In this document: piece after piece, positions 1-64,000 of the stretch
Layout of the letters: the number at the start of each line of letters is the position of its first letter
Numbering within the stretch: position 1 is the stretch's first letter
Source: Naegleria gruberi
Taxonomy: Eukaryota
Length of the DNA: 64,000 bases
NCBI GenBank assembly: GCA_000004985.1
Contig: GG738893.1
Direction: 5' to 3' (one strand)
Notes under the pieces: model-generated
What the model was told of the DNA's origin: nothing
Seen by the model: only the letters and a program-made list of their open reading frames with translations
The model's database searches: none
Translations under genes and position numbers: made by a program

Positions 1-189
1 TCCTTTTGGTGATCCAAGAGAAAGTTACTCATTCAGAGAATCATCTGATTAACCTTGTATAGTAAAATTTGTATTATATTCACTGTTATGGAGTTTTCAT
101 GCTGTTAAGAAATTGAAAAAAAATTGATAAGTCACAACTAGTTAATCAGCAGTAGATGTTTAGACGCAGTCATCAGAACACCAAAATAT

Positions 190-2622
190 TTATTCAAAGA
201 CAACATCTTTGGAGATGAGCTCAAACATTGGATCAACACATCTAAGGGTAACAGATTGGTTGGTGAGTAAAGAAACTGCTGGATAAAGAACGCCTGTGAT
301 ATTTCTAAAGCATTCACCAATGCATTTACCATTCAGATACCAAGAGAGGGTTGCACCAATATTATTCTTTGGATCGACAGCATCTTCAAAAGCTTTCAAG
401 TAGTACTTGACACGAGCCTTGACAATATCTCCCTCATTGAATGGAACGTTATTCCACTGTACGACAGGGTCACATGTGAAGGCTTGCTTATGTTTGAGAT
501 GAGTATTGGAATAAAAGTGTAAATTATCACCATTTCCGCCTGCATATCCAAAACCTCCATGTCTATCATATCCTACAAGATTGGTTGGTGTGGATTCCTT
601 GTAAGGGAAGGTTTCGGTTTCCAATCCAATTACAATCCACCAACCATTAGCGTTAGTCTTGTCGAATTTTTCAATCTTAATTTCCACTTCTAAAATTGCA
701 ACATCATCAGTGATAATATCCACATCTCCATTTTCAAGATCCAATGGTGAAATGAGAGGAAGTGTCATGTATCCATTCTTTCTCTTTTCAATTTCTGTTG
801 GAATTCTGATTGGAAGGTTAGTTCTCACAGTTTGCCAATGATATGTAATATTATCCTCTCTGTAGACAGTGGCATTGTTATTCTTGAACTTGATATTGTT
901 ACCTCTTTCACATGTATCCCAACACAATTTCAAGGCCCAATTAATAAAGAATCTATAATAGGTCTTCCATGACTTGTAATAACATGGTGGTTTTTCACAA
1001 ACAGTCATGAATCGTTTTTTAATCTCGTTAAGAGGAGTCTGAGAAAAGAATCTTGGACACTTGTCTAATGATTTAGAATTAGTAACATTTTGATATTTTC
1101 TCTTGACATAGTAGCTGTATACGTTCATACAAATCTCTTTCCAAAGCATTTCATTCTTTGCGAATTCTCTTTCAAATTCTTTACAAACCAATCCAATACC
1201 CAAAGCTAATTCCTTGTGAGTTAGGAATGAGAAAATTTGATAGTACAATTCTGGAATTAGTCTGATAACTTGTTTCTTTGTTCTTGGAGGAGTGCTAGTG
1301 TAGTGAGATGGGGAAGCAAAATGTATTGGATTACCTGCAAATGGTAATGAATCAACCATAGTAGTAACTTGATAAGAATGTGGTCTATGTACAGAAACAA
1401 TTTGGGAGCGAGGTGTTCTAATGATTGGAGAAGAAGTGTTGGAAAATTTGTTATTGTTACTCTTTTTGGTTGGAGTGAGAATAGTTTCAGTATTATTGCC
1501 AACTGGTTGTACAGATTCATTGGCCAATTCAATATTTGATCTCTCCAAAGATGCTAATGATGAAGCAACTGGTTGTTGTGGAGGACCAACGAGAATTTCT
1601 TCTGCATTCTTTTGAACTTTCTGATTGAGAATTGTTCTAGATGGAATTGCAGTGGCAGGAGGGGTATAGACTTGGTAGGCTCGTTGTTGAGAAGAATCAA
1701 TATTACTCAAAATAACTCTCTCAATGCTAATAGGTGGTCTGAATGGTTCGTTCGGTGGAACGAAGCAAAATGTATCATTATTGACAATTTGATCAATGCC
1801 ATCTACTTCTGTTCCTCTTAATGAAATTAATTTTGGCAAAATGTCAGAATTATCACTTCTTCCAATATCATTGAAAGGAGTGTATCTAAACTTGGAGCAA
1901 ACCATCATTATTAAATCTTCAAAAGAAGTACCAGTTGGATCGAAGGAAACAATCTTTCCATGTTGCAAACTACCATTAGGAAAGATGTGAATCCTCATCA
2001 TTGGTCTCGAGTACAAGGAAGGATAGTGGTTTTGTTCTATACTGGCATGTTCCATGAAACCATCTCTCTTTGCTGCATAAATTGGTTGTCCTGTGGTCAT
2101 ATTTGCAGCAACAGTGTGAGAGGATGACATGAATGGATGTTGCACATATTGATAGTGTTGATGATCATGATGAGATCTGTGATGTTGTTGAAGAAATTCA
2201 AAATCATCCTCATTTTGTTCATACATATCATATTGATCGGAGCATGATGGTTCTGCTAATTGTTGTTGTGATGAATAATTATTAAAGGAAAAGTTTTCAT
2301 ACAAATGTTGTGAAGATGAGTCGGAATATGTATGATCATCTTCCACAGAATTATTACTACTATTGTATCTGACAACGTTATCGAGTGAGGATTTTTTAAT
2401 CATATTGTTATTATTATTAATAGTTTCTTGAATGTCGGTATTGGAGTTGCTATTCGAATTACAACTCATACTTGATAGAGGCGGAGAGGATGAAAGGTTA
2501 GAATAGGAATTCACTTCTCCGAAATATGTATTAGAAATGGATTGAAATTGTTGTTGCTGTTGTCTGGTTAGATGATGAAGGGAGGAGAAATAGTGATTGT
2601 TAGCAGCAGCAGAATGAGACAT
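190..2622 (-). CDS. DCX-like / F-box / SPRY (B30.2) domain protein with a long N/Q/S-rich N-terminus; the C-terminal half resembles F-box/SPRY protein FBXO45
   Basis: Single 810-aa ORF. A doublecortin-type ubiquitin-like segment (RIHIFPNGSLQHGKIVSF...GTEVDGIDQIVNNDTFCFVP) is followed by an F-box (IRLIPELYYQIFSFLTHKELALGIGLVCKEF...LWKEIC). A C-terminal SPRY domain follows (GYDRHGGFGYAGGNGDNLHFYSNTHLK...WYLNGKCIGECF). The N-terminal third is low-complexity (QQQQQ, NSNSNSN, NNNNN). Confidence 0.6.
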   Translation of the reverse strand: MSHSAAANNHYFSSLHHLTRQQQQQFQSISNTYFGEVNSYSNLSSSPPLSSMSCNSNSNSNTDIQETINNNNNMIKKSSLDNVVRYNSSNNSVEDDHTYSDSSSQHLYENFSFNNYSSQQQLAEPSCSDQYDMYEQNEDDFEFLQQHHRSHHDHQHYQYVQHPFMSSSHTVAANMTTGQPIYAAKRDGFMEHASIEQNHYPSLYSRPMMRIHIFPNGSLQHGKIVSFDPTGTSFEDLIMMVCSKFRYTPFNDIGRSDNSDILPKLISLRGTEVDGIDQIVNNDTFCFVPPNEPFRPPISIERVILSNIDSSQQRAYQVYTPPATAIPSRTILNQKVQKNAEEILVGPPQQPVASSLASLERSNIELANESVQPVGNNTETILTPTKKSNNNKFSNTSSPIIRTPRSQIVSVHRPHSYQVTTMVDSLPFAGNPIHFASPSHYTSTPPRTKKQVIRLIPELYYQIFSFLTHKELALGIGLVCKEFEREFAKNEMLWKEICMNVYSYYVKRKYQNVTNSKSLDKCPRFFSQTPLNEIKKRFMTVCEKPPCYYKSWKTYYRFFINWALKLCWDTCERGNNIKFKNNNATVYREDNITYHWQTVRTNLPIRIPTEIEKRKNGYMTLPLISPLDLENGDVDIITDDVAILEVEIKIEKFDKTNANGWWIVIGLETETFPYKESTPTNLVGYDRHGGFGYAGGNGDNLHFYSNTHLKHKQAFTCDPVVQWNNVPFNEGDIVKARVKYYLKAFEDAVDPKNNIGATLSWYLNGKCIGECFRNITGVLYPAVSLLTNQSVTLRCVDPMFELISKDVVFE

Positions 2623-3223
2623 ATTTAAAAATCAAACGTGATTACCTTTCTTCTTTTAATAAAAAGTAGAGAAGGAATGTATAATATAAATATATAAATA
2701 ATACTATCTAGATAGAAAGGAGGAGAACAACATCAATATATATTTACAACAAATAACGTGTGCTGTTCCGTATAGTCTCTATGAGTATACAACAACAACA
2801 ACAACAAACAACAAAATAACACTCCTAATATCGCGATAGATACGATTCAACAATGTGTATGTTGAGGTGTAGAGTATTAGTAAATGTACAAGGGATTGTG
2901 TGGTTTTATTTTTTTGCTGCTTGGAACAAAATACATGGAAAAGGCGAAACGGTCTTTGCAAATTCATTCCTTATTGGATCTTGAGACAGACAAATTTGTG
3001 GAGTGAGCATTTTACGTAAAGCTTTACTGTCGAATACATTTGAAGACATTTAACGTTGTTGCTTGTAAGATTATAATGAATGAACGGTTGAGTATTATTC
3101 TAAATGTGTTGAAATTGTTACCTTAATAAAAAATTCAAATGATCTATCATGTTTGAGAATTGAAAAACAAGAGAAAGAAGAATCATGACCTATTACAATG
3201 TAGAAACACAATGTTCTCTATCT

Positions 3224-4339
3224 TTATTTTCTTGGGAATGCAAACATGTATTGAGGAGGAACAGCGACTGGGTAATCCAAATCTTGAGCAGCTCTAATTG
3301 GCCAGTAAGGATCATTCAAATCTTGTCTTCCAATTAATACTAAATCTGCCTTTCCATCCTTCACTAAATCATTAGCAAATTTAGCTTCCACTATTTTACC
3401 AACTGCACCAGTGGCCAATCCATCAACTGATTTCTTGACGCCCTCAGAGAATGGAACTTGATAACCTTGCACAATTCCAATTGGTGAAATTTTGGCTTTG
3501 GCATTATTACCACCAGATGAACAGTCCAACAAGTCAACTCCAGAATCACGTAAAACCTTTGCTAGCTCTGTAGTGTCTTTCATGGTCCAGCCCTCTTCAC
3601 CAACGTATTCATCAGCTGAAACTCTGACAAATAATGGCATTTCAGTTGGAATATTCTCTCTAATTCTTTGAACAATTTCAATCAAGAATCTAATACGATT
3701 TTCGAATGATCCACCATAAGCATCAGTTCTTTGATTTGAAGTTGGTGAAAGGAATGAGGAAATTAAATATCCGTGAGCTCCATGAATTTCAATAACATCA
3801 AATCCTGCCTTAACAGCTCTCTTAGCAGCATCCACAAATTGTTGAATCACTTCTTGAATTTGTTCAATGGACAATTCTGCAGGAACTTTGTGATTATCAT
3901 CAAATGCAATTGGAGATGGACCAACAACGTCCCATCCTCCTTCTTCATTTGTCAATGCTTTTCTTCCTAGAGCTTCCCACAATCTTCCAGTTGATGCCTT
4001 TCTACCAGCATGACCTATTTGTATTCCGATATGTCCACCCTGTTCGTGTGTAAATTGACAAATTTTAGACAACATGTCAACATGTTCATCTTTGTAAATT
4101 CCTAAACATCCTGGTGAAATTCTACCAATATCCGAAACACCAGTGGCTTCTACAATAAATAAACCAGCTCCACCTACAATTCTACTGCCAATATGTTGAA
4201 CATGCCAGAAATTAGCAAATCCATCAACCGATGAGTACTGACACATTGGGGAGACTACAATACGATTCTTTAAAGTCAATCCTCTAATTTTGAATGGTTG
4301 AAAGAGTGGAGGAACAGATGAGATATCTTGTGCTGACAT
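3224..4339 (-). CDS. NADH:flavin oxidoreductase, Old Yellow Enzyme family (YqjM/NamA-like class), intronless
   Basis: Uninterrupted 371-aa ORF. Hallmark motifs are present: FKIRGLTLKNRIVVSPMCQYSS near the N-terminus (compare Bacillus YqjM ...KNRIVMSPMCMYSS) and the TIM-barrel FMN/substrate signature IHGAHGYLISSFLSPTSNQRTDAYGGSFENRIRF. No intron, and length is typical of the family. Confidence 0.85.
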   Translation of the reverse strand: MSAQDISSVPPLFQPFKIRGLTLKNRIVVSPMCQYSSVDGFANFWHVQHIGSRIVGGAGLFIVEATGVSDIGRISPGCLGIYKDEHVDMLSKICQFTHEQGGHIGIQIGHAGRKASTGRLWEALGRKALTNEEGGWDVVGPSPIAFDDNHKVPAELSIEQIQEVIQQFVDAAKRAVKAGFDVIEIHGAHGYLISSFLSPTSNQRTDAYGGSFENRIRFLIEIVQRIRENIPTEMPLFVRVSADEYVGEEGWTMKDTTELAKVLRDSGVDLLDCSSGGNNAKAKISPIGIVQGYQVPFSEGVKKSVDGLATGAVGKIVEAKFANDLVKDGKADLVLIGRQDLNDPYWPIRAAQDLDYPVAVPPQYMFAFPRK

Positions 4340-5031
4340 TTTTTTAATGTTTGTTGAATGAATTGAGTGCGACAGAGATTATTGTTGAAAACTATTTATT
4401 TCATAGAGAGTTAATGTAAATGCGTCCTTTCTTGTTGTGAAGTTCCAAACTATTAGCAGAGGAAGCATAAATCATCTGATGAGGTTGCACAATTATTATC
4501 TTACGACTTTGTGCGTTTCAACAAAGTTTCCGAGACTTTCCGACTAGGTTGAAGATAACAAACTTCCGATACTAAATTATTTATACAAACAATTGCAATT
4601 TTACTCAATCATCATGTTGAATATCATGCAAAGATCACACCCCAATCAAAACCTCATTATTCCCTCATCAATTCCATCAACAAAACATTCAATCTTAATA
4701 CATATTGCAACAAATATTAAATAAATTGAAAAAAATGAAAAACCACAAACACCCATTTATTTTTTGTTGGTAAAATTTGCAGAGCATGAAGGATTTGTTA
4801 GTAGATAGACATGTGTTCAGACCACAATCCCGAAATCTCTAACATACCGTAATGGGCAAGTTTCTGGCTTCTGGTGTGGTCTGATATAGTAAGCCGTCTT
4901 CAGATTAACGTGATGCTGTCAAGATTTGCATTGCAGGGTCCGTTCTGGTTTCGTTACATCCAACCTTTTGTTTTTTGGATTTAAAATAATTAAAGATGGA
5001 TTTTAATTATTATTTAATTATTTAAATAAAA

Positions 5032-5748
5032 ATGATTCAACAAGATTTAATTGCTTCGGAACAAGAAAATAACCAAGACAAGATTGAACACGAAGCACCA
5101 TCTAATAATTCGGTCACAAATTTTGGATTGGAATGTCTGGGAAGGGATTATTACATTTCGGAAAAGTATTGCAAAATCAATGAAGCAAACAATAATTCGG
5201 AGAAGAAGATTATCGATTGGAAATCCATTCCTAAATTCGAGAAGAAACCCAAACTCGACTACTTTTACATTCTAAAGGAAATGGAAGATTTTGTAGAGGA
5301 ATTAGATGAAAAGTGTTCGTTAGAATTCAGCTGCAAATTGGAACAATTTTCAACTCACATCAACATGATTCAAAAAGGACTTGAACGAATCATTCGAACA
5401 ATGAATGATTTCTTCTCTTTGCATTCCAATTATAAGAGGGGAGATTTGGAAAAGACTTTTAATAATTTAATTCTCATTCTCACTTCACTCACTGACCTCA
5501 CCAAGGACTATATGAGTGAGAGAATGAAGAGTGATCTGATTGTTTCAAAATATGGTGAGATGGCTTCTAGAAACACTGTAGATTCTGAACAATTACAAGA
5601 ATCCACTCACTTTCAATTAATTTCCAACATTTTACAAGAACAAGTATTATCTCTTCAATCGAAAATTATGCAATATGGTGAGATTAAAAAGACTCAATTT
5701 GAAGTCAATGTTAAGCAATTGCAACGTGTGGACAAGTTGAGATTGTAA
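5032..5748 (+). CDS. hypothetical helical protein (no recognisable domain)
   Basis: 238-aa ORF with an ATG start, coding-like composition, and flanking A/T-rich spacer. No family recognised. Confidence 0.3.
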   Translation: MIQQDLIASEQENNQDKIEHEAPSNNSVTNFGLECLGRDYYISEKYCKINEANNNSEKKIIDWKSIPKFEKKPKLDYFYILKEMEDFVEELDEKCSLEFSCKLEQFSTHINMIQKGLERIIRTMNDFFSLHSNYKRGDLEKTFNNLILILTSLTDLTKDYMSERMKSDLIVSKYGEMASRNTVDSEQLQESTHFQLISNILQEQVLSLQSKIMQYGEIKKTQFEVNVKQLQRVDKLRL

Positions 5749-5834
5749 ATTATTTCTACTGGAACAAATCAAAATCGGAATGTGATGATTGTAATTTTAA
5801 ATCATTTAATTATATTTAAATCAATTAAAAAAAT

Positions 5835-7930
5835 ATGAAGAGAATCATTCCATCATTTAAGAAGGGATTGGAGAAATCTTTTCAATGTGAGCAGTATCGA
5901 TCATTCCGATTGCAAAATTGTAAATTAAAACCAATAACAACGATAAATTCATTGATGAGGAATGGAAATTACAATTCAATGATGAAGGCTAAATATTTCG
6001 GAAGAAGAAATTTTGGAACTGATTCTTCTTCAAGAAGGTTATTGTCTTGGAATAGTTTTAAATTGTGGAGTGCTTGGATATTGCTAGGATTTGGTGTTTT
6101 TGTTGGTGTTGATTCGATTTATAGTACATACAAGGTTCAATTTGATAGATTGATGAGGTTTTTTACTTCGGAAGAGATTTTACCTGATGAGAGTTGGGAT
6201 TCTTCATGTTTTGTTGATAAAAAGACTTTGGAAATGCTCAAATACTTGTTTAACAAGTATTCACATGGAAAGGATGTCATGTCTATTGAAGAGTTGAGAG
6301 AATTCTTCAGTCAAGAGCAACAGGATGAATTGCCCAATAATATTAATCGAGATTCCATTGATTTTCAACAATTTATATCAATTTTACTGACCACTTCATT
6401 CATGAAACTGGAAGAGTTTGAAGATGACTTACCGTTGTCAGATTATTTAATTTCCTCCTCTCACAATACCTATCTGGAGGGAAATCAGCTTACTAGTGAA
6501 AGTTCTAAAAAGGCCTATATTGATTGCCTTAAAGCTAATTGTAGATGTATCGAAAGTAAGTAATATTCATCAATGGAAATAATTTAACTGATCATGTGCG
6601 AATAGTTGATTGTTGGGATGGTCCTAATGGAGAACCAATAGTCTATCATGGTTGGACTCTCACCTCAAAGATTACACTCAAGGAAGCACTTGAAGGAATC
6701 AAACAATATTCATTCCACACAACTGACTATCCTCTCATCATCTCATTGGAAATTCATTGTAATTTTGATCAACAGAAAAAAATTGCACAACATTTGAAAG
6801 ATGCATTTGGTGAGAAGATTATTGCTCCATCAGAATTGAGTAATACTGAGCAACTTCCAAAACTTTCTGAATGTAGAGGAAAGGTCTTACTTCAGGGAGA
6901 GTTGGCAAAGTTGGAAAACAAATTGAGACAAGTTGAGGTGGATATTGTTTCTGATATATTTTTCGAAAAGAATATTTCACACAATGAATTTGATCCTCCA
7001 GAACTTGTATGGGCCAGAAATGTCATTCCAAACATTAATATAGATGAAAAGTTTGTTGTGGAAAAGATGGACGAATCAATGAAGACTCTCGACACAACAT
7101 TTCCAACCATGCAACCTGATAAGGACAAAATAGGACAGTGGACTAAGGAGCTGTATGACCTCTTATTTTTTAAATCTGTGGTCGATGTACATCATGAATA
7201 TCCAGAGGAAACTTCTCAAATTCACAAAATGATTAATCTCTCAGAAGGAATGGGACTGACTCATATTATCAAGAAGGGTTCCCATTTTTTCAAACACAAT
7301 GAAACTCTAATGACTAGAATTTATCCAAAAGCTACAAGAGTATTCTCCACTAACTTTAGTCCAGTAATGTATTGGGCTGCAGGTTGTCAGATTGTATCTC
7401 TCAATTATCAATTTTGTGATCAATTTTTGAGAATTAATAATGCTCTCTTCTCATCCAATCCAAGTGGATACGTACCAAAAGCCAAGCTAGACGAAACAAC
7501 ACCATTCAAAAATGTTAAAATTGAAGTAATTGATTTCATTCCAGCCAAGTCAACTCTTCAAAAGGTCAACCAACTTTCCATTGGAGTTATTGAAACAGGT
7601 TCTTTATCTGTTTCGAATAAGAAAATATACTCGAACCTTGTCAAGGTATTGAAAGATTCATTGAATGGGGAGACAGCACTCACTTCCAAGCAAACTATTA
7701 ATGCACCACTGGATGATAAGAAATCTATCATTTCATTTGGACTTTTTAAAAAGAAGAATCCTCTTATTAGACCATTCTCTACATTGTTTAGATTGGGTAA
7801 TTTTGAATGTGTTGGATATTCATCTCTACTCACTCATCAACTTTTGCCAGGATTCAGATTCCTTCCTATGAGAAATTATGAAGGTCAAATCGTTGGTGGA
7901 TTTCTTGTACACATTACAAAGCAATCATGA
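5835..7930 (+). CDS. phosphoinositide-specific phospholipase C (X and Y catalytic boxes). Two exons: 5835..6555 and 6606..7930
   Basis: The PLC X-box is split by a 50-bp GTAAGT...AATAG intron (6556..6605): ...[34 protein letters not shown]|[37 protein letters not shown]...[11 protein letters not shown]. The splice restores the canonical C(R)CIE(L)DCWDG motif. The Y-box reads [34 protein letters not shown]. An EF-hand-like region precedes the X-box. The N-terminus has a hydrophobic segment ([16 protein letters not shown]). Confidence 0.8.
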
Positions 7931-8195
7931 ATTTCATAGATTTGAGAGTATTTACTAACCGATCTACAAGTTTTAACCATCATAATGGAAGAGATAACAC
8001 ACAATTGGGAATGTTATTTCATAATTATTTTATGAAAATTATTCGAAAGTAAAGGAAATGAATTCATTTTCCCTTATCATCCATTTAAGGATTTTGGGAG
8101 TCGTCATGAGGATTCGAAAATGAAAATCACCATGATTTGGCTGTCATACGAAAGGATGGATTCTATCCACTTGTCACTAATCATTTTTAAAAAAA

Positions 8196-10775
8196 ATGTC
8201 GACACTATCAACCGAGTCTTTTTACACAACTCTTGAACAAAAATTCTCTACAGTCTTTTTCTTTCTGAATGGGGTTGTTGCTAACTCATCCAATCCATTC
8301 CGAATTTTGATTAATGATGAGGTAAATAATTGCTCTCTGAAAATTTATTTTACCATTTATCCGAAAGTGTGTTTTAAAGCTTGAATCCAACTGTAATAGT
8401 GTTGTCTATGCAACACAAGTCGAAGAACCAAGAGTTGGTGGCCATCACTTTATTAGAGTGAAAGCTGATTGGTAAGTTTCTCAAAGTTTAGTTTTCTTTA
8501 AACCAAAGAAGTCCATTGTTGAGATCAGGATCAGGTTTATCGAGCCAATACGAAAGATATAATTTGAGTATTAATGGATTCTTTATTTTGATTGATTGTA
8601 CTGAAGAAATTGGAGGTTCAGATACTGGAATTCGTATCATTCAACAAAAACATGACAATTTTGGACCAAATTATAAGAATTACAAGTTTGGAAATAAGGA
8701 GACTGAGAATGCAATTTTAAAAGGTTTATCATCTACCAGAAATTTAATCAAATCCAATTTACCACCTAAACAACTTGAAGAACAATTGAAAAAACTTGAA
8801 CAATTGTTTAGAAAGGACATTTTGACAAGAGAAGAATTTGAATCTAAATGGAAAATGGTTTACAATCCAGCAAATAGTGGATCAGAAATGACCTATGCCA
8901 CCACTTCTAATAATCAACAAACTAATACACAGAGTAGTGGCAATATGGATGGCCTCACACAAGATCAATTAGATTTACTTTCCAAGTTGAGAGGGTAAGT
9001 ATTGTGAAATTCACTTTCTAAATTGTAACATTTGTAATAGATTGATTGGAAGAGGCATTATCACACAGGAAGAGTACAATGCCAAGCTCAATAAGCTGAA
9101 AGAAGAAAATCAAAAATCCTCCCCTCCAAAACAACCATCTCTTACTCCAGAACAGAAGCAAATGATTGAAAAATTGGAAAGCCTTTTATCAAAGGGAATT
9201 CTCACACAGGAAGAATTCGAAATGAAAAAGAAACAAATTGTTGGAAATAATTCTCAAATCAGCAGCTCTACATCTGGTCAGAAATCTCCAACTGCAGTAG
9301 AAACAATTTCATTTGAAAAGTATGCACAACAATATGAAGATTTAAAGTGCATGATGAATGAATCTCAAAAACACCAAATGAGAACTCTTGAAAGATTTGT
9401 CAACGATGGAATAATTACACAAGACGAATATGAAATGAAAAAGAAAAAAGTTTTGGGAAATCTTTACACTCCAACAAATTGGATTTATCAAAAGCAACTT
9501 TCTGAAAGAGAACAAACCAGTAGCTCTCCATCTTCTCCTTCTACTCCTTCCTCTACAGAATCTCTATCCGAAAGTCAAAAAGAAAGAATTGAAAAATTGA
9601 AAATATCAAAGGAGAAGGGAATTTTAACCAATGAAATGTTCGAATCGAGAATGCAACAAATTTTGGATGAAAACAAGCCAGTTCAAGACACTGAAGATTA
9701 TTCACATCTCACCTCTGATCAACAAAATTATATTGCCAAACTGAAATATTTCAAAAAGATGGGAATTCTTACACCATCCGAATTTGACATTCAAATGGAA
9801 AAAATCATTTCAGACCCTGATAGTGTCAAGACCGGTGCTCTAGTTTCTTCACCTCAAACACCTACAAGTAGTTCATCAAATTCCTCTCCAAAAACCCCAA
9901 CAGACTCCAAGCCATCCACTCCAACCATTATTTCTAACAAGTCAAGTAAGCCATCTACTCCTACTCCTGTCTTTACTTCAGAAGAAGTGGAAACTCCAGT
10001 CACTCCAACTGATAGCTCTCAAAAGAATCAACAAACCAATACAGTTCCAAAATTGGAAGAAAAGAAGCCAACCACACCAGTACCTATCGTTGAAACCAAG
10101 AAAAAACCATCTTCAGAAAAGATTGTTAAGGAAAGTCCAAAAGAAACAACTCCTAAACAATCATCAACACCAATCAGTAGTGGTGCAGAGCAAGATGAAG
10201 AAATTCAAGATCAACTGGAAAGACTCAGATCACTTGTCGATATGGGAATCATCTCAGAGGAAGATTACAAACAAAAGGAAGAAAAGCTCTTGAAGGGAAC
10301 ACCAACCCCTGCATCTCCAGCTGCTACACCAGAAGAATCCAAACCTGTAGTCAATCAACAAGCAACCAATAATCAAGTCAAACAATTGGAAAAGCTCTAC
10401 AATTCTGGAATTATTTCAAAGGAAGATTTTGAGCAAAAAGTCAACAAAATTCTTGGAAAACCTCAAAATGAGACAACCACCACAAAGGTTGAAAGTCCAT
10501 CCTCTCCAAGAAACACCTCAAATGTCAAAGATCAAAATGTTAAAGTAGAATTGGCCAAATTGAAGAAACTTTTGGAGAATGGAATCATTGCACAAGAACA
10601 ATTCGAAATGAAACAATCTAAATTATTGGGCACTTCTCCATCAAGTACCACCACTGAAACTGAATTATCATCAGAACAAGAGGAGCAAATTGCCAAATTG
10701 AAATCCTTCCTTGATGAGGGTCTCATAGATCAGGACGATTATCAAGAAGAGTTGAATAAAATCTTGAATAAATAA
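8196..10775 (+). CDS. SHOCT-repeat protein with about 10 tandem SHOCT-like motifs separated by S/T/P-rich linkers. Exons (5' ones tentative): 8196..8321, 8380..8471, 8512..8994, 9041..10775
   Basis: Ten repeats match the SHOCT (PF09851-type) consensus '(L/I)xKLxxLxxxG(I/L)ITxEE(F/Y)ExKKxK(I/L)LG'. Examples: LEQLFRKDILTREEFESKWKMV, IEKLESLLSKGILTQEEFEMKKKQIVG, LERFVNDGIITQDEYEMKKKKVLG, LERLRSLVDMGIISEEDYKQKEEKLL, LAKLKKLLENGIIAQEQFEMKQSKLLG, IAKLKSFLDEGLIDQDDYQEELNKIL. The 46-bp intron 8995..9040 (GTAAGT...TAATAG) joins ...LSKLRG to LIGRGIITQEEY in frame. The upstream exons (8196.., 8380..) and the 40-bp intron 8472..8511 are inferred only from frame continuity. They encode a non-repeat N-terminal region (FFFLNGVVANSS...GGHHFIRVKAD...NGFFILIDCTEE). 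Confidence 0.6.
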
Positions 10776-10895
10776 TAACATTATTGAATAAAGAAATATA
10801 ATATATGATTTATTCCTATTTAAATATCAAAGATTATTGAAAACCTATTAATGTTTGGAACTATGCATTGAAATCGAACATATGAACTCAGTTCC

Positions 10896-12181
10896 TTGAA
10901 CTTTTTGTTCAAACCAAAAAAAATGGCTCCACATGCAACTTTATTCTCATCACTTCCCTATGAAATATTCCAACATATTTTATCGTTTGGAGCTGATAGC
11001 GAATTGAAAAATCCATCAAGTAGAAATTCAGATATCCGAATGGTTGCCAAATTTCAATCAATTAATAAGAAAATTTCGAATATGAAGGAAATGCAAGATT
11101 ATTTCAATGCCTTTTGGTGGAAAGTATTCGAAAAGAATTTTGGAATTGGTCAATTATTTGGAAATGATTTGGAGAAACTTCGATTACGAATGATTAAACG
11201 AGACGAAATGAAGAGGAAAATTTTATTAGCAAGTTATATCAAATTTAAACTTTACAAACGACCAAAATATGATCCTAATGCACAACAACAACAAGAGGAA
11301 GTTAAAATAATAGTGCTTGGGGAAGGAGGAGTGGGTGAGTAATAATAATTCTATTATTCGATTCTAATAGAATTTTATTATGGACCTATTTATTTCACAT
11401 TTACCATAATTATGAAAATAAGGAAAATCTGCAATAACCATTTTCTTTATTCAGCATATTTTTATTACTGAATACGATCCGACAATTGAGGATACATACA
11501 GAAAGTATTTTAGGGTTGATGAAGAGCCAGCCATGGTAGAAATTCTCGATACTGCAGGTGAGTTTTTGTAATGTTTGGCAATAATTATGATTAACTAATT
11601 TTGATGATAACTATTAGGACCTGAGGAGTTTTCTAGTAAGTAAATTTAATTAGAAACTCGACTAATATTATGTTAGCATGGAGAGGTAAGAGATTTTATT
11701 TGGGATTGTAATATAATTCAATTAATAATACCTCTTAATAGATCAATATATGAGAGTTGGAGATGCATTTGTAATTGTATGTTCTTCAAGTGATGAAAAC
11801 TCTGTATCAGATATGCGTAGACACGTAGAGAACATGTTACGTTGCAAAGATGTTGAAGTTAATGATAGGCCTGTGGTGTTTGTTTTAAACAAGATGGATT
11901 TATTGGTTAGTGCCAATAGAAATGAAACAATTGATCGTTTTAGACAAGAAGTTAATTCAATTGTTTCAGATAATTCATTATTGAACTATTCCATTATTGA
12001 ATGTAGCGCCAAAAATGGAGAAAACATCGATGCCATATTTGAGGAAACTGTTAGAAAGCAAAGACTTGGTGGAATTGATAATCTTACTTTATTGAAAGGA
12101 TGCATTGAACAAGACATCTCATACATTGAGGAATGTAAAAAGAGGGTACAAGTCAAAAAGAAGAAATGCTCAATAATGTAA
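10896..12181 (+). CDS. Ras-family small GTPase with CAAX box (CSIM) and a ~145-aa N-terminal extension carrying an F-box-like motif. Five exons: 10896..11334, 11423..11557, 11618..11635, 11677..11685 (9-nt micro-exon, tentative), 11742..12181
   Basis: Splicing reconstitutes G1 to G5 in order: [11 protein letters not shown]|[46 protein letters not shown]|GPEEFS|TWR|[13 protein letters not shown]...FVLNKMDL...[18 protein letters not shown]...KKKKCSIM*. Compare H-Ras GAGGVGKSALTIQ...[13 protein letters not shown]...[24 protein letters not shown]...NKCDL...ETSAK...CVLS. Introns are 88, 60, 41 and 56 bp with GTGAGT/GTAAGT donors. The N-terminal exon has [12 protein letters not shown] (F-box-like). 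Confidence 0.7.
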
Positions 12182-12246
12182 AGAATTAATAATAAATAAT
12201 TTTTAATTTGGACCTAGTTCATAAACCTTTATTTAATATTTTAGAT

Positions 12247-12365
12247 GGCTACGGCCATATCACGATGAATGCACCTCATCCCGTCCGATTTGAGAAGTTA
12301 AGCATCGTCGAGCCACATCAGTACTGAGGTTGGAGACAACTTGGGAACCTGTGGCGCTGTAGTCT
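12247..12365 (+). rRNA. 5S ribosomal RNA, solitary copy followed by a TTTT Pol III terminator
   Basis: GGCTACGGCCATATCACGATGAATGCACCTCATCCCGTCCGATTTGAGAAGTTAAGCATCGTCGAGCCACATCAGTACTGAGGTTGGAGACAACTTGGGAACCTGTGGCGCTGTAGTC TTTT. The 5' GGCUACGGC pairs with 3' GCUGUAGUC (helix I). The conserved AAGUUAAGC loop C region and the GUACU.GG...GGGAA segment are present. Confidence 0.85.
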
Positions 12366-12372
12366 TTTGCTC

Positions 12373-13117
12373 TTATTTGGTTTGCTTACAAGGAATATGA
12401 TTCCTAAGATGCGTACTTAATCTACTATTTATTACTTTTACATTAGAGAAACAATCCCGATCATTCTTATTAAAAGTGAAATAGATGGATTGTAATTGAA
12501 TGAACATCTGATCCACAAACACTGAAAATCCAAGTTCGAATGCCTTCCTCACAGCATCGTTCAAACTAACTTTCTTCAAGATAGTGAGAAATCTGTAGTA
12601 TTGAGTCCAACAATTATTCCAAGAGTATCTCTAATAATTGAAAACCAATCTCCTACTGCATGAAATGTCATCTCATAATTCATTGAAAAACATGGAAGAA
12701 TATACATGCTCTTATCATTTTTTTTGTATCTTTGGATAAGATCTTGTTTCGAATAGAACTTTCAGATCCACCTGGTATCCAAATTTCCTGTTGCCATTCA
12801 ATCGTTTGGAATTGTAAATTTTTTGTAAAAGGATTCAAATCCAGAACGCAAACCATGTGGCTTGTTTCCACACCGAACAAATTCACAAAAGTAACACGTT
12901 CCAACTCCAGCCTCTCCCACCACACAATAAGTGGAAATTTAAATTCAGTAAAGACAGATCGATAGAAATTTAACAATTTCAATTCTGAACTATTCAAAAT
13001 ATGTGAAATTACATTGAGATCTCCCTTCTCAGGATGATCCTGATTTCCTAATTTTAAGGATAATTTTAACAAGTATAATCGGATGAAATATTTTACATTC
13101 CCATATTGGAACATCAT
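12373..13117 (-). CDS. hypothetical protein, probably two exons
   Basis: ORFs 12680..13117 and 12373..12579 are on the same strand. They can be joined by a 62-nt intron if a GTTTTT donor is accepted (…CIFFH|RYSWNNCWTQ…). No family recognised (WWERLELERV, WIPGGSES). Splice junction is unverified. Confidence 0.3.
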
Positions 13118-13646
13118 GATTTTGATGACAATTAAATGAAATTTTCAACTCAGAACAACAACCAGTTGTAAATTCGGAAATTCTATCAAAAGTAACAATA
13201 CACAATTTTTTAATTAAATTGTGAAGGCTAAAACATCAATCGGTTGCAAAAATGGAATAATTTCAGCCCAACAATCTTGATGCATTTTTTTTGTAAAGTT
13301 TAATTATTGAATTCCAATAATAAATTGGATGTAATTTGATAGACAACTTCTTCCACTACTAGCACCTCCTTGAACCAGATGGTGAAGATGATCTTCCACC
13401 ACCACTACTTCCAGCTCCACCTCTAGAACCTCCTCCAGAAGATGATCCACCAGCTCCTCTTGAACCTCCACCACCACGTCCTAAAGTGTTGATGTTATTG
13501 TTATCCTCAATTAATTCTAATCTTTAGCAATTAAGACAGTGTCATTATTCAAAATGAGACTAATTGACAAGTTCAATGTCTTTTGAGAATAAATATAAAA
13601 AAATATTATATAATAAATTAAATTTTATCCGCAATAATTATCACAA

Positions 13647-15317
13647 TTATTTCTTTTCCTTTCCACATAAATTTTTGTGATTTGACCAATCCTGCAATTG
13701 GTGTTCTCTGGAACAGTAATATACAGATCTGCATTTAGAGCATTGTTTTAAATTTTGTGTACTATCACAAATAGCACATGCTTTAACTGGTGCCTTGGAA
13801 AGCATTTTTGTTTCTTCAAAGGTTCCAAGTTTTGATGTGCCTGTTTGGAAATTATAAGAATAGAAATTAGAATCATCCATCTTGGAAACATTACTACGAA
13901 GGGCATTTTGCACACGACGTTTTGCATCTACTTATGAAAAACTGGTTGGATTAAATGATCCTTTTCTTTCAAGGTAATTAGCTGCCTTATTCAAGTGAGA
14001 CATTATTTCAGAATGGCTATCCTTATCTTTGGCAAATGAGGGATTGTTCTTGAAGAGAGTTCCGTAGTAATATATTTGAATGGCATCAGCATATCGATGA
14101 ATAGATCCACAATCTTCTGCTGGGCAACAGTTTTCACCATCTTCAACTGTAATAGTTTGATCATTTGAATCCTCAATATTTTCAACTGTGATTTTGTGTC
14201 TGAATGAATCTCCCAAATCATACATGTAAAACATTTCATCTCCAGTCTAATTACATTGTAGTAAAAAGTAAAAAACACATACCTTTTCAAGTAAATGGAA
14301 TAGTTCAACCTTTGTATCATCTGCAGTGTAAATGTTGTGACTAAACTCGTGCATTTTGTCTACAGCTTGACTGTAAATTGGACCAAATACTAGGTCTGGT
14401 TGTGGCATTCTTTGATTTTTAGAGTCTTTCTTTTCGAATGGGATTTTTCTAAAATAGTAGGCATGATAGTTTCGGCACCATCCAAGAACAGGTGAAATAA
14501 CACGATCTTGCAAACTTTGTAGAGTAATAGAACCAGGTAATTTGACTCTTCTCCAAATGTGTGGTCTAAAGTTCAAAACTTGAATTCTCAACTGGTACAT
14601 TTTGCTTCTGAGATGAGTATTTGGTGAGGCAGTGACTTTCTCCACGAGTTCGTCTGCCTTCCTTTCCAGAACGTCCATTCCACCACTGAACATTAAATTT
14701 TGTCTTGCAAACATGAGCTGTTGAACCTGTTCAATACTCAATTCACTCTGATCTTCTCCTTCCACATAATCATCAACTGAACAGAAAATAGATTCCAAAC
14801 ATTTAGCAATTTGGTTGTGAATTTCACCTTTTTGTGCTTTGGAAATTTCTCCAATATCCAATGCAGATTTTAGTGTCTGCACAACAATTTCTCTAATATT
14901 CTTGATTAATTCTCTTTCCTGCTTATCATCAAACACCTTGTCGTGATCACCCAATTTTGCAAAACTAACAAAAGCTTCACCATACAAAACATATCCAGGA
15001 GCAAAACTTGGTTGATTAATAACACATTCTTGTCCACTATTCAGGGCTTTCAATATAGCCAACCTCTTTTCTTCCTTCTCCGAGAGTTGATCAGCCCTTA
15101 TCAATGAAGCCTTGCATCTAGCTTCAAGCAGGAAGGCAAGGTCATCCTTGCTGATGGCAGAATACTTTTCTACATTGCTGTTGGAAAATACCTCATCTAA
15201 CAAAGCTAGCAGGGAATCAACTTGTTCTGGTTTATCCAGTAGAGAAAGTACCTCCTTCTTCTTTTCCAATACATCGGATGAACTTTGTGGTTTGATCGTA
15301 ACTTTGTATTTGGACAT
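13647..15317 (-). CDS. PRiA4b-ORF3-like domain protein with a C-terminal MYND zinc finger. Exons: 14283..15317, then about 13943..14246 (or read through to 13935), and a MYND exon ending 13647
   Basis: The PRiA4_ORF3 signature reads HIWRRVKLPGSITLQSLQDRVISPVLGWCRNYHAYYF ... (36-bp GTATGT..TTAG intron 14247..14282) ... FYMYDLGDSFRHKITVENIE. Compare family consensus IWRRixVPxxxTLxxLHxVIQxAMGWxxxHLHxF ... YxYDFGDxWxHxI. The downstream MYND finger is CAICDSTQNLKQCSKCRSVYYCSREHQLQDWSNHKNLC. The two parts share a frame but are separated by a single TAA (13932..13934); see findings. Confidence 0.65.
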
Positions 15318-15972
15318 TTTGTTGATTGATAAAAATGATTGAATAATAAACCAAAAAGTTTAGCCTAGTGATGAATCATCAAGCAAAGGTCCTAAAGAAG
15401 CTTGTGTTGAAATTGATGAAACAGATATGTCCTGTTAGAAATCCTCCACTTGAAATTTACCAGAGAGCGAATCAATGCATGTTGTTTTTTCGTTTTTTTT
15501 TAGAAATTAAATAACGGTTACTATTGGCGTTTGACCTAATTTTCACTTTACAATTAGTTAATACTGAAGAGATTTATAGACAAGGAAGGTAATCCAATGA
15601 TTGGATTTGCACCTAACAGTATTAATGTAGATGGATGTAATAATTTTACAAAATGTGGATATTGTTGAATGTGAATTGAAAGATGGGACGTTAATTATGG
15701 AGTTGTCTTACCACAAAATCAACCTGAGCTATTTCCTGCCTTTGATGTCAGTGATGCAAATTGTATCTTTGAACTAACAACAAAATGGATTGTATAGTTG
15801 TTTATGAAATATTTACATGATAATTTTTCATGTATACGAAAAACAAACTGTGTATTATTTTGATGAAAATATTCCAATAATGAATATGACATTGTGAGTT
15901 TACTGTTGGAAGTCTGATTTGTTATTGTGATGAGTTGTCATTTACCAATCAAAAAAAAAACAAGAACAACAA

Positions 15973-17367
15973 ATGACCAAGAAGAAAACAGGAATCATGA
16001 CCAACAACGCACCACCATCATCATCACAAATCAAACAACAAGTGCAAGACACAAAAAACCAAACAAGCCTCCTCAAAAAGCAACTCGACTCTATCGTACA
16101 ACAATATGAACAACAATTGGCAAATTTGGAAAAGTTAGAAACTGCCTTGAATGAGAAGGATGAACAAGTCAAAAGTAGAGAAATTCAAGTCGCTCAAAGG
16201 GAACAATCTGTAAAAGATANNNNNNNNNNNNNNNNNNNNNNNNNNNNNNNNNNNNNNNNNNNNNNNNNNNNNNNNNNNNNNNNNNNNNNNNNNNNNNNNN
16301 NNNNNNNNNNNNNNNNNNNNNNNNNNNNNNNNNNNNNNNNNNNNNNNNNNNNNNNNNNNNNNNNNNNNNNNNNNNNNNNNNNNNNNNNNNNNNNNNNNNN
16401 NNNNNNNNNNNNNNNNNNNNNNNNNNNNNNNNNNNNNNNNNNNNNNNNNNNNNNNNNNNNNNNNNNNNNNNNNNNNNNNNNNNNNNNNNNNNNNNNNNNN
16501 NNNNNNNNNNNNNNNNNNNNNNNNNNNNNNNNNNNNNNNNNNNNNNNNNNNNNNNNNNNNNNNNNNNNNNNNNNNNNNNNNNNNNNNNNNNNNNNNNNNN
16601 NNNNNNNNNNNNNNNNNNNNNNNNNNNNNNNNNNNNNNNNNNNNNNNNNNNNNNNNNNNNNNNNNNNNNNNNNNNNNNNNNNNNNNNNNNNNNNNNNNNN
16701 NNNNNNNNNNNNNNNNNNNNNNNNNNNNNNNNNNNNNNNNNNNNNNNNNNNNNNNNNNNNNNNNNNNNNNNNNNNNNNNNNNNNNNNNNNNNNNNNNNNN
16801 NNNNNNNNNNNNNNNNNNNNNNNNNNNNNNNNNNNNNNNNNNNNNNNNNNNNNNNNNNNNNNNNNNNNNNNNNNNNNNNNNNNNNNNNNNNNNNNNNNNN
16901 NNNNNNNNNNNNNNNNNNNNNNNNNNNNNNNNNNNNNNNNNNNNNNNNNNNNNNNNNNNNNNNNNNNNNNNNNNNNNNNNNNNNNNNNNNNNNNNNNNNN
17001 NNNNNNNNNNNNNNNNNNNNNNNNNNNNNNNNNNNNNNNNNNNNNNNNNNNNNNNNNNNNNNNNNNNNNNNNNNNNNNNNNNNNNNNNNNNNNNNNNNNN
17101 NNNNNNNNNNNNNNNNNNNNNNNNNNNNNNNNNNNNNNNNNNNNNACTAAGAAAACAAACACTTCTGATTTGAATTCAAATGTTTTAGGAACAAAATCAA
17201 ATCATTTCAAAGTTAAACTCATATCTAATTGTAATAGTTTAATGATTGGATTTGCACCTAAAAGTATTAATGTGAACGAAACAAATAATAATACAAAATG
17301 TGGATATTATTTATATACTACTACTGGAACCATTTATTCTCAGAATGGAGAATCAAACAAAAGCTAA
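15973..17367 (+). CDS. coiled-coil protein with a C-terminal SPRY-like segment, copy 1 of a local family; interrupted by a 926-bp N-gap
   Basis: The N-terminus is a Q-rich coiled coil (MTKKKTGIMTNNAPPSSSQIKQQVQDTKNQTSLLKKQLDSIVQQYEQQLANLEKLETALNEKDEQVKSREIQ). The C-terminus after the gap reads HFKVKLISNCNSLMIGFAPKSINVNETNNNTKCGYYLYTTTGTIYSQNGE, which is SPRY-like. The middle is unknown (N-run). Confidence 0.5.
   Translation: MTKKKTGIMTNNAPPSSSQIKQQVQDTKNQTSLLKKQLDSIVQQYEQQLANLEKLETALNEKDEQVKSREIQVAQREQSVKDXXXXXXXXXXXXXXXXXXXXXXXXXXXXXXXXXXXXXXXXXXXXXXXXXXXXXXXXXXXXXXXXXXXXXXXXXXXXXXXXXXXXXXXXXXXXXXXXXXXXXXXXXXXXXXXXXXXXXXXXXXXXXXXXXXXXXXXXXXXXXXXXXXXXXXXXXXXXXXXXXXXXXXXXXXXXXXXXXXXXXXXXXXXXXXXXXXXXXXXXXXXXXXXXXXXXXXXXXXXXXXXXXXXXXXXXXXXXXXXXXXXXXXXXXXXXXXXXXXXXXXXXXXXXXXXXXXXXXXXXXXXXXXXXXXXXXXXXXXXXXXXXXXXXXTKKTNTSDLNSNVLGTKSNHFKVKLISNCNSLMIGFAPKSINVNETNNNTKCGYYLYTTTGTIYSQNGESNKS
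16220..17145. other. assembly gap (926 N)
   Basis: Run of n characters. Confidence 1.
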
Positions 17368-17479
17368 TCAATGAATAATAAAAATTTGTTTATGAATATG
17401 ACTGTAAACTTCTTGAAATAACATTATTGAATAACATGATTTATTCTTATTTTGGCTATCGAGATTAAGTTTATTTCTT

Positions 17480-18973
17480 TTACAGGTCATAAATATCTAC
17501 ATGATCTGCTAAATTCATTTCTCGAATGTATTTTTCACCCTCATCGCTTATATTGTTGTCAACTGCGTTAAGTCTTGTTAATTGCTTCATTCCACTTAGG
17601 GCTTTAACGCCTTCGTCACCAATTTCATTGTAACCTATATCTAGAAAAGTTAATTGTTCCATTTCACTTATAAATTTGGCTCCCTCATCTCCAACAGCAT
17701 TGTGATAGATAGAAAGCTGTGCTAGGTGCTTCATTTCACTGATTTGGTTTGCACTTTTCTCTCCAATATTATTATGAGCAATTATTAGATACGTTAAATT
17801 ATCCATTTTACAGATATATTGTATACCTATTGGTGTAATATCAATACTAGAAACATTAAGTTCAGTTAATTGGTTCATTTCACTTATAGATTGGACTCCG
17901 TTATCCCTAATTCGATTATCAGAAATGTCAAGCTTAATTAAATTTTTCATTTGGCTAATGTGAATAGCCCCGTACGGTGTAATCAAATTTTCAGCTATAG
18001 AAAGATGAGTTAATTGATTAAATGATGAAATGTATTTTGTTCCATCCAATCCAATACAACAACTGTTCACATTAAGATCTGTTAATTGTTTCATTTCTCC
18101 AAAACACTTAACACCGTCATTAATAGAATTAAACCCAATATCGAGTTTCCGTATATTCATCATTTCACTAACATACTTGGCACCGTTCTCGCCTATATTA
18201 TTACTAGCAATATCAAGATTAGTTAATTGTTTCATTCCACTAATAAATTTGGCTCCTTCGTCACAAATATTGTTGCCAACAATTTTAAGACCAGTCAACT
18301 GTTTCATTTCACTAATAAATTTTGCTCCATCCATAGTAATTTCATTGGCACGGATATTAAGAAAAGTCAACTGTTCAAGGCCACTAATATACTTGGCTCC
18401 TTCTGGGCCAATATTATTATTAGCAATATGAAGTTGTTTCAATTGCTTCATTTCACCAATATACTTGGCTCCTTCTACACCAATATAATTACCCGTAATA
18501 AGAAGATAAGTTAGTGATTTCAATGATGGTAAATGTTTAGCAATATCAAATCCAAAATAACAGAAAGTCATATAAAGATCAGTCAATTGTTCCAATGAAC
18601 ATATATACTTGAATCCACTTGGATCAATCTTAGAATTAAATTCTATATTGAGTTTTTTCAATTCTTTCATCGAATCCAATATCTCACAATTAAATCCACC
18701 TTCATTCTCTATCACTCTTAGATTTGCAACATTTTCCAAAAACGGCAATTGACCAACCATTTCCAAATCACTACTACGTGTTATCGAGAGGTGTTTACAT
18801 GAATTTTTAATGACATGAAACCACTGTTTGGAAACCAATGCACACCTCTGTACAATAAATTTAAAATCATCGTGAAAAGATAAAATTTCAAAGAGTGAAT
18901 CGTCAGAGAATAGATTATTTTCTTGTATTTTCGAAAATGAAGAAGTGATGGAATGTTTTGGTTGTGTGATCAT
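17480..18973 (-). CDS. F-box-like / leucine-rich-repeat protein (RNI-type 28-residue LRRs, ~14 repeats)
   Basis: 497-aa ORF. The N-terminus has an F-box-like motif (LFEILSFHDDFKFIVQRCALVSKQWFHVI). Perfect RNI-type LRRs follow, e.g. NNIGPEGAKYISGLEQLTFLNIRANEITMDGAKFISEMKQLTGLKIVGNNICDEGAKFISGMKQLTNLDIASNNIGENGAKYVSEM. Confidence 0.8.
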   Translation of the reverse strand: MITQPKHSITSSFSKIQENNLFSDDSLFEILSFHDDFKFIVQRCALVSKQWFHVIKNSCKHLSITRSSDLEMVGQLPFLENVANLRVIENEGGFNCEILDSMKELKKLNIEFNSKIDPSGFKYICSLEQLTDLYMTFCYFGFDIAKHLPSLKSLTYLLITGNYIGVEGAKYIGEMKQLKQLHIANNNIGPEGAKYISGLEQLTFLNIRANEITMDGAKFISEMKQLTGLKIVGNNICDEGAKFISGMKQLTNLDIASNNIGENGAKYVSEMMNIRKLDIGFNSINDGVKCFGEMKQLTDLNVNSCCIGLDGTKYISSFNQLTHLSIAENLITPYGAIHISQMKNLIKLDISDNRIRDNGVQSISEMNQLTELNVSSIDITPIGIQYICKMDNLTYLIIAHNNIGEKSANQISEMKHLAQLSIYHNAVGDEGAKFISEMEQLTFLDIGYNEIGDEGVKALSGMKQLTRLNAVDNNISDEGEKYIREMNLADHVDIYDL

Positions 18974-19419
18974 TTTTTTTAAATATTAATTTTAATATTT
19001 AAATTAAGCCACATAAAAAATATTCGGAATATTTTTCGGAACCACAAGCGAAGAAAGATGTAAAGCATAACAGTGATTGAATAAATAGAGCAGGTTGTAG
19101 CAAGTTTTTCAAAACAACAAACTTACTGAACCAACAATCAATAGATTCGTTGCCTTCACCGTTCATACAGTCAAAGACTGTAGCGGGACAGTCGCCATAT
19201 TCCTGGCAGGCTTCCCGTCTAAATTATTAAATGAAACAAATAATGGCGCCTTTTTTTGTAGCTACGTTTTCATTTGCATAGTTTCTGATTCTTGAATCAC
19301 AATTCTAAGGAATTCAAATAATATTAAAATTTAATTTTTAAAAGAAAAAACAATATTAATTTACTCATTGCCTGTAAAATAATCATGAAAATATCTAAAT
19401 AATACAAAATGTCTGAGCA

Positions 19420-19469
19420 NNNNNNNNNNNNNNNNNNNNNNNNNNNNNNNNNNNNNNNNNNNNNNNNNN
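19420..19469. other. assembly gap (50 N)
   Basis: Run of n characters. Confidence 1.
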
Positions 19470-19591
19470 GTCAAAGTTTCATTCACATTACTGTGTATAT
19501 ATTTGTTAAATAATAATTCAATATTCACTGATTCAATAATGTGTAAAGATCTATTTGGGATTTGGGTCCACTATACACAAATAGCACCTTC

Positions 19592-20182
19592 ATGATGGAA
19601 GATGCCATTGGAACCATCATTTCAACCATCAAGAACGGTAAAGTCAATATGGATCACAAAGCTTTAGAGGCGTGGGCAATTCATAAAATGATTGAACTTC
19701 GAAAGGTTCGTTCCAATCTATTTCAGTTAGAGAAGGGTAAGTTTTTGGTAAATCTAATTAGTACTATAATAATATTATTATTATTACTAATATTAATTAA
19801 TATTAATACTACAAAATGATGATGTTGATATTGATGAATGTGATGAATAATCATGATGAATGAAATTTTTGAAATTATTGGATAAATTTATAACAGGAGA
19901 TGCAATTCAATGGAATGGAAAGAATTACATGATTACCAAAAAGTAAGTGTTTGTCCAATTCATTAATGATTAACAACAACAAATTGATACCTTTCAATAT
20001 GAATACCATTATTATTATTACTAATATTAACAAGACATTCTGATGGAGGTGGATTTAACATTTTGGATGTGGAATCTCAATTAATATTACAAAGAGCACT
20101 CTTGGATGAAAGTGTAGTGCCTTGCTTTGTTGTAAAGGGTGAATTCGTTCCAATTCATGACAATGATAGATACTTGTTGTAA
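19592..20182 (+). CDS. small (~113 aa) three-exon protein, hypothetical (weak profilin-like C-terminus). Exons 19592..19736, 19897..19942, 20035..20182
   Basis: MMEDAIGTIISTIKNGKVNMDHKALEAWAIHKMIELRKVRSNLFQLEKG|DAIQWNGKNYMITKK|HSDGGGFNILDVESQLILQRALLDESVVPCFVVKGEFVPIHDNDRYLL*. Introns are 160 and 92 bp, both GTAAGT...AG and very A/T-rich. The KKxxDGGGxNI...LIL segment faintly recalls the profilin C-terminus (GKKGSGGITIKK / GKEGVHGGGLN). Confidence 0.45.
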
Positions 20183-20457
20183 CCATTACAATAAAATGTA
20201 ATACTATTTAATATTTAATTTATTTAATTTATTTAATTTTTTTTATAATTAAATCCCAAGCTCACTCCAGAAATGATCTTTTTTTCTTTTTTCTTTTTTT
20301 CTTTTTCTACAACTTTATCATTCTTAACAAGTGAGCCATAGGAAAAACATGAGTGCTCCATCACTCACATTCATTGTGAGAGCTTGGCTGATCCCGAAGA
20401 TCACTTTAAAAAAAAGCTCGTACGGGATTACCAATCAAAAAAAAAACAATAAAGAAC

Positions 20458-20723
20458 AAATGACCAAGAAGAAAACAGGAATCATGACCAACAACGCACC
20501 ACCATCATCATCACAAATCAAACAACAAGTGCAAGAAACAAAAAACCAAACAAGCCTCCTCAAAAAGCAACTCGACTCTATCGTACAACAATATGAACAA
20601 CAATTGGCAAATTTGGAAAAGTTAGAAACAGCCTGAATGAGAAGGATGAACAAGTCAAAAGTAGAGAAATTCAAGTCGCTCAAAGGGAACAATCTGTAAA
20701 AGATGAAGAAAATCAAATGAGAA
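20458..20723 (+). pseudogene. second copy of the 5' end of the coiled-coil/SPRY-like family gene (near-identical to 15973..16219), with a 1-bp deletion and truncated by an N-gap
   Basis: 20440..20723 aligns to 15955..16219 with a few substitutions. The copy reads ...EKLETA* (ttagaaacagcctgaatg) where copy 1 reads ...EKLETALNEK (ttagaaactgccttgaatg), a frameshift. It runs directly into gap 20724..20961. This could be an assembly or sequencing artefact rather than a true pseudogene. Confidence 0.35.
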
Positions 20724-20961
20724 NNNNNNNNNNNNNNNNNNNNNNNNNNNNNNNNNNNNNNNNNNNNNNNNNNNNNNNNNNNNNNNNNNNNNNNNNNNNN
20801 NNNNNNNNNNNNNNNNNNNNNNNNNNNNNNNNNNNNNNNNNNNNNNNNNNNNNNNNNNNNNNNNNNNNNNNNNNNNNNNNNNNNNNNNNNNNNNNNNNNN
20901 NNNNNNNNNNNNNNNNNNNNNNNNNNNNNNNNNNNNNNNNNNNNNNNNNNNNNNNNNNNNN
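20724..20961. other. assembly gap (238 N)
   Basis: Run of n characters. Confidence 1.
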
Positions 20962-21014
20962 CAAATCTACTCCCTTCTACTTGTACCTACTGTACAAATG
21001 AATATTGTACCCAG

Positions 21015-22241
21015 ATGAGCTTTGTTCCATCTGATTATTGGATCATTCCAGTTAGCGTACTTGTCATTATATATTATGTAATTTTATTTGCTACTAAATC
21101 ATTTCAGTTACCAGCCATTAAGAGAAGATTGTTAACTCCTTACACACCAATTGTATGTGTCTACTTTGAGACTCAGGAAATGTACGCACTCGATAGTTAT
21201 TGTGCCAAAGTAAGATTAACGATTTTAGGAACTGTTATGAATTGGGTAATTTTGATTTGCATATTCACTGTTATAAGATTCTACTATCTCAGAAATCTGT
21301 ATCATGCTATGGCACAATCGAATACATCTGTAAAGATCGACAGTATTAGAAGGAGAAAAGTACTTTCTAGTGTATGGTTTGGTATTGTTTTTACAGGACT
21401 GATTTCTCTCATTGTTTCATTATTTGTTTCATTACCATACTTGGCTCAAATATTTATTGTGTTTCACAATGACGATTTTGATGAGTTTGCTTTGCATAAC
21501 ATGTTAATAGCCATTTATATCTTGATTGGTTGCATTATTGGAGTTGTGACAGTTCTTGTTGATATGAGTTTAAATTGGAAAAAGATCAAACAAAGAGGAA
21601 TTAGACATTTTTTGATCTTTGACGATCCATTCATGTTCAGAGTTGACATGGCACTATTCATAGTAATTATTATATTGATTATTATTGCTTCAATTCCTAA
21701 AAATCAAGTTCATGTAGATTTATTTTTCAGATTCTTAATCTATTTTACATTTACTTTTGTTGCAGGAGGTGTAGTAATTATCAAATCAATGATTGAAAAG
21801 TGGATGGTGAAAGGGAAAGACTATGAGTCAAATTTCATTCAATACCTTAAAAATCCAGAATTTCAAGAATTACTCAAAAATTACTGCCTTAAAGAAATGT
21901 CCTCTGAAAACTTTGCAATTTATATGGACCTTATGAAGTTAGATAAGGAGGGAAAGAATTCAACAATGGACCTTGAAACTTTACAAACTCTAGAGAAGGA
22001 TTATTTTCTTGCTAATTCAATGTATGAAATCAATATTTCACATGCTGCAAAAATGAATTTCTATAAATTGTTGAATAGTGCCAAACAGAATGAACCTCCA
22101 ACTGTTGGTGAATTGATTGAAGCTCTACTCACTGATGTTGTTAGAAATTTGTATGATACATTCTCAAGACTCGAAAGAACTAAAGAGTTCAAAGTTTGGC
22201 TTGAAATTTATGATATTCAAATAAAAAATCTATTACTCTAA
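21015..22241 (+). CDS. seven-transmembrane protein with a C-terminal RGS domain (7TM-RGS hybrid)
   Basis: 408-aa ORF with about 7 hydrophobic helices (IIPVSVLVIIYYVILFA, LTILGTVMNWVILICIFTVI, VWFGIVFTGLISLIVSLFVSL, LIAIYILIGCIIGVVTVLV, ALFIVIIILIIIASIP, FLIYFTFTFVAGGVVII). A C-terminal RGS signature follows: NPEFQELLKNYCLKEMSSENFAIYMDLMKL...FLANSMYEINIS. Confidence 0.7.
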   Translation: MSFVPSDYWIIPVSVLVIIYYVILFATKSFQLPAIKRRLLTPYTPIVCVYFETQEMYALDSYCAKVRLTILGTVMNWVILICIFTVIRFYYLRNLYHAMAQSNTSVKIDSIRRRKVLSSVWFGIVFTGLISLIVSLFVSLPYLAQIFIVFHNDDFDEFALHNMLIAIYILIGCIIGVVTVLVDMSLNWKKIKQRGIRHFLIFDDPFMFRVDMALFIVIIILIIIASIPKNQVHVDLFFRFLIYFTFTFVAGGVVIIKSMIEKWMVKGKDYESNFIQYLKNPEFQELLKNYCLKEMSSENFAIYMDLMKLDKEGKNSTMDLETLQTLEKDYFLANSMYEINISHAAKMNFYKLLNSAKQNEPPTVGELIEALLTDVVRNLYDTFSRLERTKEFKVWLEIYDIQIKNLLL

Positions 22242-22281
22242 ATTGGAAAAGAGTAATAACAAAGAAAACCAATTATAAAAA

Positions 22282-23335
22282 TTATCTGAATTGTATTTTG
22301 TAAACTTTTTGAAAGTAAATCAATAATAATCCATACAATAATACCTTATCTACTTGCTTTCCTTCATTCGATGAATCCATTTCCACATATAAGGTTCCAT
22401 TCAAATTGAATGACATCCGATCCAGAGTTTCGTATTGTATCCGTTGACTACTTCCTGTTGAATTGATTCCAATAACTATAACTGGTCTATATAAATAATG
22501 ACTATTGTTACTACTTGTATCCATATTCCTATATCCAATATCAGAAACATCATTTCTAATTTTAGCTTCTCTAATTTCATTCATTAAGCGACCATGGAAT
22601 TTAATGTTTTGATTATTACTTGTGTCAATAATTGGGATTAATAAAGATGAATTTTCCATAATTTCTGGATCACATAAGAATTCATGTGTATGCCACCATG
22701 AATAATTAGATTTCAGTTTTTGGTCGCTTAGATTAGGAAGTGGAATTTTTTCTCCAAAAATTGAAAAAGAACCAACATAGGGCTTTTCAACCAGTTTTTT
22801 GAAAGGGTGTCCACTCTTTTCATTCTCCAACATGACAAGGAATTCTAAAGATACAAAATTATTAAACTATTCAAAACTAAACTTACTCGAATCTTCAACA
22901 TTTCCACTTTTACAAAGATTTTTCTTAATTATTGCTTTAAACACAACCAAATTCATATTGAAAACTTACAAAAAACTTCCTATTCTTATAATTATTCAAC
23001 AATGTCATTTCCATCTTTAACCAACTGAAATTAACATTCATCACTTTCATCAAGTTTCCATGTCGTTCCACAATCATGCTAGCCCACTGATAAATAGATT
23101 TCTTGATAGATCGCAACATGAATAACTGTCCCTTCTCTGTACTAAATATTTGCTCAAAATTCCGAAGAGCTGGATTGCTACGATTATTAGTTTGAATTTT
23201 GTCAAATTCCTTTTGAATTAATTCAAAACAAAGAATTCTCCACAGAGAGGAAACTCTCGATAATGTCAATACCCACTCAAGAGAATGCAAAAATCGAAAA
23301 ATATCCATCAAATTATCATCAGCCAATTGATTCAT
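22282..23335 (-). CDS. F-box-like protein, multi-exon (exon structure not resolved)
   Basis: The upstream ORF 22937..23335 begins MNQLADDNLMDIFRFLHSLEWVLTLSRVSSLWRIL (F-box-like). A GTAAGT intron at about 22845..22886 (minus strand) leads into ORF 22282..22833. The junction frames could not be fully reconciled. Possible micro-exons around 22890..22940. Confidence 0.4.
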
Positions 23336-23436
23336 TTTTTTTTAATTAATTTTTAAAATTAAATTTCTTCATCTTCCAAATTTGATGCATCTTCCAAATA
23401 AATCCAAGAATTACGATTAAAAAAAATGAACAGAAA

Positions 23437-25239
23437 ATGATGCACGCAGATACTCTATTTTGTATTATTGAATTTCTTTCGATTCGTGATGGAGTTTCCC
23501 TCCTGTCTGCCTGTAAGGCTTGGAATGAATTGGATCGATATGAAATTGTTTGGAAAACATTGCTGAGCAACTTTTTAAAAACCAAGATGAGTTTGTTTAT
23601 TGGTAAATTATCATCATCGGAGCAGAAAAGAGGAAAATCAAGAAGCACCAAGAAGGGAATTAATCATTACAAGGGTATATTGGATAAATTGAAGAGGTTT
23701 TATCAAACACAGATTTTAAAGGAGGAATCGGTACAAAAGCCTAGTTTTCAAAAGTATATGGATGATGATGAGGGAGAAAAATCAACTGCTTTCGGGATGA
23801 GATTTAAAAAGTTGAGTGAATCAGCTGTTTTCATGTATTATAAATTGATGATGGTGGGAGGATTGGATGAAATTAAGAATGAATTTGATTTGACAGTTAT
23901 TAATTATGAACCTGATGGTTTTTTGGCGCAATATTTTCTTAATCATGTTGAAAAATTCACTCTCAATGGAAGAAATAATGATTCTGTTTTTGCTAATGAG
24001 TATTGGAAACAATATTCTTTTGAAATTGTTGAAAATATGTTCTCGGTTGATTTTGACAGAGAGCTTAGCTCAGAACAATTAACTTCATTTTTAGAAAGGT
24101 TTAAACCTGTTCTTAAAGAAAATAGTTTAGAAAATATTTTGCGTTGTTATGTAGTTCGAGATGTAGATGAAAATGGAGTGGACAAATTTTTAGAATTTTT
24201 ACTGAGCTACATCTCTGTAGAAGGAAATTACCAAAGAGCAAGTGATCCATTTATCACTTTCAGAACATTTATTAACAAAGACAATATGGTGATATTGAAA
24301 TATTTGAAGAAAATCATTAATGTTATTTATCCAAATAGATTCCTGGAAATCTTCAAGAATTGCATAAACCATGCTGGAACCGCCTTCCACTGTTTAGAAT
24401 ATTTCAATCCTAGACTATTTGATAATCCAACAATACTTGTGGACAGTCTTTGTCAGCTTTTGGAAATTATCGAAGAAAAATCTATTCACTATTCGAATAT
24501 TGCAGAGCGCAATATTTTTTTACAGAAAGAGGAACAAGTCATAATAGAGTTATTAGAAAAAAGAGGATTGATTGGAAAGGAAGATTACAAAATAATATTT
24601 CACAAATTCAATTATTCCTCCAAGATTCCAGATTTGCTTCCCAAAATTGAAAATTTTGACCCCTATGAAATAATTGAAACTTCAGAAGGAAATTACAATT
24701 TTATTTACTCAGTATTTAAAAGCTACTCTTTCTGTTCGATCAACACCTCCCTCAAGCCATTCTTTGAAATCTATCCTGAAAAGTTAGATTTAAATATTCT
24801 AACGACAAGATTGAAAATAAGCATGCAATCATTCAAAGAATTAATCAATCATTATATTGTGTGCCATTTTTTGGACTATCATCAAGTGGACGATCTTACA
24901 GAATCAATAGAAATAATGACGAACTATTTTACACCAACAATTTTGGATGTTTCATGTATTGAACGAATTGTAAACTATTTCAAAGTAGTTCTTATGAGTA
25001 GAATGGCTTATCCAGGTATCACAAGTGTTACCCTGCTTGATGGATTTAAGTATATTCTTGAACATATTCAACATGAAGGAGTTCCATTTGACCAATACTG
25101 CAAAGGTATTCGAAACAAATACAGTACAGATACTCTAGTGTTCCATGATTTTGATGGAGAGGAAAGAATGGCCTATCTCTACAAAAGTTGCCTGACCATT
25201 ATCGAAGAGATGCCAAAATTTTATGCAATTAATGATTAG
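23437..25239 (+). CDS. F-box-like N-terminal protein, 600 aa, remainder uncharacterised
   Basis: N-terminus is LFCIIEFLSIRDGVSLLSACKAWNELDRYEIVWKTLL (F-box-like). It lies divergent to the preceding F-box-like gene, with starts about 100 bp apart. No other domain recognised. Confidence 0.5.
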   Translation: MMHADTLFCIIEFLSIRDGVSLLSACKAWNELDRYEIVWKTLLSNFLKTKMSLFIGKLSSSEQKRGKSRSTKKGINHYKGILDKLKRFYQTQILKEESVQKPSFQKYMDDDEGEKSTAFGMRFKKLSESAVFMYYKLMMVGGLDEIKNEFDLTVINYEPDGFLAQYFLNHVEKFTLNGRNNDSVFANEYWKQYSFEIVENMFSVDFDRELSSEQLTSFLERFKPVLKENSLENILRCYVVRDVDENGVDKFLEFLLSYISVEGNYQRASDPFITFRTFINKDNMVILKYLKKIINVIYPNRFLEIFKNCINHAGTAFHCLEYFNPRLFDNPTILVDSLCQLLEIIEEKSIHYSNIAERNIFLQKEEQVIIELLEKRGLIGKEDYKIIFHKFNYSSKIPDLLPKIENFDPYEIIETSEGNYNFIYSVFKSYSFCSINTSLKPFFEIYPEKLDLNILTTRLKISMQSFKELINHYIVCHFLDYHQVDDLTESIEIMTNYFTPTILDVSCIERIVNYFKVVLMSRMAYPGITSVTLLDGFKYILEHIQHEGVPFDQYCKGIRNKYSTDTLVFHDFDGEERMAYLYKSCLTIIEEMPKFYAIND

Positions 25240-25445
25240 TCATCAGATTCATTACAGGAATCCTGTAATGAGATCCCATCATTCTAACAACAATAGATTT
25301 ATTTCTATTAACAAAAACGAAATAAAGGTAAAGGGGTCTTCCTTATCACCAAGACATACATTCATTCAGTGAAATTGTAATACTGAGTGAAAGCCAACAA
25401 AATTGTGAAGGTTACAATTGGAGTAGATCAACATTAAAATAAAAA

Positions 25446-26423
25446 ATGGCAGAAACTGAACCCACACAATGTATTCTTGTTGAGAATCTTGCTGAAATGC
25501 AAACTATTCTCTATTCTAAACTTCAAGAGCAATTCAACCCGAAAACAAAAAACAAGATTGGTTTCTCCTTGAATTTTACTCCTGTCCACACATTCGGCAA
25601 TGGGAAAATCAAGGAGAAAGACAACTTTGTACATCCATTGGATGTAAAAATTTCACATCAATTTCACTGTGTCATAATAACTGACAGAGACAGAATTCAA
25701 GTGTTTGATTTGCATTCAAGAAAATTTAAAAAATCAATTCAATTTCAAAACTATAGAATTAATTATTTAAATATTGAAAAGATTAATCAAAAGGAATATT
25801 TATATGTCACTTCAATGTCTCCTTCAGTCTTGTTTAAATTTGATCTTGAACAATTGCTACTTTCAAATAATGAGCCAATAGAAAATCTCTGTATTTGGAA
25901 GGTAGAAAATCTTAATCATCCTTCAACTGTTGAAATATTGTACAGAGATTATCATGAAAATCAAATTTTAGTCTCTGATATGTCAATAGGAAGAATTCAC
26001 GTATTGGATTCAATTACTGGAATGAAAGTACAAGATATTTTAGCTTCAACACCTTATGGAATTGCCTCTCTCAATTCAAATTCCTTCCTTGTTGGAGATG
26101 CTTGTAATGACAATATCCATATTTATGAAAGAAATGAAAATCAAGAATTTCAAAAAAGTTCAAGTTTTGATTTTAGTGATAAATCAAGACCCTCGACAGG
26201 AATAATAGGTTTTGATAGTGGTGGTCTTCTTTTCGATCCAATTGAGAAGAATATTCTGATTGTTAATATTAGAAAGTCACAAATATGTGCTTTCAAGCAA
26301 GAGAATCGATCATTAATTAAGACTTTCAAATCTGGAATGTTTTCTTATGGAATGTGTTTGGATCAATATACTGGAGAACTTTATGTTTGTACCAATGATA
26401 AGAAGGTGATTGTTTACAAATAA
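25446..26423 (+). CDS. NHL-repeat beta-propeller protein
   Basis: Repeated NHL-like blades: HPLDVKISHQFHCVIITDRDRIQVFD, HPSTVEILYRDYHENQILVSDMSIGRIHVLD, YGIASLNSNSFLVGDACNDNIHIYE, GELYVCTNDKKVIVYK. Confidence 0.5.
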   Translation: MAETEPTQCILVENLAEMQTILYSKLQEQFNPKTKNKIGFSLNFTPVHTFGNGKIKEKDNFVHPLDVKISHQFHCVIITDRDRIQVFDLHSRKFKKSIQFQNYRINYLNIEKINQKEYLYVTSMSPSVLFKFDLEQLLLSNNEPIENLCIWKVENLNHPSTVEILYRDYHENQILVSDMSIGRIHVLDSITGMKVQDILASTPYGIASLNSNSFLVGDACNDNIHIYERNENQEFQKSSSFDFSDKSRPSTGIIGFDSGGLLFDPIEKNILIVNIRKSQICAFKQENRSLIKTFKSGMFSYGMCLDQYTGELYVCTNDKKVIVYK

Positions 26424-27414
26424 AATTATTGTGTCCAGTAATTCAAATTGGTGATGAAGGTGCCAAATCAATAAGTGAAATGAAATAATTTCATTCGAAA
26501 GTGCACCACTACTAAAGAGTGATGTCATTATCAATGCTTAACTGTACTGGCACAATTTTCCAATCTTAATCAGTAATAAACAATCCAAATATAACCAACT
26601 GATCCCGTACAAGAATTGTTACAAATCCCATAAATGAATTTGTTCATTTCAGGTCAAAAATATTTAAGGCAACAATTTAGACCACCTCAATATAAATTAC
26701 AAAAATACCTTCATTCTATCAATCTACAGTAGATTAATCAACAATCAAATCATAATCATGTCAAATCATCTCTCTTTCCTCAATGCCTTTTATGGCAATA
26801 TTTATGCAAGTTGCAAAAATCCAAATTGCATTACGCCAATTTTTCAAAAAACGCGCGAGCAATTAATAGGCCCTTTCTAGGAGCCAAAAGCAAAATTCAG
26901 TCAAAAACGAAAACATTCTTGTTTACCAATCACGATAAGTTTCAACAGCCTGTTGCAGGCAAACACACAAATCATTACGGATGCCTACACAACATGATGA
27001 TCCTTTGTGTATCTCAGACTCCCTGAGATGATTCGCAGAGTAGGGCGGCCATTGAGCATCATCATGTGCGTGTAGAAACTCAGAGAGAAAAAATAACTCT
27101 ACAGAGTACTTTGGTGTTATTGGAACGTTGAATTATTAGACACACAATAGCAACACACAACAAGAAGAAGTGATTGCTGTTAATAATCAAATTGGATTAC
27201 GTAAATTTCTAGCAGTGAAAATAACATTAAAAGCATTGGAGTACTGGTTTGATTTAAAACTTAATCTACTAGTACTTTAGTATTATTGATTGTGAAAAAA
27301 CAGCAATTTTAGTAGTAGTTTATATTTATATATTATACGACAAACGAGTCAATTCTCTAATACCTTATAGAAATTGACTATTTTACTTTTTGTTTTAATT
27401 CGAGTATCTAATTT

Positions 27415-28362
27415 ATGTGTACCTCAGTAACTCCAACCAACAATTTCCTTTCCCATCAAGATATTAATTGTTGTACCTCCTGTTCTTGCAACCCGTATTC
27501 GTTTATCTATAATTGCTCTTCTTTAACATTGGACAAATCGAGAACAGCAACATCATCACCTTGTAGTAAAATTCCACAGATGAATACTCAATCATCTGCT
27601 TGTAAGAGTGGAAAAACTTGTTGTAGTTGTTCATCAAATGAAGCGAATAGTAATGGAGCAAAAGCCCTTAATATTCCATCATCAACAAGTTTACCTCCAA
27701 GCAACAATTCCTCAACTCCTAGTTTTGACAACAAACAATCTTCCCACCATCACTGCAACCAACCTTGCTGTTTATCAAAAACAAATCAAGAATCCCCTTC
27801 TTCTCAGCAAACCTCCATTTCAACTAATTTATTAACAACCCAAAACCCTAATTCTTATTCGACTGTAACTTCACCTTCCTACCACCATTCCTTTACTCAA
27901 AGCCATCTTCATTCAGAAGAACATATAGAACCATCAGATTTAAACGAGATTAAACCTGTAGATGAGACAAATAAGCAAGCCTCAGAGGCTACTTCTAATT
28001 ATTTCAAGATTGTTTTTGGGAGCTCAATCAATGAACCAGCTTGTGGCACATCCAAAGGATCTTGTGAATGTAGTGGATGCAACTATAGTGTTGGACAAAG
28101 TAACAGAGGTGCTGCTATCGTAGCAATTCAAGCTCATTTACCACCAACACCAAGAGGAAGCAGTAACACCTCCAAAAGAGGAGGTGGTTGCAAAGGATCT
28201 TCATCATCAGGAAGTGTAAAGATTCAGAAAAAGTCTGTCATGCAAAACAAGTTAAAGAATCAACTCACAAGAATGAGGGATTCTACTGTTGATGTGACTA
28301 TGCATGAATCGGATAAAGTAGCAGCACATGATGATTCTGGTATCATAGTTTCAACTAATTAA
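27415..28362 (+). CDS. Cys/Ser-rich low-complexity protein, hypothetical
   Basis: 315-aa ORF with Cys clusters (CCTSCSCNPYSFIYNCSS; SACKSGKTCCSCSS; ACGTSKGSCECSGCNY) between S/T/N-rich stretches. No confident family. Confidence 0.35.
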   Translation: MCTSVTPTNNFLSHQDINCCTSCSCNPYSFIYNCSSLTLDKSRTATSSPCSKIPQMNTQSSACKSGKTCCSCSSNEANSNGAKALNIPSSTSLPPSNNSSTPSFDNKQSSHHHCNQPCCLSKTNQESPSSQQTSISTNLLTTQNPNSYSTVTSPSYHHSFTQSHLHSEEHIEPSDLNEIKPVDETNKQASEATSNYFKIVFGSSINEPACGTSKGSCECSGCNYSVGQSNRGAAIVAIQAHLPPTPRGSSNTSKRGGGCKGSSSSGSVKIQKKSVMQNKLKNQLTRMRDSTVDVTMHESDKVAAHDDSGIIVSTN

Positions 28363-28542
28363 AAATATTAAAATTTTGAATTAATTTCTAGATAAATAAT
28401 TGATATCTAAATAGATATCATTTGTGACTAAATTTATTGTACATTATTCACAATGTGGGAAAAGAATTATAGGGAGGGAAATAACTTAGTAAAAAGAGAT
28501 AAACGGTTAGGAAACTTGGCAAGAATTGACACCTGTCAAGGG

Positions 28543-28989
28543 TTAGTTGGATGATGAAACTATTAAAACACCTTTGGGTATCTCCTTTTGTTGTAAAAGT
28601 GTTTTAGAGAGATCATTGTTAGCTTCAGGTTTTCCCTGATAAATAACATGATATGAGTTTCCTCTACCAGTCTCGAGGTCTTTGCAGACTGCTCTATAAG
28701 GATCAATAAAAACAACGCAATTTCTTGGTAGACAATTTTCAAAATCGTTGAGATTAATGCCCAACCTAGAGGCAATATCCATCAATAGAGGATCAGTTTG
28801 AACTCCATCAATTAAAATTGATCGGAAAGCTTGGCCTCTTTGTGGATCGGAAGGATACCAATGTCCTTTGAAGCGAACCAATAATTCGCTTTCCAAGGCA
28901 TTCTTAAATTCATTCACTACCTTTTGGTCAAACTTGTCGCTTAACCATTTTGAAAAGAAAGCAGTAACGGACTTGATTTCTTCCAGCAT
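28543..28989 (-). CDS. BTG/Tob family anti-proliferative protein
   Basis: MLEEIKSVTAFFSKWL...LESELLVRFKGHWYPSDPQRGQAFRSILIDGVQTDPLLMDIASRLGINLNDFENCLPRNCVVFIDPYRAVCKDLETGRGNSYHVIYQG matches the BTG1/2 box A and box B pattern (...[23 protein letters not shown]...DPLI...[29 protein letters not shown]). Confidence 0.8.
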   Translation of the reverse strand: MLEEIKSVTAFFSKWLSDKFDQKVVNEFKNALESELLVRFKGHWYPSDPQRGQAFRSILIDGVQTDPLLMDIASRLGINLNDFENCLPRNCVVFIDPYRAVCKDLETGRGNSYHVIYQGKPEANNDLSKTLLQQKEIPKGVLIVSSSN

Positions 28990-29829
28990 GATGAAATATT
29001 ATGATGATGAGTGTGTGTATGTACAAAAAAAGTTGAAAAGGGATTATAATAGTACTATGGAAAAGTTACTAGAGTAATACCGCGAGTAATATTGTTGCTG
29101 CTGCTGTTGTTGTTGCTGGCAAGGCAAGGAAAGTCGAGTATTGTTGAGAGGGAAAATTTTGTCGGTTGGTTTCAAAAGAGAAAATTGTATGATGCTGTTG
29201 TAGAGAGTGTTGTATAAAAACGGCTTCTAGAATGTTCAAACAATTTTTTTTTTAAATTGATTTACCAAGGATGATAAGTAACGTTCGTTGTTGTTCGATC
29301 GAAATAATAATAATATCGATAGGGAGAGAAAAATACAACACTTGGAAAATTACGCTGTATGATAAGGATAGTAATATGATTGCAAAATCTCTTGTTCTGG
29401 AAAAGGACCACTATCGATGGGTTCAGATAACACAAACGGAGAGATTTTGTTGCCGATCAAAACACACTGAAGGAAAAACACAATGAGCAAGGCAAAGTGT
29501 TGATCGTGGTTTTTTTTGTATGAAGCCTACAGAGGTGTGTTGAATGTGAGTGAACATGAAGGCTTGGATTGCAACGTTCAATTCTTCTCTGGTTTGGTGA
29601 TCGCGAAATTTTGTGTGGCATCATGACAGCGCTCATTGTGTCATCTATTTTTAACTTTTTGTAAAGTGTTGGCAAGTTTTGTAATCATAGTTCCTTTTGT
29701 AGTTTATGGAAGGTGTTAAAAAAGAGCATTGTATTATGGCTTTGAGAAGTGGTAGTATTAAATTGACAGGAATTGATTTTCTCTAATTCAACTCGTTGGT
29801 GTAAAAATCAAAATTTTCTAAAATCATTT

Positions 29830-30988
29830 TCAAACTCTTCTTAAATTGATGGTTGTATTCACATAGGGTTTCACAAATTGATAGAGAAATATTGATTCTG
29901 ATGGGTTCTTAATCTCAAAATTGTATTCCCTCTTAAAAAGTCGCATAATTACATTCTCACTTCCATAATTTCCCAATGGAATGGTTTTCAATTTGGAAAT
30001 GATATTTCTAGAGAATGGAATGGTTGTTCTGAATACTAGTGCATCGTGAGTGTCCTATTTTCATTAGTTATTATAAATGTGAAACATTACAAAACCAATA
30101 TAAATGAATTGAAATAATGAAGCTTCTTACCTTCATGGCTGCAAGACAATTATCTTTATCCTCACATTGTGCCTTCTCGACACTGAAAAGTTGCCTCCTA
30201 GAAAGCATTAGAGGAGTGTTAAATCCAATCTTAGTGGCATGGACAATGGTGTGATCAAAATAAATATTTGGAGTAATTAGAATTACAATTCTATCTTTCA
30301 AATTCTTATTAGAATATTCCATAAAATCAGAAACCATCAATTTACGTCCCAAATTTACAATTTTAATCTTTTCTGAATGGATCATTTGTTTCAAATCAGA
30401 ATTGTAAATTTCACTTTCTTGCAACATGTGAATTTCTGAAATGAAAGGATTCAACAAATTCATTTGAATACTTGCCAACATTTCCTGATACGTTTGCTGT
30501 TCTCTATTTCTTCCAATCAATTGAGTTACAATAGTGAGTTGTGGATTTTCACTCAGTAAATTCCTCTCCAAAACATTTAATGTAAATTTACGCATTGAAT
30601 TTGAATTATCGAAAAAGTAATCCACAGAAAATGGCCTTAAAAGTGAGGTTTTCAATTGGTAATTGTAGAAATTTAATTGATGACCCGATTGTTTAAATTG
30701 TCTGAAATAGGTAAGAATATTTCTACCAGTACTTGAATTATTTGGAGTCATCATTTTAGTTTCGAATAAATTTGAATATTTACTTTTCCACCCCGATAGT
30801 AATGAAGATGATGAATCAAATCGTATTGTTGTAGAATTATTATTGTTGGTAATTTTCCTCCAACGACCGAAAATAAATAGATACGGAATTATCATGACTA
30901 CAATTATTAGAATGGTGATGGAAATTAAAATTCGTTTCCTGGTCATTAGACACATTGAAAGATTTAATGATGTCTTAGAGTTGACCAT
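29830..30988 (-). CDS. type II membrane protein, paralog A of a divergent pair (uncharacterised family, possibly Golgi glycosyltransferase-like). Exons 30131..30988 and 29830..30054
   Basis: It has an N-terminal signal-anchor (RILISITILIIVVMIIPYLFIF). Motifs shared with paralog B: LASIQMNLLNPFISEIHMLQESEIYNSD, KIKIVNLGRKL, DRIVILITPNIYFDHTIVHATK. A 76-bp GTAAGA...AATAG intron (30055..30130) falls at the same position as in paralog B. The second exon DTHDALVFRTTIPFS... is homologous to B's DGAIFRTSADKP.... Confidence 0.6.
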
Positions 30989-31068
30989 TTTTTAAATTCT
31001 TGTTGTATTATCCATTATGATGACACCTTTCGGATAGGATTTCAAAGGTCCAACAGACAACAAAAAAA

Positions 31069-32424
31069 ATGTTCTCAAATAGGGGATTAGCCATCACGTT
31101 TTCTGTAGTTGTTTTAGTTGTTGTGATAATTTCCTTCTTGTTCATATTGAGAGGAGACAATAGCCAAACAAATAATATTCGAAAGGAATCGGTAGTTTCG
31201 GTTTTCATACCACATTCGCGAGGAATTAAATATAATTTACAAGATTATGGTGATTATATGAAGACATCACAGAAACAAATATTGGAAATTGCCCAAGAAA
31301 TTAGAAAGAATGAAATTAAACTTCCGGAAACAGTACTTGTTTCACAGTTAATTGTTGGAATTTCGGCAAGAGATAAAGTTTATTATCTTGATTTGCTGAC
31401 AAGCATTCAAATGAATTTATTGAATCCATCAGTTTCTGAATATCATTTACTTCAAATTGACGAAACTTACAATTCTGAAATCATGTCATTGATGTTTGCT
31501 GATAAGAAGATTAAAATTCATTACATTCGTGAACAGTTGAATAGAGAAATATTTGTGAAATATTGCAATGAGCATTTGAAGGACAAACTCATTGTCTATT
31601 TGAATCAACCTGACATTTATTTTGATCATTCATTGATGCATGCTTCTAAATTAAAGAATGGAGAATTTGTGAAAATTCACAAGAGGATTAGTTTGGCAAA
31701 ACCATACGATTGTGAGGTAAGTTTAGGAACAATTTATAAATATTTATCAAGAGAATTATAGAATGGACAAGGAACTATTCCTGATGGTGCAATTTTCAGA
31801 ACCAGTGCTGATAAACCATTAGAATTGGGAACTGAACCAGATTGGAATGGACAATCAGTTATTTCAATGATTTTCAATGCATTCAGTGTTCATAATTGTG
31901 AAGTGTCAACAGCAATTACTGGATGGTTCTTGCACGATCCAACAAACATTGATAAGAAGGCAGAAAAGGAGGCAGAACTCAGAGAATTGGAACGTAAAAA
32001 ACAGGAAAAGATACGACAAGAAAAGTTGGAAATGGAAAGAAAAATCAAAGAAGCAGAGGAAAAGAAGAAGAAAATGGAAGAGGAGAGAAAACTCAAAGAG
32101 GAGCAAGCAAAGAAGCAAAAGGAAGAGGAAGAGAAAAAGAAAAAAGAAGAAGAAGAAAAGAAGAAAAAGGAAGAAGAGGAGAAGAAGAAAAAAGAGGAGG
32201 AAGAAAAGAAGAAACTTGAGGAAGAGAAGAAACTCAAAGAGGAGCAATTAAAAAAAGAAGAAGAAGAGAAGAAACAAAAGGAAGAACAAGAACGAAAGCA
32301 AAATGAAGAGAAGAAACTCAAAGAGGAAACTGAAAACAAGAAACTAGATGAAGAAAATCAATCCAAGTCAACCAACAACTCTTCAATTAGTGCCGCTACC
32401 TCATCCAATCCTAAATCTGCCTAA
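31069..32424 (+). CDS. type II membrane protein, paralog B, with a C-terminal K/E-rich charged tail. Exons 31069..31716 and 31762..32424
   Basis: Signal-anchor is AITFSVVVLVVVIISFLFIL. Shared motifs: LTSIQMNLLNPSVSEYHLLQIDETYNSE, KIKIHYIREQL, DKLIVYLNQPDIYFDHSLMHASK. A 45-bp intron (31717..31761, GTAAGT..TATAG) joins ...KPYDCE|NGQGTIPDGAIFRTSADKPLELGTEPDWNGQ.... The tail is about 120 residues of (E/K)n repeats (EEKKKKEEEEKKKKEEEE...). Confidence 0.6.
31975..32345 (+). repeat. coding GAA/AAG (Glu/Lys) low-complexity repeat within paralog B
   Basis: gaagaggaagagaaaaagaaaaaagaagaagaagaaaag... repeated. It generates spurious ORFs in other frames and on the opposite strand. Confidence 0.8.
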
Positions 32425-32871
32425 ATATAACAAATTACTAGGTCAATAAATTCTTATTCCAATCGACTTTTTTAAATAGATGAACAGTCACCAACAACTG
32501 AGTGGAATACAAAGAAAGAAAGACGTTTCTGTTAAATATACCTTTTCTGGTGTGGAATGTTCTATCCACTAATCTGTCATCTTAAGGTTCTAATAAGGAA
32601 AGAATGTAAAACAAACGCGCCAAATTCACCGTTGTGTTTTGTTATTAATACATGCACTTATTTGTTCTTGACGAATTCAGAATCAAACTCTTACTTTTGA
32701 TTCCTCCAAAATAACCAAGAAGAAAAAAGATTAAACACACATCTTCTGGATATTTGCTTTTTTCCTTCTTTCTCTCTTTACAACAACAAACACACCAAAT
32801 TTGCAACTTGTCAAGGAAGAAACCCAGACCTGACCCAATTCTTCAACACATTTCTAGCTGCAACAACCCAT

Positions 32872-35800
32872 TTGTTTGAAATTTCATATTTGGGTTATTC
32901 TTCAAAGAAAATGCAAAGAATTACCATCTCAATGTTTGATGACCATAATAATAATAATAATTCTACTAATTACCAACAAGGAGAAGGGAATTCAACATCC
33001 TTAACTTCACCTCTCACTCTTCAACAATATGCTTCACCCAATCAAAATTTAATCACTCCTCTCACACCAAATACTGAATTGTTGAATAATGTAATCGAAT
33101 CTTTAAGGCAGGTTAAAATAGATGGACAACAATACTTGGATACATCAAATTATACAGATAATAGTAATGATGTTAATATATTTGGAGGTGTTTCATCATC
33201 AGCCATGAATTGGAATCATTTACTGTCGAACAACATGTATCAGCAACATCAGCAAGTTGAGCATGCCCATATGATTCAGACAGAAGAATCAAACAATTTT
33301 CATAATGGCAATACATGTAATTCCTCTTCATCATTCAGTAACAATGTAAATAATATCATCAAGGAAAGCAACACTAGTAGTGATGAAGCAAGCAACTTGT
33401 TCTCACTCTTTGATGCACATAGAAAGATTCTTCTATTTGATAATTTGATTGAGGGCGAGCTCATTCGGATGACTGACCGATCCGCTTCAATGAATCTGGA
33501 CAATAACGCCTTAATAGATTTAAGCGAAGATCGAATGAGAAATAGGAACTCCCAAAATCAAACCTCAGAAACCTCAATTCAGCAAATTTCCTTAGATTGT
33601 GACAATGCTTGTCAATCTCAAATTTCTGATATTTTCAATGTTTCACAAGCTCTTCAGAATATAACTAGCTTATCACCCTCAGATCAAAACCAATTATCAA
33701 GATTGATATGGACTGCTTTGATGAATAATTCTAATAATTCACTTACTGATGATTCATCAAAATCTTCATCATTCAATTCAATAGAAAATAATTCGGAATT
33801 GGGGAATAGTGGAGCATACAGAATGTTTGAATCATTTGAGGATGTGCAAATGCAATTTTCACAACATGTGGAAGCCCTAACTTTGCATCAAATGGTGGAT
33901 GAAGATAATTCCCCAACAACAAAATCCAAGTATAGTTCTCAGCCAGTACTAAATTCTAATGGCAGATACTCAATTGACAATTTGAGTAATTCAATGATAA
34001 TGCAAAATGGAAATTCCTCCTCAGTCATTCCTCATTACTCAGATAGTGTGGACATAACAACATTTCTTAATAATCAATTTTCTTCTTTACAAAATCAGAG
34101 TTTGGAATCATCTCAAAGCTCTACAATAATCAGAGGTAATACTGGTATCAGTCCAACATCACCTCAATCTCATTATTCAACACCAATGCAGCAACTTTCA
34201 GACTCTATGACTGAGTCCACACAACAACAATTCATTATCTCTCCGAAAGGCAACTTGAATAGAATATTCAATAATCCGCAACAGGCAACCACACCAAACT
34301 CAGTATTTGATGTTTCTATTAATACTCAACCCAAACAATCAACATTATCATCTCCTCGAAGAATTTCCTCATGTTCTTCATCGATGATATCCAGCAGCCA
34401 CTCACATACTTCCTCTACGAGATCCACTCCAACAACCATCTCGGAACAAACCCTCATTCAATCTACACCAATATTAACACCATCTGATACAAATCCAGGC
34501 CAAGATGAATGTATCCAACCACCACTCCTTCTTCCCAAAACTTCAACCCAAACCTGTTGTGGTGTTGGCAACAACATAAATTTCTCCCTTCCTGGTGATA
34601 GCGAAAGTGCGGCGGTGGTTAAACAATTTGGCAAGAATAATCAGTCAAAAAAATATTCAAACAACAATTTTAGTGAAACTACATTGCCACATACGAGTTG
34701 TGTTGTTAATAACGTTGTTGGTCAGCAGCATTTCATCACCACCACCACTACTAGCACCACTGAAAATCATAGTAGTCATCATAGTAACCCACTTGAGGCA
34801 TCATCTGTTTTAAATATTCAGAAAAGCCTTTCATTACAACAATCTTTAGATAGTAGTAATAGTCCTCGAGTTGTTGTACCATCACCAACATCAGGTAATT
34901 TTCACAACAGCAATCCTCCAACTTTGCTTTGCATCACATCAAAACCAACGGAAAGTAATTTGGACATTATCACCCAACAAACCCTTAACAATATCTCAAC
35001 CGATTATACAATGTCTTCACATTCTCCAATATCATCCTCTAACTCTAATGAACAAAATGGCCAAAACAAACAATATCAAGGGGTTATGCCATTAGAAGGA
35101 AATCAATCGACTTGGGGAGTTAAAGTAAATAGAAAATATAGACAATTAAGAAAATCTTTAAAGACATGCAAACATTTTGAGGATAATTATTTTGTTCTTG
35201 AATTAAACGGGCAAGGTAATAATCCTGGAAATCCATCAGCTGGACAACAACCACCAAAACCAAAAAAGCCAAAGGCTAAAGCTCAACCACATGCTAATCA
35301 TGATGATAAAAAACCATCCATACCGATTCCTTACAAGGAACAAGTTAATTTGATGGGAGAATTTAGTGTAGCTAAAAGTATAGATGATGAGGTTCTTCCT
35401 CTATCAGTTTTAAATAGATCCGAAGAGAGTGATTTATATCTCACAACTCCTAACAGTACAAGTTCAGCATCTTCAAGGTCTAGCTCGGCTAAGGATATGA
35501 CTAAAAAGAAGAGAAAGAATACCTCTCAAGAACCAACGAGAAAGAATAGAAAAAAGGATTCAGAACAAGAAATGTCACTTGGTGGATTAGATTCTACCTA
35601 TAATCATGATATTTTACCTAGTATCAATATGACACTTAATCTTGCTCCAATGCAAACAATACCTTCATTAGATAATTCAGAAATTATGAATTTTAATAAG
35701 GTTACCCCTGATATAATGTCCTATCAACCAAATAATAATATTCATCATCACCAACAACAAATTCCTTCCCTAATTTCACCACACAAACCTCTAGACTACC

Positions 35801-36663
35801 AACCAATAACTCCAAATTTAATTAATTATGAAAATACCACCTCATCAAGCCCACATATCATCAACTTTGAAAATCAAGCCTCCTCAACAAATCAAATTAA
35901 TAACCAAGCAGAAAATAGAAATCTATTTAGTTCAGGGTTTCCTTCAAACAGCAGCTTTGGATTATTTTCTACAAATGAAGATTTTACAACAATGAAATTA
36001 CCAAGCAATAGTAGTATTGACAGCTTTTTCAAGGCAGATCTGACGGATGAAAAGGCAACAAATATGCCTAGAAATATGTCTTCCAGTTCTGACTTTTTAC
36101 CTTTGGAAGAAACCATCGTTCATCACCTTCCTATTACAAATTCAAATATGAATAATCACCATCCAATTCACCCTATTACTGCCACACAGACTCAAATAGT
36201 CCCACCAAAAATCGATATTAAACCACCCAAAAAAGAAGTTGAAAAGAATCATCTCACTAGATGTATGAGTCATGCAAGTTTGTCAATGTTAGATGAAGAA
36301 GAGGAGGAAGAACCTGTTCCTGTTGTAAACAATAATATTTCTAATATTCCTTCAATAGCCATTTCCACAAAAGAAATTCACCATTTGGCTCAAGAACCAA
36401 CTATGGAGGATATTAAGAGTAAGAGTCCACTAATAACCCCATTGAATGCTGTTTTATATAAGAATATTTCTGTGAGTAATATGGATTTGGTAAAATTGGA
36501 TGTACCAAGTGCTTGTGTGCTACGACCAATTCCATCAGAATCAATGATAGAGAAAGATCACGCACATTGGATTAATGAAATCAAAACACTGCCTTCGAAT
36601 GATTCTCTGGCAAATATGGCTATAGTTGATTTTGATATTCTTTCTGAAACAAAAAAGCATTAA
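32872..36663 (+). CDS. large (1263 aa) S/T/N/Q-rich, predominantly disordered protein, hypothetical
   Basis: Single long ORF with codon-like periodicity throughout and no stops. Homopolymeric N/S/T/Q/H runs. A C-terminal ~100 aa is more complex (KEIHHLAQEPTMEDIKSKSPLITPLNAVLYKNISVSNMDLVKLDVPSACVLRPIP...). No family recognised. Confidence 0.4.
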   Translation: MFEISYLGYSSKKMQRITISMFDDHNNNNNSTNYQQGEGNSTSLTSPLTLQQYASPNQNLITPLTPNTELLNNVIESLRQVKIDGQQYLDTSNYTDNSNDVNIFGGVSSSAMNWNHLLSNNMYQQHQQVEHAHMIQTEESNNFHNGNTCNSSSSFSNNVNNIIKESNTSSDEASNLFSLFDAHRKILLFDNLIEGELIRMTDRSASMNLDNNALIDLSEDRMRNRNSQNQTSETSIQQISLDCDNACQSQISDIFNVSQALQNITSLSPSDQNQLSRLIWTALMNNSNNSLTDDSSKSSSFNSIENNSELGNSGAYRMFESFEDVQMQFSQHVEALTLHQMVDEDNSPTTKSKYSSQPVLNSNGRYSIDNLSNSMIMQNGNSSSVIPHYSDSVDITTFLNNQFSSLQNQSLESSQSSTIIRGNTGISPTSPQSHYSTPMQQLSDSMTESTQQQFIISPKGNLNRIFNNPQQATTPNSVFDVSINTQPKQSTLSSPRRISSCSSSMISSSHSHTSSTRSTPTTISEQTLIQSTPILTPSDTNPGQDECIQPPLLLPKTSTQTCCGVGNNINFSLPGDSESAAVVKQFGKNNQSKKYSNNNFSETTLPHTSCVVNNVVGQQHFITTTTTSTTENHSSHHSNPLEASSVLNIQKSLSLQQSLDSSNSPRVVVPSPTSGNFHNSNPPTLLCITSKPTESNLDIITQQTLNNISTDYTMSSHSPISSSNSNEQNGQNKQYQGVMPLEGNQSTWGVKVNRKYRQLRKSLKTCKHFEDNYFVLELNGQGNNPGNPSAGQQPPKPKKPKAKAQPHANHDDKKPSIPIPYKEQVNLMGEFSVAKSIDDEVLPLSVLNRSEESDLYLTTPNSTSSASSRSSSAKDMTKKKRKNTSQEPTRKNRKKDSEQEMSLGGLDSTYNHDILPSINMTLNLAPMQTIPSLDNSEIMNFNKVTPDIMSYQPNNNIHHHQQQIPSLISPHKPLDYQPITPNLINYENTTSSSPHIINFENQASSTNQINNQAENRNLFSSGFPSNSSFGLFSTNEDFTTMKLPSNSSIDSFFKADLTDEKATNMPRNMSSSSDFLPLEETIVHHLPITNSNMNNHHPIHPITATQTQIVPPKIDIKPPKKEVEKNHLTRCMSHASLSMLDEEEEEEPVPVVNNNISNIPSIAISTKEIHHLAQEPTMEDIKSKSPLITPLNAVLYKNISVSNMDLVKLDVPSACVLRPIPSESMIEKDHAHWINEIKTLPSNDSLANMAIVDFDILSETKKH

Positions 36664-36675
36664 AAAATATCATAT

Positions 36676-38959
36676 TTATTTCCATTGAGGTTTTGCATAT
36701 TTAGTCTCTGCTTGTTGCTGCTGTCTCAACAAACTCATAGAGTTGGCTATTTTCTTAATATATTCTGGTGATTTGTGAATTACAGGTTTAAAGCTACACT
36801 CTGCCATCTCGCGTTGATCTTTTTCCTTCTCCATTTCTTCCAATTTCTTTTTGGTATTTTGGCTTCTTGTTTCCAATCTTTCTTTATGACTCTGCGGCGA
36901 ATAGTTCAAGATACCTGTACTCCTAGCGATTGAGGGTTTGAAGGTTGTTTCTTGTTTGAGTTTTAGCTCTGCTTCTTCCCTTTGTTGCTTAATTCTGTGG
37001 GCAATCTTTTCTTGATCACCCTTGCAAAGTTGATCAATTGTTTTACTCGGTTTAGATTTTGCCCTTTCAGTAATGAAGGGCTTAAATGAAAATTGTTCTT
37101 CTTCCTTTTCGTTCTGTAATTTGGTGTGATTAAAAAAAATTGAAGAATAAACTTACAATCTTCTTCCTATGCTTCAGAATTTCATTCCTCTTCTCTTGAT
37201 CCAAACCATGAAATATTTCCATACTCTTATTATTCAAAGCTGGTTTGTAGGAAAACTCTGTCTGTCTAATGAAATCAATCTTTTCCTCCTTCTTTGATAA
37301 TGTTTGATTTTGTCTTTTTAAAAACTCTTCAAAATTTCCTGTTGGTCTATATTTTCCAGCAGATTTAGGCCTAGATTCCTTATTTTGATTTTTCCTTTTG
37401 ATAACTGTATCATCAGACGCTAAACGCCTGCTGAGTCTTAAAAACGGATCTTCTGATAAGTACTTAATACTCGATTGATGTGAAACTTTTGGATCTAAGG
37501 TATTAGGTTTGAAAGTATAATCAATAGATTCATCTTTCTTTTTCTCGATTGGTTTCTTAGGTTCTAAATACTTAGGTTGAGCATTTGAGCTCTTAATTTT
37601 TGGTTTAAATGTACACGTTTTTCTAAATTCATCTTCACTTAGTTTGTATCTATTCTCATCGATTTTGTCCATCACTCTGAATGAATCAACATAAAGCCTA
37701 TCATACACTCCAACTTCTTCATCAAGTTTTCGAAGTGAGATTGGATTAATTTCTGGTTTAAATGAGCAGTCTTTCTTTAGCGAGTCTTGCAGCGCCTTCT
37801 CCATTGTTTTTTTATCTTGTTCTACCTTTTCCTTCCATCTACTCGCTCTTTCAACAAAAGATTCTGTCTCTATTATTGCACTATTATATTTGCTAATGTT
37901 TGGATGAAAAGTACATTCAGCCATTTTCTTTGAATCATCTTCTAGAGATTTGTCCAAATTTCTCTTTCGTTTGTCGAGAGAAAAGCTGAACGGCACTGGT
38001 TTTGTTAGTGTCTTCTTTTCCAATTGTTTTGTCGGTGATGATTTCATTGGAGAGGTATATTGGTTCAATAAATTAATGGATGACTCAGATTTGAAATTTG
38101 TTGATCTCTGATTGTTATATTGTGGAGATGAATAGGAATCAATTTTCTTTTCAGGGCTATTTCCTTGCAACAGTTTGCTTATCATTGAATCTATTTGTTT
38201 CAGTTGTTCACTTGTTTCTGCTATTGAAGAAACATTGGAAAGATGGCTAACATTATGTGAAGGCGATTTCGGAATAATCTGAACTTTCCCACTCTTTTTC
38301 AAGCCATCATCACTGCCATAACTTAAATTAAGCATACTCTTCCCAACTCTACTATTTTCAGGAGATTTTTCTTTTGATTTTGTTTGAGAATTAGACTCTG
38401 TGAAGGAGCAATATTGTTCAATAAATTTAGCAATTTCACTCCTTTCCTCATCTTCAACATATGAAGCTGCATCAGATACAAAATTTCCATCAGACTGTTC
38501 AATAACTCCCAATGCTTCTAACATTGATTCCCTTTCCTTATCATTATTATCAATCATGTCCAAGAAGTGATGATAATGAACATGTTTTTCTTTCGGGCTC
38601 TTTTGTTTACTTTGATCCTCAGCTGTAATGATATTCCACATTGGTTGGTTATTTTCATCCGGTTCTTCATCATCCTCATGGAATGAACGCTTTTCCATTC
38701 CATCATCTTCCTCATTACTCATTCCATCATCCTCAGAAAGCGATAAATCATCAATACTCTGATGTAAATCAAAATCAAACTTTTCTCCTACTCTGGAAAA
38801 TAAGGCTTTTTGTTTCTGAAATTCCTCATCTACATCGTCAATATTTCTTCCCTTATATAAAAATTGATATTTCTGGAGAGGAGTTTGTTCCAAAGATGAT
38901 GATGAAGTATTTCGCTGCTTCTGCTCGACAGTATCAAACAGAGCGCCATTTCTACTCAT
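36676..38959 (-). CDS. acidic/basic repeat protein carrying about 9 copies of a C-x-F-(K/H)-P-x-I motif. Exons 37157..38959 and 36676..37113
   Basis: Motifs: ECTFHPNIS, DCSFKPEIN, TCTFKPKIK, DYTFKPNTL, EFSYKPALN, then after a 43-bp GTAAGT..TTACAG intron (37114..37156) QFSFKPFIT, TTFKPSIA, ECSFKPVIH. The frame is continuous across the splice (...HRKKI|NEKEEEQFSFKPF...). Confidence 0.55.
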
Positions 38960-39195
38960 TTTATTTTGATGATGATTTAAGCGAAGCTCACTGTAGCCTT
39001 TTTATTGTATGTTTTCAAAGTCTGTTTGAAATTATCATAAATTGTATGAGTTTTAAAAATTGCCGCCAAAATTTCTAAAGAATCAATAAGTACAAATGGA
39101 GGGAAAAGTTACTTATTGATTATTTCTGATTCAACTAATGATAACAAATAGTGTTGCTCTCTCCTTATTAATTGAGTAATCATCATGTGATTCAT

Positions 39196-40697
39196 CTATT
39201 TTTTCGAAGATGGTTGTTTAGAATTTCTTCTAATCATTTCAACTGTGGTGGCAACATTTTGTTCAGTTTGTTGAAGGGCACCAGCTTTGTTTTCATTTCT
39301 ATTCTTCAATTGTCCACATGCACCAAGAATATCTTGTCCTTTGCTGTGTCTTACCGGTGCTGAGATTCCATTCTTGTAGAGGTATTTGGAAAATTCTTCA
39401 ATTCTTTCATCTGATGAGCATTCAAATCCACTTCCTTCCCATTCATTAAATGCAATCAAATTGACTGAACATGGAATGTCTTTAACCAATTTTACAAGAC
39501 GTTTGGCATCGTCAATAAAGTCATTCACATGATTCAACATGACATATTCGAAAGTGATATGTCTATTATTGTTTTTGAAGCATTGCTCTCTAAGGGTTTC
39601 AAATAAAACCTCCAGAGGGAAAATCTTATTAATTGGCACAATGTTATCTCTCAATTCATTGGTTGTGGCGTGAAGACTGATTGCTAAATTCACTCCCAAA
39701 TCATTGACAACATCTGGAATCAAGTTACATACTCCAGAAGTACTCACAATGATTTTTCTCTTTGAAATTCCACATCCATCACTCAAAATTTCAATGGCCT
39801 TTTTAACATTTTTGTAATTACTGCAATTAAAGGATTATGGTAAATTATTTAAATAATGAAATCAAAAACCTACTAGAGTGGTTCTCCTTCTCCCATAAAT
39901 ACAATATTATTAACAAATGATTTTTCAATAGAGGCTCTCTTTCTTTCTTCCTCTGTCATGTATATTGGAAAGTCCATCAATCTATGTTTAACTGAAACTA
40001 ATTGGCTTACAATTTCTGAAGCCAATAAATTTCTCTCAATAGGAGCTGTTCCAGTTCTGCAAAACTTACAATTCAATGAACATCCAACCTGACTACTCAA
40101 ACACACAGTTCCTCTTCCAAAACTATCACTAGCTTTTGGTGGATGGTAAATATATACTGCCTCAACTTTGTTAAATTGTTTTTGTTCTTTGAGAGTTGGT
40201 TTCTTCATTGGTGAAATTGCAACATCAGCATCAGAAATATTCTGTTGATTACCACATGATGACGATGCTGATGAAGTGGTGGAAACAATTGTACTATCAA
40301 CACTATTATCTGCAACAGGTGGCACATATTTTGGATTTTGAAAAGCAAATAAAAACTTTCTCGTGTGTTTATCCTTCTTGGATTTAATTTCTTCCTCAAT
40401 ATTTCCCAAAATATCAATAGAGTATAGTTCCGATAATGATTGACGATCGGATTTGGTCAAGACTGTAATATCATCAAATTTTCTGGCTCCAAACTTGTAT
40501 ATGAATTTATAAATTTCATTCAATCGGAATGATGATGCAACATGTGGATGAGTCTTTTCCAATATTTCCTTCATTTCTGTCTTGTTTAATCCCATCAGGG
40601 ATTTTCTAACAATTTGTGTTGAATAGAATCTGTGTTGAAAGTTTCCATTGATGACAATTTGTCGAGCACATAAATTTCCTAAAATCAATTTTTGCAT
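39196..40697 (-). CDS. rlmN-like: radical-SAM rRNA/tRNA adenine-C2 methyltransferase, RlmN/Cfr family, with an N-terminal presequence-like extension. Exons 39874..40697 and 39196..39820
   Basis: Full-length colinear match to bacterial RlmN. Ours: RGTVCLSSQVGCSLNCKFCRTGT (compare CVSSQVGCALECKFCSTAQ; CxxxCxxC radical-SAM cluster). Ours: FMGEGEPL|YNYKNVKKAIEILSDGCGISKRKIIVSTSGV (compare [41 protein letters not shown]). Ours: LAISLHATTNELRDNIVPINK (compare [21 protein letters not shown]). Ours: NLIAFNEWEGSGFE and GQDILGACGQL (compare DDIDAACGQL). The 53-bp intron 39821..39873 (GTAGGT...TTGCAG) sits exactly between GEGEPL and YNYKN. The N-terminal ~35 aa (MQKLILGNLCARQIVINGNFQHRFYSTQIVRKS) is basic and hydroxylated like a mitochondrial presequence. 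Confidence 0.85.
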
Positions 40698-41082
40698 TTT
40701 TTTTCAATCAAATTAAATTTTGAATTTTTTAATAAATTGGAATGAATAATGCTCTTTCCTAATAAATTCCATTCTGAAGAGTTGTGCTGAAATATGAAAT
40801 ACTATTCATTGTTAAATAACAACATTCTCAAACCAAACAAACCAATCATTGTTCTATCAATTAAAGAGCTAGACCATTCTTCTTCTTTCTAATAAATTCC
40901 TCAAATACAAATAGTTATCTTTGTAGTTTACTAACTACATCATCCTTTCCCTGTTACACACAGTCACTGAACTTTGCGTGATAGAGTGGTCGTGTCACTA
41001 AATTTGTTCTCAATCACTATCGAAACTCCACTTAACTCGTTACCCTGTCAGTTTAACTGCACTTCTATCACATACAAAAAAA

Positions 41083-41982
41083 ATGATGAAAAACCTCTCA
41101 TCCAAAATTATAGCAAGTTTGCTCTTGTTGAGTTTGGTTGTTCTCTTTACATTTGTTTCATCAACAAATGCCAAGAAGAGCGAATCATCCTTGTCAACTC
41201 AACTCGCCTCTGCTTTTAAACTTGAAAAGAAGCAAAGAAAGAAGACAAGAACATCAAAGAGAAGACCAGTTAGTAAACGTCTTTTGAAGAAGAGACGTCA
41301 ACTCTGTCGTAGAATTAGACTTGTCAAGAAGCAAATTAAAAAACTCACATTCAAGATTGCTAAAGCCTCTGATAGAGCCATGACCAAGATTGTTAGAAAG
41401 ATCAAGGTTAGAAAACTCTTGCTCCGTGCTTTGAGAAGAAAGCTCAGATCACTCAAGAGAAAGATTCAAAGAAAGCAAAGAAAGGTCAAGAAATCTCAAA
41501 AGAAGAATCGTCGTTTGACTTCTACCTTGAGAAAGCTCAAGAGAAAGGTCCTTAGATTGGCCAGAAAGCAACAACAAAAGAGAAGATCACCAAGAAGAAG
41601 ACCAAGAATTATCATCCTTGCATTCAATCGTGCTCAATTCTTCAACAAATTGGTGAGAAATAGCAAACATCGTTTCTATGGAAAGAGAGGATTCAGAAAG
41701 TATGCTCGTTTGTTGAGTTTACTCAAATTGGTCAGAGCTAAGAAGGCTGCTTTGACAAAGAAGAGAAACTTCTACGCAAAGAAGGAAAAGAGAATTGTCT
41801 CCTTGTTGAGAAAATTAAAACAAAGATGGTCTGTTGGAAGAAGTAGAAGATCATCAAAGAGAACCAAGATTACAAGAATTGTCTTGAGAAATGTTGACTC
41901 AAAGAAGAAGGTTAAACTCGTCATTCCAAAGAGATTGAAGAAGAAGGTTAAGAAGATTGTTGTTTATAGTGTTAAACAATAA
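41083..41982 (+). CDS. secreted polybasic protein (signal peptide plus ~270 aa that is ~45% Lys+Arg)
   Basis: Signal peptide MMKNLSSKIIASLLLLSLVVLFTFVSSTNA | KKSESS.... The mature part is nearly uniform K/R-rich alpha-helical-looking text (KRLLKKRRQLCRRIRLVKKQIKKLTFKIAKA...RKLKRKVLRLARKQQQKRRSPRRRPR...). Confidence 0.6.
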   Translation: MMKNLSSKIIASLLLLSLVVLFTFVSSTNAKKSESSLSTQLASAFKLEKKQRKKTRTSKRRPVSKRLLKKRRQLCRRIRLVKKQIKKLTFKIAKASDRAMTKIVRKIKVRKLLLRALRRKLRSLKRKIQRKQRKVKKSQKKNRRLTSTLRKLKRKVLRLARKQQQKRRSPRRRPRIIILAFNRAQFFNKLVRNSKHRFYGKRGFRKYARLLSLLKLVRAKKAALTKKRNFYAKKEKRIVSLLRKLKQRWSVGRSRRSSKRTKITRIVLRNVDSKKKVKLVIPKRLKKKVKKIVVYSVKQ

Positions 41983-42330
41983 ATATTTAATTTGAATTTC
42001 CTTAAATTGATGAAATAGTTTACAGTTTTTAGGTGGTATGGAAATAATTATTTAATTAGTTGATGATTATGAAAATAACTGTAATTACTTCGGTATGTTC
42101 TGTTAAAGAATGAACATTCTCGCGTTATTGAAACCAATCCAGTTCACGTAGGCGAATGATGACGATTCTTGACGAAACTCAAATAAAAGTTTGTATTATT
42201 AATATCAATAATAAAACAATAGAATTTTCAATCTTGCGTAACAAACAACCATTAGATCATCATAATTAAATTTTGTCACTTGTCTTAGCCAATAGGGAGC
42301 CTTTCGAATAATTAACCATCATAAAAAAAA

Positions 42331-43970
42331 ATGTTAACACGAAACAGAACAGACTCAAATTCTTCGGATCTTTCAACAGGAAGCTATGACAGCGGATCAG
42401 CAGGCAGTGGAAAGGAAAATCTCTTCAAACAAATGTATGCGTAAGTGTCTCCCAATATTACATATATATGTATTATTAATTTGTTGAAACAAAATCAAAA
42501 ACTTCGGAAAATCCTTACGATACATACAAATATCATCAAAATATTTATTATAATATGTGATGAATAATATATTAAAATAGTCAACGTGATTCCATTTCTT
42601 TAAAATCTGGCAAATTAGTAAAACAAGGTAAAACAGTGAAAAATTGGAAGGAACGTTTTTTCATGTTGAGAAGAGATGGACTCTACTATCATGAATTGAC
42701 TACAAAGGGACAAGCAGGAAAGCTGAAAGGTAAAATTTCATTTAAGGAAATCAAGGGAAATCCAACTTGTATTCAGAAAGTAACGGTTACTGTTAAAAAC
42801 AAACAGAGATCAGCAATTTCTATTGAACTTCCTGAACGTGTGTATTTTGTCTATTCTGAATCTGAAATTGAATTCAACGATTGGTACAAATCAATAATTC
42901 AGGTCTTGTCAATGAAGGATGAAGAACCAGCATCAAGATTGACTCCACGTACAGGAACACCAAATACTCCAACAAGTGGGACAATTACACAAGATATTTT
43001 CAATACAAAACCAGCAGCATCACCAAGTGGTGGAAGTGGAACTTTTGGAACACCTCCATTGAGAAGTTTTGATTTGAAGAAAGCTTCACCATCATCAGCT
43101 TCACCTCTTGATTATGGTTCATCACCAATGGATTTCAAACGTACTAATAGTAATTTATCGGATGTGACGACAAGTGATGATTCTGACACAAGCTCCTATC
43201 AAAAATCATTACATGGTGACTTGTTATCGGAATTTGATGAATTTGGTGCCGCAAGAAACAGTGATGCAGAGAGTGTTGATTTTGAACAGCAACCACAACA
43301 AAATGTTGGACCAATCTTGACTGAAGATGATGAGTACAATATTGCAATGAGTGCTGTTGAAATTTTCCTCAAGAAGGAAGAAGAACGAACACCACACGAG
43401 CAAGCATACATTATTGCTCTCAATGATTACAGAAGAAGGTTGGATGAACATGCAAGGAGAGCGAATGCTCGTCCAGAATATTCACTCGCTGTTGGAACTT
43501 GTATATTTTTAACACCAGAAAAGGATAGAACTATCTCAGAACAGGAATATGTTAAGGATGTATTGTCTGCTTTCTTTGAGGATCAAAAAGAATCTGATAA
43601 GAGTAGATTGCTACCTCTCAAGATTCAAATGGATATTGTAAAGGCAGCTAAATTACTCAAAGAAAAACCAGAAAATCAAAGAACAGAAGAAGAGAAGCAA
43701 TATATTTCAAGAGTTGAGGAAATACAGAGACAACTCAATAGATTCTCTCTCAAGAATGGTTTGAAAATCAATCACTCTCTTTCCACACTCCCTCTCCAAT
43801 TACTAACAACAGAGAAAACCAAAGAACCACCTCAACATCCACTCTATCACAATTGTGCCATTAGAGAAGCTGATCCACAAGCTGCAGATGATGAAAAACC
43901 AAATTTACTCTCCGTAGAAGAGAATGATTTCCTCCAGGTCTTTATCGATCAAAACAACCTTAATTTCTAA
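42331..43970 (+). CDS. PH-domain protein with a long disordered/acidic C-terminal region. Exons 42331..42440 and 42581..43970
   Basis: A 140-bp GTAAGT...AAATAG intron (42441..42580) joins MLTRNRTDSNSSDLSTGSYDSGSAGSGKENLFKQMYA|QRDSISLKSGKLVKQGKTVKNWKERFFMLRRDGLYYHEL...KISFKEIKG...VYFVYSESEIEFNDWYKSIIQVL. The PH signature is KNWKxRxFxL...W. Confidence 0.65.
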
Positions 43971-44497
43971 GTGAATGTTCCAAGAGAGATCTGTAATTTT
44001 ATAATAAAACAATTTGATTCAATTTCTACAACAGTAAATAGGATCATATGATAAATCTCACATTCTAATTGAGTCAAGCCACTCTATCACAACTCAACGT
44101 TGCGAATTGAGATACTCAATTTAATATTCTTCCTCAATGCTTTTTGATTCTTCACTGAGGAAAATTAAAATAGAACTGGGCGGTAAATGCCTTCGATTTG
44201 AGGTTCTATTTTCATTTTAAAAAAAATCTGTTGGAATATTCAGCATCCTCCCCATCAGAGAAATTTATTCAGCATTATCAGGTTGTGTTGGATTTATTAC
44301 CGACTGATATCAACAGCAAAAACAAGGTTTTGAATATAACGGATTGTGAATAATAGTATTTATTTTTGTACAGAGTCTCTCTAAGATAACTCTTTTGAAT
44401 TTGAATTGGTTGTACTTCCGAAAATTAATTGTGTGTGATGAAGAATCAATAATATAATTATTATTAATAGTACTAACAATTATTTAGAAAAAAACAA

Positions 44498-46344
44498 ATG
44501 GTAAAAAATTCATCACCTCCAACCAATGGAGAATATCAACCAACACGGATTGAATTATTTAAGCAAAATCATGATATTGCTTTTAATTTCTTGAAAAAGG
44601 GTATTGAACTTGATGAGAGCAAACAATTGGAAAAAGCCAGAGATTACTATCGTGAGGGTATGTAAAAAATTGTTGTAAAATTATTGTAACTGATGATTTT
44701 TTAGGCATTCAATCGATTCTACAAGCAGAAAGAGTTCCTCTCTCACAACAGGAAAGGTATCAAGCAAAAGCCATGTTGGATAAACTTTCAAAACACAAAA
44801 CCATGTTTTATGAGAGAGTGAAAGAAATTGATCAAATTCTTTTCAGTCAACAGCAAGCAAAACAAACTCAATTGGATAATCTCAGCAATAACAATGCAAG
44901 TGGAGGATTTTTCTCTGGGTTTATGAAAATGTTTTCACCACTCTCAACACCTCCTAACAGTTCATCCAACAATAATAGTAACACTCAACAAGCTATCTCA
45001 CAAGAAACAAGAAAATTGTGTAGTGTAAATAATAATAGACACGAGCCAATCTATAATCAATATACGACCAACAGCCAAGTGATTAGGAGCTTCCCAGCAG
45101 TTTCTTCAATTGGTCAATCTTCAACCAACATGTACAATAGTGTCAATATTTGTGATGGTATTTCTTCATCTGAGAAGAGAAGTCCAACACCACCAAGAAA
45201 TAGAAGTAATTCAAATGATAAGATTTTATTTGGCCACTATGATGCTCTTGGATCACTTCCACAAAACAACATGGGTCACTATCAACAACCACCTCAACAA
45301 TCATCTCAACAACAACAGCAACCTTTAGTTCCAAAACAAAATTCTGTAACTGCACTCAGAAATACTACCTCAGCAACATCATCAACAACAACAGCTAACA
45401 ATAAGAAACCTTCCCTTGATCAAATTCCAGAACTCAAAGGTGTTGATAGGAAACTTTTGGATCACATTTTGAATGAAGTGATTGAAACAAAAACAACTAA
45501 TTGGGATGACATTGCTGGACTTAAGGATGCCAAACAAACACTTCTTGAAACAGTAATCTTACCAAGTATAAGACCTGATCTTTTTAATGGACTGAGAGCT
45601 CCATGTAGAGGTATTTTACTTTTTGGACCACCTGGTACAGGTAAAACAATGATTGCAAGAGCATGTGCCTCTCAATGTAATGCTACTTTCTTTTCTATTA
45701 GTGCTGGGTCCTTAGTTTCGAAATATCATGGCGAAGGTGAAAAATTAGTGAGATGCTTATTTGCTGCTGCCAGATATTTGCAGCCGTCTGTGATATTTAT
45801 TGATGAAATTGATTCGATACTATCTGCACGTAGCTCTGAAGAACATGAGGCTAGTAGAAGAATGAAAACAGAGTTTATGATTCAAATGGATGGTGTTAGT
45901 AATATGAATGGGAAAGAAGATAGAGTTCTTGTAATGGGAGCTACAAACATTCCAACCGAATTGGATGAAGCTATTCTCAGAAGATTCACCAAGAGAATAT
46001 ATATACCTCTTCCTGATCATGCAGCAAGAGCATCACTCATTAAGCAACTTTCACATGGTCAAAATATGAGTTTGAGTGAAACCGATATCAACAAGATTTG
46101 TGTAGCCACTGAAGGATTTTCTGGAAGTGATCTGACAGCCCTGTGTAAAGAAACGTCAATGGTTCCTCTGAGAGAAATAAGTATGGATCAACTCATTTCT
46201 ATAGATGCACGAAAGATTAGACCAATCGTGCTCAAGGATTTCCAATCTTCTCTCGTGCATGTTAGACCTTCCACATCACAAGATACTATTAAGAAGTTAG
46301 AAAAGTGGAATGAAAGCTATGGAACTTTTGCAAAGGGTATTTAA
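44498..46344 (+). CDS. meiotic-clade AAA ATPase, spastin-like (MIT-like N-terminus plus AAA+ plus Vps4-C-like end). Exons 44498..44657 and 44705..46344
   Basis: [103 protein letters not shown]...RVLVMGATNIPTELDEAILRRFTKRIYIPLPD is almost collinear with human spastin ([102 protein letters not shown]...). The 47-bp intron 44658..44704 (GTATGT...TTTTAG) lies inside the MIT-like region. Confidence 0.85.
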
Positions 46345-46431
46345 TGAGTAAACATAAACCTTCATTTGACGATTTTACTTCTTTTCCCTTACTCATTTTC
46401 TGTTGTTTAGAAATTATTGGAAGTAGATCGT

Positions 46432-46850
46432 CTATCGAGTAAATTTATACTTTGGTATTTCACCACTTTCTTCTTTCAGTTTCTTTTCGTTTTCATAGGT
46501 TTTTTGTTCTTCAAGTATTTGATGGAAGTCGTGTGTTGGTGCAAATTGTTTGGCAAGACCCAATTGAGATCTATCGAATTTATCTCTTAATTTTTTGGTA
46601 TCAACTTTACCTCCTCTTTGTTCCTCTTTCTTCTTGTCCATCAGAATTAATCTTTCTTCTGCTTGATCGTCTGATAATTCAAATCGTTCTCCAGACATTG
46701 ATTCTACTATTTCTTTGTTATTTCTATAAAATTCTTCCAATTCTTTGCTTTCTTTACTATAGATATGATAATACGTTCCAATAAAACCAAAAATCACAGC
46801 AAATATTCCAATTCTTTTCCAAAAAGTGCTATAATTTTTAATAAATCCAT
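46432..46850 (-). CDS. small single-pass membrane protein, hypothetical (start codon unclear)
   Basis: ORF ...RIGIFAVIFGFIGTYYHIYSKESKELEEFYRNN...KKLRDKFDRSQLGLAKQFAPTHDF.... The nearest upstream ATG (about 46849) is in another frame, so a 1-bp error or non-ATG start is possible. Confidence 0.3.
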
Positions 46851-46869
46851 AAATTCAATTCATTACATA

Positions 46870-47292
46870 CTATAATTTATAGTCGTGCAAATGTCTCTCC
46901 TCAATATCTAAAATTCTCTTTGCCTTTACAAATTCACTCGCTGTGGAAATATCATACAATTGTGACATTTTCCTTGCATAGCAAGATGGAGTCGGAAAGT
47001 GTTCTCTCCAATTAATTTGCATATCCGAGATGATCCTATCCTTTTCTTCATCCGATAAATGTCTCAGAGAATTATTATGCGTAAAAACAGTAGGATTTTT
47101 CCTTTCTGCAGATACTTCTGATGAAAGGCTATTTAATTTTCTCGAACAATCGGAATAACACATGCCACTTTTATGACCACAACTATTTAATAACACCAAA
47201 TGAGAGCAATTTAAATTTCCAATATTGATATTATTTCGCAATCCAAAATATTGCAATTTTGCTCCAAATAAGTTCCTTCTCATTCTTTGCAT
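46870..47292 (-). CDS. small Cys-containing protein, hypothetical
   Basis: 140-aa ORF. It has a C-x7-C-x6-C-x3-C cluster (CSHLVLLNSCGHKSGMCYSDCSRKL). No family recognised. Confidence 0.3.
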   Translation of the reverse strand: MQRMRRNLFGAKLQYFGLRNNINIGNLNCSHLVLLNSCGHKSGMCYSDCSRKLNSLSSEVSAERKNPTVFTHNNSLRHLSDEEKDRIISDMQINWREHFPTPSCYARKMSQLYDISTASEFVKAKRILDIEERHLHDYKL

Positions 47293-47833
47293 TTTTTTTA
47301 ATGTTTTGGAAAATTAATTTAAATCCAACTCTCCTAACAATAATAACAAAGAAAGAGCCAACAAAGAATTCCCGATATTGTCTGGTGCTGGTATCTGAAT
47401 TTTACTTCATCACTGCCAATGTGGAATACTGTTTGTAAAGAAGATATTTTTTTCAATTATTGAATTAAATTCGATACTAAAAGCAAAACATTATGAGTGT
47501 TGTTACATTAGCAGATAATTGTCTCATATTGATAATTCCATTCAATAATCCAGATTAAACATGCTGAGACAAGGCCGATATTGAAATAGATTAAATTTGA
47601 TTTCGAAACACTAAAATGCACAAGAAATGTTTGAAATTGTTGTTCCTTCTTTTTGGAAAAAAGTTAGCAACTAAAAAAGAAATGACTACTATACTTTCAC
47701 CTCATTTTTCAAATTAAAATAAAGCTTACTGACCTAAATTAATCAAGGTGATCACGTTTTCTTTACTTCTTTGCGTAGAATAGTTGTAAACGAAACTCAA
47801 CAGACCAAAAAAAACTAAAAACACGCCCACAAG

Positions 47834-50800
47834 ATGAATTTACTTCATGCTTTCACCATCTTGTTGTTGGTTTTCACTCTCATACTCCAAATAACCAATG
47901 GACCTGTCGAATGCCAAACCATCAACACAATTGCTGGCTCGCTTCCATATGGCTATAATGGTGATAATCAAGTGGCAATAAAAGCAGAACTCTACCAACC
48001 AAAACAATTGGCTTATTACAATAACGAGGTTTATATTGCTGACAGTGCCAATCATATGATTAGAAAAATACTTTCGAATGGGACAATAGTTTCGATTGCT
48101 GGTTGGATGGGTTCACCTGGCTATAATGGTGATAATCAATTGGCTAACATGGCTAAACTCAATGCTCCAAATGGTTTGGCAATTTCTTCTGCCACAGGTC
48201 ACATCTATATCGCGGGTTAGTTGTTAATTTTTATTGGAATTTAACTTTTGCAAGATACTCAAAATTATCGAGTTAGAAAGATTGTAAATGGTGTCATTTC
48301 AACAATTTCTGGAACTGGAGTACAAGGCAGTTGTTCAGATGGAGTTCTAGCTATCAACTGTGCATTATACTCTCCATCCAATATTGCTATTCGAACTATT
48401 GAAGGAGTTGGTGATGAAATTTACATTGCCGATTCGAGTATCGTTAGGAAGATTGGAACAGATGGAAAAATCTATAGATATGCAGGTGGAGGCAATGAAA
48501 ATATTGAGTATGGCTCTGCAGTTTCAGCTCAACTTGCCTCTCCTCTCAGTGTTGGAATTTCACCCACTACAGGAGAGCTCTTCATTGGAATAGGAATCAA
48601 TTATATTATTAGAAAGGTCTTTCTGAATGGTACAATAGTTTCTGTAGCGGAGAAGGAAAGTTCTATTCAGGGTTTTGTTTCGGGTGTTACTGGAATATCA
48701 TTTTCAAATACTTCTCTCTATTACACAGAGTATCAGGCACGTGTTAAACAACTATTCCTCTCAAATGGAACATTTTCTGTTATTGGTGGAAACCTTAATG
48801 TTATGGTTACCAATTATCAAGATAACATTTTGGCAACAGATGCCACTCTATTAGGTCTGAAAGGAATTGCATTCTCTCCAGAAAAGAATGAAGTGTATAT
48901 CTCTGAATATGATTCATTCGCTACTAATGGAAGAGTGAGAAAGATTGGATCTGATGGATATATTGTAACAGTGGCAGGTAATTTGACAAGTTTGAATAGT
49001 GGATATAATGGTGATGATATTATGGCCACGGATGCAAAATTGTATAGACCTGAGGCTGTAATAGTTTCTAATAGTGGGGATGTCATAATTTCAGATACTG
49101 GTAATAGTAGAATTAGAAAGATTCTGTCTAGTGGTAAAATTGTGACCATTGTTGGACAAGGAAACTTTGGTAATACTGCAAATTATAATGGAGATGGTAT
49201 TCCTGCTATTGCTGCAAATATCAAATTTCCAAGTGCTATTTTACTTTCATCTAGCAATGAATTGTACATTGCCGATTTTGGTAATTATCGAGTTCGAAAG
49301 GTACTTGCTAACGGAACGATAACAACCATCGCAGGAACAGGTTCTAACATAGAATCTACTGCCTTAGATTTGGCCATTAATGTTGGAATTGGATCACCAA
49401 TAGGTTTAGCTATTTTTGGTGATGAGGTTTATTTCACCACAAATTCCAATAGAGTTAGAAAGATTTTGAGTAATGGAACTTTAATAGTCTATGCAGGTAC
49501 TGGAACAGTTGGCTATGATTCAAATAATGTATTGGCCGTTAATGCTAAACTAAATGCTCCAACATTCTTGGCTGTTTATCCTAATGGAGATTTGCTGATT
49601 TCAGATAGTTTCAATTATATGATTAGAAAAGTTCTGACAAATGGTACCATTATTCGAGTTGCAGGAACTGGAACATTTGGATACAATGGAGACAACATCT
49701 TGGCTATAAATGCCCAATTGGCTAATCCACAAGGAATTCATATACTTTCGAACGGTGATATTCTATTCTCAGATCAGTTCAATTATAGGGTGAGAAAAAT
49801 TCTGACCAATGGAACAATTTTAACAGTTGCTGGATCTGGAACTTTTGGATACAATGGAGAAAATTTACCAGCTTTAAGTACACAATTATATGCAGCTCAG
49901 GGCTTGGCAGTTTCACCTATCGATGGTTCGATTATTTTAGCTGACACGTCAAATCACAGAATTAGGAAAATATTAGATTTCTGTGATTCGAATAGAACTT
50001 GTAATAATAATGGTTTCTGTAACACAACCTCTAATCAATGCGTTTGTTATTCGGGATGGATTGGGTCAACATGTTCCTCCTTTTCATGTGATGCCTTAAA
50101 CAATTGTAATGGAAATGGAAAGTGTATTGGAAATAACACTTGCCAATGTGATTTGGGATGGAGAGGAAATTCTCAATGCAGTCAATATTCATGTGAAATT
50201 TACAATAATTGTTATGGAAATGGAATGTGTGTGAAAAACAATACATGTGAGTGTTATTCTGGATGGAGAGGATCATCTGCTAATTGTTCACAGTTTTCAT
50301 GTGATGGAGTGGCAAACTGCTCAGAACATGGTATTTGTATGGGAAATAATTCATGCTCATGTCACACTGGATGGAAAAATAACCAATGCTCAGAAATTTC
50401 ATGTGACATTCTCAATAATTGTTATGGAAATGGCATTTGTAAAACGAATAATACATGTGAATGCAATTCAGGATGGAAAGGTGCCTCAAATTGCTCTCTT
50501 TTCACATGTGAAGGTGTTGGAAATTGCAGTTCTCATGGAAAATGTATTGGAAATAACACTTGCCAATGTGATTTGGGATGGAAAGGAAATTCTCAATGCA
50601 GTCAATTTTCTTGTGAGATTTACAATAATTGCAATGGAAACGGATATTGTAAAAGTAGCAATAGTTGTGAATGTAATTCTGGATGGAAAGGTTCATTAGA
50701 TTGTTCCCAATTCTCATGCGAAGGCGTCAACAATTGTTCATCTCATGGTATTTGTTATGGAGCCAATACTTGTGTATGTGAAAAGGGATGGAAAGGAAAT

Positions 50801-52102
50801 TCTCAATGTTCTCGTCCATCATGTGAAGAATTGCAGAATTGTAATGGTAATGGAAACTGCACACTCAATGGCAACTGTTCCTGTAATAGTGGCTGGGAGG
50901 GAGCTGATTGTTCCACCATTTCAAAAGTGATAGCAGCCAATGAATCCAATAATAATACTGTGACCATTGTAGTGACAGTTGTGGCTGTAGTCGTTGTTTT
51001 ATTGATTATTGCTGCCATTGTGATAATAGTCATAGCAGTTATATTGTCAAGAAAGTATGTGAAGAAACCTAGCAATGAGTCGAAGCATGAAACAATTTTG
51101 AAGAATGATTTTGAGCTCATTGATGAAAATACGAATAGCAATACCATGACGTCGATGAAACCTGTTGAAACCATCCAATCGACGTCAATGAACGAAACCT
51201 CAATAGTTTCAGATTACCCATCTGATTCATTTCTTAGCTCAACAAAAGTTTCCTCCATTGTTTCGTCATCAGCAAAACCACTCACTCCAACTAACTCTTC
51301 AAGTCAATTCTCAATGCTTAAGGATCGTTATCAGATACAGGAAGTAATTGGGCAAGGATCTTTCGGCAAATGTTTTCTTTGTTTAGATTTGAAAAAACAA
51401 AATCAACCAGTTGCTATCAAAACCATAAGTATAGGAGAGAACAAACACTCAAAGATCATTGATGAATGCTCCAAGACTATTTCTTACAAACATCCAAGAT
51501 TGGTACAAGTTTATGAATTCTTCGAATCTGAACTTCTCAATTCAATTTGCATTGTAATGAAATTTTACAATGGAGATTTGGAAACACTATTGAAAAAGCA
51601 ACAAGGATTCCTACCTGAAAGTATGATCATCAAAATGATGAAACAATTAGGTGATGGTTTGGATTATCTTCACAATGAAAAGATGATTATTCACAGAGAT
51701 ATCAAACCAAAGAATATTTTCATTGAATCATTCGATATTGAAAGAGAGGAAATCAATGTAGTTATTGGAGATTATGGAGAAGCAAAGGATCTGGGAGAAA
51801 CCAGCAATACAGTTGCAGGAACAATTATCTACATGGCTCCAGAGGTCTTTTCCAGAAAATATGATTGTAGCGCTGATATATTTTCTCTGGGAGTGACACT
51901 TGTACAAAGTATGTCAGCAAGTGGATTCGATTTCTCAGTCACGGACAAACTCATGTACGAAGCAGAGGAGAGTGTACTGCAAAGAGTGAGTGAACATTTA
52001 CTTTCCAGAAACTATTCGATTCATTTGTGTGAGTTTGTAATTTCCATGTTATCAAGAGATCCTAAAAAGAGACCTACCTGTTTAGATATTAAGAATTATT
52101 GA
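47834..52102 (+). CDS. receptor-type protein kinase with a signal peptide, ~11 NHL repeats, ~12 tenascin-type EGF repeats, a TM helix, and a kinase domain. Exons 47834..48215 and 48255..52102
   Basis: Signal peptide MNLLHAFTILLLVFTLILQITNG. NHL blades end in ...N(H/Y)(M/R)(I/V)RK(I/V) (SANHMIRKI, TQNYRVRKI, GNSRIRKI, FNYRVRKI, SNHRIRKI ...). A 39-bp GTTAGT...CAAG intron (48216..48254) lies between blades 2 and 3. EGF repeats follow (CxCxSGWxGxxCSxFSC, 49980..50900). The TM helix is VTIVVTVVAVVVVLLIIAAIVIIVIAVIL. Kinase motifs: GQGSFGK, AIK, HRDIKPKNIF, DYG, YMAPE. Confidence 0.8.
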
Positions 52103-52239
52103 AACAATTTCAAACTTGTAGTATCAATTCTTTATTTGAATTTCAAATTTGTAATATCAATTTCAAATGTTTGTCAATGTTCAACCCAAATATTCCAAAA
52201 TGCACAAGAAATTAAATTTTTTTAATTCATTACAAAAAA

Positions 52240-53012
52240 ATGTCTCCAGAATCGAAGTCGGAATTGAACCTCGTTACCATCACAGAAAATAATAGTCAAG
52301 AAGCAACAAGTTCCTCTCTTGATCAAGCATCATCTTCATCACCAACTACGACGGTGGGTGGTTATAAATTTGAAGAAAAATTTGGTGATTTATTCTCATC
52401 AGAGGATTCGATTTGTCATTGTGTGAGTGAGTGTTTATCTATGAGCAAGGGAATTGCAACCTTTTTCAAGGATAAATATGGTAGAGTGGACGAATTGAAG
52501 AAACAGAGAGCCAAGACGGGTGGTCTTGCTGTTTTGCACATTCCAGAGGAAGGAAAATATATCTAGTAAGTTTTTGAATTTATTCTTTTTTTGTAAACAT
52601 TATTGAAATATTATTCATTCATAATATTAATTTTAATAATATGCTCAATAGCTATTTGGTCACTAAGGAAAAATACTACCTGAAACCAACTTATGAAACT
52701 CTGACCTCGAGTTTGCAAGCCATGAAGAAGCATGCCCAGGAACATTCTGTAAAGAGAATTTCACTCCCATTAATTGGGTGTGGTTTGGACAGATTGTCAT
52801 GGTCTAGAGTGAGACAAATTTTGGATAACACGTTTGGAGATATGGACATGACATTAACACTTTACAAAATTGAAAGCAATAACGACAACAATTCAACAAG
52901 CTCACGTGGTAGAAGTAACAACAGTAGCAATAACAGAAGAGGTAGAGGTGGTGGATCAAGTCAAAAACGTTCTGGAAATTACAACTCTGGAAACAATAAG
53001 AGAGTGAAATAA
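52240..53012 (+). CDS. OARD1-like: OARD1/TARG1-type macro-domain protein (O-acyl-ADP-ribose deacylase-like) with an RG/S/N-rich tail. Exons 52240..52565 and 52652..53012
   Basis: [129 protein letters not shown] is collinear with human OARD1 (YKFEE..GDLFS...[76 protein letters not shown]...[20 protein letters not shown]). The 86-bp intron is 52566..52651. Confidence 0.8.
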
Positions 53013-53179
53013 TTTGTGGACTGTTGAATTATGTAAATATAAATTGATTTCACAATTAGTGCTATCTGATTAATATATTAGAATTTATTAAAAACTCTAA
53101 CTTACGCAACTAATGGGATTGATTTGGTGCAGTAAATGTCAAAATCATTTGCTCTTTCGAAAATATTATTCTCTAAAAA

Positions 53180-53746
53180 ATGTCATTAAATCAAGTTGCT
53201 ATTTCTACCATCACGGACCAAATACGAAATATTTCTTCAACACTTTATCAAGATCTTTGTAATTTTCTTCCTACACTAAAGGAAACTAAACAATTAGATT
53301 CTAAAAATCTAACACTCTTGAATATTCTTCACATTTTTCCATATACAATTATTTCCTTGATTTTTCCTTTCATCATTAGATACTTCTTGGTTGGAAATTC
53401 AGGTATTGATAGCCTTGATTCTTTTTCTAATGGATTTATTCGAATGTCGGGAGCTTTTAGTTTCGGATTATTATTAATGTTATTTAATCATAGAAAATAT
53501 ATTGATTTTGCAGAAAATAATCAACAAGCATCGTCATCACCAACTTTCTCCGGAGAAAGGAAAAGCATCTTCCTCATGATGACTTTCTATTTTGCCTATT
53601 TATTAATTTCTTCAGTGATTAATTTACTTTTTAATTTTGGATTTTTCAAGTTGCTCTTTTCAATTCTCAAGATTTGTTGGTATTTTGTAATGATGTTCCA
53701 CAATGCTACTCAATCCTCAATACTCACCTCAAAGAAGGAAAATTAA
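53180..53746 (+). CDS. small polytopic membrane protein, hypothetical
   Basis: 188-aa ORF with 3-4 hydrophobic helices (IFPYTIISLIFPFIIRYFLVG, GAFSFGLLLMLF, IFLMMTFYFAYLLISSVINLLFNFGFFKLLFSI). No family recognised. Confidence 0.35.
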   Translation: MSLNQVAISTITDQIRNISSTLYQDLCNFLPTLKETKQLDSKNLTLLNILHIFPYTIISLIFPFIIRYFLVGNSGIDSLDSFSNGFIRMSGAFSFGLLLMLFNHRKYIDFAENNQQASSSPTFSGERKSIFLMMTFYFAYLLISSVINLLFNFGFFKLLFSILKICWYFVMMFHNATQSSILTSKKEN

Positions 53747-53966
53747 TAACAATAACAATAACCTATATACACGGCCGTGGCGGCAATTTTTGATGAATTA
53801 TTTTGTAAATTAAATAACCTTAATGTATAATAATAATAATTTTTATTAGTAAATTTATTAAACATTAACTTTGTAAAGTATTTAAATAATTATTATTAAA
53901 GCCTGATCGTGATGATGATGAACTTTGCTCTTTTAATAAATTTAATATTTAAATAATTTTAAAAAA

Positions 53967-54821
53967 ATGCAATCATCTTCCGATTCTCATCCCATCATTA
54001 AAATTATAAAAATCATTCATGGGAGTGAGATTAGACGTTTTTACTTTTCTCCGAGTAGAATCAATACATTGCAACAATTACATGAAAAGATTAGGGAAAT
54101 ATTTGGATTGGCTAGTGATTTTAGAATTATTTTGGTATTTGGAGCAAACAAGGTCATCTCTTCCGATGATTCTCTGTTGTATTTGATAGAGAGTGCTATG
54201 GCTGATCAAAGTGATTTGATATTTAAATTGGTGGATAAGGAACCTGTGGTGGAGAATGTTGCGCTCTCTGTTGAGGATTTCATATCAAAGGTTCAGACAA
54301 TGACCAAGCAGTTGAATATTAATGATAAGGGCATTCTCCTCAACAAGTGTCTGAATTATTTGGAAATTGAATTGAATAATGCAAAGGCAATTGTACCCAC
54401 TGCTGCAGTGGAGAATACAGGGAATACTCTTGTGGAGACTCCTACTGAAAAGACAAAATATGGACAGAAGTTGGCTAAATTTATGGGTGATGTCACAATA
54501 CCTGATCAAACTGTTATCAAGCCATCTACTAAATTTGTAAAAACATGGAAATTTAAGAATTGTGGAAATAGACCTCTTCCAAAGAATAGTAGGCTCATGT
54601 TCTTGAAAGGAAACAAGCGAGTGAATCATTTCAATAGTCCTCCTTTTGTGGAATTGGGAAATACAGAAAATCAAATCAACCCAGGTGATGAGTTTGTTGT
54701 TTCAATAGAATTACAGACCCCAGAAACCGAAGGTGTATTATCATCCTATTTCAGAATGGCAGATGAAAATAGTGAACCATTTGGGCAAAAGGTTTGGGTT
54801 TGTGTGAATGTTGTCAAATAA
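53967..54821 (+). CDS. NBR1-like short protein with a PB1 domain and an NBR1 FW (N_BRCA1_IG) domain
   Basis: PB1: IIKIIKIIHGSEIRRFYFSPSRINTLQQLHEKIREIFGLASDFRIILVFGANKVISSDDSL. FW domain: GDVTIPDQTVIKPSTKFVKTWKFKNCGNRPLPKNSRLMFLKGNKRVNHF...PGDEFVVSIELQTPETEGVLSSYFRMADENSEPFGQKVWVCVNV (compare NBR1 FVRHVTLPDGTQLPPGTKFIKTWRLRNSGTVAWP...RFVGGDQF...QGQWRM...G...FGDVIWV). No ZZ or UBA domain is visible in this ORF. Confidence 0.65.
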   Translation: MQSSSDSHPIIKIIKIIHGSEIRRFYFSPSRINTLQQLHEKIREIFGLASDFRIILVFGANKVISSDDSLLYLIESAMADQSDLIFKLVDKEPVVENVALSVEDFISKVQTMTKQLNINDKGILLNKCLNYLEIELNNAKAIVPTAAVENTGNTLVETPTEKTKYGQKLAKFMGDVTIPDQTVIKPSTKFVKTWKFKNCGNRPLPKNSRLMFLKGNKRVNHFNSPPFVELGNTENQINPGDEFVVSIELQTPETEGVLSSYFRMADENSEPFGQKVWVCVNVVK

Positions 54822-54868
54822 TCAAAAATTAGATTAAGATTACATGAAAATCAAAGATGTTTGGACCT

Positions 54869-55621
54869 TTATTTTTCTGATAATTGTAATTGATTATTAC
54901 TCAATTCATCCTTCTTTGCAAAATACCAATCAGGAAGATTTGAAATGCTCTCTTCAGCAAATCCATTTCCCTCCAAAATATCAATAACTTTTTGCTGAAC
55001 TTGTTTTGCATCGAGATTATTGACATTAATACATGCCAATTTCTTTCCACTCAATACTACATTATTGACCTGGTCGAATCGGTACTTTAAATAATAGGCC
55101 CACATTAAGGAATCAAACAGATTGGAAAATTCCTTATATTCCCTCTTCTTTGTTGACCTTTCCCATCTCCTCTTTTTTGCTACCTCCTTATCTGTGGTAT
55201 CCAAATAGATTACAATATCAAAGTGCTTATCAATTATTGGTTTTTCACAACATGACAAGTACCCTTCAACAATCAAATATTGCTTATTTTTACAAATTTC
55301 CAATTCCTTCACAATTTCATTCTCAAATTTTACAAAATCAACAGATTCTACACATTCCATATTTCCCTTCAATTCCTGTTTCAATTCTTCAAATGGTTTG
55401 CTTCTACATTGATCTTGACAGATAGAATTTGTGTCATACTTTTTACGCAAATATCTACTCAAGGTTGTCTTTCTAAAATCATCATCATTCCGAATATTTT
55501 CAAGAGATATTCCTCATCAAAAACATTCGATTAGTCAATTAACTTACCCTGAAGAAGTGGATCCACAGATGCAAATCACAACTGGTCGACTCGTACTACT
55601 ACTATTGTTGAATCCTTCCAT
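54869..55621 (-). CDS. nicotinamide-riboside kinase / uridine-kinase-like P-loop kinase. Exons 55548..55621 and 54869..55472
   Basis: A 75-bp GTAAGT..TTTTAG intron (55473..55547) joins MEGFNNSSSTSRPVVICICGSTSSG|KTTLSRYLRKKY, giving the P-loop GSTSSGKTTL. Downstream, YLIVEGYLSCCEKPIIDKHFDIVIYLDTTDKEVAKKRRWER...MWAYYLKYR parallels NRK1 ([39 protein letters not shown]...VWPMYLKYR). Confidence 0.7.
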
Positions 55622-55874
55622 TTTTTTTACGTATTTTCTAAATTTAAAGTTCAAATTCAAACATGAAAAACGTTAGATGATGTTTCAAGTTCAGTCAATT
55701 ACAATAATCGACAAATTGAATGTTGTTAGGATTCGAATATGTTTTCATCAATGGTATTGTAAAATGAATAATATTTAATATTATTTAAGATTTAAGATTA
55801 CGCTTCTCATTAAGATTGCAATTTTCAACTATGCTATTAATAACCTCAAACACAGAAGAAAAATTGAAGAGAGA

Positions 55875-56519
55875 TTGAGACAGAAGAGAATGGGAAAATA
55901 TTATGCTGTTCATAAGGGTAGAACACCTGGAATTTACTTTTCCTGGGAAGATTGCAAGAAACAAGTGGAGGGTTATCCAGGCAATGTCTACAAATGCTTC
56001 CCAACCGTTGCTGTGGCTGAGCTATTTGCCAAGAAGGGTCCATTGAAGTATAAACTAGCAGTAAGGACACTTCTTCATCGAGATGCATGGGTCATTTCGA
56101 GTGATGATGAAGATGAGTATATTAACAGTTGCAATGCTGTGAATAAGAACAATAAGAAGGATGATAAGGAAAGTAAAGAAACTACACTGGCTTCATCCAA
56201 TCCCGATAATATTAATAACAGTAACAATAGTGATCAAAAGATGAATAATACTCCAAGCAATAATAATGTTAACTCCAATAACAATAATAATAATAGTGAG
56301 AAAGATGATAATAGACCACCTATTTGCCAATTTTACATGTCACAAAGAGGATGTCGGTTTGGAGATAATTGCAGATTCTATCATCCTCCAAATGATGATT
56401 CTCCTGAACAATGTTATGATGATTCCGATTCCGATGATAGTGATGATGTACCATTGTGTGTCTATTGGCAAAGAGGATATTGTGGAAGGGGCAATTGTTG
56501 TCCATTCTATCATGATTAG
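55875..56519 (+). CDS. protein with an RNase-H1-type hybrid-binding domain (Cauli_VI/HBD), an N-rich linker, and two CCCH zinc fingers
   Basis: The HBD reads MGKYYAVHKGRTPGIYFSWEDCKKQVEGYPGNVYKCFPTVAVAELF (compare RNase H1 N-terminus [44 protein letters not shown]). The C3H1 fingers are CQFYMSQRGCRFGDNCRFYH and CVYWQRGYCGRGNCCPFYH. No RNase H catalytic domain is present. Confidence 0.7.
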   Translation: MRQKRMGKYYAVHKGRTPGIYFSWEDCKKQVEGYPGNVYKCFPTVAVAELFAKKGPLKYKLAVRTLLHRDAWVISSDDEDEYINSCNAVNKNNKKDDKESKETTLASSNPDNINNSNNSDQKMNNTPSNNNVNSNNNNNNSEKDDNRPPICQFYMSQRGCRFGDNCRFYHPPNDDSPEQCYDDSDSDDSDDVPLCVYWQRGYCGRGNCCPFYHD

Positions 56520-57657
56520 ACATCTTAGTATGTGCACCTTAATATGCAAGCTCAGTACCTTAGCGTTGCAGGATCCATAATTCAGAAATTCCATAGGCCT
56601 CTCTTTACACAAGTGCCATCCTACTCATTGAATATGTTTATAAACTAAAAATCAACATTTGAAATTCCTACATTACAACTAAATCTCTTCTTTATTTAGG
56701 TTTCAAAAGTATTGGAATTCTTGAGTTTCCCATTAAGAAATACCATTCAGATTTGAAAGATTACGGTAAGGTGTTAGCTGCGATTCTTCCATTCATTGAA
56801 TAATTTGAAATGATAACTGTTGAATATTTTGTAAAATATCATATCAGGAAATGCTAATTCAAGAGTGTGATACAGAATGTTATCAATTGAAATCAAACCT
56901 AATGTTTACATCAATTTGTATTGAGTTTTTAAGTGTATATGTTGTAAGTATTTGTAATACATTGTAAAAATGATATTCGTATAAAAGTTATGATGTTTCA
57001 AACAAGGAAATTTCATTTTAGTATTGTCCAAAGATTCTTAATGTCCAATAATAGTGGTCTTTAAAAGATTTTTCCTCTATGAAAGAACATTATGGACACA
57101 TATCCGTGTCTTGTCATCCTAATTGCCCAACTAATTTTTGTGTGATCTGAATCCTAACCATTCAAGTACACGCTCAATCGTTTCAATGAACACTAACCTA
57201 GTTACTCCTCAATGAATTTCATTACTTCTCCATTCAACTTTCCCCCATTCGTTCACCAAATTTACTAACTTGTCATTGAGGCATCTTATCTCGATAGGTT
57301 TTTTGTATGTTTTTAGATAGATTCGCTGCAAACTCTCATGATTGCTTCAAAGCCGACTCAAACCGAATGTTTTTACATTCTCTCTTAATAGAAGAATTTC
57401 ATGAAATGATGCAATCAAATAAAAAAACCTTGCCGCCACAATACACCATTAAAAATCAACTTGAAAAAAAACAACACAAACCCATCAACAACTATCACCA
57501 CCATAAATTGATCCATTTAAACCTCAATTGGACATCCATCACACTGCTATTGAGAGAGACGCACAACACTGAACAACAACAATTGAATAAGAATTGACGT
57601 AAATCTCTCTTCAGCATTATCAACATTGGAAAAAAACGAAACTCTTAATCATTATTA

Positions 57658-59466
57658 ATGGGACAACGGTTATCAATTAATACGACAGGTAGCTTTTCGA
57701 TATCGAGTATTGGAAATTTAATACCAGACTCGGAGGTTAGTCAGAGTGATAATCGTGAGGAGGATCAACGACCACCACGAATCATCTCTGAGGAAGAACG
57801 ACAAAACACAGTAAGGCTCAAATTACTGAAAGCTAATATTGTAGCAGCTGCTGCAACGACTCGGTCTGGAACAGCATGTTCAGCCTCTCCTCAGAGTTTT
57901 AGAAGGAGAGCTGCTAGTGATTATGGAATTCATGGAAAACAATCATCACATTCAACGGATGACATGACAATATCAGGATATAAGGATGAACAAACTGCTC
58001 TCTTGTTGGAAAAGATGAAACACATTCCTCCAATTCAGGAATTTGTGGAGCAAATGAGTAATGAAGAAAAACTATTGAAATCATATTTGGACTATAGTTG
58101 GGTTTCAACAGTCGCCATTATTGAGAGGTCTGTATCAGAGAGTATGAGATTTCTTGCTAAGGGTATTGGTGACTTTTTTAATGTTGCCATCAATGAGATG
58201 CATTTAAAAACTCGAGATTCGAATAGTGATGAAGACGGAGATGTAATGAACTCTATGGAATTGAATCCATACGTTGAAGTTAAGCTTCTCATAGTTCCTT
58301 ATATACATCTGAATGAAGGATCCAGTTTCAGCACAGTCAGTTTTCCAGTTCTGGATCATTTTCCTGTAGACACAGAGGAAGATGCCCAGACTGGCAAGAA
58401 ACTTGACCCTCAAAGATTTACATTCTCAAGACCTTCTCGTTTCACTCTCGCTCTTGTAGTAGGTCCTTGGTTGCTCTTCTTTGATCCTTTAACGAATTTG
58501 ATCATTCCAAAGAAGCTGTACGGTATGGCAAAGATAATGGCATCAGGTCTCCCAGAACTTTTCATCACAAAGCAACGAAACAAACTTACAGAGAAACTTG
58601 CCTCATGCATTGTTTCTTGGAACACATCTAAATTGTACAGGACCGATGAAGATATTTTCTCTCGGCACTCACACCCTAACGTTTACGGAAATGGTATTGA
58701 TTTTATTGAAGATTTTATTCGAAATCAATTGAATATTGATTACACAACATTTCCAACTGTAAAATATTTTACCACATTCCTTGATAATATTAAACATCAA
58801 GGATGGTCACCCTTAGTAGTTGATTTGAATAGTGAACTGATGGAGAAGTATGGCAGTTTCATTGAAGCTAAGGATGAAGTAACAGAAAGAGGTAAACGAA
58901 CACTATTTGAATTCACTTCACATGAACAACTCGATAATATGGTGAAAGAAATGATGCTCAGTGACTTGATGAATCACAATCCAATGACAGCCACTGACAT
59001 TTTTAAGGAAACTAAAGAGGTTTCACACTTTTTTGTTGACGTTTTAAAGTTAATGGATAGAGCTTGGTGGATGAGTCATCTATTTGATATCAATGAAGAA
59101 AACCCAGAGCTGTCAGAACCATGTAAAGGACATCACCATTCAGCAATAGCCACTAAGATTACAGATAGCTCCCCTAAGCATGTGAAACAAACCAGAGACA
59201 CTATTGGTCTTCTTGGATGTCCATTTGCTCATCCAATTCCTGACTATGAGAAACTTTTAGAGTGTTACCCGAGACGAAAGAAGAAACGCATGACTTGCTC
59301 CTCTCCAACAAAATCCCCTTCAAGATCTCCTCGCTCAGTATCACCACGTTCTCCTAGATCCCCTCAAACACCTCAATCTCCATATCCTTCCTCCTATGCA
59401 TCACCCTCATCACTACAAGTGCCCAAAAACGATAAGAGACGACATAATTCTGCCACACTAAGGTAG
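57658..59466 (+). CDS. hypothetical protein with an N-myristoylation-type start (MGQRLS) and an SP-rich C-terminus
   Basis: 602-aa ORF. MGxxxS at the N-terminus. The C-terminus reads SSPTKSPSRSPRSVSPRSPRSPQTPQSPYPSSYASPSS (proline-directed phospho-site-like). The middle region has no recognised domain. Confidence 0.4.
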   Translation: MGQRLSINTTGSFSISSIGNLIPDSEVSQSDNREEDQRPPRIISEEERQNTVRLKLLKANIVAAAATTRSGTACSASPQSFRRRAASDYGIHGKQSSHSTDDMTISGYKDEQTALLLEKMKHIPPIQEFVEQMSNEEKLLKSYLDYSWVSTVAIIERSVSESMRFLAKGIGDFFNVAINEMHLKTRDSNSDEDGDVMNSMELNPYVEVKLLIVPYIHLNEGSSFSTVSFPVLDHFPVDTEEDAQTGKKLDPQRFTFSRPSRFTLALVVGPWLLFFDPLTNLIIPKKLYGMAKIMASGLPELFITKQRNKLTEKLASCIVSWNTSKLYRTDEDIFSRHSHPNVYGNGIDFIEDFIRNQLNIDYTTFPTVKYFTTFLDNIKHQGWSPLVVDLNSELMEKYGSFIEAKDEVTERGKRTLFEFTSHEQLDNMVKEMMLSDLMNHNPMTATDIFKETKEVSHFFVDVLKLMDRAWWMSHLFDINEENPELSEPCKGHHHSAIATKITDSSPKHVKQTRDTIGLLGCPFAHPIPDYEKLLECYPRRKKKRMTCSSPTKSPSRSPRSVSPRSPRSPQTPQSPYPSSYASPSSLQVPKNDKRRHNSATLR

Positions 59467-59502
59467 AATTAATTTCACACACAAGATTGAATTCATGGTA
59501 TT

Positions 59503-60438
59503 TCAATAAAATAAATTATTGTTGTGGTTTACTAGTAGTAGCAGCAGCAGCAGTAGTAGTAGTGTACCGTTGGTTGGAATTGGCTTTGGTGGGAGTGGAC
59601 CTTGTATTTGGACACCAGCAAAGTAATTAGCGTTATATTTGATGTATGTCAAAACCGATTCGAAAACACCTGGAATTAAAAAGTTAATATAAACAACATA
59701 GGATGTTGGATGTTTGTCATTGAGCAATGGTTGAATTTTATCCTCGTTAAGAACATTTCCCGAGAATGAAGGTACTTGTGTTTGTAAATATTTCAACATT
59801 TCACTCCACACAATTGTCTTTGGAATGGTAAAACGACCAAAGCAGACAGGTTGTCTTTCTTGTGGTGTTGTTGATTCAGTAGTTGGAACAGCTGTGACTG
59901 TTTGTTGAACAGATTGCATTGTTTGTTGAGCATATGTTGGTTGAGTTACAACTTGTTGTGGAAGTTGTAATTCTTGTTGTGGATTGGTGTTTGCTGGAAT
60001 GGTTACAATATTTGGATGGTGTACCTTCTTGTGATGTTGTCCTCCTCTGTGATGACTTCCTCCTCTGGTACTTTGATTGTTGTGAACTCTATTGTTAGTA
60101 GAAGTAGTAGAAGTTTGTTGATGATTACCTCCTCTAGAATTGGTAGTAGTAGTTGTAGTGGTAGTAGTATTATTAATATGATGATTACCAACTCTTCCAC
60201 CTCTATTTCCTCTTCCTCTTCCTCGGTTATTATTTCCACCTCTTCCCTTGTTATGATGATGGTGTTGTTGATTACCAGTAGTAAAGGAAGCAGCAGTGCT
60301 TGTAGTTGGAGCTTGTTCTTGAGTTTCAACAGTGGTAGCAACAGCAGCAGTAGTAGTAGCGGTTGTTGTTTCTTGTGTTGTGTTATTGTTCTCTTCTGGC
60401 GCTCTCATTTTTGTGTGGATTTTTTTCAAAAAGTTCAA
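59503..60438 (-). CDS. T/N-rich and RGG-box protein with a C-terminal ~90-aa folded region, hypothetical
   Basis: GRGGNNNRGRGRGNRGGR (RGG box), poly-T, His-rich stretches. The C-terminus reads PVCFGRFTIPKTIVWSEMLKYLQTQVP...YVVYINFLIPGVFESVLTYIKYNANYFAGVQIQG. The 3' end runs into a (CTA/CTG)n poly-Leu microsatellite, so the true stop or splice is uncertain. Confidence 0.35.
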   Translation of the reverse strand: MNFLKKIHTKMRAPEENNNTTQETTTATTTAAVATTVETQEQAPTTSTAASFTTGNQQHHHHNKGRGGNNNRGRGRGNRGGRVGNHHINNTTTTTTTTTNSRGGNHQQTSTTSTNNRVHNNQSTRGGSHHRGGQHHKKVHHPNIVTIPANTNPQQELQLPQQVVTQPTYAQQTMQSVQQTVTAVPTTESTTPQERQPVCFGRFTIPKTIVWSEMLKYLQTQVPSFSGNVLNEDKIQPLLNDKHPTSYVVYINFLIPGVFESVLTYIKYNANYFAGVQIQGPLPPKPIPTNGTLLLLLLLLLLVNHNNNLFY

Positions 60439-60885
60439 AATATTCTTGTTTTACAATTTTAATTTTTTTAAAATTTGCAATGATGACACACAATATGACC
60501 CGAGTTGAAGGTGAATTAGGTGCTACTGAAAGGAGTTTGGATGATGAGCAATTGAAAAATGTTTTTTGGGATTTTTTTAATAAGATGACGATTTTATGAA
60601 TTGATGGTTCAGTTTCAAAATGAACAGGATATTTTGGAGTGTTGGGATTGAAGGGACTTTTGCCGTGAAAAACATTACAAAAATGAGGTGGAATTTGATT
60701 CGCTTTCAAAAACAGAATTTTATTGTAAAGTCAACGATTGGGAAGAATTAAGTTATTGAATCAATGAAGCTAATTCTCATGTAACAACCACACTCAAACA
60801 ATTTTTCAACAATCTTTCATCACACTTCTTTCCAATGGTTTATATCTTATCCAAAATTGAAGTATTAGATAAAATAAATTAAATT

Positions 60886-62983
60886 TTAATGCTTGTTGTT
60901 AAATTTACACTTAATGAGATATCTCAAATTGGCTTGGGCAGTATCGTAGATAATAAATTCATTGTACAACAATGAACCACTTCTTTGAACTTGTGTTGGT
61001 TTACCAAGTGGAACTTTAATCTTTTGACCACTACAACTAGAATCAATTTCCAAAAATTCATTATTATCTGGTTCAGTTCTACCTTGACCCCAACATGAAT
61101 GTAAATCTTTTGGCAATTTAGTAACAAATTCAGCTTGAGTTCTATTATAAGTATTACCCAAAGCAACTTCAGTAAGTAAAAGCAAACCACTATTGTTTGA
61201 CAAGTGAGCATGACAATAGTTTGCTGACTTACTACACATATCAGCAAAGTAAACACCCTTACCAACTATTAAATAATAATAAATTAACTTTGAAATAACT
61301 TGAATAACTTGAAACTTACACATATAACCAGTAGCTGGAGCTTCAGGAGGAGCAATTCTCAAACCTTGAGAAAGGATACCAACAAAGTTTGTACTTCTAG
61401 AACCGTGGAAAAGAAGTTGCTTATTACTAATACTATCACTCTTAGCAACATATTTTTCTGTTTCACCATGTCTATTAACAACGAAAGCATCTTCTAATTC
61501 AAGAGTATAATAAGAGTGAGTTGGAGCGTGAGTATTTTGAATAAATTTGTTAATCCACTTCCATTCTTCAGAATCCTTAGCAATTGGTGTAATATCAGTC
61601 TTCAAATCACTATAAATTGAATCAACAATATTGACATCTGACTTTTTAGAAATAATCTTAGAGGCAATTTCAAGTTCACTTAATGATTCAACTAACTTGA
61701 TCTTTTGTTCCAATTGTGTCTTGGTTCTAATAACTATTTTTAAAATTAATTATCATCATTTAAAAAGTGATATTAAATAATAATAACTTACTTGGTGGAA
61801 CTTGTCTATGTCCAAATTGATGAGGAATAATAGTGTAGAATCTTGATGAAAGTGATTCCAAATCATCATCATCATTTTTACCATCAATTACATCTTGAAT
61901 CTTTTTAAGAACTTCATAACCACCTTGAACTTGTTTCTTTGAAAGTTTACCAAGTGGCATCTTATTTGTATCAATTTCAAATTCACGTAAAGTTTGATCA
62001 ATAAAAGATTTGTTACTGATAAATTTAACTAAATCTTGAACTCTAGAATCAAGTTTAGATTCTACAACCTTCTTTTCTTTCTTTTCTTCCTTAGCTTCAT
62101 CATCTTCTTCTTCTTTTTCATCATCATTATCTTCACTATAATCAATTTCTACAAAATCATATTTTCCATTCTTAAATTTGAATGAAGATCTCTTTGACCA
62201 TTCATTACCAGTCTTATCTTTAAACTTTTTAGCAAAGTCATCTTTAGCTTTTTGTAAACTAGCCATCTTTGATAACTTAGATTGTCCTTTTGCAGAAACT
62301 CTACCCCATCTATTAAAAACATAGTATGAAGATCCACTTTCAATCAATTGGATAATATAGAATTTGTTATTATTATTTCCAATATTTGTTTGATTGAGAG
62401 TAGCACTCCAAATATCATTTCCTTCAATATAAACTTTACCAGAAGTTTGCATACCAGATTCTAATAATTAGAATAAATTATTTTGTTAATTAATTAAATA
62501 ATTTTCGTGAACATACCTTCATCAACAGGAACTTTACCAGTTGAAACAACCTTCTTCTTCTTAGAGGCTGGTTCTTCAACCTTTTCTTCTTCTTCTTCCT
62601 CTTCCTCCTCTTCTTCTTCCTCATCTTCTTCTTCAGCCTTTCTCTTCTTTGAAACCTTCAATTCAAATGATGCAGAGTCAAGCCTTTGTTAAAATGGAGA
62701 TAAATTCCATCAATGATCATCATAATTATACCTACAATTTTTCTTGTTCAGCCGATTGATTAATAAAATCACTATTAACAACTTTAATTTTCTTAGTAAA
62801 GGCTGATTTGACTGTAGCTCCATTTTCATTGACAGCCTTCTCTGTAGTAACCAAATAATTGGTATCATTCTTTACGGATTTGTGAATTGTACCTCCTTCT
62901 TCTTCGATCAATTCAACAAGTTTGGATTTTTCACCTCCGTTGATGCCAACAAAAGCAAAGTTCAAATCATCAAATATACCCAT
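60886..62983 (-). CDS. poly(ADP-ribose) polymerase, PARP1-type core (BRCT, acidic/NLS linker, WGR, helical domain, catalytic) but lacking N-terminal zinc fingers. Five exons: 62736..62983, 62517..62683, 61792..62460, 61320..61733, 60886..61265
   Basis: BRCT: MGIFDDLNFAFVGINGGEKSKLVELIEEEGG...TNYLVTT. Linker: KKRKAEEEDEEEEEEEE...KKKK. WGR: GKVYIEGNDIWSATLNQTNIGNNNNKFYIIQLIE..YYVFNRWGRVSAKGQ (compare PARP1 [28 protein letters not shown]...YWIFRSWGRVGT). HD: [22 protein letters not shown]...SSRFYTIIPHQFG (compare [22 protein letters not shown]...SNRFYTLIPHDFG). CAT: LLFHGSRSTNFVGILSQGLRIAPPEAPATGYM|FGKGVYFADMCSKSANYC...LLLLTEVALGNTY...LLYNEFIIYDTAQANLRYLIKCKF (H-G-S ... Y ... E triad). Introns are 52, 56, 58 and 54 bp (GTAGGT/GTATGT/GTAAGT ... 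TAG). Confidence 0.85.
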
Positions 62984-63720
62984 CTTCTTTTTAATTGTTG
63001 TTGCTTAACTTTTTTTCTTTAGTTGTTGTTCTTGTCAAAATGACGCGATCACTCCATGTTTATGAATGACGAGAAATCATCAACTTGCTGGAAAGATGGT
63101 GAAAAAAAAGTGGCGCCATTCCAATCATGTTCTGATATTGTAAATGGATAACTTTTACGCGCATCTCTACGGACATTAAGGGAATTTACTTGAATATTTT
63201 GTTGTTGTTTTACATGTTTAATTTACTTGCTTGATTTTGTTTAATTCAAGACATGAAAGTGCAAACAAATTCCATTGGTGGTAGTACATCAATTTAATTA
63301 CATTTTTTGTTGTTTTGCCAGATCGTGAGATGAAAATTTTAAGGATTTGGCAATTATTGAATAAAGACTTGATGTTATTTGAAAAGATTTCAAAGTTGGC
63401 TCAATCTTCAGCTAATTATCAAAAGATTGTTGTTTGATTTCTTGTGTTGTTTCAAAATAAAGTACTTTAAAACACAAAAAAGTTGTTTTGCCAAATTGCT
63501 TAAAATCATGTGCGAAGCCAATCTCCAGACGTGGCAATTGAGAATTGAAATGAATCTATTTATTTGCTAAACATAATACTTACAGTTTTAATACAGAACT
63601 ATTAACTGAGTCAACTGTTAGATATTAAATACCAAGCAAATTCTTTTGATAATCTGAGGTTAGTAGTATGCTAAAATGAATGCCACACGATGAAATACCT
63701 TAATTATACCAAAATAACAA

Positions 63721-63809
63721 GGGCGGTTAGCTCAGCGGTAGAGCACCGGATTGCAAAGTTAATTGCAGCAGACATCCGATGGTCACGTGTTCGATCCACG
63801 TACCACCCT
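63721..63809 (+). tRNA. tRNA-Cys(GCA): tRNA-Cys (anticodon GCA) with a ~17-nt intron 3' of the anticodon
   Basis: GGGCGGT-TA-GCTC-AGCGGTA-GAGC-A-CCGGA-TTGCAAA-[gttaattgcagcagaca]-TCCGA-TGGTC-ACGTG-TTCGATC-CACGT-ACCACCC-T. D and T arms are canonical and U33 is present. The intron contains TGC complementary to anticodon GCA. One C4:A69 mismatch in the acceptor stem lowers confidence. Discriminator is U. Confidence 0.6.
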
Positions 63810-64000
63810 TCCTTTTACTGCCACTTCCTATAATAATTTGCCAATAGATCAATACTATTTTTTGTTGCCTTTAGTGCAGCATCCACTGCCTCGGTCACTG
63901 TTTTCATATTCACTGAAGGCTCTTTCATTTTATCAAGTCTTGATTTAGAAATTTGCAAGTAATTGAGAGCTGCCTTAGCATGTTGGGAATATTGTTACGT

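Follow-up and report, generated by a model that had tools for sequence, protein, structure and literature searches.

Cathelicidin LL-37, the cecropins and the magainins, together with their precursors, are host-defence peptides in which an ER signal is followed by a Lys/Arg-rich helix of high hydrophobic moment, and the product of NAEGRDRAFT_81042, a gene of the amoeba Naegleria gruberi, is predicted to have the same layout. The likeness extends further, in that the protein would probably adopt no structure before contact with a polyanionic surface and carries many dibasic positions that are potential processing sites. However, host-defence peptides are 12-50 residues long and often come with an anionic pro-region, whereas the mature chain predicted here has 269 residues, a charge of +107 and no acidic pro-segment, and it shares no sequence homology with them. 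By analogy, it would work most like a host-defence peptide of the cationic amphipathic kind, only five to twenty times larger, although the protein falls outside that class in its size and its pro-region. Eosinophil major basic protein (MBP) and eosinophil cationic protein, granule polycations of animal phagocytes, are also signal-bearing and very basic, and are stored and released against microbes. Both have a globular fold (C-type lectin and RNase A) and a pI of ~11, and an acidic pro-piece neutralises MBP, whereas NAEGRDRAFT_81042 has neither a predicted globular fold (AlphaFold2 pTM 0.26) nor an acidic partner region.

With linker histone H1, the protamines and the kinetoplast-associated H1-like proteins (KAPs) of the related Euglenozoa, the protein shares an extreme Lys/Arg content and a near lack of acidic residues, and like them it would be expected to condense polyanions. 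Those proteins are nuclear or mitochondrial and lack a hydrophobic ER signal, whereas one is predicted in NAEGRDRAFT_81042; the winged-helix domain of H1 (PF00538) gave no Pfam match in it, protamines are short and Arg-rich, and no H1, protamine or KAP has an amphipathic helix of 104 residues such as the one modelled here. p180/RRBP1 and kinectin resemble the Naegleria protein in placing an N-terminal hydrophobic segment directly before a long, basic, helix-rich domain. They have acidic N-flanks, with the N-terminus lumenal and the C-terminus cytosolic, as well as tandem decapeptide repeats and long acidic coiled coils, whereas in NAEGRDRAFT_81042 the N-flank is basic and neither tandem repeats nor homology to these receptors was found. 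None of the Pfam, phmmer, PDB, Foldseek and repeat tests supported an identity as linker histone, protamine-like or ribosomal protein, or p180-type receptor. Lastly, as with other orphan genes, no homologue is detectable outside one species, and the locus sits at a break in synteny and differs structurally between samples; what sets it apart from typical young orphans is its length of 299 codons and the strongest codon bias within the surrounding 64 kb.

Gene structure and codon usage

The window, by which we mean the whole stretch of 64,000 nucleotides that was analysed, is nuclear DNA of N. gruberi with a GC content of ~33%. A complete single-exon open reading frame of 299 codons followed by TAA occupies positions 41083-41982 on the plus strand, the strand of all parts of the gene given below, and it translates to the complete sequence of NAEGRDRAFT_81042 (XP_002673039.1, EFC40295.1, UniProt D2VS81) without a single difference. 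The database entry, which is located on a 337-kb scaffold, is annotated as a hypothetical protein, and this is what was already known of it. What is added here is its orphan status as checked against sister genomes, its position at a breakpoint, its strong codon bias, a predicted amphipathic helix of 104 residues and the existence of a signal-less variant. As an annotated hypothetical protein of putative function, it is of modest value at present.

The neighbours are ordinary cellular genes. Upstream, the start of a divergent, two-exon gene for an RlmN-like radical-SAM protein is found at 40697, leaving an intergenic region of 385 bp (40698-41082); downstream, a PH-domain gene begins at ~42332 and is followed by spastin at 44773-46341. 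The intergenic region contains only very short upstream ORFs, provides an A-rich context for the start codon (caaaaaaaATGATG) and holds an in-frame stop 28 codons upstream of the ATG.

A number of observations bear on whether the frame encodes a protein. An open frame of 299 codons did not occur in any of 20,000 dinucleotide-preserving shuffles of the ORF, in which the longest frame had 213 codons and the mean was 74. The opposite strand and the alternative frames were ruled out as coding, as each of the other five frames contains 8-32 stops, and an origin from a DNA tandem repeat or microsatellite was likewise ruled out, as the ORF sequence contains no tandem repeat. The codon bias is the strongest among the 33 long ORFs of the window, with a Wright's ENC of 31.6 where GC3 predicts 58.0, a shortfall far greater than in any other of them. 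Compared with the neighbouring genes, AAG makes up 75% of the Lys codons (43% in neighbours), TTG and CTC 83% of the Leu codons (42%), GTT and GTC 95% of the Val codons (62%) and TTC 70% of the Phe codons (35%), while Arg is written with AGA and CGT only and the GC3 of the ORF is 0.40. Furthermore, the longest run of A is 6, against a mean of 8.8 under synonymous resampling (P=0.014), suggesting that A-runs are avoided. It was reported that low ENC in Naegleria and Willaertia often marks highly expressed genes, which was taken as translational selection (PMC11702301). Supported by several independent signals of this kind, NAEGRDRAFT_81042 looks like a genuine protein-coding gene, and its codon bias and avoidance of A-runs suggest, indirectly, that it is probably well expressed.

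The N-terminal segment and the polycationic chain

The protein begins with the arrangement MMKNLSSK / IIASLLLLSLVVLFTFV / SSTNA | KK, in which the bar marks a candidate signal-peptidase site after A30. Residues 1-8 (41083-41106) form an n-region with a net charge of +2 from K3 and K8, or +3 when the free amino terminus is counted. They are followed by a hydrophobic core of 17 residues, I9-V25 (41107-41157), with a KD19 of 2.52 and a summed Hessa dG of about -3.8 kcal/mol, and by a polar c-region at residues 26-30 (41158-41172). The core is the only membrane-competent segment in the protein, the next best having a KD19 of 0.56. The first-pass annotation had described a textbook signal peptide. 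By rule of thumb, the basic n-region, the hydrophobic core and the polar c-region bear this description out, but the length of the core, which in the h-region of a cleavable signal is usually ~7-15 residues and so less than a transmembrane span, places it on the border of the signal anchors. The cleavage that had been proposed after TNA was upheld by the rule-based prediction, with T at -3 and A at -1 before KK in keeping with the small-residue rule; VSS|TN is an alternative candidate site.

Between the c-region and the polycation lies a low-charge spacer rich in Ser, Thr and Ala (residues 31-45, KKSESSLSTQLASAF, 41173-41217) with a net charge of +1. A review states that positive charge N-terminal of the core favours a cytosolic N-terminus and translocation of the C-terminal part (PMC8657811). 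Since the N-flank (+2/+3) carries more positive charge than the 15-residue stretch that follows the core (+1), the flank-charge rule predicts a cytosolic N-terminus and a translocated C-terminal part. From residue 46 onward positive charge accumulates steeply, reaching +9 within 35 residues of the core, and this rise could favour the opposite orientation. Movement of a chain through Sec61 is reported to be arrested or slowed in vitro by positively charged clusters (PMC4791137, citing Fujita 2011 and Yamagishi 2014), and full translocation of a chain with a charge of +107 is therefore not to be assumed.

The mature chain had been described as ~45% Lys/Arg. Its extreme Lys/Arg content is evident, but the figure itself is too high, as residues 31-299 contain 41.6% (62 K and 50 R) and the whole protein 38.1%, with 30-residue windows peaking at 53%. 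Residues 31-299 include just 5 D/E, giving the net charge of +107, and a single Cys (C75), as had been noted. It counts against secretion that hardly any secreted protein is known to exceed 40% Lys/Arg while lacking an acidic pro-region to neutralise it. The chain holds 48 dibasic positions, and the longest run of Lys/Arg is 4, although the depletion of longer runs was not significant (P=0.08). Among the peptides contained in the protein are SESSLSTQLASAFK, IIILAFNR and IVVYSVK.

The K/R-rich stretch that had been quoted as an example of heptad-like text, RKLLLRALRRKLRSLKRKIQRKQRKVKKSQKK, is located at residues 110-141, inside a segment (residues 65-168, 41275-41586) where the hydrophobic periodicity indeed exceeds that of every shuffle. 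The periodicity power at 3.4-3.8 residues is 2.63 there against 0.55 +/- 0.28 in shuffles (0/5000 reach it), and the mean helical hydrophobic moment over 18 residues is 0.585 against 0.296 +/- 0.05 (0/3000). The moment rises to 0.78, on a hydrophobic face that is narrow and has a mean hydrophobicity of -0.4 to -0.9. The periodicity peaks at ~3.6 residues, compared with the 3.5 of a two-stranded coiled-coil heptad with its complementary e/g charges, and the flanking positions are all basic; with acidic residues numbering only 5, a homodimer of this segment would be strongly repulsive. AlphaFold2, run on the single sequence, predicted helices at residues 4-54, 65-168 (pLDDT mostly >90), 183-193 and 201-249, and a tail at 249-299 of low confidence with a strand-like alternating pattern. 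The model thus depicts long helices without a globular fold, and the polycationic amphipathic alpha-helix at 65-168, which we infer to be unstable alone, would most likely fold on a polyanion.

These properties can be joined in a reading that we prefer and put forward at low confidence, in which the signal is cleaved and the mature polycation binds polyanions on a secretory or phagolysosomal route. The N-terminus would engage SRP and Sec61 with its N-terminal side cytosolic, and the near-neutral spacer of 15-20 residues would let translocation begin before the polycation arrives. The signal would probably be cleaved after A30, leaving a mature polycation of 269 residues that would follow the secretory or the endolysosomal/phagolysosomal route. 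Charge repulsion would keep this chain unfolded when alone, with its amphipathic helices forming only upon binding to a polyanion. In a bacteria-eating amoeba the likeliest polyanions would be bacterial envelopes, met in the phagosome or in the medium, which the protein might bind, aggregate or permeabilise as cationic amphipathic host-defence peptides do, and the dibasic positions may permit cutting into smaller peptides, perhaps beforehand. Polyphosphate and the acidic polysaccharides of cyst walls and mucoid material are alternative ligands.

The expression level, orientation, cleavage, compartment, ligand and activity assumed in this reading are inferred, and the antimicrobial role is drawn entirely from physical chemistry together with the lifestyle of the organism. 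The antimicrobial, polyanion-binding and cell-penetrating roles that the first-pass annotation had raised are likewise putative, and its interpretation is supported in part. A secreted product is plausible judging from the predicted features of the chain, and a lumenal placement of the polycation, whether cleaved or held by a type II anchor, falls somewhat short of an even chance. The fuller proposal, that a recently evolved and abundant chain of 269 residues and +107 passes Sec61, is released, and binds, aggregates or kills prey bacteria or condenses a lumenal or extracellular polyanion, appears decidedly improbable. Provided that the protein is produced and crosses the membrane, it would rank among the most cationic secretory proteins known and would lend itself naturally to testing the reported arrest of Sec61 by positive charge. 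A bacteria-eating amoeba could use it as a lineage-specific tool against bacteria or for binding polyanions, a tool for which the human-pathogen relative N. fowleri has no gene, and, if released and acting on prey, it would represent a protist effector for feeding or defence of a type not described before.

The alternative that comes next is that the N-terminal segment is a reverse (N-out/C-in) or stalled signal anchor, which would remain uncleaved in the membrane of the ER or the nuclear envelope with the helices facing the cytosol or nucleoplasm. The ligands would then be RNA or ribosomes, as for p180, chromatin or rDNA plasmids, as for an inner-nuclear-membrane tether, or acidic lipids. The length and hydrophobicity of the core fit an anchor well, and the chain, K/R-rich, with many NLS-like runs and almost no acidic residues, has the composition of a nucleic-acid binder. 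The massive positive charge that begins 20 residues downstream fits the positive-inside tendency (PMC8657811), and the reported arrest of translocation by positive clusters (PMC4791137) would stall the chain. The flank charges described above nevertheless predict a cytosolic N-terminus, SSTNA|K is a good signal-peptidase site, and the decapeptide repeats, the acidic coiled coil and homology of the p180, kinectin, LEM or LBR type are all lacking. On this evidence we regard a cytosolic-facing anchor as somewhat unlikely, only a little behind the preferred reading. A polycation exposed to the cytosol would add a new kind of membrane tether, holding RNA, ribosomes or chromatin, in an organism that has few of the tethers already known.

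Orphan status, synteny and a variant form

Homologues of NAEGRDRAFT_81042 were looked for on several levels. A word-index search of 5.8 billion clusters and an exhaustive phmmer search of 1.84 billion representatives together returned only the protein itself, the variant P0002 described below and one chance match, the latter being P0003, a non-basic repeat protein that was rejected as a homologue at an E of 3e-4. A Pfam scan that accepted E values up to 10 gave AAR2 (E 0.92) and DivIC (E 8.9) only, both far below the cut-offs, and phmmer against the PDB gave only Nesprin-1 (E 0.34). In a Foldseek comparison of the AlphaFold2 model with the PDB, the best match was a non-significant one to a chain of a pre-60S particle (E 9.6), and matches of this sort would carry little meaning because the model consists of long helices. 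Scans of JGI metagenome DNA with each half of the protein as query, and of IMG/VR with the full-length protein, gave no match, and an origin from a giant virus or other mobile element is therefore unsupported. For both flanking genes, the same database did yield orthologues in N. lovaniensis, N. fowleri and Willaertia magna, and it is this recovery from the sister taxa that makes the negative result for the orphan meaningful. As far as these searches reach, NAEGRDRAFT_81042 is, in the operational sense, a taxonomically restricted gene, confined to the N. gruberi lineage.

The neighbourhood was compared as well. Contigs covering ~86 kb around the PH-domain and RlmN-like orthologues of N. lovaniensis and W. 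magna (L002-L005) gave no tblastn match and held no ORF of at least 80 aa with at least 22% K+R, except for one alternative-frame ORF of 83 aa, and this syntenic absence has to be read together with the rearrangement of gene order at precisely the position of the orphan. In N. lovaniensis the order from the PH-domain gene to spastin is kept, the RlmN-like gene lies ~20 kb away, and the position upstream of the PH-domain gene is filled by two genes for multi-pass membrane proteins. Since the gene order of N. lovaniensis departs there, the orphan sits exactly at a synteny breakpoint. Whichever reading of the protein is preferred, the locus provides a clean case of strong codon adaptation in an orphan that sits at such a breakpoint.

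A second form, which may represent an allele, a paralogue or another strain, was found on a Logan contig of 952 bp from run ERR1078381 (L001), which is 99.3% identical to positions 41593-42180 of the window. The identity block covers the C-terminal 129 codons (~130 residues), that is residues 171-299 (41593-41979), and the 3' flank (41983-42180), while the upstream 339 bp of the contig show no relationship, occur nowhere in the window and are just as AT-rich. The ORF on this contig, P0002, encodes 175 residues with a different N-terminus of 45 residues that lacks a hydrophobic signal, and its C-terminal part is 97-98% identical to that of NAEGRDRAFT_81042. The comparison shows that residues 171-299 behave as a seemingly separable module and that the locus appears structurally unstable, or polymorphic, between samples. 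P0002 would slightly favour readings that place the C-terminal module in the cytosol or nucleus, among them the uncleaved anchor with its helices facing the cytosol, under which a single compartment would serve both forms.

Remaining alternatives

The breakpoint and the variant also bear on a further proposal, according to which NAEGRDRAFT_81042 is a young, lineage-specific ORF created at a rearrangement, its function unsettled, which would be weakly or not expressed, structurally polymorphic, and annotated only for being long and open. Consistent with this are the failure to find a homologue, be it in N. lovaniensis, N. fowleri, W. magna or elsewhere among the sequences searched, the absence of the gene from the ~86 kb of matching neighbourhoods, its position exactly where the order in N. 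gruberi departs from that in N. lovaniensis, and a 5' half that differs in the second sample (ERR1078381). The literature record points the same way. The main texts that were searched mention neither the locus tag and its accessions nor ERR1078381, and the accession is absent from the searchable parts of supplements to omics studies of N. gruberi (copper, mitochondrial SRP, chromatin proteomics and mitochondrial T2SS), although absence from proteomics is a weak negative because a K/R at every 2-3 residues yields few tryptic peptides. How K/R-rich frames arise is illustrated by a nearby ORF of 124 aa at 31877-32251, an alternative frame with 55% K+R in purine-rich, E/K-coding DNA.

What a recent and non-functional ORF would not be expected to have is the strongest codon bias of the window, beyond what GC3 accounts for. 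The frame is moreover four times the mean length in shuffles, the hydrophobic residues keep a coherent helical phase across 104 residues, A-runs are avoided, and the succession of signal, neutral spacer and polycation seems organised. In light of these features, the proposal of a young ORF without settled function is considered unlikely.

Returning to the topology of the protein, it was also considered that the N-terminal segment might be an uncleaved type II anchor, with the N-terminus cytosolic and the polycation displayed on the lumenal or extracellular face of the Golgi, a lysosome or the plasma membrane. Signal anchors of the Golgi type have a short basic cytoplasmic tail followed by a transmembrane core that contains Phe. 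The short basic tail and the Phe-containing core of 17 residues in NAEGRDRAFT_81042 resemble this arrangement, and the orientation rule gives the same outcome for such an anchor as for a signal peptide. As a good -3/-1 site and a c-region that is short and polar speak for cleavage, and the chain has no lumenal catalytic or folded domain, a type II anchor is judged very unlikely. Least probable of all, to the point of being hardly credible, is a mis-modelled gene in which an upstream exon was missed and the true product is a basic protein of the nucleus, nucleolus or mitochondrion, for which the composition, like that of nucleolar and ribosomal extensions, and the non-significant Foldseek match to a pre-60S chain might speak, but no ribosomal or nucleolar family was matched in Pfam or the PDB, and the objection of a missed exon, raised in the first-pass annotation, found no support in a 385-bp gap that holds only very short ORFs, an in-frame stop 28 codons upstream of an ATG in good A-rich context, and a database product that is itself a single-exon protein of 299 aa.

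A variant copy of the C-terminal module

The polycationic gene NAEGRDRAFT_81042 (window 41083-41982, plus strand) is matched by L001, a 952-bp Logan contig from run ERR1078381. Positions 1-952 of this contig were compared with window 41593-42180, giving 99.3% identity over a match that spans the last 129 codons of the gene together with its 3' flank. In L001, the copy is abutted by 339 bp of DNA that is unrelated to the window and equally AT-rich, and from this junction arises a 175-aa ORF (P0002) that lacks the hydrophobic N-terminus. L001 also holds, on the same strand, the end of a different gene that lies upstream. The variant may be a paralogue, or it may come from another allele or strain. 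When a 76-aa query that included 48 exact P0002 residues was run through the word-index protein search, no candidate sharing three 5-residue words came back; as P0002 itself was missed, negative results of this index should not be trusted for short queries.

Within the gene, an imperfect direct repeat of 39 nt (77% identity) was found at window 41230-41268 and 41566-41604, the first copy encoding KQRKKTRTSKRRP and the second KQQQKRRSPRRRP. Each copy sits directly before one of the two helix-rich halves of the protein, and the start of the L001 homology (41593) falls at the second copy. The repeat may be a chance low-complexity match.

A polybasic reading frame was also encountered elsewhere in the window. 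A low-complexity E/K-rich ORF with EEEEKKKK runs in its translation lies at 31825-32424 on the plus strand, and a shifted frame of it holds a 124-aa ORF (31877-32251) with 55% K+R, which shows how polybasic frames arise from purine-rich coding DNA in the N. gruberi genome.

Neighbouring genes in sister taxa

Upstream of the gene, and adjoining it in N. gruberi, lies a two-exon RlmN/Cfr-like radical-SAM gene with a long N-terminal extension (window 39196-40697, minus strand), which presumably encodes an rRNA methyltransferase of an organelle. Its N. lovaniensis, N. fowleri and W. magna orthologues are conserved at 60-71% identity (sister-taxon loci compared: L003 10001-11691 and L005 10001-11329), and the N. 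lovaniensis one lies about 20 kb from the PH-domain gene. Downstream, the PH-domain gene is followed by spastin; together they occupy window 42332-46341, which was set against L002 10001-15478 and L004 8075-11567. They are neighbours in both N. gruberi and N. lovaniensis, the latter having one further gene, of 107 aa, in the interval. In W. magna the two stand side by side but are divergently oriented. Upstream of the PH-domain gene, the gene order differs among all three species.

A PARP gene (window 60886-62452, minus strand) appears as two ORFs, one with WGR and PARP_reg and one with the PARP catalytic domain, a split presumably caused by a short intron. In W. magna the PARP orthologue shares one contig with the RlmN-like gene, and thus long-range synteny is kept.

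Other features of the window

GC content falls sharply to 16.6% in window 16001-18000, where a biological AT-rich island was ruled out by a run of N. This assembly gap (about 16220-17150) translates as X, and the 464-aa and 322-aa "ORFs" across it were rejected as artefacts. At 55875-56519, on the plus strand, a single ORF carries an RNase H1 N-terminal (Cauli_VI) domain and CCCH zinc fingers (Pfam E values 3e-19 and 2e-10), which is an unusual domain pairing.

Follow-up and report, generated by a model that had tools for sequence, protein, structure and literature searches.

A probable type I receptor serine/threonine kinase with an NHL-EGF ectodomain, member of a lineage-restricted family, in Naegleria gruberi

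The gene described here, located on the plus strand of a 64,000-nucleotide stretch of Naegleria gruberi DNA (the window; contig GG738893.1 of assembly GCA_000004985.1), probably codes for a single-pass type I receptor with a Ser/Thr kinase, a member of a lineage-restricted family; judging from its domain order, the receptor would signal by means of its ectodomain. The gene runs from an ATG at 47834 to a TGA at 52100..52102, and its spliced product of 1409 amino acids is composed, in this order, of a signal peptide, 12 NHL blades, nine EGF repeats, a transmembrane (TM) helix, a disordered juxtamembrane region of ~90 residues and a complete protein kinase. A preliminary description of this DNA had proposed an NHL propeller, EGF repeats of the teneurin type and a Ser/Thr-type kinase in a lineage-specific family; this core reading is supported by our analysis, and the coordinates that it gave for the gene are confirmed as exact.

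The gene is real and intact. It is made of two exons, the first of which (47834..48215, +) carries residues 1-127 and the first base of codon 128, with the signal peptide and NHL blades 1-2, and has a Pfam NHL match of its own. The N-terminus, MNLLHAFTILLLVFTLILQ, is hydrophobic, as in a signal peptide, and can be aligned to that of the N. gruberi ortholog P0002. The 39 nt that follow (48216..48254, +; GT..AG, phase 1) are predicted to be a real spliceosomal intron: an in-frame TAG is met at 48218..48220 if exon 1 is read on unspliced, and removal of the 39 nt rebuilds the end of an NHL blade (IYIAD-TQNYRVRKI) which fits the family consensus YIADxxNxRIRKV. The exon and intron limits first proposed are therefore consistent with the sequence. 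The same 39-nt intron is found, identical, in a metagenome contig (L001) that is 98.6% identical overall, and the minimum intron length was set to 30 bp in a transcriptome study of Naegleria (PMC8296547). Exon 2 (48255..52102, +) provides residues 128-1409 and the stop, and thereby NHL blades 3-12, the EGF array, the TM helix, the juxtamembrane region and the kinase. There are no runs of N within the gene, and a tblastn of the protein against the 64-kb window gave no paralog elsewhere in it. Of the codons that differ from L001, 31 are synonymous and 22 non-synonymous, and none of the changes breaks the frame; the gene is under purifying selection.

An alternative would be that the long protein is an artefact of the gene model, produced by joining adjacent NHL-EGF and kinase genes or by overlooking an intron or a stop. 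Gene predictors do struggle at this locus, as the public model of P0002 joins the NHL region straight to the kinase and drops both the EGF array and the TM helix, an omission of the helix which we attribute to a mis-modelled intron. Nevertheless, we consider an artefact highly improbable. The open reading frame 48248..52102 runs for 1284 codons without a stop, from residue 129 to the terminal TGA; since this one uninterrupted frame holds the EGF array, the TM helix and the kinase together, they are not a fusion of two genes, and the separate TM-kinase gene that the preliminary description had envisaged can be set aside. The same frame is open in a second strain, and the same ORF (P0001, 99% identity) has been called on an ENA metagenome contig. 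Each segment of the protein matches either a domain model or a motif conserved in the family, and independent models (P0003, P0004, P0278 and P0285), taken from three Naegleria species, share the NHL-EGF-kinase order. Moreover, a kinase placed behind a signal peptide without any TM helix would be topological nonsense. In the window the gene model is complete; the N. gruberi reference model has neither EGF array nor TM helix.

The NHL region (47912..49975, +; residues 27-701, spanning the intron) is matched in the spliced 1409-residue product by Pfam TEN_NHL (8.9e-39) and NHL (9.3e-30). Where ~11 blades had been proposed, we count 12, with closing motifs at residues 73, 131, 188, 243, 288, 352, 411, 471, 525, 581, 637 and 694, spaced by 45-64 residues and mostly by 55-60. 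The closing motif N(Y/H)R(V/I)RK(I/V), earlier called unusually regular, is exact in only four blades and simply reflects the consensus common to NHL arrays of the bacterial type. The AlphaFold2 (AF2) model, which starts at blade 3, has a pLDDT >90 across most of blades 3-12, and complete six-blade NHL propellers can be superposed on it over ~340 residues (7djj with a TM-score of 0.81 and an rmsd of 2.6 A, 6g7w with 0.78, and Pizza6 too), so that model and superposition both show the six-bladed fold, built of ~40-60-residue repeats, of an NHL-repeat beta-propeller. The 12 blades probably form two closed six-bladed propellers in tandem, a division that extends what is seen in the modelled blades 3-12 to the whole region. 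Among solved structures, the best sequence match is the teneurin-like protein TLP of Bacillus inaquosorum (9ifo, E 5e-50), and animal teneurins (1e-22) are more distant from the region than such bacterial arrays. Names given by JGI, 'sugar lactone lactonase YvrE' among them, would suggest a lactonase or another enzyme; we rejected this reading as generic naming, the Pfam scores for Str_synth and Arylesterase being below their cut-offs.

Between the propellers and the membrane lies the EGF array (49982..50911, +; residues 704-1013), a stalk of nine tightly packed six-cysteine repeats (54 cysteines, 9 x 6) of the teneurin/tenascin type. The type had been recognized correctly in the preliminary description, unlike the number, which it put at ~12. 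Pfam assigns EGF_TEN (2e-42) and EGF_Teneurin (1.7e-30), and the array matches the EGF regions of teneurin-3 and teneurin-2 (E 3e-20). A-type and B-type repeats alternate along it, and the DNA itself contains a tandem repeat (50115..50808, +) with a 210-nt period, equivalent to a two-EGF unit, present in 3.3 copies with 70% matches (Tandem Repeats Finder score 642). With nine repeats this is the longest array seen in the family, the paralogs P0004 and P0003 having 3 to ~7. In teneurins, EGF2 and EGF5 have odd cysteine counts and form covalent cis-dimers; as all nine EGFs here have an even six cysteines, a covalent dimer of this style through odd-cysteine repeats would be unavailable. The rigidity of the stalk is assumed from homology, its AF2 model being poor (pLDDT <50). 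The ectodomain has 25 N-glycosylation sequons in total.

As proposed from the beginning, there is a single TM helix (50960..51046, +; residues 1030-1058). It is the only segment found by Kyte-Doolittle (maximum 3.89), is followed by the basic SRKYVKK, and agrees with an AF2 helix at residues 1028-1060. The juxtamembrane linker (51047..51328, +; residues 1059-1152) is rich in Ser, Thr and Asn and predicted to be disordered (pLDDT <50). Within it, upstream of the kinase, lies a family-conserved motif, DYPSDSF (51212..51232, +; residues 1114-1120), whose counterparts in relatives are DFPSDTF, DFPSDMS, DFPSEQS, DFPTDDS and DFPSTSI. In the family alignment, D[YF]PS[DT] is kept in most kinase subfamilies of three Naegleria species and Willaertia; it was not seen there in P0129, P0130/P0276, P0142 and P0143.

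The C-terminal kinase domain (51329..52093, +; residues 1153-1407; Pfam Pkinase 1.3e-47; AF2 pLDDT >90) is of the RD Ser/Thr type. It contains GQGSFG (1160-1165), K1183, E1198, HRDIKPKN (1274-1281), DYG (1300-1302) and APE (1322-1324), the last three being the motifs that the preliminary description had named, and K1183, E1198, D1276, N1281 and D1300 do not vary within the family. With all catalytic motifs present, the domain is predicted to be a catalytically competent eukaryotic Ser/Thr kinase with a short activation loop, DYGEAKDLGETSNTVAGTIIYMAPE. The DYG is restricted to one subfamily, the sister subfamilies having DFG, and is a conservative variant. We also considered whether the protein could be an unconventional receptor tyrosine kinase, of tyrosine or dual specificity. 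Specificity is not read with certainty from sequence, Pfam PK_Tyr_Ser-Thr matches as well (3.5e-30), and Foldseek with the kinase model returns EGFR and the dual-specificity CLK/LAMMER kinases; CLK, ASK1, EGFR, WNK, ULK and SRPK, all of them at ~E 1e-16, are so nearly equal across kinase groups that Foldseek is of no help for classification. On the other hand, the catalytic loop is HRDIKPKN and not the HRDLAARN (whose absence had been pointed out before) or HRDLRAAN of tyrosine kinases, and subdomain VIII reads GTIIYMAPE, which follows the Ser/Thr signature GTxxYMAPE. Pkinase (163 bits) is ahead of PK_Tyr_Ser-Thr (106 bits) by 57 bits, and no tyrosine kinase appears in the best 60 single-domain sequence matches, with the protein or the family profile as query. 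The top solved relatives are MST3/4 (STE20), CDPK, NEK and ULK, about equal and pointing to no kinase group specifically, with no match to tyrosine or TKL kinases, and NCBIfam gave bacterial kinase models only, all below threshold. The domain thus falls in no standard receptor tyrosine kinase family, and we regard tyrosine or dual specificity as quite unlikely.

A word-indexed search with the kinase alone gave eight matches and missed known paralogs; we used instead an exhaustive search, which covered 1.84 billion representatives. The nearest C-terminal-kinase matches in that search were P0004 (61%), P0129 (52%) and P0130 (50%), then P0142, P0143, P0175, P0179 and P0195. Nine of the ten matches that were looked up are from N. 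gruberi, N. fowleri, N. lovaniensis or Willaertia magna, the tenth, P0129, being from an ENA contig, and the kinase clusters with this Naegleria clade, closer to it than to other kinases. As far as the databases show, the family would be restricted to vahlkampfiid Heterolobosea (Naegleria, Willaertia). The paralogs for which the preliminary description had suggested looking thus form a multi-gene family across the Naegleria genomes.

Most of the nearest relatives have NHL or NHL and EGF ectodomains. The same NHL-EGF-kinase architecture is present in N. gruberi P0003, P0004 (both named 'NHL repeat-containing protein' in databases) and P0142 (XP_002674840), in N. fowleri P0278 (XP_044563041) and in N. 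lovaniensis P0285 (XP_044543675), while NHL and kinase occur without EGF in P0175 (XP_002674300), P0195 (XP_002675547), P0253 (XP_002678153), all three from N. gruberi, and P0143. By Pfam, our protein and these relatives all place the kinase C-terminally, behind an NHL ectodomain (with or without EGF). The common order is signal peptide, NHL, (EGF), TM, D[YF]PSD linker and C-terminal kinase, with kinase identities of 33-88%; within this family, the gene under study stands out by belonging to the DYG subfamily and by its complete gene model, that of P0002 being incomplete. We found no paper on Naegleria that describes this receptor-kinase family. A paper by Aravind on polymorphic toxins mentions Naegleria only for unrelated toxin/immunity domains, and a supplementary table lists N. 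fowleri V212 g2570 as 'NHL domain serine kinase', a family member among the genes differentially expressed between mouse-passaged and axenic amoebae (PMC8296547). Prior notice of the family is therefore minimal, consisting of database names and this one entry: the family is catalogued in Naegleria genomes and uncharacterised, and our gene is a further member. Our account of it is descriptive.

Among known systems, the closest functional analogue is PknD of Mycobacterium tuberculosis (PDB 1rwi), which likewise has an extracellular NHL propeller, one TM helix and a Hanks-type Ser/Thr kinase. The similarity of the sensors is detectable but weak (E 5e-6), the NCBIfam PknD model (PRK13184) reaches 50.6 bits where its cut-off is 839, and the topology of PknD is reversed, with an N-terminal kinase inside and a C-terminal propeller outside; PknD also has one six-bladed propeller and no EGF stalk, as opposed to two (probable) propellers and a stalk here. 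An NHL-EGF ectodomain had been thought unusual on a kinase. Its likeness to teneurins holds, but the combination of NHL and kinase has precedents, both in PknD, in reverse, and in the Naegleria gene family itself.

The second comparison is with teneurins and the bacterial TLP of B. inaquosorum (PDB 9ifo; PMC13018210), which combine an EGF array with an NHL propeller as our protein does; in teneurins as here, the EGF array lies next to the membrane and the NHL region further out. Teneurins are defined as type II proteins with an FN-plug/NHL/YD-shell superfold and a C-terminal ABD/Tox-GHH (PMC13018210). By contrast, the present protein is predicted to be of type I, with an N-terminal signal peptide, 12 blades instead of six and a C-terminal cytoplasmic kinase; Pfam detected EGF_TEN and TEN_NHL in it and no FN-plug, YD/RHS shell, ABD or Tox-GHH, so it is not a teneurin. 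In general layout (signal peptide, repeat-rich ectodomain, one TM helix, C-terminal kinase), the protein resembles the plant RLK/Pelle kinases, the Entamoeba TMKs, the TGF-beta receptors and the animal RTKs, each of which is lineage-expanded and has a kinase of the TKL or TK group. Our kinase differs from these in its about equal similarity to NEK, ULK, CAMK and STE20-like Ser/Thr kinases, and to our knowledge the NHL-EGF ectodomain occurs in none of those families.

Based on this architecture, we infer how the receptor could work. The signal peptide would send the first ~1000 residues to the cell exterior, with the NHL propellers at the tip and the nine disulfide-locked EGFs as membrane-adjacent stalk, and the TM helix and the ~90-residue disordered, Ser/Thr-rich linker with its D[YF]PSD motif would connect these to the complete RD-type kinase. 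The propellers may bind an extracellular ligand or surface, which could be bacterial prey, the substrate or another cell. Binding might then cluster receptors, whose kinases would trans-phosphorylate the activation loop (DYGEAKDLGETSNTVAGTIIYMAPE) and/or the juxtamembrane linker, and the signal could be relayed to cytoplasmic targets. It might be argued that such a protein serves mainly for adhesion or as surface coat, in the manner of teneurins or tenascins, with a kinase that is constitutive or regulates the protein's own trafficking instead of relaying a ligand. Many NHL-EGF surface proteins of Naegleria have short tails only (P0053, P0056), the EGF and NHL domains are nearest to those of adhesion proteins, and the N. 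fowleri genome paper calls the adhesion factors of Naegleria unidentified. Against this, no part of the protein is better conserved than the kinase, with 88% identity to the N. gruberi NEG-M ortholog P0002 versus 64% in the ectodomain, and the catalytic residues are all kept through deep paralog divergence (33-37% identity), and together these observations favour selection acting on a catalysis that is coupled to the ectodomain. We therefore consider a mainly adhesive role unlikely and favour a ligand-relaying receptor kinase.

The NHL-EGF cassette is also found on other outputs, namely on the short cytoplasmic tails of P0053 and P0056 and on P0102, which has GPS and RGS (GPS-7TM-RGS); P0068 has NHL without EGF, together with RGS. 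Being joined to a kinase, a short tail or a GPS-7TM-RGS, the cassette behaves as a portable ectodomain module. Naegleria NHL arrays are 33-36% identical to bacterial proteins over ~650 residues, and they are nearer to the Bacillus TLP than to animal teneurins. A broader and tentative reading, possible but on balance doubtful, would be that a bacterial-type cassette was acquired by Naegleria and wired independently to a Ser/Thr kinase, a 7TM-RGS and a short tail, and that the ectodomain, because it tracks variable ligands such as prey surfaces or conspecific cells, changes at a higher rate than the kinase. If so, the family would represent an independent invention of receptor kinases in Discoba, and the differentially expressed N. 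fowleri member would link it to host contact.

On several occasions eukaryotes have evolved receptor kinases, examples being the animal RTKs, the plant RLKs and the Entamoeba TMKs. A family specific to Discoba, in which a Ser/Thr kinase outside the TK and TKL groups is combined with a teneurin-like NHL-EGF ectodomain, would add one more independent solution, a eukaryotic counterpart of PknD. Three family hallmarks could guide re-annotation and experiments in Naegleria, the pathogen N. fowleri included: the linker motif D[YF]PSD, the division between DYG and DFG subfamilies, and an NHL-EGF cassette that the 7TM-RGS receptors also have.

The gene at 47834..52102 (+) encodes a protein that we show to be built as a type I receptor Ser/Thr kinase, and several observations support its gene model. 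In AT-rich eukaryotic DNA (GC ~33%), a 128-codon ORF on the + strand extends from the ATG at 47834 to a TAG just past 48215, and a second + strand ORF of 1284 codons ends at the TGA at 52100..52102. An intron of 39 nt is predicted at 48216..48254 (+, phase 1, GT at its start and AG at its end); once it is excised, the frames are rejoined in phase 1, with ...GHIYIAD meeting TQNYRVRKIV... in a perfect NHL blade end, and the spliced protein is 1409 aa long. An intron of 39 nt is within the Naegleria range, since a Naegleria transcriptome study used a minimum intron length of 30 bp, chosen from predicted genes (PMC8296547). A copy of the gene from a second strain, on the ENA metagenome contig L001, has 98.6% nucleotide identity, and its codon differences (31 synonymous, 22 non-synonymous) leave the reading frame undisturbed; this is a real gene on which purifying selection is acting. 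The preliminary description had considered that the TM-kinase portion might belong to a separate gene. This fails, because residues 129-1409 are encoded by one ORF, the frame is preserved in the second strain and the same NHL-EGF-TM-kinase order is found in independent gene models from N. gruberi (the paralogs P0003/P0004/P0142), N. fowleri (P0278) and N. lovaniensis (P0285).

The closest named relatives of the protein are Naegleria proteins, and P0002 of N. gruberi NEG-M is its ortholog, with 88% identity in the linker and kinase and 64% in the NHL region. The P0002 gene model joins the first EGF directly to the linker motif YPTDSF, with EGF2-9 and the TM helix missing (window 50040..51215), and is also short of 21 residues at the intron position (window 48216..48320). 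A kinase joined to a secreted NHL region is topologically senseless, so the P0002 model is probably mis-spliced, the likely cause being an intron modelled wrongly or a repeat that collapsed when the reference was assembled.

The Pfam matches are TEN_NHL (8.9e-39), NHL (9.3e-30), EGF_TEN (2e-42), EGF_Teneurin (1.7e-30) and Pkinase (residues 1153-1407, 1.3e-47), and the N-terminus resembles a signal peptide. The NHL blades and EGF array described earlier are both present, in different numbers: we found 12 blade-closing motifs instead of ~11, spaced by 45-64 residues (mostly 55-60), and nine EGF repeats instead of ~12, with six cysteines apiece (54 altogether). The bacterial-type NHL arrays that can be aligned to the protein share the consensus YIADxxNxRIRKV, and the blade motif, previously thought unusually regular, is simply this ordinary consensus. 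A DNA-level tandem repeat in the central EGFs (210 nt, a two-EGF unit) points to recent duplication of this unit. As first proposed, there is one TM helix, a very hydrophobic segment at residues 1030-1058 followed by SRKYVKK, and an intracellular kinase with HRDIKPKN, DYG and APE; GQGSFG, K1183 and E1198 were also found. In the AF2 model, blades 3-12 have high confidence and the EGF stalk is poorly modelled. About 340 residues superpose on the complete six-blade NHL propeller of SOQ1 (7djj, TM-score 0.81, rmsd 2.6 A), and likewise on those of NHLRC2 (6g7w) and Pizza6; the 12 blades most likely form two tandem propellers. The NHL region has three cysteines, C27 (47912..47914), C154 (48332..48334) and C163 (48359..48361). 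A local disulfide C154-C163 could form, and C27, which is kept in the N. gruberi ortholog, would remain unpaired as a possible intermolecular disulfide site.

Among solved structures, the NHL region best matches the NHL domain of the teneurin-like protein of Bacillus inaquosorum (9ifo, E 5e-50), and far more weakly animal teneurin-2 (1e-22) and PknD, the NHL-propeller receptor kinase of Mycobacterium tuberculosis (5e-6). The entire NHL array can also be aligned with hundreds of NHL proteins from bacteria and metagenomes (33-36% identity), and the EGF array matches the EGF regions of teneurin-3 and teneurin-2 (3e-20). We rejected identity with teneurin, as the YD shell, FN-plug and Tox-GHH are all absent and the topology is opposite. 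Furthermore, the covalent dimerisation of teneurin via odd-cysteine EGFs is ruled out here, all nine EGFs being six-Cys. A PknD-type kinase was likewise rejected, the domain order being reversed and the NCBIfam score far under the cut-off. In other Naegleria proteins the NHL-EGF cassette is attached to short cytoplasmic tails (single-pass P0053/P0056) or to an adhesion-GPCR-like GPS-7TM-RGS unit (P0102), and P0068 combines NHL blades without EGF repeats with a 7TM-RGS unit. The PMC8296547 supplement, too, lists these as candidate adhesion GPCRs. The occurrence of the cassette on different outputs suggests that one sensor module has been shuffled between them.

The solved structures nearest to the single kinase sequence were MST3/MST4 (STE20), CDPKs, NEK7 and ULK1 (E 1e-25 to 1e-22), and those ranked highest by a profile built from 12 family kinase domains were CDPK, NEK1/2, ULK1-3 and STK24 (~1e-42 to 1e-38). 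Two tyrosine kinases occur among the profile matches listed, the one at the top of the list being a two-stretch EGFR chain whose score is summed over two matches, and the second standing near the bottom. In an AF2 model of TM, linker and kinase, the kinase has pLDDT >90, and a Foldseek search with this model singled out no kinase group. Both HRDIKPKN in the catalytic loop and GTIIYMAPE in subdomain VIII are Ser/Thr signatures, on which we assign the kinase to the unclassified ('Other'-like) Ser/Thr eukaryotic protein kinases, Ser/Thr being one of the two specificities that the preliminary description had considered; it is neither an RTK nor a TKL kinase. In agreement with this class, Nek2 is the best human match of an N. 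fowleri 'NHL domain serine kinase' (PMC8296547 supplement).

When the cytoplasmic part was used as query in an exhaustive search, 122 cluster representatives were found at E <1e-30. Of the matches with a single C-terminal kinase, the nearest whose organism could be traced belong to N. gruberi, N. fowleri, N. lovaniensis and Willaertia magna, in line with the lineage-specific family anticipated earlier; at least seven of its members are from N. gruberi alone. Most of these relatives, even at 33-37% kinase identity, have an NHL or NHL+EGF ectodomain; exceptions include N. fowleri P0276, whose ectodomain has no Pfam match. In the family alignment the catalytic residues are all invariant, DYG is limited to the subfamily of our protein with DFG in the others, and the linker motif D[YF]PS[DT], in a region predicted by AF2 to be disordered, is kept in most subfamilies. 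We place the protein in an unnamed receptor-kinase family of Naegleria and Willaertia. Outside Naegleria, its kinase is closest to that of W. magna P0268/P0286, a relative with an RCC1-type beta-propeller in place of NHL and with HGD, not HRD, in its catalytic loop. Since the N. gruberi genome release, public databases have given orthologs and paralogs names like 'predicted protein', 'NHL repeat-containing protein' and 'non-specific serine/threonine protein kinase', and the N. fowleri 'NHL domain serine kinase' appears in a supplementary table of genes differentially expressed between mouse-passaged and axenic amoebae (PMC8296547). Our literature search found no paper describing the Naegleria family.

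The window, a draft scaffold, has assembly gaps in the form of N runs (16220..17145, 19420..19469 and 20724..20961; 926, 50 and 238 nt), which account for an apparent 17% GC dip between 16 and 18 kb. A tandem repeat lies at 18160..18493 (72-nt unit, 4.6 copies, 68% matches). Immediately downstream of the receptor kinase is a two-exon gene (52240..53012, +; apparent intron ~86 nt, starting GTAAGT at 52567) whose exon 2 matches a Macro domain (1.8e-5); ~8 kb beyond it is a PARP catalytic-domain gene (60886..61713, -, 3.8e-61), which places an ADP-ribose reader/eraser and writer close together. The genes for a PH-domain protein (42636..43970, +), a Vps4/katanin-like AAA ATPase (44773..46344, +) and an NBR1-type Ig-like domain protein (53967..54821, +) are ordinary eukaryotic neighbours, none of the three related to the receptor kinase.

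A possible mechanism would be that the propellers, held off the membrane by the EGF stalk, bind an external ligand or surface, and that the clustered receptors then trans-phosphorylate the activation loop and/or the linker of this RD kinase; in its working, the closest analogy may be PknD or a plant receptor-like kinase. The ectodomain has 25 N-glycosylation sequons, and its quicker divergence (64% vs 88%) would fit a ligand-tracking sensor, without proving it. In conclusion, the gene adds a member with a better gene model to a family catalogued yet uncharacterised; it is no surprise in kind, and is of moderate interest for protist signalling and for the origins of teneurins and of receptor kinases.

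Follow-up and report, generated by a model that had tools for sequence, protein, structure and literature searches.

An RNase H1-type hybrid-binding domain joined to two CCCH fingers, with no detectable RNase H catalytic domain, in a probably unannotated gene of Naegleria gruberi

The window analyzed here, a 64,000-nucleotide (64-kb) stretch of Naegleria gruberi contig GG738893.1, carries on its plus strand an intronless gene whose complete coding sequence (55890–56519) comprises 209 codons and a TAG stop, as established from the list of open reading frames and from reading of the sequence. The product, referred to as HBD-2xCCCH, consists of an N-terminal hybrid-binding domain (HBD) of the RNase H1 type followed by two CCCH zinc fingers. 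The original prediction placed the open reading frame at 55875–56519; the frame itself is genuine, but its start is not, as 55875 is a TTG that arose from an ORF call with bacterial start codons. In this frame, no ATG occurs between the upstream stop at 55776–55778 and position 55890, where the first one is located. The N termini of the relatives described below (MSKKYYAV, MKYYAV) coincide with this ATG and, because it is the first one available and the relatives share the same starting point, the product is taken to be the 209-residue protein beginning at 55890. A stop-free run of 214 codons has a chance probability of P ~7e-8 at the local base composition, and 200 shuffles of the surrounding 6 kb yielded stop-free runs of at most 151 codons. 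The GC content of the gene (0.367) and its GC3 (0.295) are like those of the neighboring genes, with values of 0.25 and 0.316 for the flanking intergenic DNA. The TAG stop lies one residue beyond the last zinc ligand of finger 2. An intron within the Asn-rich linker was considered and rejected: the frame is open, the relatives align through the sole GTATAT site, and they have equivalent in-frame linkers. Judged by its sequence, the locus is a real, intact, single-exon gene of N. gruberi.

A divergent intergenic region of 268 bp (55622–55889; GC 0.25) separates the gene from its minus-strand neighbor, a two-exon P-loop gene of the PRK/uridine kinase-like type with its ATG at 55621–55619, and presumably serves both genes as a bidirectional promoter. 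This divergent 5′ arrangement with a cellular kinase gene, combined with a base composition like that of the neighbors, makes the HBD-2xCCCH gene look native to N. gruberi. The flanking genes on the plus strand are EFC40298 (53967–54821), which encodes an NBR1-type Ig domain and is an exact match to an N. gruberi NEG-M protein, and, next downstream, EFC40299 (57658–59466), also an N. gruberi NEG-M protein, which leaves a gap of 1.1 kb to the HBD-2xCCCH gene. Spastin (SPAST_NAEGR) is located farther upstream, on the same 337-kb scaffold as EFC40298 and EFC40299. The sole assembly gap in the window, at 16221–17146, is ∼39 kb from the gene.

The annotation status of the gene was judged from searches of protein collections and from the order of accession numbers, those of EFC40298 and EFC40299 being consecutive. 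No copy of the protein, with either start, was found in a collection of 15 billion proteins that contains its neighbors, and the gene is therefore probably missing from the deposited N. gruberi protein set, i.e. unannotated. A word-indexed protein search returned a single match overall and no N. gruberi copy, and none of the 1.84 billion representatives searched exhaustively with HMMER was a self-like match. Further evident open reading frames of the window likewise appear to have been left out of the annotation.

The HBD (RNase H1 N-terminal/Cauli_VI domain) comprises aa 3–46, encoded at 55896–56027 on the plus strand. It matches all 44 positions of Pfam profile PF01693 (positions 1–44/44) with an E-value of 2.9e-19 and a score of 69.5 bits (cut-off, 21). 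In a sequence search of the PDB, the HBD of yeast RNase H1 (1qhk) was found at 6e-10 and the human HBD (3bsu), solved in complex with a 12-mer RNA/DNA hybrid, at 2e-6. The AlphaFold2 model of aa 1–50 has block-mean pLDDT values of 92–98 and a predicted fold of β-β-β-α-β-α topology. When compared using Foldseek, the modeled HBD and 3bsu_A superpose with an rmsd of 0.5 Å over 47 columns and a target-normalized TM-score of 0.95; identity in the structural alignments is 36% to the human and 51% to the yeast domain. The assignment of the N-terminal ∼45 residues to this domain is thus significant by both sequence and predicted fold, and holds as originally made.

In the alignment from the PDB search, Tyr5, Trp19, Tyr34, and Lys35 are positioned opposite human Tyr29, Trp43, Phe58, and Lys59, with Cys36 opposite human Lys60, a position at which the relatives have Lys, Ser, or Cys. 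Nowotny et al. 2008 are said to have found that the three human aromatics (Y29/W43/F58) contact the DNA strand. The human variants W43A and K59A/K60A have been reported to compromise RNA:DNA binding (PMC10639055). As the equivalent of Lys60 is a Cys, the affinity or specificity for hybrids may differ from that of the human HBD. Moreover, entries in the reference list of PMC1950709, Cerritelli et al. 1998 among them, indicate that HBDs bind dsRNA too and that the domain originally became known as a motif for binding duplex RNA, common to caulimovirus ORF VI. Consequently, a role as a reader of R-loops is one option only.

Following the HBD is a helical extension (56040–56126, plus strand) with AlphaFold2-predicted helices at aa 51–64 and 71–79, which is shared solely with the relatives P0004 and P0017. 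Block-mean pLDDT is 86 for aa 51–60 and falls to 64–68 for aa 61–80; in the alignment of this region with the closest relatives, GPLKYKLAVRTL..WVIS is matched by GPHKFKNALRKL..WVSS. The extension leads to a disordered Asn/Ser-rich linker (aa 89–137; 56154–56300, plus strand), in which pLDDT is below 50 and, of the 49 residues, 18 are Asn and 8 are Ser, in keeping with the N-rich linker that had been described between the HBD and the fingers. The relatives have low-complexity linkers at the equivalent place, although these are not alignable.

The protein ends in two CCCH fingers, which together match Pfam PF00642 (zf-CCCH) in two stretches with an E-value of 1.5e-10 and 41.1 bits against 20.5, so that HBD-2xCCCH passes the gathering thresholds of, and belongs to, both the PF01693 and the PF00642 domain families. 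Finger 1 (aa 146–165, CQFYMSQRGCRFGDNCRFYH; 56325–56384, plus strand) has C-x8-C-x5-C-x3-H spacing, was detected by PF00642, PF18044, and a search with the ligand pattern, and lies in a region (aa 141–170) with block-mean pLDDT of 83–88; Cys155 and Cys161 are invariant in alignment A1. Finger 2 (aa 190–208, CVYWQRGYCGRGNCCPFYH; 56457–56513, plus strand), detected as the second PF00642 stretch and by the ligand pattern, has C-x7-C-x5-C-x3-H spacing, and its residues Cys190, Trp193, Gly196, Cys198, Gly201, Cys204, and His208 are invariant in a five-sequence family alignment. Of the earlier description of both fingers as C-x8-C-x5-C-x3-H, the number of fingers and the spacing of finger 1 therefore stand, and the spacing of finger 2 is corrected to x7. 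The core of finger 2, GRGNCC, is unusual.

Both fingers retain all four zinc ligands along with aromatic residues typical of RNA-binding CCCH fingers (C-x-F/Y..., C-RFY-H, C-PFY-H), and the nearest solved fingers, with weak scores, are those of RNA binders such as CPSF30, POS-1, MBNL1, and TIS11d. The 24 residues that separate His165 from Cys190 form an acidic Asp/Ser-rich stretch (aa 166–189, including DDSDSDDSDD; 56385–56456, plus strand) with 10 Asp and Glu, no Lys or Arg, and a pI of 4.05. In the relatives a similar DSDxD stretch is placed after finger 2 and not between the fingers. Taken as a whole, the finger region has a net acidic character (pI 4.4), an uncommon property for a surface that binds RNA and one that might cause autoinhibition. 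CCCH fingers are able to make protein contacts as well as RNA contacts.

No RNase H catalytic domain, defined by a PF00075-type fold and a DEDD active site, was detected, as had been proposed from the sequence alone. The protein has no Pfam RNase H match at E-values up to 10, and tblastn searches of the 64-kb window with E. coli RNase HI and with P0001, an HBD-RNase H protein, gave no match. A home-built RNase H profile, constructed from 61 catalytic domains among the HBD search matches, was run against the six-frame translation of the 64 kb using hmmsearch at maximum sensitivity with filters off and found nothing, the best E-value being 0.18. Five relatives with the same architecture, on independent contigs, are likewise without a catalytic domain. 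As the defining catalytic domain was looked for and is absent, HBD-2xCCCH by its sequence resembles the targeting half of an RNase H1 and is not an RNase H1 itself.

These relatives surfaced in the exhaustive HMMER search and not in the word-indexed one. An HBD and CCCH fingers occur together in four of the 150 best representatives, namely P0004 (320 aa), P0017 (316 aa), P0063 (176 aa), and P0123 (152 aa), and a profile search added P0158 (175 aa); the best HMMER match, at 148 bits, is a four-HBD protein. The family as defined here thus contains at least five environmental proteins (P0004, P0017, P0063, P0123, and P0158), all unnamed metagenome predictions from ENA or JGI, each of which passes Pfam for both domains and none of which has an RNase H match. 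The closest are P0004 (tblastn against the window, 9.7e-35) and P0017 (4.8e-30), which over the first ∼60 residues, including the post-HBD helix, are 65 and 53% identical to the N. gruberi protein; both have Asn/Ser-rich linkers and come from contigs of similar GC content. P0063 is encoded on a 41-kb contig together with an ammonium transporter that has 66% identity to its Acrasis kona counterpart, the next best named match being at 37%, and this contig is therefore assigned to an Acrasis-like heterolobosean. It follows from this sequence-based assignment that the family spans at least two heterolobosean lineages, and it is probably restricted to the relatives of Naegleria. When the window was compared with the contigs of the relatives no synteny was found, the HBD-2xCCCH gene alone producing matches.

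Within the family, P0123 and P0158 have the domain order finger-HBD-finger. Four of the five relatives (P0004, P0017, P0063, and P0158) carry a C-terminal LLSxGVKP[W/Y]DDD..L..L motif after the acidic DSD stretch, and P0123 ends ahead of the position of this motif. No counterpart of the motif was found in Pfam or the PDB, hits to WIYLD (E-value 0.16) and Cux-2 (E-value 0.6) being regarded as noise. Low-stringency tblastn with four relatives revealed no GVKP[W/Y]DDD motif in the N. gruberi protein or in the three plus-strand frames downstream. HBD-2xCCCH therefore shares with the family the single HBD, the two fingers, and the lack of a catalytic domain, but not the C-terminal tail.

The HBD itself is conserved. 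Pairwise comparisons with P0004, P0017, and P0063, which are not branch-specific, gave 0.21–0.28 nonsynonymous differences per site and 0.75–0.87 synonymous differences per site, the latter saturated, and on these figures the domain evolves under purifying selection. The similarity of the N. gruberi HBD to that of the outgroup P0063 (62%) equals that of P0004 (59%) and P0017 (67%), so the domain is without sign of decay in N. gruberi.

Nuclease-free HBD proteins are not rare: arrays of two to eight HBDs with no detectable nuclease make up 46 of the 150 best representatives. The combination with CCCH fingers, by contrast, apparently is rare and lineage-restricted as far as sequences indicate: among 98 further HBD loci on metagenome and viral contigs, 18 of them viral, 83 encode an HBD with RNase H, 15 an HBD alone, and none an HBD with CCCH fingers. 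No paper combining the two domains was found in the literature searched, and all members found are unnamed metagenomic predictions, which agrees with the initial impression that the architecture is unfamiliar from characterized proteins. HBD-2xCCCH is accordingly a new combination of two well known, promiscuous modules.

Eukaryotic RNase H1 (human RNASEH1, yeast Rnh1) is similar in its N-terminal HBD, in the fold of this domain, and in the conserved Y/W/Y/K positions, but HBD-2xCCCH has two CCCH fingers in place of a connection domain, a catalytic domain, and a mitochondrial presequence. Without a connection domain or an RNase H catalytic domain, the protein would be unable to cleave RNA. Use of PF01693 without an RNase H catalytic domain occurs naturally in caulimovirus P6/TAV (ORF VI), a 48-residue segment of which aligns with the human HBD (PMC7102451). 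The known likeness is confined to the shared PF01693 domain and its nuclease-free use: P6 is viral, ∼520 aa long, and devoid of CCCH fingers, and its HBD-like segment is located mid-protein (aa 138–184), whereas HBD-2xCCCH is cellular, has 209 aa, and carries its HBD at the extreme N terminus. The unnamed tandem-HBD proteins (e.g. P0002, P0012, P0024, and P0016) also have HBDs without detectable nuclease, but would achieve avidity by repetition of the HBD, whereas HBD-2xCCCH pairs one HBD with an RNA-binding module of the single-strand type. Gene fragments may account for some of the tandem-HBD matches. Engineered R-loop sensors (GFP-HBD, RHINO) are comparable in that an isolated HBD binds the hybrid without cleavage (PMC10639055); these are synthetic fusions of human HBDs to fluorescent proteins, of which HBD-2xCCCH may, from its sequence, be a natural counterpart in principle.

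The fingers resemble those of tandem CCCH proteins (TIS11d/TTP, POS-1, CPSF30, MBNL1, and makorin-type proteins) in their C-x7/8-C-x5-C-x3-H pattern and aromatic residues, but the matches are weak and generic, with PDB E-values of 0.001 or worse. In the TTP/TIS11 class, both fingers are of the C-x8-C-x5-C-x3-H type, 18 residues link them, and the lead-in reads (R/K)YKTEL. HBD-2xCCCH differs in having x7 spacing in finger 2, an acidic 24-residue spacer, and lead-ins reading NRPPI and DDVPL, and is not of the TTP type. Unlike the makorins, it has no RING domain.

From these features we infer that HBD-2xCCCH is a non-catalytic adaptor whose HBD binds an RNA:DNA hybrid or dsRNA and whose fingers bind nearby single-stranded RNA, a reading in which we place somewhat better than even confidence. 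The HBD would dock on an A-form-like duplex, either an RNA:DNA hybrid or, less well, dsRNA, and the two CCCH fingers, on their flexible Asn-rich tether, would grip the adjacent single-stranded RNA. The most economical mechanism appears to be a bipartite one, in which the two modules together recognize a junction where hybrid (or dsRNA) meets single-stranded RNA, with the free RNA end exiting an R-loop or a structured RNA with a single-stranded flank as candidate targets. As the protein is without a nuclease, it would act by occupying, marking, stabilizing, or shielding such structures, and could compete with RNase H1 or bridge to other factors. Binding of R-loops by an isolated HBD without a nuclease has precedent in the engineered sensors (PMC10639055). 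In the relatives, bridging to a partner would probably proceed through the acidic C-terminal LLSxGVKP[W/Y]DDD motif. As the N. gruberi protein is without this motif, which four of the five relatives possess, it may be a minimal, binder-only form and may not share the role of the rest of the family.

A more elaborate version of the adaptor reading, which we regard as doubtful, would make the family a nuclease-free hybrid reader specific to the Heteroloboseans, in which the HBD engages the hybrid and the CCCH fingers the exiting single-stranded RNA, and in which the acidic GVKP[W/Y]DDD tail recruits an effector in most members; the tail-less N. gruberi protein would then be a binder only, shielding or stabilizing hybrids against RNase H. 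Naegleria has highly transcribed extrachromosomal rDNA circles, and these are a speculative, putative site of action.

The adaptor reading has to be weighed against the possibility, clearly less probable but not negligible, that HBD-2xCCCH is a dsRNA-binding protein and not a reader of hybrids or R-loops, acting in cytoplasmic RNA metabolism, silencing, or antiviral sensing, as has been proposed for the HBD-like domain of caulimovirus P6/TAV, with the fingers adding affinity for mRNA or viral RNA. The two readings differ solely in ligand preference. The HBD-dsRNA literature referred to above (Cerritelli et al. 1998 and others in the reference list of PMC1950709) points this way, and the position of human Lys60 is not conserved. 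By eye, there is also no clear nuclear localization signal or organelle presequence, as the HBD begins at residue 3, and the nearest solved fingers include, again with weak scores, those of the cytoplasmic mRNA regulators TIS11d and POS-1. Against this, Tyr5, Trp19, and Tyr34 are kept at the positions of human Tyr29, Trp43, and Phe58, and the model superposes on a hybrid-bound HBD at 0.5 Å, although both observations are compatible with dsRNA binding too. A further proposal is that the gene encodes a conventional RNase H1 with an overlooked catalytic exon located downstream, across an intron, or in an assembly gap; in line with it, the closest sequence matches of the HBD outside the family are RNases H1. 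This proposal is nevertheless extremely improbable, given that the stop codon directly follows finger 2, that the next gene begins at 57658, 1.1 kb downstream, with none of the three plus-strand frames in between looking coding (56301–57700 read), that six frames over 64 kb contain no RNase H-like sequence, that the sole assembly gap is distant, and that the five relatives are nuclease-free on uninterrupted open reading frames from independent contigs.

Whether the N. gruberi copy is functional is a further consideration. If the gene were a truncated, non-functional, or decaying family remnant, unannotated since unexpressed, this could explain the missing LLSxGVKP[W/Y]DDD tail, of which the plus-strand frames downstream hold no trace, as well as the absence from the public protein collection and the unusual core of finger 2. 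The absence from annotation is weak evidence for a remnant, however, because other evident open reading frames of the window seem to be missing too. The frame is intact over all 209 codons, all eight zinc ligands are present, the base composition is of the coding type and unlike that of the flanks, and the HBD is as well conserved against the outgroup as those of the relatives, with dN far below dS, making decay unlikely. An origin as a recently acquired viral or mobile-element gene is less probable still, and very much so. HBD loci do occur on IMG/VR contigs, including giant-virus bins, and HBDs are found in caulimoviruses, but the combination with CCCH fingers was seen at none of the 98 further loci, viral ones included; the base composition is like that of host genes and ordinary cellular genes lie on both flanks. 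The location of P0063 beside cellular genes on the Acrasis-like contig fits vertical inheritance in Heterolobosea.

To our knowledge, few cellular proteins recognize RNA:DNA hybrids without destroying them. If the HBD and the single-strand RNA-binding fingers are truly coupled in HBD-2xCCCH, the protein would show cells reading hybrids rather than erasing them. R-loop mapping tools are made from the HBD, and the protein could offer a compact alternative scaffold for sensors of hybrids or junctions. Both modules are well known and promiscuous, so the protein is an incremental addition unless an unusual activity emerges experimentally. The analysis also delineates a small family of proteins, most of them with a conserved C-terminal motif that awaits explanation; this family may mark Heterolobosea. 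It further indicates that the N. gruberi reference annotation apparently misses short, intronless, conserved genes.

The genes of relatives of the N. gruberi HBD-2xCCCH protein found at metagenome loci L001 (6001–6531), L002 (34–984), L003 (619–1581), and L103 (792–1319) encode a conserved C-terminal motif, LLSxGVKP[W/Y]DDD..L..L, that follows an Asp/Ser-rich stretch. The N. gruberi copy lacks this motif, which produced no match in searches against Pfam families and PDB chains and is probably a partner-binding peptide. Two family members, P0123 and P0158 (the latter encoded at L103 792–1319), have the permuted order finger-HBD-finger. The gene call for P0158 seems to start within finger 1 and is overlapped by an ORF lying upstream (L103 548–844), which suggests an intron or frameshift in this gene.

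Pure tandem arrays of two to eight HBDs, with no detectable catalytic domain, make up 46 of the 150 best representative matches (among them the predicted proteins P0002, P0012, P0016, P0024, and P0037). These arrays look like an under-studied class and are possible natural multivalent binders of hybrids or dsRNA, and some of the matches may be gene fragments.

The divergent neighbor of the HBD-2xCCCH gene encodes a P-loop kinase of the PRK/uridine-kinase type (54869–55621, minus strand; Pfam E = 2.8e-6) in two exons, separated by a 75-nt GTAAGT...TAG intron at about 55473–55547. When the exon-2 ORF was looked up unspliced, no such entry was found in the protein collection. A 188-aa ORF at 53180–53746 (plus strand) has no Pfam match, and its exact sequence is present in the collection solely via an ENA metagenome contig; neither the NCBI nor the UniProt entries for N. 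gruberi supply it. Further upstream, a 1284-aa ORF (48248–52102, plus strand) encodes a receptor-kinase-like protein that combines NHL and teneurin-type EGF repeats with a protein kinase domain at its C-terminus. As it is located between the genes for EFC40297 and EFC40298, whose accession numbers are consecutive, this ORF, too, may have no entry among the deposited N. gruberi proteins. Spastin is another sign of imperfect gene models in this region: for its 523-aa ORF at 44773–46344 (plus strand), which matches the UniRef entry SPAST_NAEGR exactly, NCBI has the 231-aa model EFC40297.

Rfam identified, both on the plus strand, a 5S rRNA gene at 12247–12365 (103 bits) and an 89-nt tRNA match at 63721–63809 (50 bits), which is not in the ARAGORN report and probably contains an intron.

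An apparent 16.6% GC bin is caused by an assembly gap, a run of N at 16221–17146, which also accounts for the spurious overlapping ORFs at 15973–17367 and 16194–17162. A tandem repeat at 18160–18493 (72-bp unit, 4.6 copies, 68% matches) falls within a long minus-strand ORF (17480–18973).
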